DNA of 64,000 nucleotides, from contig OU015568.1 of assembly GCA_907165135.1 (NCBI GenBank), positions 10,044,001 through 10,108,000 on the forward strand, read 5' to 3'. Shown in pieces: positions 1-64,000 of the stretch. Positions within the stretch are counted from its first letter, which is position 1. Every line of letters begins with the position of its first letter. The notes beneath the pieces are model-generated. The model saw nothing but the letters and a program-made list of their open reading frames with translations. It was not told the origin of the DNA and did no database searches. This stretch comes from Oikopleura dioica. Lineage: Eukaryota; Animalia; Chordata. The translations under genes were made by a program, and so were the position numbers.

Positions 1-295
1 CGAACTTTAAATATTTCTTTTTCTTGCGAAAAAATACATATTGGAAACCAAGACTCAGAGAAAACTCCTTTTTAGGGATTTTGCATCATGTTCAAATTTC
101 TTCGGGAGCCGTAATCGCACAAATTGGAATCAGAGTTTTTTAGGGAATTGGATTAAATCCTGGAGACGTGCGAAATCGAGTTTAGAGAAAAAATTTTTGC
201 GGCTAAAAAGAACCACACGAAAGATTTGGATTCAATTATCAATCACCCAGCTGAGAGTTGATTTATTCTTTGAAGAAGGATAGAAAAATGCTTAC

Positions 296-3200
296 CTCAG
301 ACAATCATCTGCGATTTTTTGATTTGCTTCGTTGAGCAATTTGATTTCGTTGTCCATCCTTTCGCGGCCAAAGTTCTCCACCTAGATGACGATTGTTAAT
401 TCAAAGGTTAATTGTGAAAGTAATTATTACGGACACATCATTCACAAAGTTATATCAGGTGTAATACAATAATTGGAGGTCAACGGGTTGATTGATGATT
501 GCGGGGCTCTAAGAAAAAGTCGAGACGGTAATTTTTCAACAAGGTTACAAGCGATTAGTAAATTGGCGAGTGTTTTTTTGTGGGCGCATCCCCTTATGTG
601 TTCCCGCTTGTGGCTTGTTGCTATTTAGAAACATTTCAGACTTCCTAAGCCGCATCCACGAACGTGTGCTCTGACCAAAGAAAAATCGAGTGGGAGGACA
701 AGTTTGACAACAGGAAGAACCGCGCATTCAAAATATTAAGGGTGTCGCCACCACCTTCTAATAACTTCCTAAGAGGACAAATTGCGGCCACGCGTAAGCT
801 TTTTAGAAGCTGCTGATCGGGATTTCTGGGATTTTTTGTCTGCGAAAAAGTTGAAGAATAACATCATGTCACTGTAGGCTCCCGTTTCTCGAAGTCACAT
901 GATCAACTCATTCCTCTTCGATTTTTATTTTGTGTTGAAACTTTTCAACTTTTCAACTTGAAAGCAACAAGCTGCATGCTGGATACAGCTTTTTTCATGC
1001 TGTTTTTTTGAGTTAGTAAACTTGAAAAACTGTAAAATCGTAAAAAGGGATTATGTTATTTGTGGTAAAATTTTATGTTAACGCGAATTTGAATTTATTT
1101 CGGTTCAGGTGATAATATTCCGATGCAAAATAAACTTGAGGATCATTCACTTATTGGCGCTTACTTTTAATTTACGAGTACACTCAGTGTGAATATGTTT
1201 CAGTAAGTGTTTGCTACATTTGTTGACTTACTTTGTTAGCGAAGGTGGTGTTGAAATGCTGGTAAAGCATCCAATCCGCCTTGTTCCAGTCGATAAGCTT
1301 CTGTTGGTACTCGTCGCTGAGCCAGTCCGCGGTGGATGATTTTGATTTCTCCAGCTTTCGCGAATTCGACTTAATGAATGTAATGTCTTCTGTCGTCCAG
1401 CAGAGCTCCTCCTTGAGCAAAATCATCGATTCATCGAAGAAGTCGGTGATTAGGACTTTTAATTCGTGTTCGACAGAATATTCGCGGTAGCAAATCACCT
1501 ACTATTTACTGGTGAAAAAATAGCTTTCTTTTCTGTATCTTTTTTTTCTAAGATTTCAAGTCTTTGCAAGAAAACTGCTGGACTTACAGTTGAACCAAAT
1601 TCTTATCACAAGTCTCCAGCTCATTTTTATTTACTCAACTTGTGTATCTCCCCTCCAGGTAGCCGAAAAATCTGTAAAATTCACCAATTTTCGAGGAACA
1701 GCTAAGCTTCAGAGCTGCTGTCCGCTCTAAGTGGCGATAACCAGCTGAAGATGAGGGGCTCATTTGAATTTTTTCGACAAATGTAAAAACACCCCAGAGC
1801 TGCTCCTCTTAGGCTTTGCTTTGAGTGGCAAAAATAGGAGCAGCTGATTGCTCTTGGAGAGACTATTTGTCATCTAGTGTTAGGTGATTTTGTTTTCGTG
1901 AGTTAAAACTGAATTTGGCTTGCTATCTTGAACTAACAGTGTCTGCCTGTAACTATCAATTTGAAAACGAATGGATGAATTAGAAGCTACGTGTCCCTCT
2001 ATGGCTGCTTTTGACATTCCAACCCGTCCAATTTCGAGTTCGAATGGAGCACGAGTTCCAAATTTATGCCGTATCCATGCTGCTCTAATAACTGCCCGTT
2101 ATGCATCTGATTAACCTCTGTCATTCGGAACACATTCCTAAGTCAAATATCTGATCCAACCGCTCAATCCACCGCTTGATGGTGCGCTCGTCTGTTTCGT
2201 CGTTGTCTGTTTGTGGATTTCATTGTGAAAAATTTCAAGTTTAGAATAGAAGTCGCTATTGTTGTCAATCTAAATGACAGGTCTCTTGGAAAGAAAGTTT
2301 ATGACAATCTCCAAGTGGGAGGTTGATAAACGCATTCCAAAGCGAAAATTGGAAGTTGTGGTCTTACAATTGATAAGGTTTCTATTCGTTCTAGACATGA
2401 GCAAAAACAGGATGAACCTCAAAAACGGGTAAGTCGGTCAAAAACGTAGAAATTGACTCAATTAGCGATTTTGCCTATGTTTGAGTGACCGCGCGAATTG
2501 ACCTCGAACGATGGGGCTCAGGTTCAAAACGGCATAGCAGCTGCGGCGCGTCACATTCATTTCGAAATCCTTCACGAAGCCAAAGTCCCACATCATAGCA
2601 TTCCGGGCAAAGCGCTCGTAGTGTGCCGCGTCAAAGCCGTAGTACTTACTGATCAAAGAGTTTCAAAAATGATTTGCATCGAGCAAAATGTTAATTATGA
2701 AAATTTCGAAGATTTAAATTTCTCGTTCAAAAGCGAGAACGTGAATTCACTTTCAGAGCTATTTTTGTTAAATACTTTGAGTTAAATATTTTACTAGAAA
2801 ATGTTATGCAAGAAATTTTTACTGCTTGGCGCCAGAATCGCTCAAAATCTGTTTTGGAAACATTTTTTCACGAACTCGTGTTATCCTTTTGCTGAAGAAA
2901 GATATTCAAATGCAAATTTAGTGGAAATTTAGATATCAAATTTAAATGAGATTGAAACTCTAGCTTGGCTCATCGAGGAAATTCTTCATCCTACTCTGAA
3001 TATCCCTCCCCGGAACCCTCTGAAAAGCTCTTACCTCTTCGGTGTAGTAACTCATTATCGATTCAAACAGATCGAGAGGATTTCGCACGATCGCAATATA
3101 TTTTGTATCTTTCGTTGGGGCCATCAATTTGTTGAACAGGCATAATTCTAGTTCTTTATTTTCAAATTATTCGATAAACACAAGTCTAAATAACTAACTG

Positions 3201-6200
3201 AAAAAAGGGAAAAAATGCAAAACTTTTTGTTAAACATAATTCCTCTTAGTAGCATTTATGTTAACTTTTCAAAAGTTTCACTTTCAAAAAAATGTGAACT
3301 CTTCCAGGAGGTACTGTCAAGTAACCTTTTTGCTCAAACGATCTCATCAAGTTTGATCTTTATATCCTTTGCCACCCGTACAGATCCCTTTAGTTTCCGT
3401 TAATTATTTCTTTTATGGGGTCATCTAAGGCTAGATTTGTTCAATGCATTGATAGTCCGTTCCTTTGGGCATCGTCTCTTTGACACCTTTTTCGTCGAAG
3501 TGAAGGTGATTGCAGAGAATGTTGTATGAACCTGATGGACTTGGCCGGACGAGATCGGAGTTGAACTTCAAGTTGTAGTTGAATACATGAGCTCCCGGCT
3601 GTTTCGGAAGCGCGAATGTCAACGAATTCGCTTCTCCGTACCTAAAGAACAATTACGAACGCGTTATGATTCTGGCAAAGTTCAATTTCGTTTCTAACAG
3701 AAAACGAAAACTGTTGTTTATGATCGCCGATTATAAAATTAATTAGAGCCGGGTTGTAATCACAAACAGTAATGACGAGTTCCATTCCGTATTGTTTTTC
3801 CGTACTCGGATATATTTGGGACACGCGGAAGTCTGCTCGCGCAGCAGATAGTTGCTCCCGGATCGGGGTATTGAGCAAGCTGGCTTGATCTTGTCTACGG
3901 GGGCATTGAATCAGGAAACACGGTGGTTGCGATTCCTTGTTTAAAAACATTGTTGATGACGAGAATGATTGTTAGAGGCTTTCTAGCGGATATTCTTATG
4001 ACATGTTGAAATTTCATGGTCAACCAAAAAATGCTCAATTTCTAAATTTTAAAATACGCGTTAAATCTACGAGGTCAAAAAGCGGCCCTCTCCGGCCCTC
4101 TGAAAAGTCCATCTTAGCTCAAATCAAAATGCGACTCAAAATTGGGAACGCAGTATAGTTTGGATACTATTTGCTTTAACAAAAGCCGACTTTGAAGGGA
4201 GACACGCGTAAGGCTCGAACGTGCTTTTCGGGGAATATTTTCTTTACACTGGAAATGGCAATATTGTTGCGCGGAGCATTTGATCCAGGAACTGCTTCTA
4301 CAGTAGTTTTTGGCTGGTTATGAAACTGCTGCCCAGGTGCTAATATAATACAGTAATCAAAAGGGCGAAAGAGGTTGGTATTGCTTGAGGAAGCAAAATC
4401 TCGGAAGCGCACAGACAAAAGCTGACCCTAAGCCGGCGTTAAAAACGACCTCAAGATGTTTAGAAAACAAGCGGAAAATGAACGTGGAAGCTGAGCCAGC
4501 TCTCGGAAGCGTTTCTAATTGTGAGAAACCGATTTTGAGAGAGAACGGCGTGATTAACTGCCTCGCGACGCTCGCTTCATAAATCTAAATCGGCGAAATC
4601 TAATGAAAATCGAGGCCACGTGAAATGAGCATCTCGAAGGAAAGAACTCGATTTAGCGCGGAAGAGCGAATTGACGAGAGATTAAAGTATGTGTTGGCGG
4701 AACACGTTCCGAGCCAGACTTAATCGTCCCATTTTCACGAAGTTTTTGTTTTTGACGCACGAAATTTCCGCTGCTTCAGCGCTTAATTTGGAACCAGTGC
4801 TGCATATACGATGATGAACATCAACTTTAACCCTCCAAAAGGGTCTCCCAAGCACTCACAGCCGGTTAAATAACGTTACTAAGTGATAACTCTTGTAATT
4901 TCCCTCTTACGCGAAAAGTATCACGCACTCTTTGTATATCTCTCCCCTTTTAGGATGCAGCTGCCGTATCAAATGCTTATCCCGCAATTTGTGAGTGGCT
5001 TCAATTTTCACGAAACCGAGAAAAATTGTGAAGCGAACACCGCAATAGTTTTATAACTAGCTCTGCGGCTTCAAAAACAATTACAGAGCTCTCGAAATTT
5101 CCCCCCTTCTTTTGACAAAAAGCGGCGTGTCATGTTAGGGAGAAATTAGCTATTTTGAAAGCCAGCTCATCTTCTAAAAATTGGCTTGTTGCGAAAACAG
5201 AAGATGGTACTGATCAACACATTGTGATCTTCAATTTGATCCATTCGGGGTCGTTTGATGTAATTATCTTTTCATGTTCCTCCACAAGGAAAAAGACAAT
5301 GAGATTTCTGTCTAAGCAATTTACGACCATATGGAATCAACTCTTTGTACTCTAAAATTGATAATTTATGGAAAAAAGTGTCTAATGCACAATTTAGGCT
5401 TTGAGGCTGTAGCAGGTTAAATCATGACTAGCCATGGAATATGTTTAATTGTGCATAATCGTATTTCGATAACTAAAGCTAGAATGCTACGCTGATAACA
5501 ATAACAATGATCTAATAGCTTTCGAGCTCTCTTTCTCCCTCTCTTATCAATTTGAAATTTATCTGGAAGGAATGATTCGACTATGTTAACACGTTGTTTA
5601 GCAGTGCCCCGACTTCGAAGGGTTTATTCGAGGAAGTAGTATAAAGCTTATCTGATCGAGTAATTTTTCTTGAGCTCCTTTGTCCCCCGCCGAGCGTCGC
5701 TCAGCGGGAGCTCCTTATCGCATACATGGACATTTTCGAACGTGTTTTGTAGTATTATCGCATGTCGTCAAAAGAATATTCACAAGGTTCAATCACGTTT
5801 ATTTTCGCGGGTAAGGCAGGGTGATAAACGTAAGGTAGGTTTTTCGAACAAGCTGCTTGTTACAGAACAAGTTTTATTTCTATCTAAAATTCGGCGATGA
5901 TTTATTTTAGGCAAGAAATAGCGACATCGAGTGAAATTATTTTTTTTTTCAATAAAGCTATTATTTTTTTTGAAGATTTACAAAACTCAAAAAAATTAAA
6001 TGAACTAAGTTCCCCTTGACCAAAATGGAACAAGAGTAAATGAAATTTGAGATGTCTTGGAGGAGCTGAATGCATTTTGAATATCCGCTGGAAAATCTTT
6101 GAGGATGATTCTCCACGTGCGCTCCCGTTTTTTGCGGTTTCCTTTCTTTCCTTCTGCTTCTCGGCGAGAAAGGCGGGACCAAAAAAAGTAAACTCGTTTG

Positions 6201-6377
6201 AAAAAATCTTTCTCTAATTCTTTATTTCTGTTACTCTTTCTTTGTTTTATGCATTGGGCAACTTGGACTTACCGTAAAAGGACATTTTGAAGAGTTGTGC
6301 TGCCGGCTTTGTGCGTCTTCAAGAAGAAAATATTCTTGTGGGCGTTGCATTGCTTTCCACTTATTTTACTTCCAATA
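296..6377 (-). CDS. GAL3ST: Galactose-3-O-sulfotransferase (GAL3ST family); N-terminal TM exon unresolved, 3' end runs off the window
   Basis: Hand-spliced exons: 6273-6377 (CNAHKNIFFLKTHKAGSTTLQNVLLR, 5'-PSB motif); 3463-3641 (YGEANSLTFALP...NILCNHLHF); 2964-3108 (DTKYIAIVRNPLDLFES, 3'-PB motif); ~2500/2580-2648 (KYYGF...RNAMMWDFG, donor ambiguous); 2138-2206 (TIKRWIERLDQIFDL); 1232-1455 (VLITDFFDESMILLKEELCW...WNKADWMLYQHFN); 296-381 (VENFGRERMDNEIKLL). Exon phases are compatible. Two introns are GA-AG and one has an apparent CT donor. Confidence 0.93.
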
Positions 6378-7577
6378 CTGAAAAAGTTTATGTTAACAAA
6401 TTTTAACTTTTGAATCTATTGCAATCAAGAATTATTTTAATCACGCCGCCGTGAATTCCAGAGAAGATGTTGGTCCCGTTTTTTCTCACGAGAAAATACC
6501 ATGATTTACTTTTCATTTTCTCCGACATTTTCTTCTTTTGCAAATTTTTTTCTTTCTCTCAAAGCAAATTCAACTTTGAAAATATAATTTTCTCCGTACC
6601 AAAGCGCGATAAAAGCCAAAATAGTTATATAAGGTAATTGTCCGCATTTTCTCATTTCCCCTCAAAATGCCGATCCGAAAAGTCTTCACATAAAAAATGG
6701 GGGTAATAAGATTTTAATGACGCTGCTCAAACTCATTTTCTTTCGGGAGAGTGATGATTAATCATTACTGACAATAAAACCTTCGTATTTATCAAAATAA
6801 TCGTTAATTTTTGTTCCGAGCATTTTCGGTACCAGAATCAGGTCAGATTTCTACAGAGAGTCTTTTACTCAAATCGACGAATTTTCGGTAACTTTTGCCG
6901 ATCACCCGCTCATCCTTCTTAACTTTCAGCAGCATGTCTAAGCGTGTGAGTCTATTAGAAATGCTGAAAATACCACCAGCCGGTAATACCTCCGTTTGTC
7001 AAAATTTCATCCCGCTGGCGCGCTCGGGCTCGAGTGGAAATCGAATTTCTTAAACAAATAAGATGATAACGCCATGGTCAATTTCCCGATTTCTGCCCGC
7101 GCTTTCTCATAATTTAAAGAGGTTACAATGTTACGTAATTATCGCTTGCTGATAAGCCCCCGCTGTGATGACATTTTGCATGGATCGCGATTCAAAATGT
7201 GAGAAAGAAGAACAATCAAATCAATTTAAACAGAGTCAAATCTAGTGAAACTAAGTTGGCTTGAAAGATTTGCCAAGTTTGTGGAAATTATTTAAACTTT
7301 GGCTGCAAGAAAAGTGTCTCATCGAACGAACAAACTTCTTAGATACTTAGAATGCGTCGTACAAGACAATTTACTGGTACGTCATATCACTCAAACACTT
7401 CAAATTCATCATTCCATTTATTAAAACCTGGCTGCTGCGCGAGACATTATGGCGGTGAAAGGCACCGTTCTCGTGAATTTCGAACACAGGGGGCTCGATG
7501 ATATACCTCTTGTAAACAGGCTCTATCCAACTCAAGAAAACGAATAAAGCAAAGTTGTCCTTTTCGAGGAGACCCAT

Positions 7578-8849
7578 GACTAGGTTCGTGAGGACTAGGT
7601 TCGTGTGACTAGGTTCGTGGGTGCCATGTTGGAAAAATTGGTTCGTGTGACTAGGTTCGTGAAATTTGGATTTTCATTTGTATTTTTTGTATCTCACCAT
7701 TTTGGGGCAGTAAGGGAAATGGGTTGATGACTAGGTTCGTGTGACTAGGTTCGTGAAATTTGGATTTTCATTTGTATGTTTTTGTATCTCACCATTTTGG
7801 GGCAGTAAGGGAAATGGGTTGATGACTAGGTTCGTGTGACTAGGTTCGTGAAATTTTAAAATGAAAAATTTTGGGGCAGTAAGGGAAATGGGTTGATGAC
7901 TAGGTTCGTGTGACTAGGTTCGTGAAGACTAAGTTCGTGAAGACTAGGTTCGTGTGACTAGGTTCGTGAAGACTAGGTTCGTTAAGACTAGGTTCGTGTG
8001 ACTAGGTTCGTGAAATTTGGATTTTTATATGTATTTTTGTATCTTCACCATTTTGGGGCAGTAAGGAAATGGCTTGATGACAAGGTTCGTGTGACTAGGT
8101 TCGTGAAATTTTAAATAGGAAAATTTTGGGGCAGTAAGGGGAATGGGTTGATGACTAGGTTCGCGTGACTAGGTTCGTGAAGACTAAGTTCGTGAAGACT
8201 AGGTTCGTGTGACTAGGTTCGTGTGACTAGGTTCGTGAGGACAAGGTTCGTGAAGACTAGGTTCGTGGAATTTGGATTTTTATATGTTTATTTTTTGTTT
8301 GTTAGGGTTATGCTTTAAAATTAAAAATTTTAATAAAACATTGTGAGAGCCTAGCGGCTTATACGGGGGTGGGGGATACTTATTTGGCAAATATAGTCCC
8401 ACATTTTTTCATTTTTTAAATTTCACGAATCTAGTCACACGAACCTAGTCATCAACCCGTTTCCTTTACTGCCCCAAAATTTTTCTATTTAAAATTTCAC
8501 GAACCTAGTCACACGAACCTAGTCATCAAGCCATTTCCTTACTGCCGAAAATTTTTCTATTTAAAATTTCACGAACCTAGTCACACGAACCTAGTCATCA
8601 ACCCATTTCCTTACTGCCCCAAAATTTTTCCTATTTAAAATTTCAAGAACCTAGTCACACGAGCCTAGTCATCAACCCATTTCCCTTACTGCCCCAAAAT
8701 TTTTCTATTTAAAATTTCACGAACCTAGTCACACGAACCTAGTCATCAACCCATTTCCCTTACTGCCCCAAAATATAGGCCGATTTCAATACTCTGGCAG
8801 AACCCACCACGAACCAAGTCACACGAACCTAGTCCTCACGAACCTAGTC
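7578..8849. mobile_element. Foldback-type non-autonomous element with modular long inverted arms
   Basis: Left arm 7578-~8280 is tandem GACTAGGTTCGTG(T/A) units plus longer TTTTGGGGCAGTAAGGGAAATGGGTTGAT modules. Right arm ~8418-8849 is the reverse complement (CACGAACCTAGTC), with ~73-bp higher-order units. Short AT-rich spacer, no ORF, TSD not resolved. Confidence 0.85.
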
Positions 8850-8854
8850 GTCAT

Positions 8855-9227
8855 CTAGGTCTAGGATTGGGGGTGACCGATGGTGATCCAAAAAAGTTGC
8901 TCGGGATGAATCACCAAAAGGTGGTGATCGGGTTTCTCGGATCACCAGAGCTTGGTGATCGAGACTCGATCCTGGTGATCCGCTGGTGATTGTTAGCAGA
9001 AAATTATTGCAGATTTGCTAGTTTTAACGCAAAAGGTCTTATTATTATATATTGGGCAAAATAAGCCTATCAATTAAGCTGATCGAAGAAATAACAGGCA
9101 CTGATTTTCACATCTGGCCTCGATCACCAACCTCTGGTGATCGGAGAACCCGATCACCATTTTTTGGTGATCCATCCTGAGCAAATTATTTTGGATCACC
9201 AACGGTCACCCCTAATCCTAGACCTAG
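8855..9227. mobile_element. hAT-type MITE (~110-bp TIRs, 8-bp TSD)
   Basis: TIRs CTAGGTCTAGGATT(G/A)GGGGTGACCG...GGTGATCGAG at both ends. Perfect direct repeat GTCGTCAT at 8847-8854 and 9228-9235. An 8-bp TSD is the hAT hallmark. Confidence 0.88.
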
Positions 9228-12200
9228 GTCGTCATTCCCTTTTCGAGCCCTAGAAAAGTCAATCAAAAAATTAATGGCTTTTCAAAATGCTTCCATTTCA
9301 ATATTTAGATAGCCAGCGGTTCTGATAGGCTGGAGGCAGTTTTTGAGTATTTTGATTGGCCCAGGAGATTTACAAAAATGTTGTGAAGACAACGAATTTA
9401 TCCATAAATTATAGATCTTAATCAAAATCTTTCTGATTAATTTTGGACTTGGAGTTGTAAATCTACAAATGCGAACCTAGAAAGCTAGTTCAACAATATT
9501 GTGCTTGTTAATATTATGGAAGGTGTCCGATTATTGAGAGTAAAAATGTTTTAACTTCTTCTGAAATCTACCGCCACGTACGTCCGCCGAGTGTGTTTTA
9601 GCACCTTTCCTCTTTTGGGAGGAAATGTTTGATTTCAGGGCTCTCTAAGAGTTTATTAGGCAGCACGAGGGCGAGGCGCGGATTAGCCGCACCAAATCCA
9701 ACTCGTGGGCTTCATAATCGCAACACCTAAATGATGCTTTACTGGGAAGAGAAGGAACTTAAGGGAACACACCCCAGAATACCCTTGATCATTTTTAGTT
9801 ATCAACAGTTGCTGTTTTTTCTGAATTTCTAGTTACTTTTCGACCTAGCAATGGTGGCATCATCATCATGCTCGATGCAAATACTCAATTTATCAGTAAA
9901 GTGAGTTTAATGCTGATTATATATTGAATTAATACTTAAGAGATAGAATTATCTAAAGATAGAGCCTCCATAAAAGAGGCATTTATCTGAGTTGATAAAG
10001 TTCTTTATCAAAATTTACGGTTTCGCGAAAGTTCATTGAATAAACTCTTCTAAGCGAAATTTTATATATGTTTGCGAAAAATTGTCACAGAATGTATTTG
10101 GTAGTTCATTCAGTGAACGCAGTACTTTGTTGATGATTCCCTCAAATTTTTTAACCTTAATTTTGTCAATAAAAAGACGCTTTATTCTTCCGCCAGACGA
10201 CAAACACTCGAGGATGAACCTCTTTCTAATATGAAATCGAAGACTGTGTTGAATTAAGGGCGTATCCGACAATCTCGTGTAAAGTATATTTTCGCAGCGC
10301 ATGTTCTCTCAAAATGGTTCAACGAAGATTTTCGTTGTCGCAAATAATCACGTGATAACTCCACGTGGAAGAAGCCTATCTTCCCTCATTCCCATGTCTT
10401 TCCTCGAGTTTCTCTCCCTCTCTCTCGCTCCAGCTGTCGTGGCTTTTGTGTCCAGAGCCGATAAGAAAACTCAGTTATAGCGACTTATGCAGAAGCTGCT
10501 TCATAAAAGGCTTTTCTCCGGGATCCCCTTTGAAGATTGCGCCAGAGGAACAAAAAGCGCCGTTTCCGGTACTTCCTGTTTCGAAACATGTTCCAGCCGC
10601 TCAACTCTCTCAAGAATCCTCTTGCTGAATCTCAAGCAGACAAAGAGTTTCTAAAACGGTTCATTGCACAAATCATTGAGACAAAACCAGAGAAAGCGAA
10701 AGGGGAGAAGCAGAATTTTAAGTGGCATTTTCACCAGATCAACTTTATAGTCAATAAGAGGATGAGTTGAACAACTCTTATAGAGGTTATAAGACAGATA
10801 TAATATATATTATAAGACAGACGATAGAGATTATAAGACAACCGAAAAGCCGCTTGTGGCTTTGATAAAAATATAGATAAGCCGCGCGGCTTCTCCTCCT
10901 TTTGATCGGTCTTTTTGCTGTTGATAAAAATTAATGGTCAATTTTTCGGACGAAATAGAAAGATGCAAAAAGGTTTAATCATCTTCTAGCAATTCGATTT
11001 TTACAACAACGAAGCATTTTAAAAATTTTAATGAGAGTGTGAATACCGCAAACTAACGTTCTCAACGTGGAGATAATTCTTAGCTAAGTGACGAGCTAAC
11101 GGTATAATTTATCATAGTAAATAGAACCCCTCTTTCTCAATCAGAATCAATGTCATTTTCTCGGGCAAGTTTCGACAATCAATCGATCGCAGAATTGCGC
11201 ATTTATCTGTTGGCGCTCTCAATATGCGCCGGATAAAAACAGAAAATATGCAAGTACATCTCCTGGAGGAATTCACGTTGCCGGTCACATGACAACTTGG
11301 TCGTTCGTTATCACATAAGAGTATTAAATACTCTGTTGATAAACTTTACTTACACTTGACTTGAGGACAGCAGCAGCCATGAGGTCCACCACATTCTGAA
11401 AATAAGCATTAATTAAGTTCATCTTTTCCGATCTGATTAAGGACCCCCAATCCAGTCGCTAATTCAAGGACTATAGACAAAATATGCTACATAAGCTTAC
11501 CAATTATTTAATTATATATTATCGTTAATTTTAAATTGTCGATTTTCTTTGAAACATTTTTTTCATCGAAGTAGTTTATTTAAAAATCAAGCGTAGCTGT
11601 CAAAGTCCTGAATTGAATAGTCCTTTATGTTTTCAAAATTTTCACAAGATCAGTATCAATTTCCCCTAGCGAGATTAAAAAAATCAAGTTTCCGTATCCT
11701 AAATGATCCGAAGAACCTTCTAACCACCCTCGTCATGTCTCGGATATTTTCAATCCGGAGCAGGATGGGAAAATAATCAACGAACATCCCCGCCGCGAAT
11801 CAAGGTTTAATTAAGAGTTTATTTTCTCTCTTTTATGCAACAGAAATTTTTATCCCTAGTATCAGAAAATTACTTTTCGATAGGGAGCTATAATGGAACA
11901 AGTTAATGGTGACTCCGATAAGACAAAAAACTGTTGTTAAACATGTTAATTAAATCTTCTGCGATACGATCAAAACTCGATAAAAACAATGCAGTGCCAT
12001 CGTAATTATCGTCCGCTGCATTCTGTTATTATGATTTGATACGGGAATAATAGGGATTGATTAATTTAATAATGAAAAAGGACAAGCACTAGCACGAGTT
12101 GAAACGAATGAAGATTTGTTAGCAAGCCCAACAGCAATATATAATATTAACCCGAAGGCAATAATTATTGCGTTGACGCTATTGCAAATAACAAGTGGTT

Positions 12201-15200
12201 AATTATAAATGATTAATTATTAATGACATGAAATCATCGGATTATTTTGTTGTGTAAAATAAACACTAGAAATAGAAAACGTTTGTAGGCTAATAACAAT
12301 TTGGTCAATTGTCAATTCAGCCGGAGAACTTTTGAAAGCAACTCAATTATTAAAAGACATGCTTTGAGTTTGAAGTTCATCTTTCAGATTTGCCCTGAAA
12401 AAGGATCAAACGGATAAAAACGTTCGTAACAAGTGCTTTTCTACAAAAAAAACGCAGAGAATTAGAAGTAACTAACGATAAAACTCAAGCTACTCGGTCA
12501 TCTTAATCCGCGATAATGAAAAAACGCAGGCTCAAGTTAAAATGAACTTCTTAACCAACTGGTTAAGAACTTTTTTTAATAATATCGAGAAGATTAGCGA
12601 ATTGATCAGTTGAAATTTTAGATGGCTGGGTAAAGAGCAGAACGTGGCCTGGTGAATGATGGCTAGAGTCGTACTTGAGGCGATCGGATCAATACAAGTT
12701 TGGAGGTTACAGCATTACAGCGGCTTTTAACCCGTCGGCGCGCTGAACGCCGAAACCTTCTTGCGCAAGCCGCGCCGCTTCATCCCCAGCTCATCCTCTT
12801 CGACCTTTTGCGCGAAAAATAAAATTATGAAAAGTTGAAAATTACGAAAATTGAAGGAACGCGAAAACATCTGCGAAAAGAGCTCCGGAAGAAAAAAAGA
12901 AGGCATTTTAATTGCGTAAAGGAACGTTTTGTCTCCAGCCGCAATGTAATACGATTTTCGACCAAGCACCGTAAAAGACACTTTTTGCAAGAAAAAAAAT
13001 GAAGGTGAAAAAAAAAGATAAGCCGCTTCTCGGAGAAGAAAAAACATTCTAAGATTCAGAAATTCTAACACGAAAATTTTCCCCATATTCATTTAGTTCG
13101 AGGATATAGAAAAACCCTGCTATATTTGGGACTTTGTAAAGAAAACGAACAAAGATCAGCTTTTGCCGACAAAAATTAAGGGTGTCACACAGCTAAATCA
13201 ATGATAAAAGTCGTCTTGAAGATCCATGATTTCGATGAACTTTCCTTTCTTTCCAAAGTTTTTAAGCTACAGGCGGGTTTGTTTCTAAGTCCTCTCCCCA
13301 GTCCGTATTCTGAGAATACAGTATTTCATCTACGTGTGGGTTGTTTCTCAGAGGCGAAATTCAATCTCAAGCCTTACTTATCTCGATATCTAAAAGGGTT
13401 TAAAAGCGAAAACATGAGATGCTGCGATTCTCCACTGACAATTTTGAATTGTGGTTCTTTTTTTGTTGTTTTCTAACGGTGTTCTTTTGACTTGTTTTAG
13501 TCTAAAAATTGGCGTTGAAATGAGGATTAACGTCTTGTAGTGTAAAAATATTTTCCCGTGGCCACCTTGTTGGACAAGTATATATTATCATAATTTCGAG
13601 AAATGATAAGCCAAGAACGTGATAAATAAAATTGCCGTTTAGTAAGATGAAATTATGTCACCAGTTTGGAAATTTTGCAACTTGCAAGTTCCACCTCTAA
13701 AACGACCTTGAAGCAAGTTTCAACTTTCATTTCTTGAAAGTGAAAAATGAGAAAATTCATTTGATAGAATTTAAAAAAATGAATCGGTGTTTTGCTAAGA
13801 AACTGTTGAAAACAAAATTCTAGCTCAACCAAAACCAACCACGGAGGAGAAAAAACCATCGAGCACTGGGGACACGCAGTGACTGCACAAAAATAATTGT
13901 TTTGATGATCCAGTGGTCGATTTTGGTCATTTTTAGATAAATTGTTTGCTCAAGGTCTTCTGAGAGGATCATCTCCATTTTCGAAGCAAATAGCTTTTTC
14001 GACTCTTACTAACCGCGAAATCCTTAGTTTGTAATAAACTTTCAGTTTTACGTGTATTGCAGACTCGATTTTTTATTACGTCTTGATGAAAAGATCTCGA
14101 AAAGTTTTAGAAAAAAATTTCAATGGCTTTGATCCACCAATTCTTAAACGACGAAGATCCAGGGCAAGATTTCACTTGAACAGGTTATTTACAGAAAACG
14201 GCCTTTTATGATAAGCGCGTTTCGAAAAAGCTCCTAACCCAGTGGCGAATCTTTAATCTCAGCGTTTTCGCTTTTGATAACTCTGAACCTTTTTAAACGC
14301 GTCTAATACTATGTGATCGAAAACGTGAGATAAGGCGGTCTTATTCAAGAAAGACTTTTTACAGTGAAATTTCATTCAGCAACTCAATTTTTACAGTTAA
14401 GTTTAAAAGCACGGAAAATCAAATGGAAGAATTTTTCTTCAGAAAAATAAAGTGATATGTTTATTTTTAACCGAAAAATCAGCTATTTTTCTTCAGAATC
14501 TTGCAGTCCGAAAATTGCGCTTATTCGCGAGAGTAAGCATAATAGCTATTTTCTCGGGCGCATGTCCTGTGTCTTTCAACGTTAGACGAGAGATATTCTT
14601 TTACAAAATTTTGAGTGAACCTAATTATACCCACCCCTCAATTTGTCAAACAGAGAGGGGCACTTTTCGATCTACGAAAAAAGACGGACAAAACTGGATT
14701 GGAAACAGACCAGTGCTTCTAAAAGAGAGACGATATCGCATTTCTAAATACGATTCTTTTGTAAAAGTGGTTCTTTCAGATTTTCCCAAAAAAGTTCTGA
14801 AATAAGTACCCTATTTGATATCAACAAAGAAATGTGTCTTTTTAAGGCTTGGTTAGTAAGAAAATATGCCTTGGAAAATGAATTGTCTTCAGAAAACTCG
14901 AAAAATGATTACATCAAAAATTTCGAAAATTCAATAATTGATGGCTCTCGAGCTGAGTCCGTCAAGCTCGTCAGCTCGTCTTAGATTGATCAAAGATTTT
15001 CCGCATAAAACTAAGTTAAATTATTATAAAAGAGGCTTTCCGAAAGAAGATATTTTCGCGTTCCAAGAGTTATGGGAAAATAAGTTGTGGCAAAACAAGG
15101 TGTTAAAATAAGGGGTTTTAGAAATATTAATTTGAGTTCAGATTTTAACTTTATTAGCTAAACCCTGATCAGTATTTTGTGTAAACCGCTGTAATATCAA

Positions 15201-16386
15201 ACAATTAGCTTTTTCGTAGCAAGAGAGCTTTCTCATTATAATTAATATTATGAGTATCTTTTTAGACTTTTAATGCTGTTTATGGGTAAACATGATTTTT
15301 AAAAAATTGTAGAAAATTTTTTGATTGAAATATTTGATGAAAAAGGGTCAAAAAAGCCCCATTTTCCTATCTTTTTCGATTTTTGAAAATTCAAAAAATA
15401 TACCTTTTTCTCTATACAAATAAAAACACGCTTTATAACTGCATTCACGGATTCTTCGTATCTTCGTAAATAAATCTCTATATCAAGTTAAAAAAAATTA
15501 TCAATTTTCCAATTTCAGATTCTCAGCAGATCCAATCTTCAGCAGAGTCACCCATTGCGCGCCTGCGACTCGCGAGCGCCTCCTGAAAGAGCGCGATTTT
15601 CGCGGCGCTGTTTGAGAAACGCGCGGAAAGCGAAAAGCGCGGCTAAGATCGCGAGCGCTCTTGTAACCGTGCGATATTTGCACTGGTGATTTCTGTGAAC
15701 TGCCAAGTTTATGAGAAATAACTTCTTTGGAAATTTCATTTCGGGCTTTTTGAAAAAGTCAAATGTATGAGTAAGCGATCTTTATTTATTATACCTTCTT
15801 TTTCGAAGAAAAACGATCCAAAAAAGCGAAGAAATGAGAACTTGAAATGTAAATATACAAGAAACAAGCAGTTTACTTCGATAAAATCCATGCGTAAGTA
15901 ATAATCTTCCGTCAAGCTCACGTTTATTCAGACGTTTTTTATCATCTACTAAGTGCTGATAAGACCAATGCAAAGTCGGTTGATCGCCCTTCCGTTATCT
16001 CAAGTGCACTAACTGTCTTTGTAGACTGTAACTAGTGCCGTCAAAATCAACGAAAAATAAGCGGTTAAGGTTCATTATCCCCAAAAACTTGACTTGCGCG
16101 ATATGTTCTTCTTTTCCAAACGAATAAAACATCACTACTATATTCACCCTTCCGGATCCATGCTTTTAACTAGAATCGATCCAACGTGTGCCCCAGAGAT
16201 TCTACTAATTGGCGACTTGTCTACTGAATTTTGCGCGCCGTGTTCCACGCGGATGCAAATTTTCAAGTCAGAACAAGCTCAACGCTAAAACAAAATGAAA
16301 CAAAAACTGAATAGTTAAAGAGCTTCTTTCAAACATGAGTGTATACATAGACAGTGGTGTTTTTATTCATGCAAGCAGCTTTTTCG

Positions 16387-17081
16387 TTAATAAAGTCGGA
16401 GAATACAGCCTTCGTTCATGTCTTTGTTGCATTTTGGACTTGATCGGGATTTTTTAAATTGTTTCGAGGAAATTTCTTTATTCTAGCTTAGGGTTAGGGT
16501 TAGTCGAAATCCCTAGCAGGCGCGATTAGGAGATTCGGAAATTCTTAATAAGCATGACTCCCCAAACTGATGCCCACACACAGTAAGAACACATTTCCAG
16601 TGCTCCCTCTCATCGTACTGTTCGTAACAAACTGAGCAGGTCTTCTCGTCATCTCTTCTTTCCTCTTCTTCTTTCTCCTTCTTTTCTTTCTCCGTCTTTC
16701 TGGCCATGTCGTACAATTCTTCTAAATCTTTCAATTCAGCTTTTAGTTCGTTCAGTTTTTGCTCGCTCTTTTGAAGGCCTTTCCTGTTTCTCTTTAGAAG
16801 GTTAATATAATTGATGATCTTGAAAACTATTTCCGCGCAAGAATTTTATAAAATACCTTCTTTCCTCAATATCCTCTTTTAGCGTCGCCGCCTCTTTCTT
16901 CAAAGTACCCACTGGATAGCCAATTTCCGGGAAATCACCACAAAGAGCGATTTTTCCAAGTTTTTCTCAAGCTCTTTTTCCGAAAGCGTCAAAAGGAGGA
17001 CTTGAAGAGCACGAGTTTTTGCTCTTTTTCAATTTCATTTCGAACTTTTGTCTTTTCAGCGTCGATTTCTCGCGGATTCAT
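16387..17081 (-). CDS. Coiled-coil + RFWD3-type RING finger E3 ligase-like gene (two frameshifts; pseudogene or assembly errors)
   Basis: CSVCYEQY...CGHQFGESC...RAC|PKCNKDMNEGCILRLY* matches the RFWD3-like RING with G in place of the fifth ligand (CGHxFGxxC). ATG at 17081 (MNPREIDAEKTKV). The frame is restored only by adding one A in each of two A5 runs. The last intron (16439-16516) has an apparent CT donor. Confidence 0.75.
16488..16503 (+). repeat. Short interstitial telomeric repeat (TTAGGG)2TTAG
   Basis: Directly visible. Lies inside the RING-gene intron between two copies of CTAGC (16483-16487 and 16513-16517). Confidence 0.6.
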
Positions 17082-18469
17082 CGCTTTCAGATTCAGATTC
17101 GATTAATTTTCGGAAGATAAATATTATGCACCACGTAATGTTGAATATCCAACTTGGCAAATAATGACGCGCCCTAAACATTAGTTTTTTGCAATAAGTG
17201 AAAAATTCTGAGATTCTCAAAATTACTCAGTCGAAAAGGAGAATTGAAGCAGTTCTAATGGCAAAGTCTTACAGACATTGATCCTGTCCGGCGAATAGCG
17301 AGTGTCAGCTCAATTTCAGGTTTTTGTAATTCAAAGCCGAAAACATTGAAATCATCAAATCGAGGAACAGAATTTCACTCATCTTTCATTTTCCGAAGCA
17401 CCATCTAAAACTGGATCAAGTCTCATTCGGATACTGGAGCACTGGATACATTGAGGCGTAGTCTATTTAGCAAGCGGAAACGCGGATCGCTCAACCAGCC
17501 GAAAATTTATCCACCCTTGTCGAACGACTGCCTGGAATCAACATCATCCCTTTTACAAACTTCATTCGGCCCCTGTTTTAAAAATACATGAAAAGTTTTT
17601 TTATTGAAATCCAAAATTGCTCAATTTCTTAATTAAAATCTCTGATGAGGCTTTTATCTTTCATTTTAAGCCACTTATTCCGTCTTAAATCATTTCATTA
17701 AAACTTGCAGCTAAAATTGAGATAACGCGGCTTATCCAGCTTGAATGATCCCCTGGAAGCAAGGAATTACGAAAACGGCAATTTCCAGCTCAGTCAAAAT
17801 TTTACCAGTTCAATGGAACGTTTGTGTGACTTTTAAAAACAATCTAAGGAGGATCTTGGTTCCTGAGCGGAGGAGGCCGCCGAAGCCAATCGCCCGCAAA
17901 ATTGTTATTCTGGGGAGATTTCTGCGGCGCAAATACGGCACATAATCAGCTTTCAAACAGAGTGCGAGTGAAGATTTCTATTCAAATTATCACGTTCTCT
18001 CTCTTGCTGCTCTTTTCAAGAGCGATTTTCTCGCAAACTTGTAAAATAAGATAAATAACGGGCTTTGTAAAAATTCTACAGAAGTTGATAAAATCGTTGG
18101 TAAATGAATTCTCCCTTAGACGGGCTTCTCCAAAAGCAGGTTGTGAAAACATGTGTATTCTCCACGTCTTTACATTCGGGCGGTTCCCTTCAAAAAATTC
18201 CTCCCTCCTTGAACGGATTAAAATCTTTTCACATTTGCGGCAATCGGGGAACTGCTTGGGAGCCTAGTCTTACCGAATCTCTTCCTCCGAATTTTACAGC
18301 TTGTCAACTTTTCAAGCCGCGAGTGTCGAAATTCAACCCCCTTTTGGTCGCCCTGCTTTCTAGCGACTAATAAACTAGTCGTCTTTATGGAACTCTGCCG
18401 ATTATCCAGCGGATAAAAATGACCCAGAATTCTTTCATTCAAGTTCGAGGAGTTATTTAAATAATGATA

Positions 18470-19170
18470 ATCACGTTATGTACTTTTCACAATACCCAGA
18501 ATCGGCGTCTATTTTTATCTTTTCTCGTTTATACTCGAGATAATTTCGCACTTATACGGCGGTCAGTTCGGCACTCAATGCATTAGACAAAGCTACGTTT
18601 CTTCCAAAATTCGCAGTTCAAATAGTTGTTACTCATATTTTCGTCGATTACGACCTCAAGTCAATTTGCCAGTAATGCAAAAATCTCGCTGGAGATGTCG
18701 ATGTGCGAATCGCTAGAATTGTCCAGAAACCTCAGGGATTCAAAGGAGAATTCTCATGAAGAAGTTCGTCCAAATAACAAGCCTTTTTTGAGTCGTCTCG
18801 GTCGAATATCTCAGCATCAGAAACAGTCTCTTTCATGTGAGATAAGCTGGCGTAAAAATTCGCGTTCTAGAGTGTCGTGAACGTGAGGTTCTCCCTATCA
18901 GTGGTTGATATCGAAATGTTATCTGTGTTTTTGACCTACAACTAGTAAGTTGCCAAGGTAATAAGAGTTGCTGCCGAAAATAAAGCTGACCTGGGGAATG
19001 AAATTTCTGCGGTCCAGATTTGTTTCATACGGTATTGCGCCGCTTACGCCGGTTCTGAGAGGCTTTGTAATGTGATCAACAATTTACGTGTTTTATGTAG
19101 ATCATCTCCACGGGCTTGGCTCACTGACGCTAGAAACCTGAGCGAAACATCTATCCAAGTTGTTCTGACG
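18470..19170 (+). mobile_element. Degenerate Ty3/gypsy-type LTR retrotransposon pol relic (RNase H tail and integrase)
   Basis: Broken frames give RIARIVQKPQGFKGEFS...VRPNNKPFLSR (cf. RWARW..LQ.F...Y.PG..N..AD.LSR), LPISG*YRNVICVFD, and KADLGNEIS...AAYAGSERLCNVINNLR (cf. integrase I.SD.G.EF and Y.P.SNG..ER.N..I...LR), in the correct order. Many stops and deletions; no LTRs identified. Confidence 0.5.
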
Positions 19171-21649
19171 AAGACACAACCCTTGCTCAATATCCCTGTT
19201 GAGTAATAATAAACTGTTTATAAAATATATAAAGAGTTTTGGCTGAAAATCGAGTTAGTTTCGAAAAATTCGCAATCAGTAAAATTTTCTGCGTAAGGAA
19301 AAGACATTTAGGCAAGCAGAAGTAAGGGTTACAATCCTGAGACTCCGAGAGATTTCGGTATATCAAAACTAAACGATGATGATCCCGAGATAACAGCCAT
19401 GTTGACAATAGTCGCTGGAAGAAAGCTACAGTCTCTCTATCAAATCTCGTCGTAAGGGCTCTTGGGGTCGTACTGTTTGTTGTGATATTCGTAAATTTAT
19501 GTATGAGTACACGCGTTTTGGCCATTATTTTCCATATCGCTTGTATGCAAATTTCAACGTTTTCCAGAAACCCGCCGAGTGGTATTTTTGGTATTTGCAT
19601 TCCTGGTGAACTGGTAAATTTATTTATAGCGGAAAGAATTCTGAACATGACCTAGAAACGAGACCATTTCGATTAATTTGAGCATGATTTTTAGAGTCTG
19701 CTGCATTGAGAGTCTGCTCGCTCATGAAATTTTGAACTTGATGGAGCAGCTTCTTTTCCTGATCGAAACGGATTGAATGGCGGCATTCGCAGACATGATG
19801 CAATGAGACAGTGCTCGATCAAAGTACTCGTTCGAACGTTACACGTACCTTTGCATCTCGCAGAGGCGAATAATGCACCTTCATAAAGAAAAAAGTAGCT
19901 GTTTCTCTATTTTGGCTGTGTGAATTAGTATGCTAAGTATTTGCTAATGGAAGAGAACTTTTACAGTATTTTGCAAAACCCGGAATCTCTTACCCAAATC
20001 TCGACCTTGATATTATTTATAAAAGTGTTTGTTTCTGGGTAAAACTAAAAATGAACATTGACAAGTCAACCCTTAGAGTGTCAAATTAAACCCGCAGAGT
20101 TTTGTGAATTTGTCAGACTCAAGAATTGTGGGCGGCTTTGTATGAAATAGGCCCTCGAAATGCGGCGCTGATGAAGAAATTCTGTAATCCAGAGATCTTC
20201 TCATTTTTAGAAAATTTCTCGGGCCTGGGAATCGCACCCTACTGGATTACCCGAGTCGAACTTTTTAGTACTTTTCGTCTTGCTCTTTGGTTTTTTAAAG
20301 TACCTGGAGACTTGCCAATTACCTCAAATTATGATAGCACAGGGCCGTATAAACCATTAGCACCGAGATATGAAGACCTTGCGTGGAGAACTTGGGTTGC
20401 TAATTCTATCCTTTTTCTACTATTAGAAAAGCATGTGAGCGTTAATGGAATCATTTAATATTAATTTGAGCAATTATTTATGAGTAATTATCACAATTAA
20501 TTATGTAGTAAATAATTGCCTACAGGTGAGGGAAGACGACTGGTTCTCAATAGACACGTTCTTTTAATTGAATTTGCTTGCTAAATTGCCCAAGATATTT
20601 CCAAATAAACTATGTTCACCAATTAGTAGCATGTTGGGAGAGAGAGAGAGCGCGCGAGATGTAACCAACGTACATCCGCAGTAAAAGCCACATTTCCAAT
20701 TTGATAAGCCGCATGTTCAGATTTCTGTAATGAGAAAATATTTCACCTAGAGGTAACTAACATAACAAATTTCATATGCAATTGACTCGATTAGTAGCAA
20801 CTTACCTTGAAATTGGGTTCTGAAGTAGACTGAGCAGATGACGATGTAATTTGAATTTGTGCTGAAAGGAAATTTTATAATTCAAAGCAACTCGCTGTAG
20901 TTCTCCAAAAACCACGGTACGGGAAGAGCAGCCAGCTAAATGAGCTGGAACGAATTTCGACCCCACAAAAGCTGATTAGAAAACAACTCATAAAGTAACT
21001 TATTCTTCGCCGCAAGTTCCGTGGGGCTGCATAGCTATGTAAGAAAATGATATGCGTAAAACATGATACAGAAGAGTTGTTCCTTTCTTTGTACAAATTT
21101 GCATCCAAGACAAAAACGCTAATCTTTATTTTCTTCCACAAATGCGGAAATCGCCAAGATTCAAAAACACGGCCGTGAACATGGGAAAAAATGACTTTCA
21201 CGTTTAGCTCTGGTACTCGAGCCATGGCTTTTTCAGAACTTGTACGAAAGAACCGCAACTGGAATGCATTCCTTGCTGGTGATTCGTCTTTCTATGTGCG
21301 GATGAAAATTCCAAGTGAATATATCTTTTAAAGCTTTTATTGGGTACCAATGAGAAATAGAAGGGGCCCGATGAATTCTTGTAGGAGAAATTTTAAAAGC
21401 ATGCACCAACAAACAATCAAACAAACATACAAATAAACAAAGAGGTTGATTTAATGTTTCCGCTCCACTTAGACTTTTCACGCTGATTAGACTGGAAAGT
21501 CGGTCAGTGAAGAAGGACCCTTCCGGTACTTTTGTAGGCGCTAAGTCTCAAATTCTAGGAGTCGTAGCAAACCGAGGTATAAATATCTCGCAGTTTTCCT
21601 AGAATATCAATAACACGAGAAAAGAAACAGATAGCTAAAGATCAGAGAA

Positions 21650-22350
21650 ATGGCAAACTCTAGGTACCAAAGATTACTTGTGAAGGATTTTCATTCTTTA
21701 TTAAAAGAACCATCTGAATTCGTAAGTTTATATCTGAGAACGGATAAAATCAAGAACATTAAGTTTACGCTGCGTCCTATCAATGACAATTTTTACCATT
21801 TCACCGCAACAATCCATGGCCTAGAGGGATCCCTGTATGAGGTAAATTTTCCATCGGCTTATTAAAACAACATAAAGTAATTCTAAATACTTATAGGGAG
21901 GTCATTTCTTGCTCGATATCAAGGTCAACAAAGACTATCCATTTGACTGTGTAAAAATGACGTTTTTGACGCCAATATTACACCCTGGGATCGATAGTGC
22001 AGGGAATATTTGCCCAAGTACGATTAATGATGGTGAACCGTGCATGAGGCTGGAAAAAAAGCTTCACCTACTTGTATCTACTCTATACGATCCCAAGGGC
22101 CTGCTATGGAGAGAACGTAACGCGAAAATCGGTTTGTTATTTATATCGACTTGTTTCGCATCTGAAATTTTTAAGTCGCCATGTTTGTGTCTGACCGTGA
22201 AAGATTTAACCAAAAAGCCCGAGAATACACCCGACTTCATGCCACACAATCAAAGCATGCTGAACTTTACAGTAAGATTTAACCTCTTAGAGAGAGTTTT
22301 ACGATTTTTTAGCCAAACAATATGCCGAAAATTCGATGAACAGCAGCTAA
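21650..22350 (+). CDS. Divergent ubiquitin-conjugating enzyme E2 (UBE2D/E-like fold)
   Basis: Exons 21650-21841, 21897-22131, 22176-22271 and 22313-22350, all GT-AG. Motifs GLEGSLYEGGHFLLDIKVNKDYPF, TFLTPILHPGIDSAGNIC (catalytic Cys) and DRERFNQKAREYTRLHA. Confidence 0.88.
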
Positions 22351-22594
22351 TCCCTTTCCCTTCTATCGAAAAAATCACCTTTCGCAACGAACATTCCTCC
22401 TTTTACCACTCTTTTCCACAGCAGAATCTGTTAACTTTACCAACTTTGTATCAGATTGTTACGAGTAGTACCGTTCTACTCCCATTAAAAAATGATGATG
22501 ATTCCTTTTTGATTAACAAATAAAAGCGAAATGCATTTTTCTAGAACTGCCATATTTATTGCAGGAATTTATTTGCAAGTGTTCAGTTTTAAAA

Positions 22595-23907
22595 ATGGGC
22601 TACACCGAAGTGCACACGCTCGATCAGCGCATCAGAGATGCCCAGCTGATGCTAAAAAAGCTGAAAGAGTACCGTAACGCGGCGCGGAGATACACCACAC
22701 CAGCCGTTTCAAATAAATGCAGCAAATCTGTAAGCAAACCCTTCACTCACATAATTTTTGCGAAACTTGCAAGCTCTACAAAAACAGGGCAACCAGTTCA
22801 ACTTGGACATTTTTCCATGTTCTCCGCTGCTGTTTACCCGCAGCGAGTTGTTTTTCTTCCAATTCGTTTTTCGAAACTGCGTTTTTCCTCAGATACAGCA
22901 TCTTTCTGGATATGATTATAACTAGATTCATTTTAAAAGGTGCCAACACGTTAACTCGGAGAACTTTAGTGGACTCGATTTATTTTTTCATCATTGATTT
23001 TCAGAATAAGAAGGCTATTTCTGAGGCCAACCAGCAGATACAAATGCTTGAAAGACTCATTCGATCAGCTGAAAAGACTCCAGGAGAGGATTCAAAAAGT
23101 CTGTCGCATTTATCGCGTACATGGAAGTTTGAAAATCCGAAATAAAGTTCGTTTTGGCATGGCGAATTATACTGATCTCAGGAACGTTTTCGAGCTTGGA
23201 AAAAGCCCTTTTCCACTTGTCCCTTGATGGGGCAAATCGCAGCTTACTTCTACTCAGCCAGGCTCTTTTTCAAGCTCGTCTAAAAGAGCTCACAACGCGA
23301 AGAAAAAGCGCAACGCCAAGAACGCGCCAGATCCGTCCGCCGCTTTCTTCAACTTCAAGGGTGCCAAAACGCCAGAGGAAGGAGCCACTCTTGGGAATAG
23401 GCTCTTCGCTGCAGCAGCCAATGTTGGGGATGCTCTTAGCGATATGGTAGCGCGCGCCGCTGGACCACTGGCGGAGGAGCCTTTAGGAAATGGTTCAAAT
23501 TTATTTATTTTTCGCTTGCTAGAAATTTATTCCTCGTCTTTTTCGTTCACTCAATATTTACTCAGTTTTGGCAACATTCATGTCATATTTAGCGCGATTG
23601 CCTCTGAACCCTGTGGTTATCACGTAGCGTTGAAACTTTACCGCGACTTGTTTTTTATCTAGCCCTGGTGCTAGTGGAAATGTAAAATAGCACATGGCGG
23701 TTGGCGAAACGGTTCAAATGATTATTGAAAGTGCTCGTTTTGGGCGATAAGGGCGGACTAACTAGGGGGCGGATAAGGCGCGTAGAGTGAGTTTTTATCG
23801 CCAGGGAAGGTGAATAATTAGAACCTTTCTCTGCAGATGCCTCCGGAACAGAAGACGAAACAGTTGTCCTGTACCAGTCGGAAAGTGATCATCAGAATAA
23901 GGGTTGA
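22595..23907 (+). CDS. Orphan multi-exon gene (coiled-coil N-terminus); internal exon structure tentative
   Basis: Exon 1 MGYTEVHTLDQRIRDAQLMLKKLKEYR...KS|GTAAG. Further coding-like blocks: NKKAISEANQQIQMLERLIRSAEKTP, RFGMANYTDLRN, AHNAKKKRNAKNAPDPSAAFF...PLGN and DASGTEDETVVLYQSESDHQNKG*. They can be joined by one GA-AG and several GT-AG introns. No family recognised. Confidence 0.4.
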
Positions 23908-24659
23908 AAATGAAGAAGACAAGTTTCATAGAAAAGAAAGTAGAAACCAACGGTTTAAATGTCAAGTGACCTTAGAAGCCGCTTTCTGACTCACGTTGAT
24001 GTCAATTAATTACTCTTGACATGCAAGCTTAACCTTCTGTGATCGACGTGCTTAAAAAGGATATCAAGACGGATATTCATCAAATCTCCGGATATCTTTC
24101 CGGTCTCTTCATTTTCAACCCTGTGCTCAGACAGATGATGCTTCTCACGGTCCTCTGTATGGACAAAATAATTCAATAAATGGCAGTCCTCGCAGAACGA
24201 TTCTAAGGCGGGTATCTTGCGGTGAAGCCCTTATTAGTTTATACGAACCTAAGAAAGACACCCTTGAAAGACGCAGACCGAAGCTCAAGATCACCGAGAG
24301 CCGTCTCAAGCTTTTCTTCACGACGCTTCCTGAACGTATTCTCGCCTCTTACACCTTCGATATTCTTGTTGCCCTGGTGGCTTTCGTCGTTTTACTTAAA
24401 TTCGGTGCCTGCAAAATCGTACAATTCAAATTTCAAGATTATTGAACGAATAAATCTTTATGCTACACATCTACTGACAGAAGATAAGATAGGCGTTGAT
24501 TTACCTTCCGCTTTGGGAAAAATGCGCGAAACAGTCAATCGTCGATCTCTCTCAGAGTTTTTATTTCGAAAAATGTGCCATCCATAATTATGGTAATTTT
24601 AGAAAATAAATAATGAATTTTTGATTGAGTTTTTTTATGACAATAGATTTTTTAGTGAT

Positions 24660-25592
24660 CTATTTCATCAGATTATACAAAATGAAGCTGCCGATAATGG
24701 TAACACCAATAACCGGAATCCACGGAAATTCAAGCTCTTCAGATTTCTTTTCTTTTGGCGGATACCTTCTGTATCGATTGTAGTCGTCTATTGTGCGAGT
24801 GTGGACACTGCCATAACTAACAGATAGTTTCTGGACTGGTCTATTTTGATTAATTTTATCGGATTGTGTCGTCAGCTGATCATCGTATTTGGCTGTTGTT
24901 TTACCAACCTTTCTTACTGAACGCGATGAAGTGGCGTTTCTTTTTGTGCTTGATGGTTTTTTTGACTCTGATTTTGTCTTCGGCTTAGGCTTGACAGCTT
25001 GGGCATCTGATCGTTGAGTTAAGGGAGGAAAATTGCCATTAAAATCGTTCGTCAAGTCAACAGAACGATTATTCACAGTGATTGATGGCTGAATTGACAA
25101 ATTTGATGGAATTTCTATGTAGTAACCGTCCCCGCTGAAGATCTTGGGAGAACTTTTATTATTCTTCGTTGTTTGTTTTGAAGTTTTAGATTTTCGACCG
25201 GTATTCGTTGATCGACTAGAAGGTTCTTTATAACCACATGTTTTTCCCAGTAAACATCTCTGACATAAAGCTTTTTCATGAGGTTTGTTGAGATCAGGTT
25301 CACCACTGTATTCAAGCTCATTCATCCAATCTGGATACACCTCTCGGTTACACTCAAGACATCTTTGCCAGTAATTTGCATGAGCATAGGCACTCTCCCA
25401 CCATTTTCCACAAACGCATTCAAAGTAACCAAAGAGATTTCCATCTCCGCCGTATTCTCTTTTGTCTCCGATCTCATACAAAATAGTTCCACAACTCTTA
25501 CATTCGATTTCCGTTTGTTTACGAGCAGTTGTTGTCTGTCGAAGTTGACAATATTCGCAAAAGAAGTATCTCTTTATCCATGCACGCGGCAT
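24660..25592 (-). CDS. ZCCHC24-like 3CxxC zinc-finger protein with extra N-terminal Zn ribbon and C-terminal transmembrane helix; intronless, 310 aa
   Basis: FGYFECVCGKWWESAYAHANYWQRCLECNREVYP...KPHEKALCQRC aligns with the ZCCHC24 C-terminal domain (FGEYKCPKC.RKWMSGNSWAN..Q.C..C...VYP...K.H...LC.KC). The N-terminus has CEYC...CKSC. The protein ends WIPVIGVTIIGSFILYNLMK. Confidence 0.8.
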   Translation of the reverse strand: MPRAWIKRYFFCEYCQLRQTTTARKQTEIECKSCGTILYEIGDKREYGGDGNLFGYFECVCGKWWESAYAHANYWQRCLECNREVYPDWMNELEYSGEPDLNKPHEKALCQRCLLGKTCGYKEPSSRSTNTGRKSKTSKQTTKNNKSSPKIFSGDGYYIEIPSNLSIQPSITVNNRSVDLTNDFNGNFPPLTQRSDAQAVKPKPKTKSESKKPSSTKRNATSSRSVRKVGKTTAKYDDQLTTQSDKINQNRPVQKLSVSYGSVHTRTIDDYNRYRRYPPKEKKSEELEFPWIPVIGVTIIGSFILYNLMK

Positions 25593-25851
25593 TAAAAAAG
25601 GACCTCAGTTGGAGGAGTGGGCCAGCTTCAACTGAGTTTTAATCAAATAAAAATCGCAGAAGAACAAATAATTGGAGATTTCATGAGGTCATATGTAACG
25701 GTAAAACAACTGCATACTAAGAATTAAAATCGAAATTAACTTATCTCGATGTTATCAAAAATTCACAAAAACGGTGAAATTCTCTAGAACGCATCCCTAG
25801 AACCGATGTTGATCTCATTTTGAAATCAGTTTGAACGGAACCGTTTAGAAA

Positions 25852-28800
25852 ATGCTGAACTCCGAAAAATACAAAGGGCAGACCAGCTACTCGCAGAATA
25901 TTGTTCACAAATGCGAAGAAAGATTGAAGAATGTGCTGAAAGAGCAGACACAGATCAAATGCAGAATCAAAAGTATTCAAGACGAAATTGAAATCATCGA
26001 CAAGCAACTGCACAATAACGCGCCAAAGCATATTCTCGACAGACTTATAAAGGTAACTATTGGTTTAATAGGACTAAAAACTATTAAAAAACCCTTACAA
26101 AACCATATTTTAACGTCATTTTGACCTTCAATTTTCAGCTTTTGGTAGAGAACTCATGATTTTATAAAAAAAATAAGTTTGTTCTAGAGATAATTTTCAG
26201 GGACGAACATGTCTGTCGACCGAGCTCAGTGGCGAGGTAGCGAAAGAAGAAAAACTTGCACTCGACCACGATGTGATCACACTGGAGCTCGAAAAAGCGC
26301 GCATTGAGCTGTCGAAACTCGAAGATCTGCAGAAACAAAATGAGCCCTTCGAGCTGATGCAGCAGGCAGAACTCGATGGAATTCGCGACAAGAGGTTGAA
26401 CAAGGAAAAATATGCTGCGAAAAAAGCAATACATATGGTAAGTCAAAATTTTAAAACAACGTTCTCTTCCTTGATTTCCGCAGTTAATTCTTGAACCTCA
26501 ATATTTTCTTTTAGCTGCATAAAAACCGTCGAATACAAGAAGCAGACAAGGACGAGCAAACTCATCAGATAATGACCGAAATCGACGGAGCCCTGACTAC
26601 TCACCAAAGACTGGAGCCATTTTTAAAAGACACAGCTCACCTTGTCAGCCAGCAGAAAAGAAACGCCAAGCTGGCGGAGCAAAACTTTGACACTCGTAGA
26701 AGAGATGAAATTATGAAGCTAAAGTCAGCGATCTCTGCAAGTCGTGATGATATCACAGCCAATGAGGGCAAACGTGGCGAACGAAGGCGAAAGCAGATTG
26801 AGAAAGAACAGAACAGAATAAAAGAACTCATGGCCAGCGGTTTGACCGAAAGAGCGGCGCAAATTCAGCTTTTCCGCGAGAAAAAGAGGAAAGAAGATGA
26901 AAAAATTTCGAATCTCTCTCGACCAAAATTACTCAAGCCATTGCTCGCGAAGGAGACCCAGTCAAATAACTCAGAAACTGCAGCAGTTGACGTCGAGGCT
27001 CCGATAGAACAGCTTGATTTTGGATCACGTGAGTACAAAGTTTAGTAGAACTGAAATTTTACTTTTGTTATAGTCGGAGACATTGGATCAGATAAAGACT
27101 CATCGTCCCAACTGAATCCATTAAAAGCCGGTGGGGTACAACGAGTAAAGAGCTACACAAGATGGGGCGTCGGAAAAATTAATATGATGAATAAACTCGG
27201 TGGTCGACCTGTTACAATCTGCCAAAATGATTCTGACAGTTCTGATGAAGAAGAAATGGACGAGGAAGAAGAGGAGCGTCAAAAAGCTCTAGCTGCGAAA
27301 CGAGCGGAAGATGAAGGGCGAATATTGATCCAGCCTGAATTCGATGGCCTTTGGGGCGCGGGAACTAAAGCGTCCGGCGACTTTGACGACTTCGACTTTG
27401 GAGATCGCGATAATGAAACAAAAGTCATCGAAGCGACCGACTTCGTTTCTAAGCCTGATGTCATTAAATTCGTAGACTTCAAGCTAGACCAGAAAGAAGG
27501 TTACACCGTCGTCGTGCAGCTCATCAACGTTTCGCACAATACATCTTCTATTCGTTATCATTCGTTGTCGACGACATTATCAGACTTCTGCTCAGTGGAA
27601 TACGAGCCTTGCGCGCCTCTCTCGCCTGGAATGGCTACTTCTTTCAAGCTGACTTTCCGCCCTGCTCTGATCCAAGTTATAACTGGATCTATCGTCTTTA
27701 CAACTCCTCTTGGAAGCTTGACGATTCCAGTAGAATGCATTCCTCCTCGCGTCCAGCCAAAGATCGACGTCGGCCCAGAAGGAATTCAATTCGGAAAGAC
27801 AGTTGTCGGAGAAGTTGTCGAACGCGTAGTCACGCTTACTAATATTGGTGCCATGGGCGGCGAATTCACGTGCAAATTGCAGTTCGAAGGCGACGAACAA
27901 AGAGCTCTTCTTCATCAAGACGATGATAACGATCCTGACTCCGACAACGATCCTGACCACATTGGCATCATAGACGAAATCAGCATGTACCCAGAGCACG
28001 GTGGGCTGCTTCACGCTGGCTCAGACGCAGAAATTACGCTCACATACTCGCCGAAAATGCCTGGGTCTACAACGGCCGAGCTGAAGATCAAAGTATTCAA
28101 GACGAAGAGCAACGATTCAAAAGATGTTGGGGCACTCTTTGTGGAAGAATTCATAGTAGCTGTCAACGCATCTTCGATTGATCTACCAGTTTCGGTTTCC
28201 AATAGCGAATTTGATCTCGGAGTGATGACATACGGATTCATGTTTCAAGAACAATTCACGGTTCACAACACAGCCAACGCTGCCAGAGTGGTCAGTTTCG
28301 TCGTGCCCAAAGAATTCGAGTCAATGGTAGAAATGTACCCAAAAACTGGTTATGTCCAAGGCAAGTCTTCGATGCAAGCTCATGTCAGATTCCAGCCAGA
28401 TGCAAATACAGTACTTGAGCTCGAAGAGCAAGAATCGCCATTCTACGATCCGGAGAATTTCATCATCGAGGTTCCTGTTCTACTGAAGGTAGCAGAGCAA
28501 ACACGCCCACTCGAGCTTTACGTGTATGGAATCGTAACAGATATGGAACTCAAGCTGAGCACGCACAAGATTGATTTCGGCTATTGTACGATTCACGAAA
28601 GCGTGTACCACACTGTAACAATAACAAATCCGACACTGCTGATTCAAGACTTTGGTTTCCCGAACATTCCCGACTTTATATCAGTTCGGCCTGATTTAGG
28701 ATTTGGCTCGATCACACCGGAAGAAAACCTCGATGTCGACATCAGTTTCATGCCATCCACAGCTGGCGAGTACAAATTTGAAGTTGTCATAGAAACTATT

Positions 28801-30642
28801 AGAGGCTTCAAAGGTGTCATCGAATGTCAAGGAATTGCTGTTCATCCTCCGCTAGAATTGTCCAAGCAACATATTGACTTCACCACGCCACTCCATGGCA
28901 CGCACCGAGAATCGTTCTACATCTACAACAATCACACTGAAATCGCCGAATTCCATCAATCCATTCCACGCATTGGAAAAGAAGATTACTTTCCCGTTGG
29001 GCCGATCTCATTTTGCTTCACGTATCCGGAATCATGCGGCTTGATATTTTCTCCCGCGGTTGGAACAATCTATCCGGGTGAAAGACAGTTCGTCACGATA
29101 ATGTGCAACCCGACGTTGATGGAGAACGATATTATTGCCATGATGCGTGCTTTACATATGGAAAAAACTGGCGATGATGGAAGCGGACTGGGCAAAACGC
29201 AGAGTCGAAATAATTTGGGCAGAAAGCGTTCTATGGCACAAGTTGGCAAGATCGGAAGAAAACAGAGCAGAACAGAGGCTGCGAAAGATTCTTTCCAAGC
29301 TAACAAAGGAAATCCTTTATATTGGGTAGCACGAGACAAACTAACGCGCTGCTACAATTCCACCAACGATTTCATCCCCGTTCCTTGCTTTATAACGCCA
29401 GGTTCCACTTCCGAATTGACGCTCTCGTCTGATCAGTGTCGCTATGAAAACTGTCTCTGGGTGCACGTCCGCGTTCGCAGACTTCGACCCTGGATAGTCG
29501 TCAAGAATTTCAACGGAAAACCAGCAGTTGATTTTGGATCGGCACCGATTGGCGAGACTGAAAAGCGAACATTGCTGGTGGAAAATATTTCCGATCAAAC
29601 GGTGGAAATGAAATCCTCCTTGTTGGATCCTCATGGGCCCTTCCAGCTACTCAATCCTTTAGGCGAGCTCGAACCTGGCGAAACGCACTTTTTGCTATTG
29701 ACCTTCAGTCCGATCAGAGACAAGCCCTATCATGAAGTTCTTCAAGTGCATCAAACTCAAGAAGACTGTGAACATGTGGCGACTCTCGACATCTCCATGA
29801 CTGGCACAGGTCTTCGTCCGACTTGCTCGCTGATTCACAACGGCATAACTCTTCCCAGCGATCCGACCATCAACATGGGAATCGTTCAACCGAATCAAGA
29901 GGCCAAGACAACAATCACCATCCGTAACACCTCCGAGTTCCCGATCAAGTTCAGAATCTCCCTTGATTCCGACAACGATCAATTCCTCGCAAATAACCGA
30001 TCTGGACGAGTGTTGTTCAATTGCGCCCCTTCGTTTGGAATTCTGTCGATGGCAGATGAGATCAAGCTAAATATTTCATTCACACCCGATCACATGGGTG
30101 TGTTTAAAGATGTACTTAACCTTCGCCTCTTCGGAAGAGAGTACGGAAAAGTCCACATCCATGGAATGGCGATTTTGAATTCAGCCTTCCTTGATAACGT
30201 CGGATACTCCAGTCAACGAAAAGGAGCCGGAGTTGGTTTTTCAAAGGCCGATATTGGAAACGACCAGAAGATTCTTGAGCCTGTCTTAGTCAAGCTTGAA
30301 GCTATCCCAGATCAGGTGATAACGGAGTACGTTGGTAAAATTGTGATTCGAGCAATTCCACTATCTCACAAGCCGAAGACGACATTCGAGATCTTTTGCG
30401 TCGACAAGGACAAGACTTTCGATGACTACCCAATTACGATCACCCCTGGCGTCACTGGAGAAGTAGAGTCTGGCAACGATCTCGAAATCTTCTTCAAGTT
30501 CGACGGAATTATCAAGTTGCCTTTCGACAAGTTCATGATTCGATTGAAAGGAGACAAGCTCAGTGAGTACAATCTCGTCTTTGCCACTGAAGACATGGAC
30601 AGAAGCTGGGATGCGCTGCCTGCCAATTCTTTGTTCTTATAA
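25852..30642 (+). CDS. CFAP74: Cilia- and flagella-associated protein 74 (~1506 aa)
   Basis: Exons 25852-26052, 26201-26437, 26515-27028 and 27074-30642, GT-AG with consistent phases. Coiled-coil N-terminus, then FVSKPDVIKFVDF...EPCAPLSPGMATSFKLTFRP...GSIVFTTPLGSLTIPVEC and repeated ASH/Ig-like (F/I)DFG modules typical of CFAP74. Confidence 0.9.
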
Positions 30643-32417
30643 CTGTATATATCTATTTTTATTTTTGTATAATATAATCGTATTTATTTTTATAATTTAT
30701 GTGTTTTTTATTTCTTCTTCGGTTCAATTGGAATGAAAAAGGCGGAGCTCTGAGAATCGGAAGCATTTGCTGGCTTTGACCGAGGCGATCCGAGTCTAAA
30801 TCCTATGAAGCGCATCTATCTAATTTTAGACGATGAAACGGTCAAAGGTTGGATTGATGGCATCTTTTTCCCGTCAAGTTAATCACGTTTTTCATTGATG
30901 ATTGGCAATTTTCAGAAGTACTGACTAGATTGACTTATTAGGCATCTGTTGCATTCGTGTCAAATTCTCATGCAACATGATTATCTTGTTTTTAGCAAGA
31001 GCTTTAATTTATGCTTTATGGAAATATCATGCTGAGGATTCTTAGGCAACGATTTTTCTAAAACGTCACTATTCTATTTTAACAAAAATAAGAATTTCTT
31101 CAAATTCCAGGTATTGTCTGAGATTCTTTGACAAGACTACCTGATTATTTAAAGTTGGAATGCACGTAGGACTCTCCTTTTTGGACGGTTATAATGGGAT
31201 ACTAATAATGGAGGTTATCACGTCAAAGTTTAGATTCTAAACTTTTCAATGCGCATCACATGCCTTTGATTCAAAACAGATTCTTTTATATTCAACTCGT
31301 CCATGTGTATTTGCTCGAGCTCTGTAAGCCCCTTGATTTCCAAACTAGTCCATTATTAATATTGTTTATCCCGGACTTCCCCTGCGAATATGAATTGCTT
31401 CCTGGTCTGAATAATGAACATGTTCACGTGGATGCTAATAATTGATTTTTTGATGGTTTATTTAGCAGATTTTCGTTCCATTGAAATAGTTTTGAAGAAT
31501 ACTTGACGGCTCATTGTAAAATCAACGCACTCAAACTTATCAACGTTCAACAAGTTCATACAATCACTAGCTGAATCAATGCTTCAGAGATTCAAAACTA
31601 TCGAAATTCTCTTTTACCGAGGCATAATTAAATTTTACGAAACAAAGTCCCCTTGAAGTCCCTTTCATAAAGCCATGGGAATCATATAAAGCAAACTTTC
31701 TTTCACGTCGCAGTAAAAGGCCTTGATGAATGATACTGAGCATTTTCTGAGGGTTGTGGATTCATGCGTTCCATTGTGCGTGCCTCGTAAAAATGACCTC
31801 ACCTACTACATACGCAATCTTCAAAGAGACACCGCTCTTTCTTCCGCCGTTCCTTCCGCTCTTTCTCGATTCTTTTGCCAAATATGGCGAGTTCCTTAAA
31901 TTATTATTAACATTCTTTCCAAAAAAAACTAGAATCTTCTGCGCTCTTTATCAGCGGAAGAAACGCTCGTTCTTAAAATTCTTCCCTCAAAGAGCGTATA
32001 ATTAGTTCTTTGACAAAGTTTGACTCATATATACCGGAATAATTTCTTTGATATGCAGCAAGCGAAGTCCGAGCAGATTAATATCTACGAATCTAAAATC
32101 GCCTTCTATCTTGACGGTCAAGACCTGCCATGTCGAATGCAGATATCTTGGATTAGCCAGCTCCTTTTTTATATACATTTCTTTGCAGAGAAGATTCCCG
32201 GCTCCTAATGGCGTCAGTTTTTATTAAACATAGCTTCTAACCACATGATTAGCGGGGTAAATGTGACTAGAGTATTCTCTGTACAATGTTCATTGCATTT
32301 GTTACAAGGAGAGCCTGATGCCTGAGGCGCCCTCTCTCTCTGAATGTCGCTGTTGTGAGTCTTGGTTCATAAAGGTATGTCTACAGACCAGATGCCAAAC
32401 TTTAACACTGATAAAAT

Positions 32418-33470
32418 ATGTTGAAATTGCAATCTATTTTTACATTTATTTTACTATTCGGAGAGATTAAAGCCTCTATAAGAAGAGAGAGAAGATATGA
32501 AATGAGCAAAGATCTTTGTAGCTCTGAATATAGAGCTAAAGCTTGTAATACTTGTGCGATGGGTAAGTCTAAAATTTCATCAGATCAAGTGAAGAAAGGA
32601 TTTTAAACTCATACCTTTTGTAGGCTATCACTTCAACTCATTAGATCACAGATCGATGATCTTCTGCAAACACCTTTTCCTCTGCTCAGGCGGTTGCCAG
32701 TTCGGAAAAGCTGTCCAAATGTTCCCAACATCTTCTGATAAATGTCTCGAGCAACAATGTGGCAGAGATCACAGCCCTTCAAACAATCAGAAGCAAGCCA
32801 TCGTCGATTCAGTACTTGACAATATCGCAATATCTGGAACAATGAATGACGAAGACTTGATTCTGTCGAAAGACTACGATGGAGTCTTGGATGAAATGAA
32901 CCGAAAACTGTCGTACAATGAACAGTGTCGCCTCGCTCATACAGAGCTAACGTAAGTTTATCCTCAGCAAATACTATCATTGTTACAGAGAGCCTCAATC
33001 TTCTATAGAAGAATCTCTTTTTATTCAAAAAGTAGCCGTTCAGAATAATGAAAATGCCAAAGTTAAAATTAATTGACCTCGTGCGTAAACCTTTTAGTAA
33101 ATCATCACGAGAGGAGTTAATATCCGAAACAATAAGTAATAAAAGTAGCCCAGGTGTCAATCTAGCGAGGTGTCAACAGTTTAACTTGAGTTATTATCTG
33201 CTGATAGTCATAACAAATACACAATAGAATTCCTGAACTATTATTAATTTAAATTCTTTGATGCGTACTCATAAAAAGAACCTAATCATTTTATGATGAG
33301 CTTATCAAGTTGATGATTCTGTTTTTTCAGGCTGGACAAGGATCAAATCAAGACGAGGGTAAACTGCCGCGAACCTTCTGAATTCTTCGCGACATTGGCG
33401 CCATGGTTCTTCCTCAGTGGCCTTATCATGCTCTTGACAGCCTCACTTTATGCCTTTTGCGTCACTAAAC
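32418..33470 (+). CDS. Type I membrane protein with signal peptide, basic propeptide site and Cys-rich (possibly TNFR-like) ectodomain; last exon unresolved
   Basis: Exons 32418-32562, 32624-32951 and 33331-33470 splice in frame (GT-AG). Features: MLKLQSIFTFILLFGEIKA signal, RRERR basic site, C..C..C..GY...C...C...C..G...D.C...C, and TM segment LAPWFFLSGLIMLLTASLYAFCV. Confidence 0.7.
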
Positions 33471-33932
33471 GTAAGTAGAAGATATTTTATTAGCAAGTGA
33501 ATAAAGAATTATTAGAAAAATATGCACCGAGACGGACGGAAAACTCAACTGTCGGGTCACCTCTTAGCGAAAGATCGCACCTTCTGAAAAACTCACATTC
33601 GGATGGAACTTTCTCAGACACGACGATACCCCGCGAATAAAAGAAACTGTACTTCAAGCACTCATCAGTCATTCAACCCATCCACTAAATTGTAAATTGA
33701 CATTTCACCGTGGAACTCGTACTGTACCTCATACTGCCACAACTTTGTTTCTTGAGAAATTGAACCGTACTGTCCGCTGCTTCCTGTTTTATAGAACACT
33801 TTTTAAATAAATTATTTGTCTATTTAATTATCGAATTTCGAAGGCTTTTTATTGAATCAGGGGCAGATCAGATCATACAGAAATTTAAACATTGAACATT
33901 AACATTAAACGAATTTTGAACTATCAAGAATT

Positions 33933-35365
33933 TTACTTTTCAAAGTCGAACTTGTATCCCAAGTCGTGACGCGCCTGTGTGAGGATTTCTGCCGTCAAAA
34001 TCGACATTCGCGAGTCCCATTCAACAGGTTCTGTTAGGCCTTGTTGAAGTGCTCTTCTAACGCCGGCAATTTCGTGACGCATATTAGCAGAGTGGGTAAA
34101 GTTGAACGGCTGTTCTGCTTCTGGTGGGGGAATTCTAACTTTTCGACATCTTCAGGCTTGTCGTTTTTATGAATTTCAACCTTGTAGCCGCTCCAGAAAT
34201 CAGGAAGAACAATTTTTCCTTGCTCGAGCGTGACTGTACAAGTCTGATCGTACTGAAAGAAAATATAAATTTGAAGAGGATGATCGAAGTTACCTGCTCT
34301 AAAGTAGAAGTCTTCGCGATGCCTGTTCGGCCATCCGAAAACTCCATTTGTATCTCCACTTTGTCATCCACTCCAGTGTCTTTATCCGTTGAACCAGTTA
34401 CAGTCATTTTGCTCGGTTTCTCATCGTTGAAGCCAGTTAAAACACCCATTACAGCATACACGCTAAAAATAGACAATAAGCAGTGATAACCTTTAAATAA
34501 ACCTTTATTACGCAGGTTATCTCTTACCCGAGGTCTAATAGAGCTCCTCCTCCAAACTCCTTCTTTTTTATTCTTGGCACGTTGATGATGTCGATTCCAA
34601 GATTAGCTTCGACAGTCTTGACCGCTCCAAGCGAGCCGGATCTTATTATCTCGCGCATTTTATTTATGTTCGGATTATAGCGGCTCTAAAGATAAATCGT
34701 CAAGCTAACTTGACTCTTTTGAATTCCCTGTCTTTCCAAATGATTGATAGCAGACAGACTTACCCACATAGCTTCAGCGAGAAACAGCTTTTTTGATTGA
34801 GCGAGAGCAAAGACCTCCTTCGCCTGGTCAGCGTTGAGGCAAAGGGTTTTCTCGCAAAAGACGTGCTTTCCAGCGTTGAGGATAGTTTTGATCCATTCGT
34901 AGTGGAAATTGTTCAAAGTACCAATGTACACTATTTCCACATTTGGGTCTTAATTTTTAATAAGGCTTTCTTCCACAATCTTTTGAACGGTTGAATTAGG
35001 AGTCAAGTGTAAATAAAACAGCGATTCTCTAACTTTTTAAAACTCTCCATTGAAAAGCTTCCAACGATAATGTTAGATATTAAAATGAACCTACCTTCTA
35101 CTAAAGCATCGTAACCCTCGTAGACAGTCGGAATATTAAACTTGTCTGCCATCTCTTGAGCAGATTTCTATAGAAAGATTTGTCAAAGTCTATTTCTAAT
35201 TATCCAAATTGAAAAAATGCGGGATAAACTCGTAATCACCTTCGAACGGGCCGCTATTGCGACTGGTAGATTCTCGCCAGCGGGCAAGGTAGTCATGGCC
35301 GCGAGAAAATCATTGCAGATCTTCGCAGCTGATAGGATTCCCCATTTTAGCGGCTTTTCGGGCAT
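33933..35365 (-). CDS. DHDH: Trans-1,2-dihydrobenzene-1,2-diol dehydrogenase (GFO/IDH/MocA family)
   Basis: LKWGILSAAKICNDF, DPNVEIVYIGT, AGKHVFCEKT, LFLAEAMW, GGGALLDLGVY, FNFTHSANMRHE...GLTE; six exons with GT-AG introns. A one-base frameshift at the G5 run 34126-34130 is needed to reach the conserved C-terminus. Confidence 0.92.
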
Positions 35366-35533
35366 TCTTTAATTCTCACAATTAATAACTTAGATTCTGG
35401 ATTGGTTTTAAATGGAAAATACATAATCATAGAATAGAAAAATATAAGTGCAAAGATTCGTGAAAGAAAACAAGTGCGCGGCATTCCAGGTCATGAAGAA
35501 TGAGAAAAGAATGTCTGTAAGGCTAATTGAAGA

Positions 35534-37653
35534 TCAGAAGACTTTGAGTTCCATGATAGCAGATCGAACTTTGGAAGAAATTGATGGAGGAAAGGTTGCT
35601 TGTCGACTTTTGAGAATTGAGCTGGCCTGACGTAATCCGTTGGAGCATGTTAATGCCCTCTCGTATCTTTCGCTCGCTTGAATGTCGAGTGCGCCTAATT
35701 TCAAAATTGTTAATATTAAAATGCGTATAAGGCGACTCAATAAACTTATGAAAAATTAAAGAAAGATACCTGGAGCCTGTTGCAGATTTTCCAGTATGAT
35801 ATTGCCAAAATGACGTCCTATTAGACACAGTCCATCAAGAACTGTCTCAAGTGTCGACTCCTCTTTCGACATTATAAGGGAAAGTAGAGACGGTTTTATT
35901 TCTGAATAAGACTTTTTGATCAAATGAAACAGCGTTTTACCCAACCTGACAAGAGTTTATGGCACATGGAAAGATTCCAGACGTTGATTCGGCGATTTAT
36001 AACATTGAGGATGTCAATGAGGACGGTTTCATCTTCGAGTGCGATGGTGTTATCCAACACTGATTCGACATCTGGCCAGGATTCGCAAGCTGAGACCAGA
36101 TTCTCTCTAAATAATGTAAGAAAAATAAGGAAGCAAGACGAACCTTCTATTTCTTAAGATATCTCCGATAGAGCCGTCCACCAATTTTTCAAGATCTACT
36201 CTTCCCCGTCCGCGTACGTGCGGAACATGAGGAACTTCTCGATTCTTTTGAGGTCGAGTCGCAGGAACCGAGCTTCTTACACTGACATCGCTTTTCTCTC
36301 GTCGATAGGGTTCTTCGAATCTTTGTTCTCGCGACGACGGAATATCAATCATCGAGCGCTGGACAATTTGCGGTTTCATTACGTTATTGAAATCGCTATT
36401 TCCGGATAAAATCAATACTTGATAACATAGAAGAGAACGCAAAAGATAATGAGGTCTAAATTTTATCCGTTCCTTTTTGACACTTTCGGTAAATTCTTAA
36501 AATCTCCTTGTCTTGGTGGGACAACATATGTTTCTCCAGCTGTTTTTACATTTGCTTTTTTGTCGAACAACGCAGCGAACTTCTGCATATCCTTTATTTC
36601 GATTTTGGCACCAGTAGCGTCATCGGAGAACGGCGAGTCCACGTTGTACATACTTTCCATCGTCCCAGGCCTCGATTGCTCGAAAATACCCCTCGACGAT
36701 CCAGCAGTTTGCGGCGTATCAGGCTGCTCCAAGCAAAGTTTCATGATGTCGAATTGCATTAATTTTCCCGGCGCTTTTGCGTCATCACAAATCACGAGGA
36801 GTTCGCTCTCAAGAGCGAATGCACTGTGTACGCGTCGGAAAGGAGAATTAACTGAATCGTAGATGCGGTTGGACTCGAGCCCGACAACTTTTAATCCGTC
36901 TTCTGTCAGCGCAAAGCACACTGGTTTTACGGGATGGAAGGCTATCGACTCGACGCGGCTTGGACTGATTACGCTTGACGTTGTTTCTTTCGTTTCTAAG
37001 TCGAAGATATTGACGCAAGAATTGCCAGGAATGACTCCACCAGAAAAGGTCGAATAAACCATGATCATTTCTCGTTGGTGAAATTGAACATTTCCAGGAT
37101 TCTGACAAGATAAATTTACGAGCGGAGCTCCCTCAGAATTCACATCGTAGACTTTGATACTCTCCTCATCTGCGACTGCAATCAACCTACCATCAGGAGA
37201 AAAGGCGCAGCTTAGAATGACAGCTCCTCCTTTTCGCCCGAATGTTCGAAAGAAGCCCTTGCGCTTGATGTCCCATAGTCGGAGCCTGCCATCTTTGCTC
37301 CCGCTAGCGCAAACGACTGTTTCTTCGTTTGGATAAAACGCCAGACATGTAATTCCGAGGCGATGTCCCTCGAGATTGCGCATTAGTCGAGCTTCCTTCA
37401 AATCCCAGATTTTGACAAGACCGTCAGCATCTCCAGACGCGAGAAGAGTATTTGTGCTGTTGAACGCGAGTTTGGTAACTGGACTCAGATGTGGGGGCAT
37501 TTTCATAATTGCTTCGCCACAAGAGGTGTCCCAAACTGTAGCGAGTCGTCCATCCCCTCCCGTAGCGCAGAATTTCCCATTTCCGGTAAAAACTGCTGAC
37601 AGAAGACGATCAGAACCGTGGAAAATACAAACGTCTCTCCCGTTACCGCCCAT
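35534..37653 (-). CDS. KATNB1: Katanin p80 WD40 regulatory subunit B1
   Basis: WD40 exon 36473-37653 (CATGGDGR, IWDLKEARLMRNLEGH, LWDIKRKG, AFSPDGR). The con80 C-terminal domain is in later exons (VLIDILNVIN...WNLSMC; LDIQASERYERALTC). First intron 36396-36472 is GA-AG; the others are GT-AG. Confidence 0.9.
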
Positions 37654-37834
37654 GCTTAAAATTTGCAAATAAACGATTCTGGTCAAGTTAAAAATGTCAT
37701 CATTGATGAGTTTTATTTTGAATAGTGTTTAATAAAATCGGTAGGGCAGGGTGAGAATAAATTGTTGCCGGAATGTGAAAAGTAAAATTTGAACAGTTGA
37801 AAGTGGTGCTAGTGTTGGTACGGTGCTTCCAGAC

Positions 37835-40014
37835 TCAGTTCTCCGGCTGGTCGGCGTAGTTTGGGTACCCGCGGACTGGGAAGTGATCTTTAGTCCATCG
37901 GTGAGGGACAGCATGCTCACGGATCCAAGCGTGTCGCTGCAGCTGGTCCAGGGGAATTCGATTCTTGCCTCTGTATTGCAACAATCGCTGGAACCAATAG
38001 TTAGGAAAAGAGAAAAAATGCCCTTTCTTACCGTGATCAAATCACGAGCGCCTTCCTTGACGAAACTTGGAAAGCTGAATTGCGTGTTCACAATTCGCTG
38101 ATAAGTCACGTTCTTATCGTCGTGCTCGAATGGGGGCCTTCCAGTTAGCAGCTCGTAGCAGAGGACTCCGACTGTCCAGTTATCGACGGTGAAGTCGTAG
38201 TCGGTCTGCTCAACCATCTCTGGCGGCAAGTAGTCCAAAGTGCCGCACATGGTCTGAAAATCTTTTAGACTGAATTTTTTACTTTCTTTTCTTTACCTCT
38301 CGTCGTCTACTGGGCGTGCGAACTGACCAGCCAAAATCGGCGAGCTTGGCCTCGCCCTGGAGACCGATGAGGACGTTTTCCGGCTTCAAGTCTCTGTGGA
38401 TGATCTTGTTCGCGTGACAGTACTTGAGCGCGTCCGACACTTCGTGCGTGATTGTGGCAGTTCGGAACTCACTCAGCTTGCCCTTCTTCATCAGCTCTTT
38501 GTAGAGTTCGCCTGAAATATAAAAGTAAAGTACCACTTATCATTAACAATTTTGGAAAGGAAGAATTCAAGCAAAGTAGGTACAGTCAGAGTTCAAAAAC
38601 CCCGCGATTTGCCCGGGCACAGGCGGGCGCGGGCTCGGAATGGAAAAATGGTCGGGGCTCAGGCGGGCGCGGGCACAAAATTGATGAAGCTCGGGGGCTC
38701 AGGTGGGCACGGGCCCGAAACTGAAGGTGCCCGCGGGCTTACGCGGGCGCGGGCAAAAAATTGAAGGTGCCCGCGGGCTCACGCGGGCGCGGGCCCTTGC
38801 CCTCCTGCTCGCGCCCGGCCGCGCCCGCGAGCACAGAGGGACCTACTTTCAATCGGTATTTTCAGCTTCAATTCGATGACTTGAATAAGTTTGCCGTCAA
38901 AAAATAAGCGAAAATGGTAAAAAAGTACGGAAATTCGCGAGAATCTTGATTTTAGACCAAATTTTGAGCCAATTTTTGGAGTCTTTCTCGAAGAAAATTC
39001 TTTTACGGGTTACCGAAAAAAGTCTCAATTTTTATTTAAATTTTCAAAGTTTTCGGCGAAAATTTCTTCTTCTTTTACGAAAACTGGCCGCGGCCCTGAC
39101 GGGCTCGGGCGCCTGAGGCCGCGAGGCCCGGGGGCTCAGGCGGGCACGGTGTAATCATAAAAACTGGCCGCGGCCCTGACTGGCTCGGGCGCTTGAGGCC
39201 GCGAGGCCCGGGGGCGCAGGCGGGCAGCGTGCCCGCGCCCGGCCGGCCGCCGCTCCCCTGCCCGGGAGCCGAAAATTTTTGAACTCTGGGTACAGTCAGG
39301 TCTTGCAATTGCGCGACCTGCAATTGCGCGGTTTTTGGGGAAAATCCGATACACAATTTGCACTATTTAGTGCATTTTAGGGCTTGCAATTACGTGGTTT
39401 TTGGCGAAAATCCCAAAAATAAAAACCGCGTAATTGCAAGACCTGACTGTACTTGGTTTTCTAGGGCTCTTTTTTCGTTCAGAAAGATATAAAACTGTAA
39501 AATGCATGAATATTGAATTTGAACTGAACTTTTCTATTACAAACTATTCTAGCTATAGAATAAGCACTAGAATGGTTTTTTCTTTACCTTGAGCTGCGTA
39601 TTCGAGGACGAGGAAGATCTTCTTTTCATCATGGAACCAGCCGAAAAGTCGCAAAATGTGGGGATGACGCAAATGCGACTGGATTTCGATTTCTCTTCGC
39701 AGCTGCGATTCTACCCCTCCGTTGACCAGTTGCGACTGAGAAAATGAGTGGTTTTTGAAGATATTCCTAGGAAAAGTTACCTTGAAGAGAATTTTCACGG
39801 CCACGATGTAATGTTCCTTCTTTGTTCGAGCCAAATAAACTACAATTGTTTATTATCCTACTGCAACAAAAGTTAGAACTGAATTTTTACCGGATCCGAA
39901 TTTTCCTTTGCCAAGTGGCTTTCCAATGTCAAATTTCGCTAGCGACCACTCATCTCTTGTCTCTTTCTTTTCACTCGTAGTTGGATCTGCGTTCTCTTTG
40001 TTTTCCGCCTGCAT
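37835..40014 (-). CDS. AURK: Aurora kinase (~307 aa, very short N-terminus)
   Basis: Exons 39891-40014, 39781-39839, 39588-39735, 38297-38511, 38032-38253 and 37835-37987. Motifs [59 protein letters not shown]. All introns GT-AG. Confidence 0.97.
38587..39288. mobile_element. GC-rich hAT-type MITE in Aurora intron 3
   Basis: TIR CAGAGTTCAAAAA at both ends. Perfect 8-bp TSD GGTACAGT at 38579-38586 and 39289-39296. Subterminal GCGGGCGCGGGC-type repeats in inverted orientation on the two sides. Confidence 0.9.
39293..39449. mobile_element. 157-bp Tc1/mariner-type MITE (TA TSD)
   Basis: TIR CAGTCAGGTCTTGCAATT(G/A)CGCG at both ends, flanked by TA (39291-39292 and 39450-39451). Its left end was duplicated by the hAT insertion (copy at 38581-38586). 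Confidence 0.88.
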
Positions 40015-40059
40015 ATTTTTGCTGGTGCCGTTTTTACTTTTATAAAAATCGGTGTGTCG

Positions 40060-40135
40060 TCAAGTTTGCGCGCTGAAAAAGGCGCTTGAAAATAACGCCC
40101 GCTTCCAATCGAAAAGCGAATCAGCCAATGAGCGC
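40060..40135 (-). promoter_or_regulatory. Aurora promoter with cell-cycle-type elements
   Basis: 50-120 bp upstream of the ATG: TTTGCGCGC (E2F-like, 40065), GGCGCTTGAA (CDE/CHR-like, 40081-40090) and two CCAAT boxes (40105, 40125). Confidence 0.5.
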
Positions 40136-40682
40136 TCGAGTGACTCAGAAAACCCGTTGGAAAGAATGAACCACCTAAAATCTGATTTTCCCCGAAATCT
40201 GCCGTTTCCAGTTCATTTTGTTTACAATAAACAATATGTTGTTTTATTCAATAGAAATTATCAACATCAGTTCTAGGTTGGTGACAGTAAGTAAGCTTCA
40301 GTGGGGTACAGTCTGATGGGTATCGCTCGCGGTACGCTAGAATCATATAATCACGTGCTTATTAAATATCCTCTCCTGCCTTTTTTGCAGCAAATTGCAT
40401 CGTAAAAGCCACTGAAGATAAATGCTCCAGTTATGCCCGAAAATAAAATAAAGGATATTTGCATTTCGATAATCATTTGTCAGAAACTCCGTTGTTTGAA
40501 GCTCTTATTTCGACGAAATATGGCAGACATCCTGTTAATTTACAAGTTCATACTGATGTTTCATCTGCTGACCTAGTTTTGAAAGAATTATCATTCCAAA
40601 ATGCGTGTTTAATAATGAATGCTTTGAATAGAAGAAAGTACCTATTACGTCTAAATGCTCATCCTAAGTTCGTAATGGAATA

Positions 40683-42088
40683 ACGTACCCCCCCCCCCTA
40701 GCTCGCTCACATTTTGTGAACATTTTTCCCTTTTTCGCTTAGTTAAACTCCAACAAGACCCCCCTTGGTCGCTCGCTTTTTGTTACCAAGATCCGTTGGT
40801 CGCTTTTCTTCTTTTGCATCCTACGACCCCTTGTTCGCCCTCCTTGGTTTCGACGGCGCACCTTTGCTCGCCCGCCTTTCTCCGTCATTTATCCCTTGTT
40901 CGCTCCTGAAGCCCCGCGAGAACGCTTTATAACGCGTAGCTCATTTTCTTTTTCACTTTTAAAAGGCTTTTTAACTCGTAGAATGGTCTTAAAATTCGAT
41001 TTTCATGATTTTTTCTAAGCAAACTTATTTTTTTATGCTCTTTCACGTCCATTTTGTCAAATTTTTATATCTTTTTAATAAGAAGAAATTTGGACACTCC
41101 ATTTTAAGTAAACATAAGTACTCGAAATACATGGATTGAAACTTTGAGACTGTTTTTATAAAAAATCAAATGCCATTTTCCTCGAGAGTTGCAAATTTTG
41201 ATTAATTTTTCCGAGCTGAGCTGACCTGCGAAAAAATTTCTCTGAGCTGAGCTGAGCTGAGCTGGCCTACTTCGGAGGTTTCTGAGCTGAGCTGGCCTTT
41301 TTCAGAGGTCATTGAGCTGAGCTGAGCTGAGCAGACCTTTTGCTTAAGAGAGTTGAGCTGAGCTGAGCTGAGCGGACCCTAATTAGAGCTGAGCTGAGCT
41401 GTTTTTTACTGTTTTTTGGTAGTAAAATTGTATTTAAATCATTGAGCTGAGCTGAGCTTAGCTAAGTGATAATCGTCTGAGCTGAGCTGAGCTGAGCAGA
41501 ACAGATCATGTTCGAAAATAATGGAGCTGAGCTGAGCTGAGTGAAAATTGTCTGAGCTGAGCTGAGCAGATCAGATCATTTTCCAAAATCACTGAGCTGA
41601 GCGACTGCTCAGCTCACTCAGCTCAGCAAATTTGCAACTCTGGAACCAGTGTCAACATGAAGATTCGACTATTTTGAGTATAAATGTACATATAAAGTCA
41701 AACTATCAAGTTTACGGCATAATACAGCGTTGCTACAAGATATAAAAATTTAACTGGACGCTTTAAAAAGAGGAAATGAAGTTTAGTTACTGTCAAAATA
41801 TTCATGAAAATGAAAATATAGTTCCCTATGAAAAGCTTGAGTCGAAAGTACAGTAAGAGCTATAAGAGCGACCCAAGCCGAGCTAGGCTTTGGCGGTCTC
41901 GCGGCGAATAAGGGATAAATGGGTGAGGAGGAGCGAACAAGGGCGCGCGAGGTAAAAAGAAGGATGGCGACTAATGGAGCGCGCTGAAACAAGAATGAGA
42001 GCGAGCAAGGGGACTTTGATAAAATTTAACTAAGCGAGCAAGGGAAAAATGCTCACAAAATGTGAGCGAGCTAGGGGGGGGGGTACGT
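40683..42088. mobile_element. 1.4-kb non-autonomous DNA element with long TIRs and TA TSD
   Basis: ACGTACCCCCCCCCCCTAGCTCGCTCACATTTTGTGA... at 40683 and its reverse complement ending at 42088. TA on both flanks. Inverted similarity continues, degenerately, for ~240 bp (CCTTG.TCGC subrepeats). No transposase. Confidence 0.87.
41184..41642. mobile_element. Nested element filled with (GAGCT)n pentamer arrays, TIR AGAGTTGCAAATT
   Basis: AGAGTTGCAAATT at 41185 and its reverse complement AATTTGCAACTCT(G) ending at 41642. The interior is many GAGCTGAGCTGAGC blocks. No intact TSD. Confidence 0.7.
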
Positions 42089-42393
42089 TAAATAATTTGT
42101 TCTGAACAACTGACAGTATTGTCCCTGCACCAGCATTTGTTTCATAGGTGATGCTTGCTTTTTAGTTTTTTGGCGTTTTTTGATAATCAATTCGACAGTG
42201 AGCTACCGGTAATAGGCAGAAAAAGATTCAGTCAAAAATCTTAAGAATCTTCAAAGTCTCGAAGTCGTATAAATTTATCTTGCAAAACACTGGAAATTTA
42301 GGTGAAAGACGCTGAAAGTTTTTTTTTCTCAAGCATCGAATTTATTGGAAATGCTGGCAAAAGCTTATTTTTATTGGTAAAGTGAAATTGAAA

Positions 42394-44979
42394 TTAGTTT
42401 CGGTGACGGTTGTCGTTTCGTGGAAGGTATTTGTCGTAGGAGAGGAAGTCCTGGCTCATCAAATCGTCTTCGAATGAGAACGAAGAGCTGGAGTCCATCT
42501 AAAATGAAGAATGAGCATCGTAAATAGTTTGTTGTCGAAGAGACCCATTAATAAAGATAGTAAAATGAAATCACTTACGTGCTCAAACACTCGTCCGACC
42601 GGAAGCTGGCTTCGTCGCTGAGGGAAGATTGAGTCGGAATTGAGCGCCTGGCAATCTTGCTTGATAAGTTCGATGATCTCATGAGCGAAGTCTCCGAGTT
42701 TGCTGTAGTCTTGGTACTCGAAGATGTGGTCCTCATCAGCGGCCATTTCGAGGAGCTGGTTCTTGAAAGAACTGTGGATTGATTCTCCTACTGCAACAGC
42801 GGCTCGAACTAGGATTTTTATTAAGAAAATGAAATTGTTGATGAATGTCTTACTGTCAACACGTTGGATGAGCTGATCAATGACGGCTTGTTTTCGGTTT
42901 TCAGGATCTCGGGCCATACCATCGGTTAAATGGATAAGGATAGTTGTGATTTCATCGAAACCATTCTGTCGGAAGTTGAGCCCGTTTTCGGTACTTCTGA
43001 GGTTGTTGGAAAGAGCTTTGTTGATCTGATCGAGGGCGTGGTAAGTATGAGTGGAAGATGATCGCTGTCGTTCGTTTCGGATTCGGTCCATCAAATCGTC
43101 GTAGAAGAACTGGGCAGAGTTGGGGTCGGTCTTTGACTTGATCGTCTCGAAGATGGATGGAGGGAAATCGGCAGAGTCGGAGTATTGCTGGTAGAGAACA
43201 GCGGTATCCTGAGCTCGCTCAGTTGGTTTGATCATTTCCATCAACTTTGAAATCCAGTCGCTGACCTTTGGCCAATCCTCTTCTCGGATACTGTCAGAAC
43301 CATCAACCATGAAGATGATATCCAAAGGCTCTTGGCAAGCATCAAGATCGGGCTTTGGAACGCATGGGTTACAGTTGCTTGTGTCGCCGCGGCACTTATC
43401 TTCGTCAAGAAGTTCGTTTGGTCCGCATTCTGGAGCCTTTTCAGCTGGCAACTCCTTCAAAGAGCTTCCAGGCTCGCATTCGGTGATGCAAAGGATAGAT
43501 TCACGGTTCTTTTCATCAGCAAGCCATTCTTTTACGATCTCACGGATGTTAGCAGCAACATTTTCTGGTGTCTGGAGTTCTGTAGCATGTCCGATTCGTA
43601 GGAGAAGATCACCAGGGGGACCGGGTTGTCCAGCTTCACCAGTTTCACCCTTCTCACCGACATCACCAGTATCACCAACGGGACCATCACAGCCGGGAAC
43701 ACCTTTGTCTCCGACTTCTCCTTCATCACCAGCTTCACCTCTGCAGCCAGGGAGACCAACTGGTCCCTCTTCAGCATCTCCGCCTCGAGTTGCAGGCTCA
43801 CCAGGGGGACCTCGCTCACCAGGGTAGCCAGGCTCACCGCATGGACCCTCTGGACCCTGAGGTCCTTGGGGACCCTTCTCTCCGGGAACACCGTTGACAC
43901 CATCTTTGCCGGGGATACCTGGCTCACCACAGGGACCCTCTGGACCATCGCAACCAAGGTTACCTTCTGGACCAGCTGGACCTCGGGGCATCTCGCACTC
44001 GCAGTTGCACGGCTTGCATTCTCCTCGCTTGATGCACTTCTTGCTGTTGACAATCGCAGCGACTTCTCGAGAAGCCTTTACTCCGTTGGCACCATCAATA
44101 AAAACATCACCAACTTCAAGGAGGAACTCTCGGTGAGGGCATCCCATGGATTGACCGTGGAGGCATCGGATGTCATCGCTAGAAGATTGCGTAACAGTGA
44201 CAATCTTACCGCCGAGGCTGTTGATCTCGGTCTTTGCGTATTCGAGGTCACGCTTGGCAGCAGTATTCATGGTGTTCTGGGAGACCACTCCATCGGATAA
44301 GATGACGAAGAGCTTGGTGGATTCAAAGCCAAGATCGCTCATTTCCTGGTCGATACCTGGGTTTCGTGCGGTCCGGTCAAATTCCTCCAAAGCAAAGTCA
44401 AACGCAGTGTTGAAATCGAGCTGGGCACCATTGAAGATAGTCCAGCTGCCTCCCTCGGTGAACTTCCTCATCTCAGAGTTAAAGCTTCGTTTAGCGCTGT
44501 CAAGATCAGCGATATCGACATTCCACTCGCTGAGTTTCATGACTGGGACGAGTTCAGCACCGAAAAGACCGACTGAGACTCGAGCAGTAGATCTGTCGCC
44601 ACCGAGGCCAAGTTCGGTCTCGAGGTTGTTGATGACAGAGTCGACAAAGGAGGTGTATCTTTTGAGGTCATCGGCGTCTTCGCACTTGGTCATATCGATG
44701 GCAATAACGACATCGGCACCGCAGATCTCGTCAATGTTGTCAGGAGTGCACTCAATCTCACACTTGCATGAGGCTTGTGTGTAGCCACCCTGGGGTGCTT
44801 TGAGCCACTGAGAGAAGTCAGCATCAAACTGTCGAGATCCTCTACTAAGGTTGAAGCTGGGTGCATTGTACCGGCTATAGCCACTGGCTAGCGCCAATAA
44901 GCTCGGTGCGCTAGAAAAAAGGGTTGAAAATTTGCTACGAAAAAAATTGAAAAAACGAAAATAATACTTACAGCTTCAT
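42394..44979 (-). CDS. Secreted VWA - short collagen triple helix - VWA matrix protein (collagen VI/XXVIII-like architecture)
   Basis: Micro-exon MKL (44972-44979) plus signal peptide. VWA1 starts ADVVIAIDM; CKPCNCEC; ~40 Gly-X-Y triplets with several Cys; VWA2 LDIIFMVDGSDS (MIDAS)...ILIHLTDG...AVAVG. A 45-nt in-frame intron (GTAAGACATT...CCTAG) is hidden in the 812-aa ORF. Final intron 42499-42578 and last exon 42394-42498. Confidence 0.88.
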
Positions 44980-45379
44980 TTTCGTGCTCTAGTCTGGAAA
45001 TGAACACCCAAGCTGGTCGTTTTCAAGTACTTTGATGGTTTTTACGAGGTTAGGAAATAAAAAATATCAAAGAGGCCGGGAGGTATTTGCTAATTACGGG
45101 CAACGCCGGGGCTCGATCAACCTAAATCGTGACAGAGTTACGGTCCATCCGCCGCACCAGGCCAACTCACACATGATCGAAAAGGTCATTGCCTCAATCC
45201 TTCTTCATCGCTTGCCAAAAAAAACTGGATTGGACGCGTTATTTCATATTTAAAATTTATTTAAACGTTTATGTACAGTAAGTAACACCACGGCTCGCTA
45301 TCTTCATGGAATTCGTGAATCAAAATATTCACTCCATGGCAAATACTTTCATTTTACAGCCGGATGCTGTCAGCAGTTT

Positions 45380-46334
45380 TCATCTTTGCGGCAGTATAAG
45401 CTCAATTAAGCCATAATTGGGACTTGGCTTTTTAGATTGTTTCGCGCAGCTTGATGCTCTCTTGAATGCTTGTAGTGTTCTCTGAATAATGATAATAAAA
45501 ATAATTTTCATGCTTTCATGCTTTGTTCGCCGTCGAGAAAAGATACTCACCTCACATCATGAGTCGAGTGTCCACAATCCTCGCAGACATAAATCTTCTC
45601 TCTCCTCTGCTTGTAATTGAACTTGTGCTTGACTCCGTGGATCTTGTCCAGATGGCTTTCCAAGCTGCACCTCTGCGTAAACGACTTATCGCACTCACTG
45701 CACTTGTACGGCTTCACCCCTGAAAATTTGTGTTACAGACACGAAAACAAAAACAATTCTGAATAATGCCTGTATGAGTTCGAACGTGACGCTTCAGGTC
45801 AAAGGAGTCGTTGAATCCTTTGCCACAGAACTCGCACTTGTACTTCTTGTAGGGACTGTGATTGCGTCGATGGCGATTGAGCATTCTCAGGTGTTTGAAA
45901 GTTTTGCCACAGACCTCGCAGCTCAGAGATTTTTCGCTGTTGCCACCGATACAGGGTTCTTTCTTGATTTCAGGGAAGGTTCGGGGGAGTTGCGCAGGCA
46001 TGTGGACTTGGAAGGGACTTTGGGAATGTACGGGGAAGTTTTGGAGAGAAAGCGCTAGTGGGTTGAACATGGGGAGGAATTGCGAATAAACTGGGTTCGT
46101 AAAGGGAGAGAGGGTCTGTTTGGGCTTTTCTTCCTTGAGAATATTTGAAATGGAGAAATTGCAGCTTTTGAGCGAGTTAGACGAGGTCGAGGAATTCGAG
46201 GTCGATTCTACGTCGATTTCTTCAATGTCCACATCGGACGATGATGAGCCCCCGCATCCAGAGTCTTCGGTGGAAGATGATATGTGAAAGCTATCCCTGG
46301 TTATAATATGGACACGTATTTTGATAATTGACAA
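45380..46334 (-). CDS. ovo: Ovo/OVOL C2H2 zinc-finger transcription factor; 5' end unresolved
   Basis: RMLNRH...CEFCGKGFNDSFDLKRHVRTHTG|VKPYKCSECDKSFTQRCSLESHLDKIHG...YKQRREKIYVCEDCG is diagnostic of Ovo. GC-AG intron 45720-45769; GT-AG intron 45482-45550. Confidence 0.93.
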
Positions 46335-48100
46335 AGTGATCAGAATCTTTTCAAATCGGTAAAATCGTTAAAGTAAATAACCATTGCCTGTCAACAAAGG
46401 TCGGTTCTTCTTCTGTCTCGATCCCATTTAGATAGAACGGGACGGGTTTTCCATTCTTCGGACACATTTTTTTGCAAAAGTTCTTTTCTCTTTCTTCTTT
46501 TTGATGTTTTTTCGGAGACGATTTTCTTAGAAATAGCTTTCTTGGTTTATCAAATTGATTGAATGAATTTCGGAGGACTCGGCGGGAGCTCTCCGAATTT
46601 GAACAGCGCCACCTAGAAATTGCAAGCTCACGTTATCATCAGCGCGCTACCTAGGGATTTATGCAGAGCGAGCTTTCTTGAGCTTCAAAAAGTTCAACAA
46701 GGCAACATTTGACAATGAATAATAAATATAGGTCTTATTTTAGATAAGCTCTCTAATGTTTAGTCATGTCAGTTACTTTGGACTATTCTTATCACCATTT
46801 TTATGTTGCGAAGATATTTCTGAGATGATATTTTGCGGGAATTTTCATGAAAGAAAGGTAACTTATAAATTATACAGGAGCTAATGTATCTCAAGGACAG
46901 TATCCGCTCTGTAGATATTACAAAAGATGAGAACACTCATTTCGTGGTCTTTAGGAAACTTTCTCTAAATATAATGGATCTATAATATAATTTATAAAGT
47001 AAAAACCAGTAAAAGGAAACTGTGCAGGAAAATACAGGCTTCTTTACAAAAATTTTCCAAAAGAAAAGCTCATTTCCTCGAAAATGAACAAAGAGCAGAT
47101 CATCCAAAAACATTTTCGGAGAAAAACAAGTTGTCAATTTCAGGCGTCGTTCTATTATCGCTAAAATGCGGCTTTCGAAGTGCCACAGGGACACATATAT
47201 ATTGTTTTAGTTGATTATTCTAATCACGGCCTTGGAAAGGCGTGAAACCGCCGAGCAAATCGGGCGCAAGGTCTCAGTCACCGGTTTCAGACTGCGTGCT
47301 TGTTCACCGAATCCAACAGAAATTTTCCAGCAAATATTATAATTTGGGAGTGACAGACAAATCGCATTATTGCTGACCTAAAATTCATTATTTCCATCAA
47401 AAAGGCAAGAGTAGAGATAAAAAAGAAAGCTTTAAATTAAAAAATAACTGATTAAAAATCGTATTTCCCACGTTATAAAATACGTCAAAAAGTAAGCATG
47501 AATTGAGTGCTTGTGTTGACATCATGGAAACGGTATTTTAGAAGTCGAATGATGTTTCTTGTCGATGTTCCGTTCGTTACGCAGACCATATCAAACGGCG
47601 CGCTTTACACTAAACACTATTTCCTGATTTTTTCATTTAAAATATGGACTGCCCAACGCGCTGCCCATAATAAATGATGTTCTAATTCCAGAAAGCGTCG
47701 CGAAAACACTCTAAAAATGAATTTGAAAAATGTCGTTTAGAGCACGCCAGCGACAAAAACATTAAACAAGTATACTAAATATTTTTGAATTATTTTTGGA
47801 CAAGTAAAGACCGTAAAAGGGATCGATTAACGAAGCACCTTTACATGGAAATATTCTAGTGGGACCATTATCAATTCAATTATCATCATTATTAGCCCAG
47901 TCTCGAAATCTGTATTTCCTCATCTAAAGTGGAGATCAATTAGCTTTTGATTCGCCCACCTGGGGCTCATCAGAGTCATCTAAAGATCTCTCTGATCAAG
48001 AAGATGGGTACCAGATGCATAAGCTTCCGACAGCTTTTCCAGGAAGTATAAGTCGTCGGAAATTTCCAAGTAATCAGAAAAAAACAAACAAAAACCAAAA

Positions 48101-48865
48101 ATGTTTGAGAACATTGCAACTAACGGCCTTCTTGCTGATCTTGAGACAATCGCCAATCTTCTGACTCGCGAAACTTCTCCTGGAAACAACTACTATCCTC
48201 CTCATCCATCGTCCCCTGGGTATCACTCTGCACATTCTTCTCCGGCTGCGTACTCATCTCCAGCATTTTCTCCATATCCTCCTGCAGAGATGACTCCAGT
48301 ACCACGATTCAAGATTCTCGTCTGCTCTACGCCGATCACCATTACCAAGTCGCCCTGCTTTTCTTCTCCAGAATTTGTTTCAAACTCCATCGGCTCTTCT
48401 CCTGCTTCAATTCCTTCCCCTCCGTTTCCAACTCAGTCCTTCCAAGTTAGCGATAAAAGGAAATCAAACGCTGGCAAAGCGAAGAAGAAAAAGAAAGCTC
48501 CAGTCAAGAAATCGAAATACTGCCCCTGCGCTGAATGCATCACAGCCCGTTTCGAACTAAGAATTCGGCCTAAACACTCCCGCCATCCTTGCATCATTCC
48601 CGGCTGTGAAAGCTCCTACGCTCAACCTGGCGGATTGAAAGCCCACCTCCTCAACCACGAAAGAAACGACTACGGCTTCATGAAATGCTACATCTGCAAC
48701 TCGACCGCCTTCTCCTTCCGAGATCGCCTCATCGAGCATATCCTCGATCACGAAGAGATGTCGACCGGTTTTGTCAATCCTGCTCTTCCTTTGCCTGTTT
48801 TAGATGCTTCCTTTCTTGACTCGAGTTCACCATTTGATTATGCTCTGGTTTCTTATAATCTGTAA
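48101..48865 (+). CDS. Intronless C2H2 protein with buttonhead-box-like motif and two fingers (divergent Sp-like)
   Basis: Ser/Pro-rich N-terminus, basic patch, KYCPCAEC, then HPCIIPGCESSYAQPGGLKAHLLNH (cf. Sp finger 1 H.C.I.GC...Y.....L.AHL..H) and CYICNSTAFSFRDRLIEHILDH. Confidence 0.75.
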   Translation: MFENIATNGLLADLETIANLLTRETSPGNNYYPPHPSSPGYHSAHSSPAAYSSPAFSPYPPAEMTPVPRFKILVCSTPITITKSPCFSSPEFVSNSIGSSPASIPSPPFPTQSFQVSDKRKSNAGKAKKKKKAPVKKSKYCPCAECITARFELRIRPKHSRHPCIIPGCESSYAQPGGLKAHLLNHERNDYGFMKCYICNSTAFSFRDRLIEHILDHEEMSTGFVNPALPLPVLDASFLDSSSPFDYALVSYNL

Positions 48866-50492
48866 ATAAAATTCTCATCCGACAAAACAAAGTCATCCTA
48901 ATATAATGATAAAGTTTTCTCTGAACTCTATAATGAAAATTATGCGCGAAAGGATAGCTGGGGCATTAATTATCAAAGAACGAGCCCGTGTAAAAATGAA
49001 ATTATGGCAAGTTGAAGCAGAAAGCGCCAGTTGAACTGAAAGCGGCGAGCCGCAGCAAAGTCATGGTGGTGGAGGTGGTGGCACCTTGTATCTGACCCAG
49101 CACAGATTTCAAAACTCGCAATGAAATTGATTAAGGCCCCAATCAACACCATCCACCGCCGTAGCGGGATCAGCTTCCGGTTTACCCTCACTATTGCCAA
49201 ATATGTTATGCCCCTCAAAAATCAAAATTTGCTGAGGTAAAGAAATTTCTTCTAAAATCACGAAGACGATTAAACTTAAACAACCAAGGTTCGAAGTTTA
49301 AACTTTGAACGCGAATGATTGATGCTATAATCAACACTAGATTCTAAATAGTAGTCATCTTGTTGAAGGGCTAAATAGTGGCGAGACCTTGACATGGGTT
49401 AAAGTTTATTGAATTTGATCATGATACACGTTAGAAACCGTAAGACGCGGTATTATTGTATACAGAAAATGTCACGCGCCCAATTTCATCAACAAACTCT
49501 TACCAAATAAATGTGAAAAACTCCCTCTAAAAATAATTCGGCTCCGTTTTCCCAACAGGCGCGGAGTATTAGCAGAAGCTGTCAAATCTGTCGCTTTTAA
49601 TTAGAGCCACCGGTTCAAGTCTCGTGGTGTTAAAAAAACCGAAACTCTGATTTTCTGCTCCTTTCCATTTATCGCCCTGATTGAGAGTGGGTCCATGTTT
49701 CGAATAATCTAATCAGGAGCTGCGCGGAATTGACATTGAATGTATGAAACTGACTTTTCAAATTGAAAAATGATTAGTTTCACACGGAGAAGAGTTTTGA
49801 TCAGTGATTTTAGAGCTATTATCAAGGGAAATTGATTAGAAACTTTCCTAAAAAGGCGCGCTAGAAAACAGCTAAATCTTGAAGAAGTGTAAAAGAAAAT
49901 CAAGGAGGATAAGCTGTGAACTAAAATCTTTCGTAAAAAATAATGTTTCAAAACAGAGATTGATTGTTATTGAAAACAACGTGTACTCTTTGTTCCTGCA
50001 CGTTACCGATTATTTCGTCTAAACTGACGGCAGCCATTATCGGCTCAGCCGCGCGCACGAGGGTTAACCTGCGCTCGCACCGCGTTCAACTAAACGACAA
50101 CGCAAACAACCCGTTGTCGATCTCAGCCAAAGCCGAAAATCACCACCGTGCGACCTGGAGAGCCACCGAGGTGCTCTTCGCCGAGTCCTCAAATACCACC
50201 TGTTTAAGCACAGTTAAGCATGCAAATTTAGCCCCACCTAATGCCAAGGCGCGATTCGGAGACTTCTGAATTAGACCCCAGCGAGACTGTTATTTTTTAA
50301 TACAGAAAATAATTTCAAATAACAGTTCATTTATGAGCCTTGGAGACATAAATAATGCTTGTTGGGCTCGCGAGCACTTATCAACTAGCACAAATTCATG
50401 GGGACTCCCCATTGGAGAGATACACAAGACAGGAAGTAAATGTGGTAAGCAATCGTCCTGTCGCCCTTCGCATCATAAATTATATAAGACTT

Positions 50493-50784
50493 ATGCCATC
50501 ACTTAGAGGTCCTTTCCTGACACTTTTAAAAGTATTCAAGGAGAATGCTGGTGAGGGTGGAAAACTTCCTAAGGAAGAATTGAAACAACTGATTGTAGGT
50601 TAGCAATCATAAGCTTAAAATCTTATCAACCAACGTTTCAGTGACTTTTGAATCGTCACCAATGATCGAAGCTCCGGACAAACTCTACAAGATTTTAGAT
50701 CAAAGAGAAGATGGACATATTTCTTTCAATCAGCTTCTAAATTTGCTTATTCAAAATACGACCATATGGTCTTATTACGCATGA
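50493..50784 (+). CDS. S100-like two-EF-hand protein (82 aa), most similar in pattern to S100A10
   Basis: Exons 50493-50598 and 50642-50784 (43-nt GT-AG intron, phase 1) give MPSLRGPFLTLLKVFKENAGEGGKLPKEELKQLIVVTFESSPMIEAPDKLYKILDQREDGHISFNQLLNLLIQNTTIWSYYA*. The N-terminal pseudo-EF pattern F...AG..G.L.KEELK.LI is followed by a degenerate canonical loop DQREDGHISFNQ. Confidence 0.72.
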
Positions 50785-51118
50785 TAACCTGCAATGAAAT
50801 CCTCTCTTTTAACTGCTAATAAACTCTTAATAGCCAGAGATCCTGAGCTCGAAGTGCGCGTTTAATTCATTTGCATCAATTTCAAGTTCTTCTGCTCCAC
50901 TGCCCCTAAAATGTGGCAAATAGACTCTGAGAATAAGAAATAATTATTCAAAAACGCGAATCGCAATGAAATCAATTAGATTGGTAGCAACCACTACTGA
51001 CCGCCGTGCGAGGTTCACTTCCGGAAGAGGTCAATATGACACTTGTCTTTCCAGGCAAAAGTCCAGTTTCTAACCGCCGAATCTGCGTTTTTCATGATGG
51101 CTGAACTTGCCATTTGCC

Positions 51119-51986
51119 GGTAGTAGGGATTTCCTTTTCGGCAAAAATGCCGAAAACTTCGATGGTTTTTTCTGATTTCCTTTTCGGCACTTTGCCGAAA
51201 AGCATTTCCAGTTTGAAGCCTATTTTCAAGAAAGCTTTTCGGCACAGTGCCGAAAAGGAAATCACTTTTTTGGGAAAGCTTTTCGGCTAAATGCCGAAAT
51301 GAAAATCGTAATTTTATGAATGCTTTTCGGCAAAGTGCCGAAATGAAAATCATTTTTTGGGATTAACTTTTCGGCAGACCTTTTTATTCAAATTTTCACG
51401 AAAGGCTCTTCTTTACAGTAGAAAATTTTCAAATTCACGCGTCCCCTACCTGGGGGCTCCGCCCCCTAGGTCCTAAGATGCCGGGGTCTAGTCTATGGTT
51501 ACTTAGGGTTACCTTCGGTAACCCTAACTAACCCTAGCCTATCCCCCTCGGGTGAGGTTGTTCTGTCATTTTGCCCAGTTCCCCTAACCCTAACCTTTAT
51601 TTCAGTAAAAACTATAATGCTTATTAATTCTTTCTTGGGAAATTTAAATTTTTCTTAAAATATTAATGCACCACTCTTAATTTCAAGAAGGACATACTGT
51701 CTTCTTCTTTCTAGTCTTTTGAATTCTTTGTTTAAAAAGTGCCGAAAAGCTTTTCCGAAAAACGAATGAAATAAAGTAAATTTTTTCGGCAGATCTGCCG
51801 AAAAACTTTCCCTCTAACATGAATCAATTCTGATTTCTATTTCGGCAAAGTGCCGAAAAGCTTTTCCAATAAATAGGTGAAACATGGTTATACTTTTCGG
51901 CAGTGTGCCGAAAAGTAAATCACAATTATGCCTTCAAAATGATTTTCTTTTCGGCTGCATTTGCCGAAAAGGAAATCCTTACTACG
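51119..51986. mobile_element. hAT-type MITE with repeated TTCGGCA..TGCCGAA palindromes
   Basis: TIR GTAGTA(G/A)GGATTTCCTTTTCGGCAAA. Perfect 8-bp TSD CATTTGCC at 51111-51118 and 51987-51994. More than ten internal CTTTTCGGCA/TGCCGAAAAG units. Central 51440-51600 segment has CCCTAA-like repeats. Confidence 0.85.
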
Positions 51987-53218
51987 CATTTGCCACAGAG
52001 AAGAGTTAATTTGATTTTACATGAGTTTCAATGATTTCGTCACTGGAAACGTTTCATTCGAAACTTCAGCAAATTATCAATTGCTAACGTCTGTAGCGAT
52101 GCCTCATTTTTCAGAAATAAGCATTCAGTCACAGACAGAATATAGCCACTTTTGCCAGTCCTCGTGAAATCGAATTGAACATCCTTTTGGGAGAGGTTTC
52201 GATTTGCCTGCTGTGCCAAAAACGAGTGGGTGAAAGTCAACTAGTGGTTCCCCTAATTGAGCTGTCCGCTATGCCGAAGAGTTGAATGTGAACCATTAGT
52301 GACATTATAGATCAATTATACTCATTTAGAAAAGGCCTCGACCTTGACGCTCTTAACATTATTAATTGCCGAGTGAATGCCGAAGAGTCGCTCGGTTTCT
52401 GCTGCTCTTTGCTTTCCTTTTGCGAGGCATGAAAACCGACGCCACAGAATCGCCTAATTACACTTTTGATATTACACCTAAACGGTTTCACAGCATTATC
52501 CCACCCAAAAAAACTCATTTGCGGCAGGAAAAGCCACCGCTTGAGAGAATAGCTTCCTGAAATAGTGGTCAAACTTGGATATTTTCTTTATATTTTTGAC
52601 AGCTCACCGTGGACTTTTTTATTTATCCGATCATTTATTTAAGAAAACAAAAGTCTTCGGGAATGTAAGTCGGATACAACGGGGACGTAGTTTCATATAA
52701 AATATTTTTGATTGAGTTGGCCTTTTTCACTTATTTTTAATTGAGAATCAGAACCTGGACATAATTTATTTATGTCACATAAATAACACCTCGTAGATGT
52801 CCCATGTGCGGATCTTAGGGACTGGGAAGCAACCTCCAGCAGATAGCTGTCGTCCTCATTCTTGCCTACTGTGAGAGGAGCCGTAGGAAAAATCTTAAAG
52901 TTCCCATTTGCAGAAGTCAGCGCCTGCTCAAATAAATTTGAAATGTTCACATTTGATGACAGAAGAACAGTCTAAAGTCGACCATCAAACGATCAAAGTG
53001 CAATTTGCGAAAATTTAACGGGTCGATATTATCCCCTTTGCGGTCTATCATGTTCAAGGCGGAAGCATTTAGGAAAACTCAAATCAGAAATTAATCACCT
53101 CATTAAATTATAGAATCTCCAAGGGAGAAGAACTTCATAATTCAACTTTTCCAGAGATTGGTCTTTTTTCTTTTATTTCATTTTATGATGGAAATGAAGG
53201 GACAGAAAAGGGCCAAAT

Positions 53219-53507
53219 TTACTTGGCAAGACCTTGTTCTCGAGCGAGTCGGTAGATGGAGTCATCGGATTCGCCCATTCGGCGGAGAGCTCCGCAAATG
53301 GCGAAGGTGGTGTTGGTCTTCAACATGACGCCAGTACCGGGATCGACATCGCAGAAGTTGATCTGGATAGAGGACTTGTCCTAAACAAAGCGGGTTGATA
53401 AAGGGAGTGATAAGGGTGGAGCGTACCTTGGCGCCGATGAGTCGGTTGGAGGCGGTGCACTTTCGGGGGATGTAAAGATCGACAACGCGTCCTTCGTCGT
53501 TCTGCAT
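53219..53507 (-). CDS. RPS21: 40S ribosomal protein S21 (80 aa)
   Basis: Exons 53427-53507 ([27 protein letters not shown]) and 53219-53380 (DKSSIQINF...[17 protein letters not shown]); 46-nt GT-AG intron. Confidence 0.98.
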
Positions 53508-53702
53508 TTTAATTTGTCCGAATCTGGTCTGAATTATTTTCATCAATGAGGGAATCTTGAATTGAGAGGAAAAATTGCTGAAGAAACAGTTTTTCAGAAA
53601 AAAAAGTTTGGAAATCAAGAATTCAAAAAAGAGAAATTTGATAATTTGAAATAGTCTAGTTCATTTAGAATCTTCATCATTGATCTTAAATCTTTGTTGT
53701 TT

Positions 53703-54994
53703 TCACCACCACTTTTCGTAATTGACTTCTGCCAGGTTTATCCAAGAACTGACTTCGTCGCTCATCGCTGGAGGTCCGCAGAGATACGATACTGTTTCCC
53801 TGTTGTCGAATTCTTTCACCTCTTTTTCCGATATTCTTCCCAATCTAAAAATAAGTCATCAAAACATCTAAAAAGATGGCGAACCTAAAAGAAACGCGAC
53901 GAGAATCGGCCAAGTTTCCAAGTGATTGTTGATTTGACAAAAATATTTTAATGTTGAGTTGTGGCAGACTTTCCAAGCACAAAAGCGACTCGTCTTTATA
54001 CAAAACATCGTCCCAGTGACGCCCCGAATACAGTAATGTGATGCTTTCCCAGCCATCGTCGTCGGAGGATAAATGTCTTTTAGAATTTGATGAAAATCAA
54101 AATTTTAAAAAACTACTAAAAAACGATTTCGTCAAGTAAATCGACAGTAATCTATTTTGGAATGAAAAGAGCATCAAATAAGTAAACTTTTCTATTTCAA
54201 AAATGCCCCGTAAGGACCGATTTTATCAAATTTCCTGAGCATCGAAAGAATCGGATTAATTCCAACTCCCCCGGCGATTAGCAGCAGATTCTTCTGTCCA
54301 TTCTTTCTTTTCTTCAAGAACCAATCGCCACCGACTTGAACCTAACCTTCAGGATGCAAAATTGAGCGCTCATCGTAACGATAAGGCAGGAATTTCCCAT
54401 TTCTCTAATTCACGTGTAAATCCGCGCCTCTGGTTGGCTCGTGGAAAGAACGGCGCTCTCAGGGCTGAGTCACTACTTTTTTATGATGAGTAATTTTGCG
54501 CACATGCGATGACTTCTGCTACCAGAATCGTCAGTAAACGGAGCAGAATTTTCTTCTTGACAATTTTCTTGAATTTATAACAGAGTAGAGAAAATATTAA
54601 AATCGACTTTTAAATAATGCTTTTAATTTTATCGACAGTTTGAGCATCCTTTCCGAAACTTTATCTCCAACCTCTGCTTCTTCATAAATCCACCTGACCA
54701 CCGGGTGGTGAGCCTCTCTTATTGCCAATTCCATTTCCTCATCCTTCGGCGACGAGGAAATCGAGTAACCTCCTGGATTGAGAAAATTTGGTGGAAAGAA
54801 ATCAACCCACTGGCCGGGTTGAAAGTTAAAGCGTTCGTCCCCTGTAGCCTACAATTCAACGTTCCAAAGCTTATCCTTGATCCTGCAGATCTGGCTCTAA
54901 AATGGGTCTCTGGAACATTTTCCTCGAGTGTAACTTGTTTTACCGACGATGTAAGCTGGGCGAGCCGCTTTATCCGACATCGAACTAACGACAT
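53703..54994 (-). CDS. OXNAD1: Oxidoreductase NAD-binding domain-containing protein 1
   Basis: Exons 54923-54994, 54654-54848 (FQPGQWVDFF...GGYSISSSP), 54235-54341 (VGGDWF...LLLIAGGVGINPILSMLR), 53885-54076 and 53703-53844 (YLCGPPAM...YEKWW*). Introns 54849-54922, 54342-54653 and 54077-54234 are GA-AG; 53845-53884 is GT-AG. Confidence 0.93.
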
Positions 54995-55235
54995 TCTTAT
55001 AATAAATCAAAATTAAAAAAAGAGTTGATACAAAAGTTAAAATCTGAATTAAAAAAGTAGAAAACAAAGCAATCAAAATTTTGGCAGTCTCAGGAAAAAT
55101 CTTCTCTTTTCGAGCATCTCTCAGTTGATTTTTTCGATCTTGCAATTTGCGCTAAACAAGCCGCTGTCGAAGCAAATGTCGAGAATTTTCATACTCAGCC
55201 ATGAAATAGCTTAAAACAATTTTAGCCTCCTTTCT

Positions 55236-55560
55236 CTAGGTATTTGACTTACGAATGCAAAAGTAAATAAACTGAATGACAATTCTGTACAGCTGACTGG
55301 CAGTAGTCGGCTCGGCCATGGTAAGCATTCGGCCGCCGTGCCAGAAAATCATCTTTAGATTGAACCCCTCGGCGCCGGAACCATTAAACGACCACTTGAC
55401 CCTGTCGGAAGCTGTCAGTCTAACGAGCTGATCGGTTGCGTTTTTGATTGCTTGATCAGGGTCCCAGACGTTTTGGAATTTACTTGGGAGGTAACTGTAG
55501 TCCCCATCGCTGGTCACGTGAGCTGGGTTCAACCAGAAAGCGTTGTTTCGTTGTGGAATA
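55236..55560 (-). other. Possible orphan coding fragment upstream of OXNAD1
   Basis: Open, protein-like frame DIPQRNNAFWLNPAHV...KMIFWHGGRMLT...FCI ending at a GTAAGT donor. No ATG and no family recognised. Confidence 0.3.
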
Positions 55561-55720
55561 TCGGATTCGGATTAGCAGTTGCATGGCTCGGCGAGCTCGG
55601 ATTAGCAGCTAAGGAAGCAGGAGCGCCATGACCTACTTCCAGAAGCGGAAGGTGACACAGGCGTAAGAGAGCGAGTGACAAAAAGAAGCTGCAGAGAATC
55701 ACGCAATTCAGTTCCAAAAA

Positions 55721-56010
55721 TTATAGCCCTAGGCTATAATATCTATAGGGAAGGTTAAGAGAATTATTGAGAGCCTCCAAACTCGCGCAGCCGAGAATTC
55801 GAACAACTCTCAAAAAACTCTTAAGGTAGACCATCATTTGGATTCTTACCACCATCCCGAGTCCGTTAAAGACTATAAACTACCAGTCTCTAAGACTATA
55901 AATAAGCTTCTCAGAAGCTAAAAATTTCTTCAAAGTCCAAGGACTATAAACATTCTAGTCGCCAGCTTCTATACACTTTAGAAGCTAAGAAAGCATCAGA
56001 CTATAATTTC
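55721..56010 (+). promoter_or_regulatory. Cluster of GACTATAA(A) TATA-like motifs plus a small palindrome
   Basis: GACTATAA at 55871, 55894, 55942 and 55999. TTATAGCC-CTA-GGCTATAA palindrome at 55721-55739. Confidence 0.35.
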
Positions 56011-56210
56011 ACTGCTTCGGTTTCTTCCGTACACAAAGCAGCCCCTATACTCGTTTCCTTCTACAAATATCGCCCAAGTGCGCAGTACAGGAGATTGAGC
56101 CGCTCAAAACTAAAGCCAAAAAGTTTTAAGCCAAATAAAAAGGGGGGGCGGGCTTACTAATCAGCAGCCTAAGAAGTCTCACGCCGAGACGCCGCAGCTT
56201 CAGCAGCTAT

Positions 56211-56255
56211 TTCAAATTTGAAAAGCGCGCGCGGCGGAGCAGGAGCCAATGGCGA
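56211..56255 (+). promoter_or_regulatory. Putative promoter of orphan gene A (CHR/E2F/CCAAT-type)
   Basis: TTCAAATTTGAA (head-to-head CHR-like), GCGCGCGCGG and CCAAT at 56246, ~210 bp upstream of the ATG. Confidence 0.45.
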
Positions 56256-56463
56256 AAGAGCCCCCAAAAGGAAAAAAGGGGAACAAAGCATTCTCTCGAG
56301 ATTCCGAAAGAGAAAAAAAAGCTTCCAAGAATCATTTACGACTGGAACATTACGCCTCTATTTCACTGCCCTCAAGCTCCCATACCTAACTGACCTTGAG
56401 CCCCTGTTTCAACCCCTTCTTAAAACCGGAAAGCAGCTGCTAAACGAAAATCTCTTTCAGTGA

Positions 56464-59400
56464 ATGTTTGGCGAAGCATTTGAAATAGCTGCTCGAAACT
56501 ATGCTCCAAAATGGGGACTGGCGTCGGATTCAAAACCTAAAGAGCCACTCGATTACGCCGCTAAGCAGCTTCAGAAGCTTGGAAAGACGATCTCCAGGAA
56601 AGGTTTCTGCAGACAAAAAGGAAAACCTAGATACATTAATTTCCTGAATATTTACATTTGACTCTAAAAAAAAAAAGTCTAAACCTCCAAAAGAAATGAC
56701 CTCATCCTAGATGCAATCATTGACTGGACAAGGATTTCAAGAACGATTTTCCTCTCGGGACACGAAGATGTGCAGCTCATTAGACTCTTCGTTCTCTCCG
56801 ACGTTCACAGCCTCCTCGCAAATCAGAATCTAGTCTTCAATAAGAAGACGCCGGAAAAAGCGAAGCTTCAATTCGAGGAACTCTCGTCCTGGTGCAAGAT
56901 AATATTCTGCTCCACAAGCGGAAAACAATCGCTCTGGCTTACTCCGAAACGAAGCAATCCAGCAGAGATATTAAACCGTATCTCGGAAAACATAGCGGCG
57001 GCGGAAGGCAAAACCCTGGAAGACTGGCAGCTAGAATCAGCCCCGAACCCCTTCAACCCCGCAGTAAGCCCAACGAAGCTAGTCATGAAAGGAGAACAGG
57101 ACTTGCATCCGAGCCTGGACCTCGAGAAACTTCCGACCTTCTCAGACTTGCTGAAAGAAATAAGAGAAGAAGAAAAGAGGGAAGTCCCGCTAAAAATAGT
57201 AGCTCGAAAGCTTCTCAAGCCGCCCAGCAGCAGAAGAAACGACAAGCTCCGCCTCTCGTCGGATCCGAGCCCCGAAGAAGCAAGCAGGCTGTTCCCGACG
57301 GCGGTCCTAGAAGAATTCGCAAAAAGACAAACCTTGCGCTCGGAGGAATGGTTCACAGCCTGGGACAACCTCGACCACGATCAAATCCTTGACCAGGGAT
57401 TTTGGCACGACGTCTGCTACCAGATAGTAAAAGAAAACCCTTCAAAAGCGCAAGCAGACTACGAGCATCAAAGCTTCAACAGCCGCTCCTGGCTCGGGAA
57501 GCTCATAACCAAAGGGACCGAGGAAATCTTCAATGCCATCTACAAGATCGAAGCCCAACCAAGCCCGGCGGAAATGCTCGCAAAGCTGCAAATGCTCAAA
57601 GCCTCGAGAGCCTGGCACAGCATCTGCCACCGAGAGAACGCGTGGATCACTCTGAAAAACGGCAGTGACACAGAATGGGCCAGAGAGCCACCAAAAAACA
57701 ACAAAGCATGGATCCCGGAAGTGATTGGGGAATTTAAGCAGCAAGACGCCAAAATACCAAGCTCGACACCGCTCACGAAAATACTTTCGCAGCTAATCCT
57801 CCACCTCGCACATACGCAGCTCAATAACGATAGCATCATCGGCCAAGACGGCGACTGCAGCGAAATGACCACCCAGTGGCACGCAGCGTGGAAAGAACTG
57901 ACGGAAGCAAGATCATTGAAGCCATGGCTTGAAGCAGCAGCTAGGAAATACACGCCGATGGATTCCACCCTCCGAATTAAAAAAGTAGGAGAAGGAACAA
58001 AAACCTGGACCATCTGGATCCCTCATAAAGCGGCACCGCAACTCTGGATCCTGTACTACGGCGGAGAAGCATCAAACAAGCGCGAGAAAGCCCTCCTCGC
58101 GCTAGCAGAGCATCCGGCGCTGAACTCCAAAGAATCGGAGAGTCTCAAGAAACTGGCGGCCAAGGAATGGACGAAAAACAGCTGCGAAGAATGCATTCAA
58201 AGCTTCAATAACCCAAAAAACTACTGGAGAAATGACAGATGCATGGTCAGCTCCTCAAGACCACTGAACATCCAACTGCAGCTGCTAGACACGATGGTTA
58301 GAGTGGTAAGGACTCTCAAGCTGCACCCGGAAATCCCGAGGGAAGTCACCCATCACCTCAAGATCCTTACTACAGGCTGGAAGTGGGCAGCTGGAGGAAA
58401 ATTCAGCCCTTCGCCCATCATCGAAAGATTCACAGAAGCGTGGCTATTCCACAGAACGAAAGCAGCAGAAGATGCTAGACTATCCGTGGAGGCTGACGCG
58501 GATGCTAAAAAACGCTGGAATTGCAGTTGGCCACTCTGCAAGAAGGAAGCCTGGTGTACAAAGCACAGCTCAAAGCTTGAAATTGATGGAAAAAGAAAAC
58601 AAGACTGCCAGGTCCTCCACGAAGAAAAAGCCGCTGCAATCGCGAATGTGAAGCCTCAACGGAAAACAATTAAAATCACCGGTGTGGAGTGGCAGAAGCT
58701 TCACCAAGAGCTGTCACAAATCTTCAAAGGAAACTCGCCAGCAGCCGCATCCTCAACTCTGATCGAAAAACTCCAGGAAACAGAAGTAGAGGGTTTCGAT
58801 TCAATCATAGAAGCCTGAAATCCACAGAAATCCTCCTCGGAAGCAGCAAGGAGAAAATATCAGACTTTGCAGAAAAATACGAAGCTTCAGACGCACAAGT
58901 CAGAAGCCGCGAAAGAACTGAGAACCCGTTCCTCAAGGGCCTAGTTATCTACCACAAAGGCCTCCAATACACCAGAAACGGATTCGCAGCGTTCCCCATC
59001 GGACATCGCGCGAATGTGCTTAACGAGCCACTCAAAATCCTGGCAGAAAGCATCACGAAGATCAAAAGCGGCGACTGGCAGCAAGTGGCGACGCTGATAG
59101 GCCTCACAGCGGCCACTCTAGAAGACATCATCATCGTCCTTCCAAATACAGAGGATGCGGAGAGCCTCCGAAAGCAGCTTTGCCAGAAAATCTACAATGC
59201 AAAACTAGTGTCCTTAGCCGAGAACGAAGGGCCTTTCACGAGATTCAAAAGCGGCGAGAAAAGAATCACGGGCACCTGGAACGTCGCATCTGTAGCTTGC
59301 GACGGAGAATACGAATCTATCCTTCTGCCATGTTGGGCACACCCAAAAGTGGCAGAATTGATGTTCAAAATCTGCAACGGCCAAGCTTCGGAAAACTGGT

Positions 59401-59745
59401 CAATCAGCGCTGCAGCGAAAATACAGCTCAGAAGCAACAACACTTCATGGGAAGAGACAGCGGCGAAAAGACTCGACATCAGCATCGGGGGCCCATTCAC
59501 GACCCACATCAGAGATATCCTCATGGACGCAGTCAAAGCAGCAGGCCATCGAGCAGCTAAAGAAAACCTCCCTGCAGCTGAACCCGAAAACTTCTTCCCA
59601 AATATTTGGACGCCAGCTCTGCAGGAAAAGAGTCAAAGAAAAAAATTAATTAAGTTTTCAGAAGCTTGAAATTAGGAAATTCTAGCTGCATCCAAGACTC
59701 TATCTTAAGACGCTGGAAGAAAGACTCACTCGCCTCCTCAACTAA
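56464..59745 (+). CDS. Orphan gene A (~1070 aa, Trp-rich, Cys/His cluster, weakly helicase-like C-terminal domain)
   Basis: Exon 56464-56597 joins the 682-aa ORF through GA-AG intron 56598-56693 (phase 2, frame verified). The junction to the 326-aa ORF near 58730-58827 is a short intron or a 1-nt deletion. A probable final GA-AG intron 59625-59685 leads to LHPRLYLKTLEERLTRLLN*. Confidence 0.75.
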
Positions 59746-59919
59746 AACAAAAAAGACGCCAAAAGCCTCATTCACACTAGTATTCAGGAAGGAAATCAAT
59801 ATCCATTCATTAATCTAAATTAATTCGAGCCATTTTCCAAAAAGAAAGGGATTTCCAACCAAGATTCAGCAGCTAAATCAAAGAATCCGCCATTTTCACC
59901 AAAAAGCAGCAGAGCGAAA

Positions 59920-59960
59920 GCCATTGGGCGGCGCGAGGGCCAATCAGCGCGCGGCGCCAC
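59920..59960 (+). promoter_or_regulatory. Putative promoter of orphan gene B (double CCAAT, GC/E2F-like)
   Basis: ATTGG at 59923, CCAAT at 59940, flanked by GGCGGCGCG and GCGCGCGG. Confidence 0.45.
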
Positions 59961-60359
59961 AGCAAAGAAGCGAAAAAAGGAAAAGGAGAAACAGAGCCAG
60001 AAATCAAAAAAACTTGAGCAAAAAGAGAAAAAACTCCTCAAAAAAGAGATTCAGAGAAATAAAAGCAGCGGCGAGCCGGAGAAAAGAGAAAATCTCTCCC
60101 GGAGAAAAAACTGAAGCCTCTCAGGCCGTTAAAAGCTGCAAAATTTTTTATTCTTCACCAAAATTTCAAAAAAAAAAGTTTCTTTGCAAAAAATTCCTCC
60201 CAAAATTTTATTTGAGCTGCTTTCTTTATAAATTAGGTCTCGTGTAAATTAACAAAAAGGATTCTTTAAGCTGCAAAAACACTCAAGCTGCCATAAAACG
60301 AAAAAATTACTTTTGCCCTAGACAAAATCCTAAAGATTTTTACTTTCTAGACCGAAATT

Positions 60360-62840
60360 ATGAGCAGCAAAGATAGCAGCAAGCAGCCAAAATCCATCCT
60401 CAAGAAGGCAAGGGGCGACCCGGAGGAGGAAATCGACGAAGAACAAGGCAAGATCTTCAAACAGCATCGAGCGAAGGTGGTCCAGCAGTTCACAGCGCTG
60501 ACAGAGAGGCTCGTAGAAGGAACAGGGTTTAAAATGAAAAAGAAAAAACTAAAAGAATAATATATCCTTTTAAAATAAAAGGCTTTAAAACCCTCCAAAA
60601 AGGTCTCGTGCGCGACAGCGTCAGCCTCTCGCTCCAGCAGCACATGGATGCGATCACCAAAGCTTCGGTGATCCTGTCGAAGATGGTCAGAGACTCCTAC
60701 GAAGACCTGGAGGAAGAACACCACCACCTCACCCCAGAAGCCCTCTTCTACTCGGCCATGAACGTCACCAGAGGCCATGTGGACATTCCATGGATCATCA
60801 GCCTCGTCTACCTCGAAGAAAACGAAGAGGAAGAAGCAGCCATGCCCCGCTATTGGGAAAAAATCGCCGACGTCAGGGCCAGACGGGACTTCGTCTTCTT
60901 GCAAGACAAGCCGCTCTCCAAGGACGAAAGAAGAGAGGCAAGAAGATCCAACAGAAAGCAGCTGATGAGGGAAAAAGGCTGGGAGTACGCGAAAGCGAAC
61001 TCATACGCAGTCAAGTACCTCCTCAACCTGCCAGAGGACAAGGCGACCCAAACCACAGCAGCTCAGCATCAGCAGCAGGCCTGCCAAACAGACTCAGGAA
61101 AGGCTTATCCACGTTAAAAGATAAAATAGGCTCAAAAAACTGAAATCTGACTTGCTCGAAAAACAAAGGATAAACCTTAAAAAGAAGAGAAAGCAGCGCA
61201 AACGGAAGCTGAGTCAGCAAAGCCAGCGAACCAAAAAGCTGAAGAAGAGGACAGCAGCGGCGTCGACACTCTCCACGACGGGGAGACCACCGAGGGCGAC
61301 GGAGATGTCTCCAGCAGCGAAGAGGAGGAATCCTACAATGCCCAGTCAGGAAAGGATCAAAGGAAAAACGCTTTCGAAATAAATTAGAAACATCCTTTAA
61401 TCCTCAACAAAAGACATCCGACAATTCGACGCCCCAGTGGCCTACGACCCAGAGCTACTCAGACCAGCTTCAGAGGCCAGCAGCAGCGAGGAAGCTTCGG
61501 AGGACGACGAGGACATCGAAGGAAAGGGGTAGAAACAAACTTGAAGCAAAAATTAAAAGTCTGAACTCTCAATTTGAAACAGAAATCCTTTCCTCAAAAA
61601 TTTCAATATAGAAATAAAAGCTCAAGTAATTTAACCCCTCGGATCAGAGCCCAAACCAGAGGGTTTTATCGGCGAAAAAGAGCAGCCAAAGAAGTCCGAT
61701 TCGTCCAGCTTCCGAGAAAAAATCCAGCTTCGACGAAAGATGAATCGAGTCAACCGACGAAGCGGCCTACATGAAGAAAGCCTCCAGAACCTGCTCGAAA
61801 GCCAGGCAGCCGAAGCCCAACGCCGCCAAGAAGCCATCAACCGCCAGCGGCGAGAGGAGCAGGAAAGAAAGCAGCGCCAGGAGTTCCTGAAGCAGAAGGA
61901 AGAAGCCGAGAAGCAGGAACTCGAGCGGAAGCTGGAAGAGGCAAGAAAGGAAAAGGCGAAGTTGGAAGCGAAAGCAGCAGCGCGGCGCCAAGTGGAAGAA
62001 AACACAAGAATCCGCCAGGAATACTTCGCGCAGAAAGAACGAGAAGAACGAGAGGCCAAGCGACGCCTGGAGACTCAACAGAAGCTGCTCGAAAAAGCCG
62101 ACAAAGCCGCAGAAGCCGCCACCGGAGAAGACAAGCCACTCAGATCCCCTCGCATCAGCATCTTCCAAGTGGCCGAAACCGGAGAGCGTGGAAACTACTA
62201 CTACCTCACAAAGAAACAAGGAAAGGGAAAAACTTTAAAACTCTAAATTATAAAGAAAGACTAATAGCCTCCAAAAACAATAAAGTTTAACCCTTGAAAA
62301 AGCCAAGCTCATGGACAAAGCCGCCATTCGAGAAGCACTCAACCATCGACGAAGCGAAAACGACAAGCTCAGCGCGGAAGAGCGACAAGCAGCAAAGGAA
62401 GCCTGGTTCAGCAGCCTCAGCTTCGAGAAGTTCTCCAACTCGCAGAAGCCTGACCACAAGTTCGCCAAGTACCACCGACCAAGCGGCTGGCGAATCAAGG
62501 ACGAGCCACCCTTCAACGCCTCCAGCCTCATCCGCAAGCACGAGATCCGGATGTGCCATTATATCTTTGAATTCGTCAATTATCGAGGCATCAAGCGGCG
62601 ATTCAAAGAAGCTTACGGTAAGTCAACAAGCCTTGGAAATTTCCTCAGAAATAACACTTAATTTTAGATGCCGGCCTCATCGACCCTCAGCGTCTGGACA
62701 TCCTCATGGTCTTCACGATGAAGATCGTCGGCGGGAAGCTAGTCAAGTTCATCCGCCACATGTTCGTCCGATGCTTCCACGACCACAACATCCAGCTGCC
62801 AGGCATCAACATCGAAGCAGCACCATCAGCCGACTACTAA
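60360..62840 (+). CDS. Orphan gene B (662 aa; acidic middle, long charged coiled coil, globular C-terminus)
   Basis: Seven exons: 60360-60519, 60603-61097, 61185-61349, 61414-61521, 61648-62220, 62303-62617 and 62668-62840. They give one uninterrupted 1989-nt frame using five GA-AG introns and one GT-AG intron, all phase 1. Confidence 0.85.
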
Positions 62841-63130
62841 AGCAGCCAAAGCAGCAAAAGCATCTACAGACAGAAATTGTCTACTTTCTGAAATCTGCCT
62901 CAGATTTTTAGCATCCTTTTTATCCTTTACTCATTGAAAAAAAAAAAACTCTTTTCCTTTCATTGGCAAAAGCCAGCTGTTCCAGAATAAATAAGCAAGT
63001 CTCACTAGAAGACAAATGCCTTTTCTTTTCCAAAAAAAAAAAGAAATATAATAATAAGCAGCTTTATTACAAAACAAAGTTTCAAGAAGCAGTAATTTTA
63101 GAAGCCGAATAACGTACCCTAGTTTCGGAA

Positions 63131-64000
63131 ATGGAAGCAGCAAAGGACTCAGAAGCAGCTGAGTTTCAAATGCCTTCAGCTTCAGGAAAAGGCTACTTAG
63201 CATCGGTTATAATAGAATCCTTTATAGGAGATAATTTTGAAATTAGGACTGATTCTAGTTTTTGCATTTCATCAGTTTCTTCAAAACCCGAGCGGCAAAA
63301 CTCAAAAGAGACCCAACCTCATAAAACTTCGGGTTATGATTTTTTTTTTTTTTTGATAGAAAAGGAAAATATAATAAACAAAGCCTCAAACTTAGAAGAA
63401 TCTCTTGACAGCAATGCCTCCATTGGTTCCGATAAAGACCTCGAAGCAACCAATGATGAGCCCCCTCTTGAGGCTCACGTCGCGGACACGACAGCCAGGA
63501 AATCCAGCCTCAAGCTAGAAATCCTCAAAAGTCTGGTCTGGGACATTCAAAATAGCCTCAACACAAATGCTGCGGTACCACCCAAAAGAATCGCTTGCTA
63601 CGGTGACACAGTGGCAGAAAAAATGACAAATCTAGTCAAAGAAGCCACCAAAATAATTTCCGAGTCTCAAGAAGCATCGAATCAGGTGCGAAAAATCCTG
63701 GCCCAAATGGAAGAAGAAGATACCGAAGCAGCTGAAACGATAGAAGCCTTCCAAACAATAGCGATCATCTCGCACAGCATCTCAATTAAGATAAATCGCC
63801 GACTCGCTTCAACAAACAAAATCGAAATCGAAGAAGGCCAAAGCATGCTGCAGAATAAGGTGCGGCCGGTGGTAGAAAACCTGATGAAGCAAGTCCACAA
63901 GTCTCAAGTCTTCTGCTCGAAGGAGCTAGTATTCTGGGCAAAAATGATGGAGCCCACGGAACAAGATTCAGTCGACAAAGAAGAATTCATCAAACTGGAA
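63131..64000 (+). CDS. Orphan gene C (partial; runs off the window)
   Basis: Exon 63131-63185 (MEAAKDSEAAEFQMPSAS), GA-AG intron 63186-63383, then a frame open to 64000 (ASNLEESLDS...LKLEILKSLVWDIQNSL...EEFIKLE). Confidence 0.72.
   Translation, partial: MEAAKDSEAAEFQMPSASGKGYLASVIIESFIGDNFEIRTDSSFCISSVSSKPERQNSKETQPHKTSGYDFFFFLIEKENIINKASNLEESLDSNASIGSDKDLEATNDEPPLEAHVADTTARKSSLKLEILKSLVWDIQNSLNTNAAVPPKRIACYGDTVAEKMTNLVKEATKIISESQEASNQVRKILAQMEEEDTEAAETIEAFQTIAIISHSISIKINRRLASTNKIEIEEGQSMLQNKVRPVVENLMKQVHKSQVFCSKELVFWAKMMEPTEQDSVDKEEFIKLE

Follow-up and report, generated by a model that had tools for sequence, protein, structure and literature searches.

The S100 family is represented in tunicates by four sequences from Oikopleura dioica and one from Molgula, found by Wheeler et al. 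2016 (PMC5072561), and the origin of the family was placed in Olfactores in that same year. The published O. dioica S100s are tunA (CBY12809.1), tunB (CBY30360.1), CBY32784.1, and CBY08190.1, all four of which have a long gap in the loop of the pseudo-EF-hand (PMC5072561, supplementary alignment). Purified tunA and tunB are homodimers that bind two Ca2+ per monomer, and no tunicate S100 could be placed on the tree by those authors (PMC5072561). Against this background, we analyzed a 64,000-nt stretch of DNA from the Okinawa assembly of O. dioica (hereafter, the window) and found at 50493-50784 on the forward strand a two-exon gene that, in our judgment, likely adds a small and highly divergent paralogue, 82 aa long, to the known O. 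dioica S100 family. An earlier note on this DNA had proposed that a true S100 homologue here would push the origin of the family back to Olfactores; this novelty is lost, since both the O. dioica S100s and the Olfactores origin were published in 2016 (PMC5072561).

Read directly from the sequence, the locus is a two-exon frame of 82 codons that runs as had been claimed, with its ATG at 50493-50495, an intron at 50599-50641, and a TGA stop at 50782-50784. Coding exon 1 (50493-50598) comprises 35 codons plus 1 base and encodes Met1, helix I (FLTLLKVFK, 50514-50540), the pseudo-EF-hand loop AGEGGKLPKEE (codons 19-29, 50547-50579), and helix II. Coding exon 2 (50642-50784) encodes the hinge, helix III, an EF loop of canonical length and position (DQREDGHISFNQ, 12 residues, codons 55-66, 50698-50733), and helix IV. 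The intron is of the GT-AG type, 43 nt long and in phase 1 (donor GTTAGC at 50599, acceptor TTTCAG ending at 50641), and is also used by the public gene model CAG5086599.1. It directly follows helix II (KQLIV before the junction, V after it) and precedes the hinge, where the earlier note had put it, between the two EF-hands. The 82 codons with two EF-hands and a hinge match the small single-domain layout of the S100 family (about 80-110 aa), and an intron that divides the coding sequence of one EF-hand from that of the other matches the structure of S100 genes; in S100A7, for example, the N-terminal EF-hand is encoded by exon 2 and the C-terminal one by exon 3 (PMC2335106). An AATAAA at 50818-50823 on the same strand, 34 nt past the stop, is the sole one in 50701-51100, where the background is about one per kb, and is likely the polyadenylation signal. 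A search of the 64-kb window for a paralogue of the gene found none, and 49000-52000 contains no match to Rfam.

The published O. dioica S100s, which belong to the same species complex, are the closest described proteins. They likewise carry one EF-hand on each side of the hinge, and tunA, at 81 aa, is one residue shorter than the product described here. The two proteins have a common start position, and the pseudo-EF loop is three residues short in all four published sequences, as it is in ours. Aligned with tunA from Met1 without gaps, 14 of 35 residues in exon 1 are identical, and overall identity is about 25% by eye. A common pattern, V/A-F-x-x-H/N-A-G-x4-L-x-K-x-E-L/M, extends to the published sequences, with the spacing F-x3-A-G-x4-L. 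Comparison by eye indicates that the gene is none of the four published sequences and is a further paralogue.

Profile searches assign the N-terminal half to the S100 family specifically. The window and three independent marine-metagenome contigs (L001, L002, and L003) supplied four haplotypes of the gene, and exon 1 of each was matched by the Pfam S_100 model (PF01023), the profile check that the earlier note had proposed. For the window allele the score is 19.5 bits (E = 7e-4), with no other family matched; this is 2.5 bits below the gathering cut-off of 22 bits, a shortfall that we count against its reading as an S100 paralogue. The other three alleles exceed the cut-off, at 25.7 bits (L001, P0002), 25.6 bits (L003, P0014), and 22.9 bits (L002, P0013), with an E-value of 8e-6 for one of them and no competing family. 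These alleles have Ser or Thr for Pro26 and Glu for Val35 of the window. Exon 1 alone thereby carries the N-terminal pseudo-EF-hand that is specific to S100 proteins, with the profile match beginning at residue 10, in helix I. Exon 2 alone matches two generic models, EF-hand_6 at E = 5e-3 and EF-hand_1 at E = 0.016, and neither match reaches its cut-off.

Structure-based rankings place S100 proteins, rather than calmodulin-type proteins, closest to this product. When residues 31-96 of CAG5086599.1, the part of the public protein that crosses the exon junction, were searched against the PDB with phmmer, the matches included calbindin D9k (1.1e-4, 25.6 bits), S100A1 (1.9e-3, 21.7 bits), and S100A10 (1.3e-2, 19 bits), followed by troponin C (E = 0.015). 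The alignments to calbindin D9k, S100A1, and S100A10 are each a single alignment from loop 1 to helix IV that covers both halves, whereas NCS-1 (1.2e-4) was matched solely as separate short stretches. With an exon-1 allele as the query, 19 of 22 PDB hits were S100G or S100A1. In the ESM Atlas, the ten clusters nearest by features were all S_100, with a score of 0.91 and 170-176 features in common, and S100 also filled the first five places of the structural ranking. A single-sequence AF2 model of CAG5086599.1 residues 31-96, of low confidence (pLDDT 62), contains helices II, III, and IV; the top 50 Foldseek matches to it were mostly S100 chains, none at E = 1e-3 or better. That this tunicate genome encodes a protein of the S100 type, as first suggested for this locus, is thus supported by the exon 1 profile match and by the structure and Atlas rankings.

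Two vertebrate proteins invite closer comparison. Calbindin D9k (S100G), the best match among solved structures, is of similar length (75-79 aa), and the pig protein has the run LSKEELKQLI in common with an exon-1 allele. It differs in having a 14-residue first loop and two working Ca2+ sites and in being a monomer, and no orthology is implied. S100A10 (p11), to which the earlier note had drawn a special link, resembles the product in its short first loop, in a second loop without Glu at position 12, and in the local motif LDQ..DG. That link does not survive the rankings, in which S100A10 (E = 0.013) stands behind calbindin D9k and S100A1, and the short loop occurs in all four published O. dioica S100s. 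Orthology to S100A10 was accordingly rejected on its bit score, although the protein may serve as a functional analogy for a Ca2+-independent S100.

As had been noted, the first calcium loop is three residues short: 25-26 residues of the product align to 28-29 positions of the S100 profile, and in the PDB search residues 8-34 of an exon-1 allele align to residues 8-37 of S100A1. Its terminal Glu29 is retained, with Asp in one haplotype. The second loop, DQREDGHISFNQ, has Asp at positions 1 and 5, Gly at 6, and Ile at 8, but a ligand is lost to Arg at position 3 and Gln takes the place of Glu at position 12, confirming its description as degenerate; the second loops of tunA and tunB, in contrast, are canonical and end in Glu. 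In EF-hands, a change from Glu to Gln at position 12 cripples the site. Position 1 is itself polymorphic: the window has Asp there, and both L001 and L003 have Tyr (D55Y). Given Arg at 3, Gln for the bidentate Glu at 12, and Asp or Tyr at 1, the second loop is predicted to bind Ca2+ weakly or not at all, and D55Y would fit a site that is no longer used for Ca2+. Any calcium response would then depend on the first site. Calcium insensitivity had been predicted from both loops, and only the second-loop half of that argument stands, inasmuch as Arg3 and Gln12 support weak binding. The short first loop is no proof of insensitivity because tunA and tunB, with the same loop, bind two Ca2+ per monomer; as a trait of O. 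dioica S100s, it is a sign neither of kinship to S100A10 nor of calcium insensitivity.

Variation among the haplotypes leaves the gene intact. Identity to the window is 95-96% for L001 and L002, and L003 resembles L001 in length and gene layout, with codon 8 as the sole difference in the alignment of the gene. The ATG at 50493, the stop, the GT and AG of the intron, and the frame are intact in all haplotypes seen. The intron differs by a 6-nt indel and four substitutions. Coding differences fall at seven synonymous and seven non-synonymous codon positions, the latter including D55Y and F8S in helix I; across haplotypes, two of the changes in the helix I stretch are synonymous, and the third, a singleton, is non-synonymous. 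These codon changes suggest purifying selection, albeit weak.

Where translation begins determines whether the protein has its first helix, and three gene models are open. In model A, ATG 50493 is the start codon. The public annotation, model B, begins instead at an in-frame ATG at 50355, with a first exon at 50355-50444 and a 96-nt intron at 50445-50540 (GTAAGC..TTCAAG) on the forward strand; its removal deletes Met1 and helix I and leaves 30 unrelated residues in their place. Model C is a 128-aa read-through form from ATG 50355, which is open since the 96-nt stretch is in frame and free of stops, and no stop lies between 50355-50444 and ATG 50493. A search with exon 2 returned one protein, CAG5086599.1 (P0001; Oidioi.mRNA.OKI2018_I69.PAR.g11276.t1), the 96-aa product of model B on OU015568.1 of GCA_907165135.1. 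Homology favors model A: exon 1 matches S_100, a Pfam scan of CAG5086599.1 gives no S_100 match, and tunA starts at the Met equivalent to ATG 50493 (PMC5072561, supplementary alignment). We therefore expect translation from ATG 50493, collinear with tunA from Met1. An AG at 50487-50488, just 5' of this ATG, could act as a cis- or trans-splice acceptor. If ATG 50493 is the true start, the 96-aa public model is probably a mis-annotation that splices out helix I.

The opposing view, that the public annotation is correct and the locus yields a 96-aa EF-hand protein without the S100 helix I, starts from the fact that this is the deposited model. Its donor, GTAAGC, is good, its AG acceptor is usable, and its first exon (50355-50444) is in frame and does not vary among four haplotypes. 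That invariance spans 600 nt of non-coding DNA, however, and is therefore uninformative as to coding; no Pfam family was matched within 50355-50444, whose coding status we consider doubtful. The 96-aa model also removes the stretch behind the S_100 match of exon 1, has a poor ESM Atlas model (pLDDT 0.46), conflicts with the start of tunA, and shows no tie to RNA, all of which leads us to regard it as unlikely. Another view would be that the locus encodes a generic EF-hand pair that came to resemble S100 by convergence. Exon 2 matches solely generic EF-hand models, and the best genuine EF-hand proteins in a library-wide HMMER search were calmodulin-like. That search, against 1.84 billion protein representatives, returned no S100 at E = 1e-3, but a 25-bit S100 match cannot be significant in a library of such size, and so the result is uninformative; the matches listed were either generic multi-EF-hand proteins or chance resemblances, by way of VVTFESSP, to proteins of the cadherin, RTX, and HYR kinds. 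Exon 1, on the other hand, matches S_100 only, the PDB and Atlas rankings are S100-first, and tunA has the same start position and the same short loop, a trait specific to O. dioica, making convergence very improbable indeed.

It could also be asked whether the gene is still in use, that is, whether it is a decaying or silent S100 paralogue that is no longer selected and is open by chance. RNA reads covering 50150-51050 were sought in three bulk runs and one single-cell run under the same species label, and none fell on the gene, a result that is no valid test of silence because those runs were not shown to contain the lineage. Four reads matched a repeat downstream of the gene, at 90-95% likeness. 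The equal synonymous and non-synonymous counts, which include F8S and a change at position 1 of a calcium loop, could be taken as decay, as could the departure of both loops from consensus. No close orthologue was found in the protein libraries by word-index or HMMER search: in a 5.8-billion protein set, the word index returned for CAG5086599.1 only itself and ORF calls on metagenome contigs, with no spliced product beyond the genome annotation. Two JGI metagenome scans gave no match. Set against this are a frame, start, stop, and pair of splice sites that are all intact, the confinement of the only indel to the intron, and the AATAAA after the stop; moreover, the seven-to-seven ratio corresponds to a per-site rate that is about three times lower at non-synonymous sites. 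A silent copy is, on balance, improbable. A chance ORF was rejected, exon 1 hitting Pfam S_100 and exon 2 EF-hand models while the frame and splice sites are kept. Vertebrate contamination or transfer, the latter an option in the earlier note, was set aside as unlikely from the Oikopleura-type 43-nt intron, the flanking O. dioica genes on OU015568.1, and the recurrence of the locus in ocean metagenome contigs.

The DNA around the gene shows several features of its own. Upstream, some 600 nt at 49886-50490 contain about three differences between the window and the marine haplotypes, compared with about 4.5% elsewhere; this stretch lies directly 5' of the gene, carries neither an annotated gene nor a match to Rfam, and is possibly a promoter or 5' UTR. 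L001 and L002 are identical between about 48130 and 49730; the following 800 nt hold only four differences, and 50532-50676, which runs from the 3' half of exon 1 through the intron into exon 2, holds 12. The local peak of diversity could reflect balancing selection, gene conversion, or a mixture in the assembly. Further upstream, an annotated single-exon gene of 254 aa at 48101-48865 on the forward strand has no Pfam family and is also called, unbroken, at 469-1233 of L002, a Tara Oceans contig; a single 100-nt bin at 48832-48931 holds 36 differences against both L001 and L002, probably an indel or small rearrangement just 3' of this gene. Downstream, 51120-51990 looks like a foldback or MITE-like repeat of about 870 nt, with 26-nt inverted arms (51120-51145 and 51960-51985, 96% complementary). 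The palindrome TTTTCGGCA-nnn-TGCCGAAAA recurs many times within it, in part as a 44-nt tandem array at 51230-51376. On the reverse strand, 53219-54994 is annotated with a 306-aa product that combines NAD_binding_6, NAD_binding_1, and Ribosomal_S21e and may be a fused gene model.

Taken as a whole, the locus is a probable real, divergent, and mis-annotated S100 gene, a fifth or later paralogue in O. dioica. By analogy with tunA and tunB, two copies of its product would probably pair by way of helices I and IV, in the antiparallel manner of the S100 family, and a role as a small adaptor or metal-binding protein is probable on the same kind of comparison. A bolder proposal, which we rate as rather improbable, is that this S100 independently became Ca2+-independent, as did S100A10, and that its coding region is kept unusually polymorphic by balancing or diversifying selection; if true, this would hint at an extracellular or defense-type role like that of the calgranulins. 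The gene is a new member of the S100 family rather than a new discovery about it, and the published picture of the origin of the family is unchanged. S100 proteins are nonetheless still called vertebrate-specific in many papers, and an unrecognized, probably mis-annotated gene is here added to the small set of non-vertebrate S100s. Its canonical site, if naturally disabled as predicted, could help sort which of calcium switching, dimerization, and metal binding were properties of the ancestral S100.
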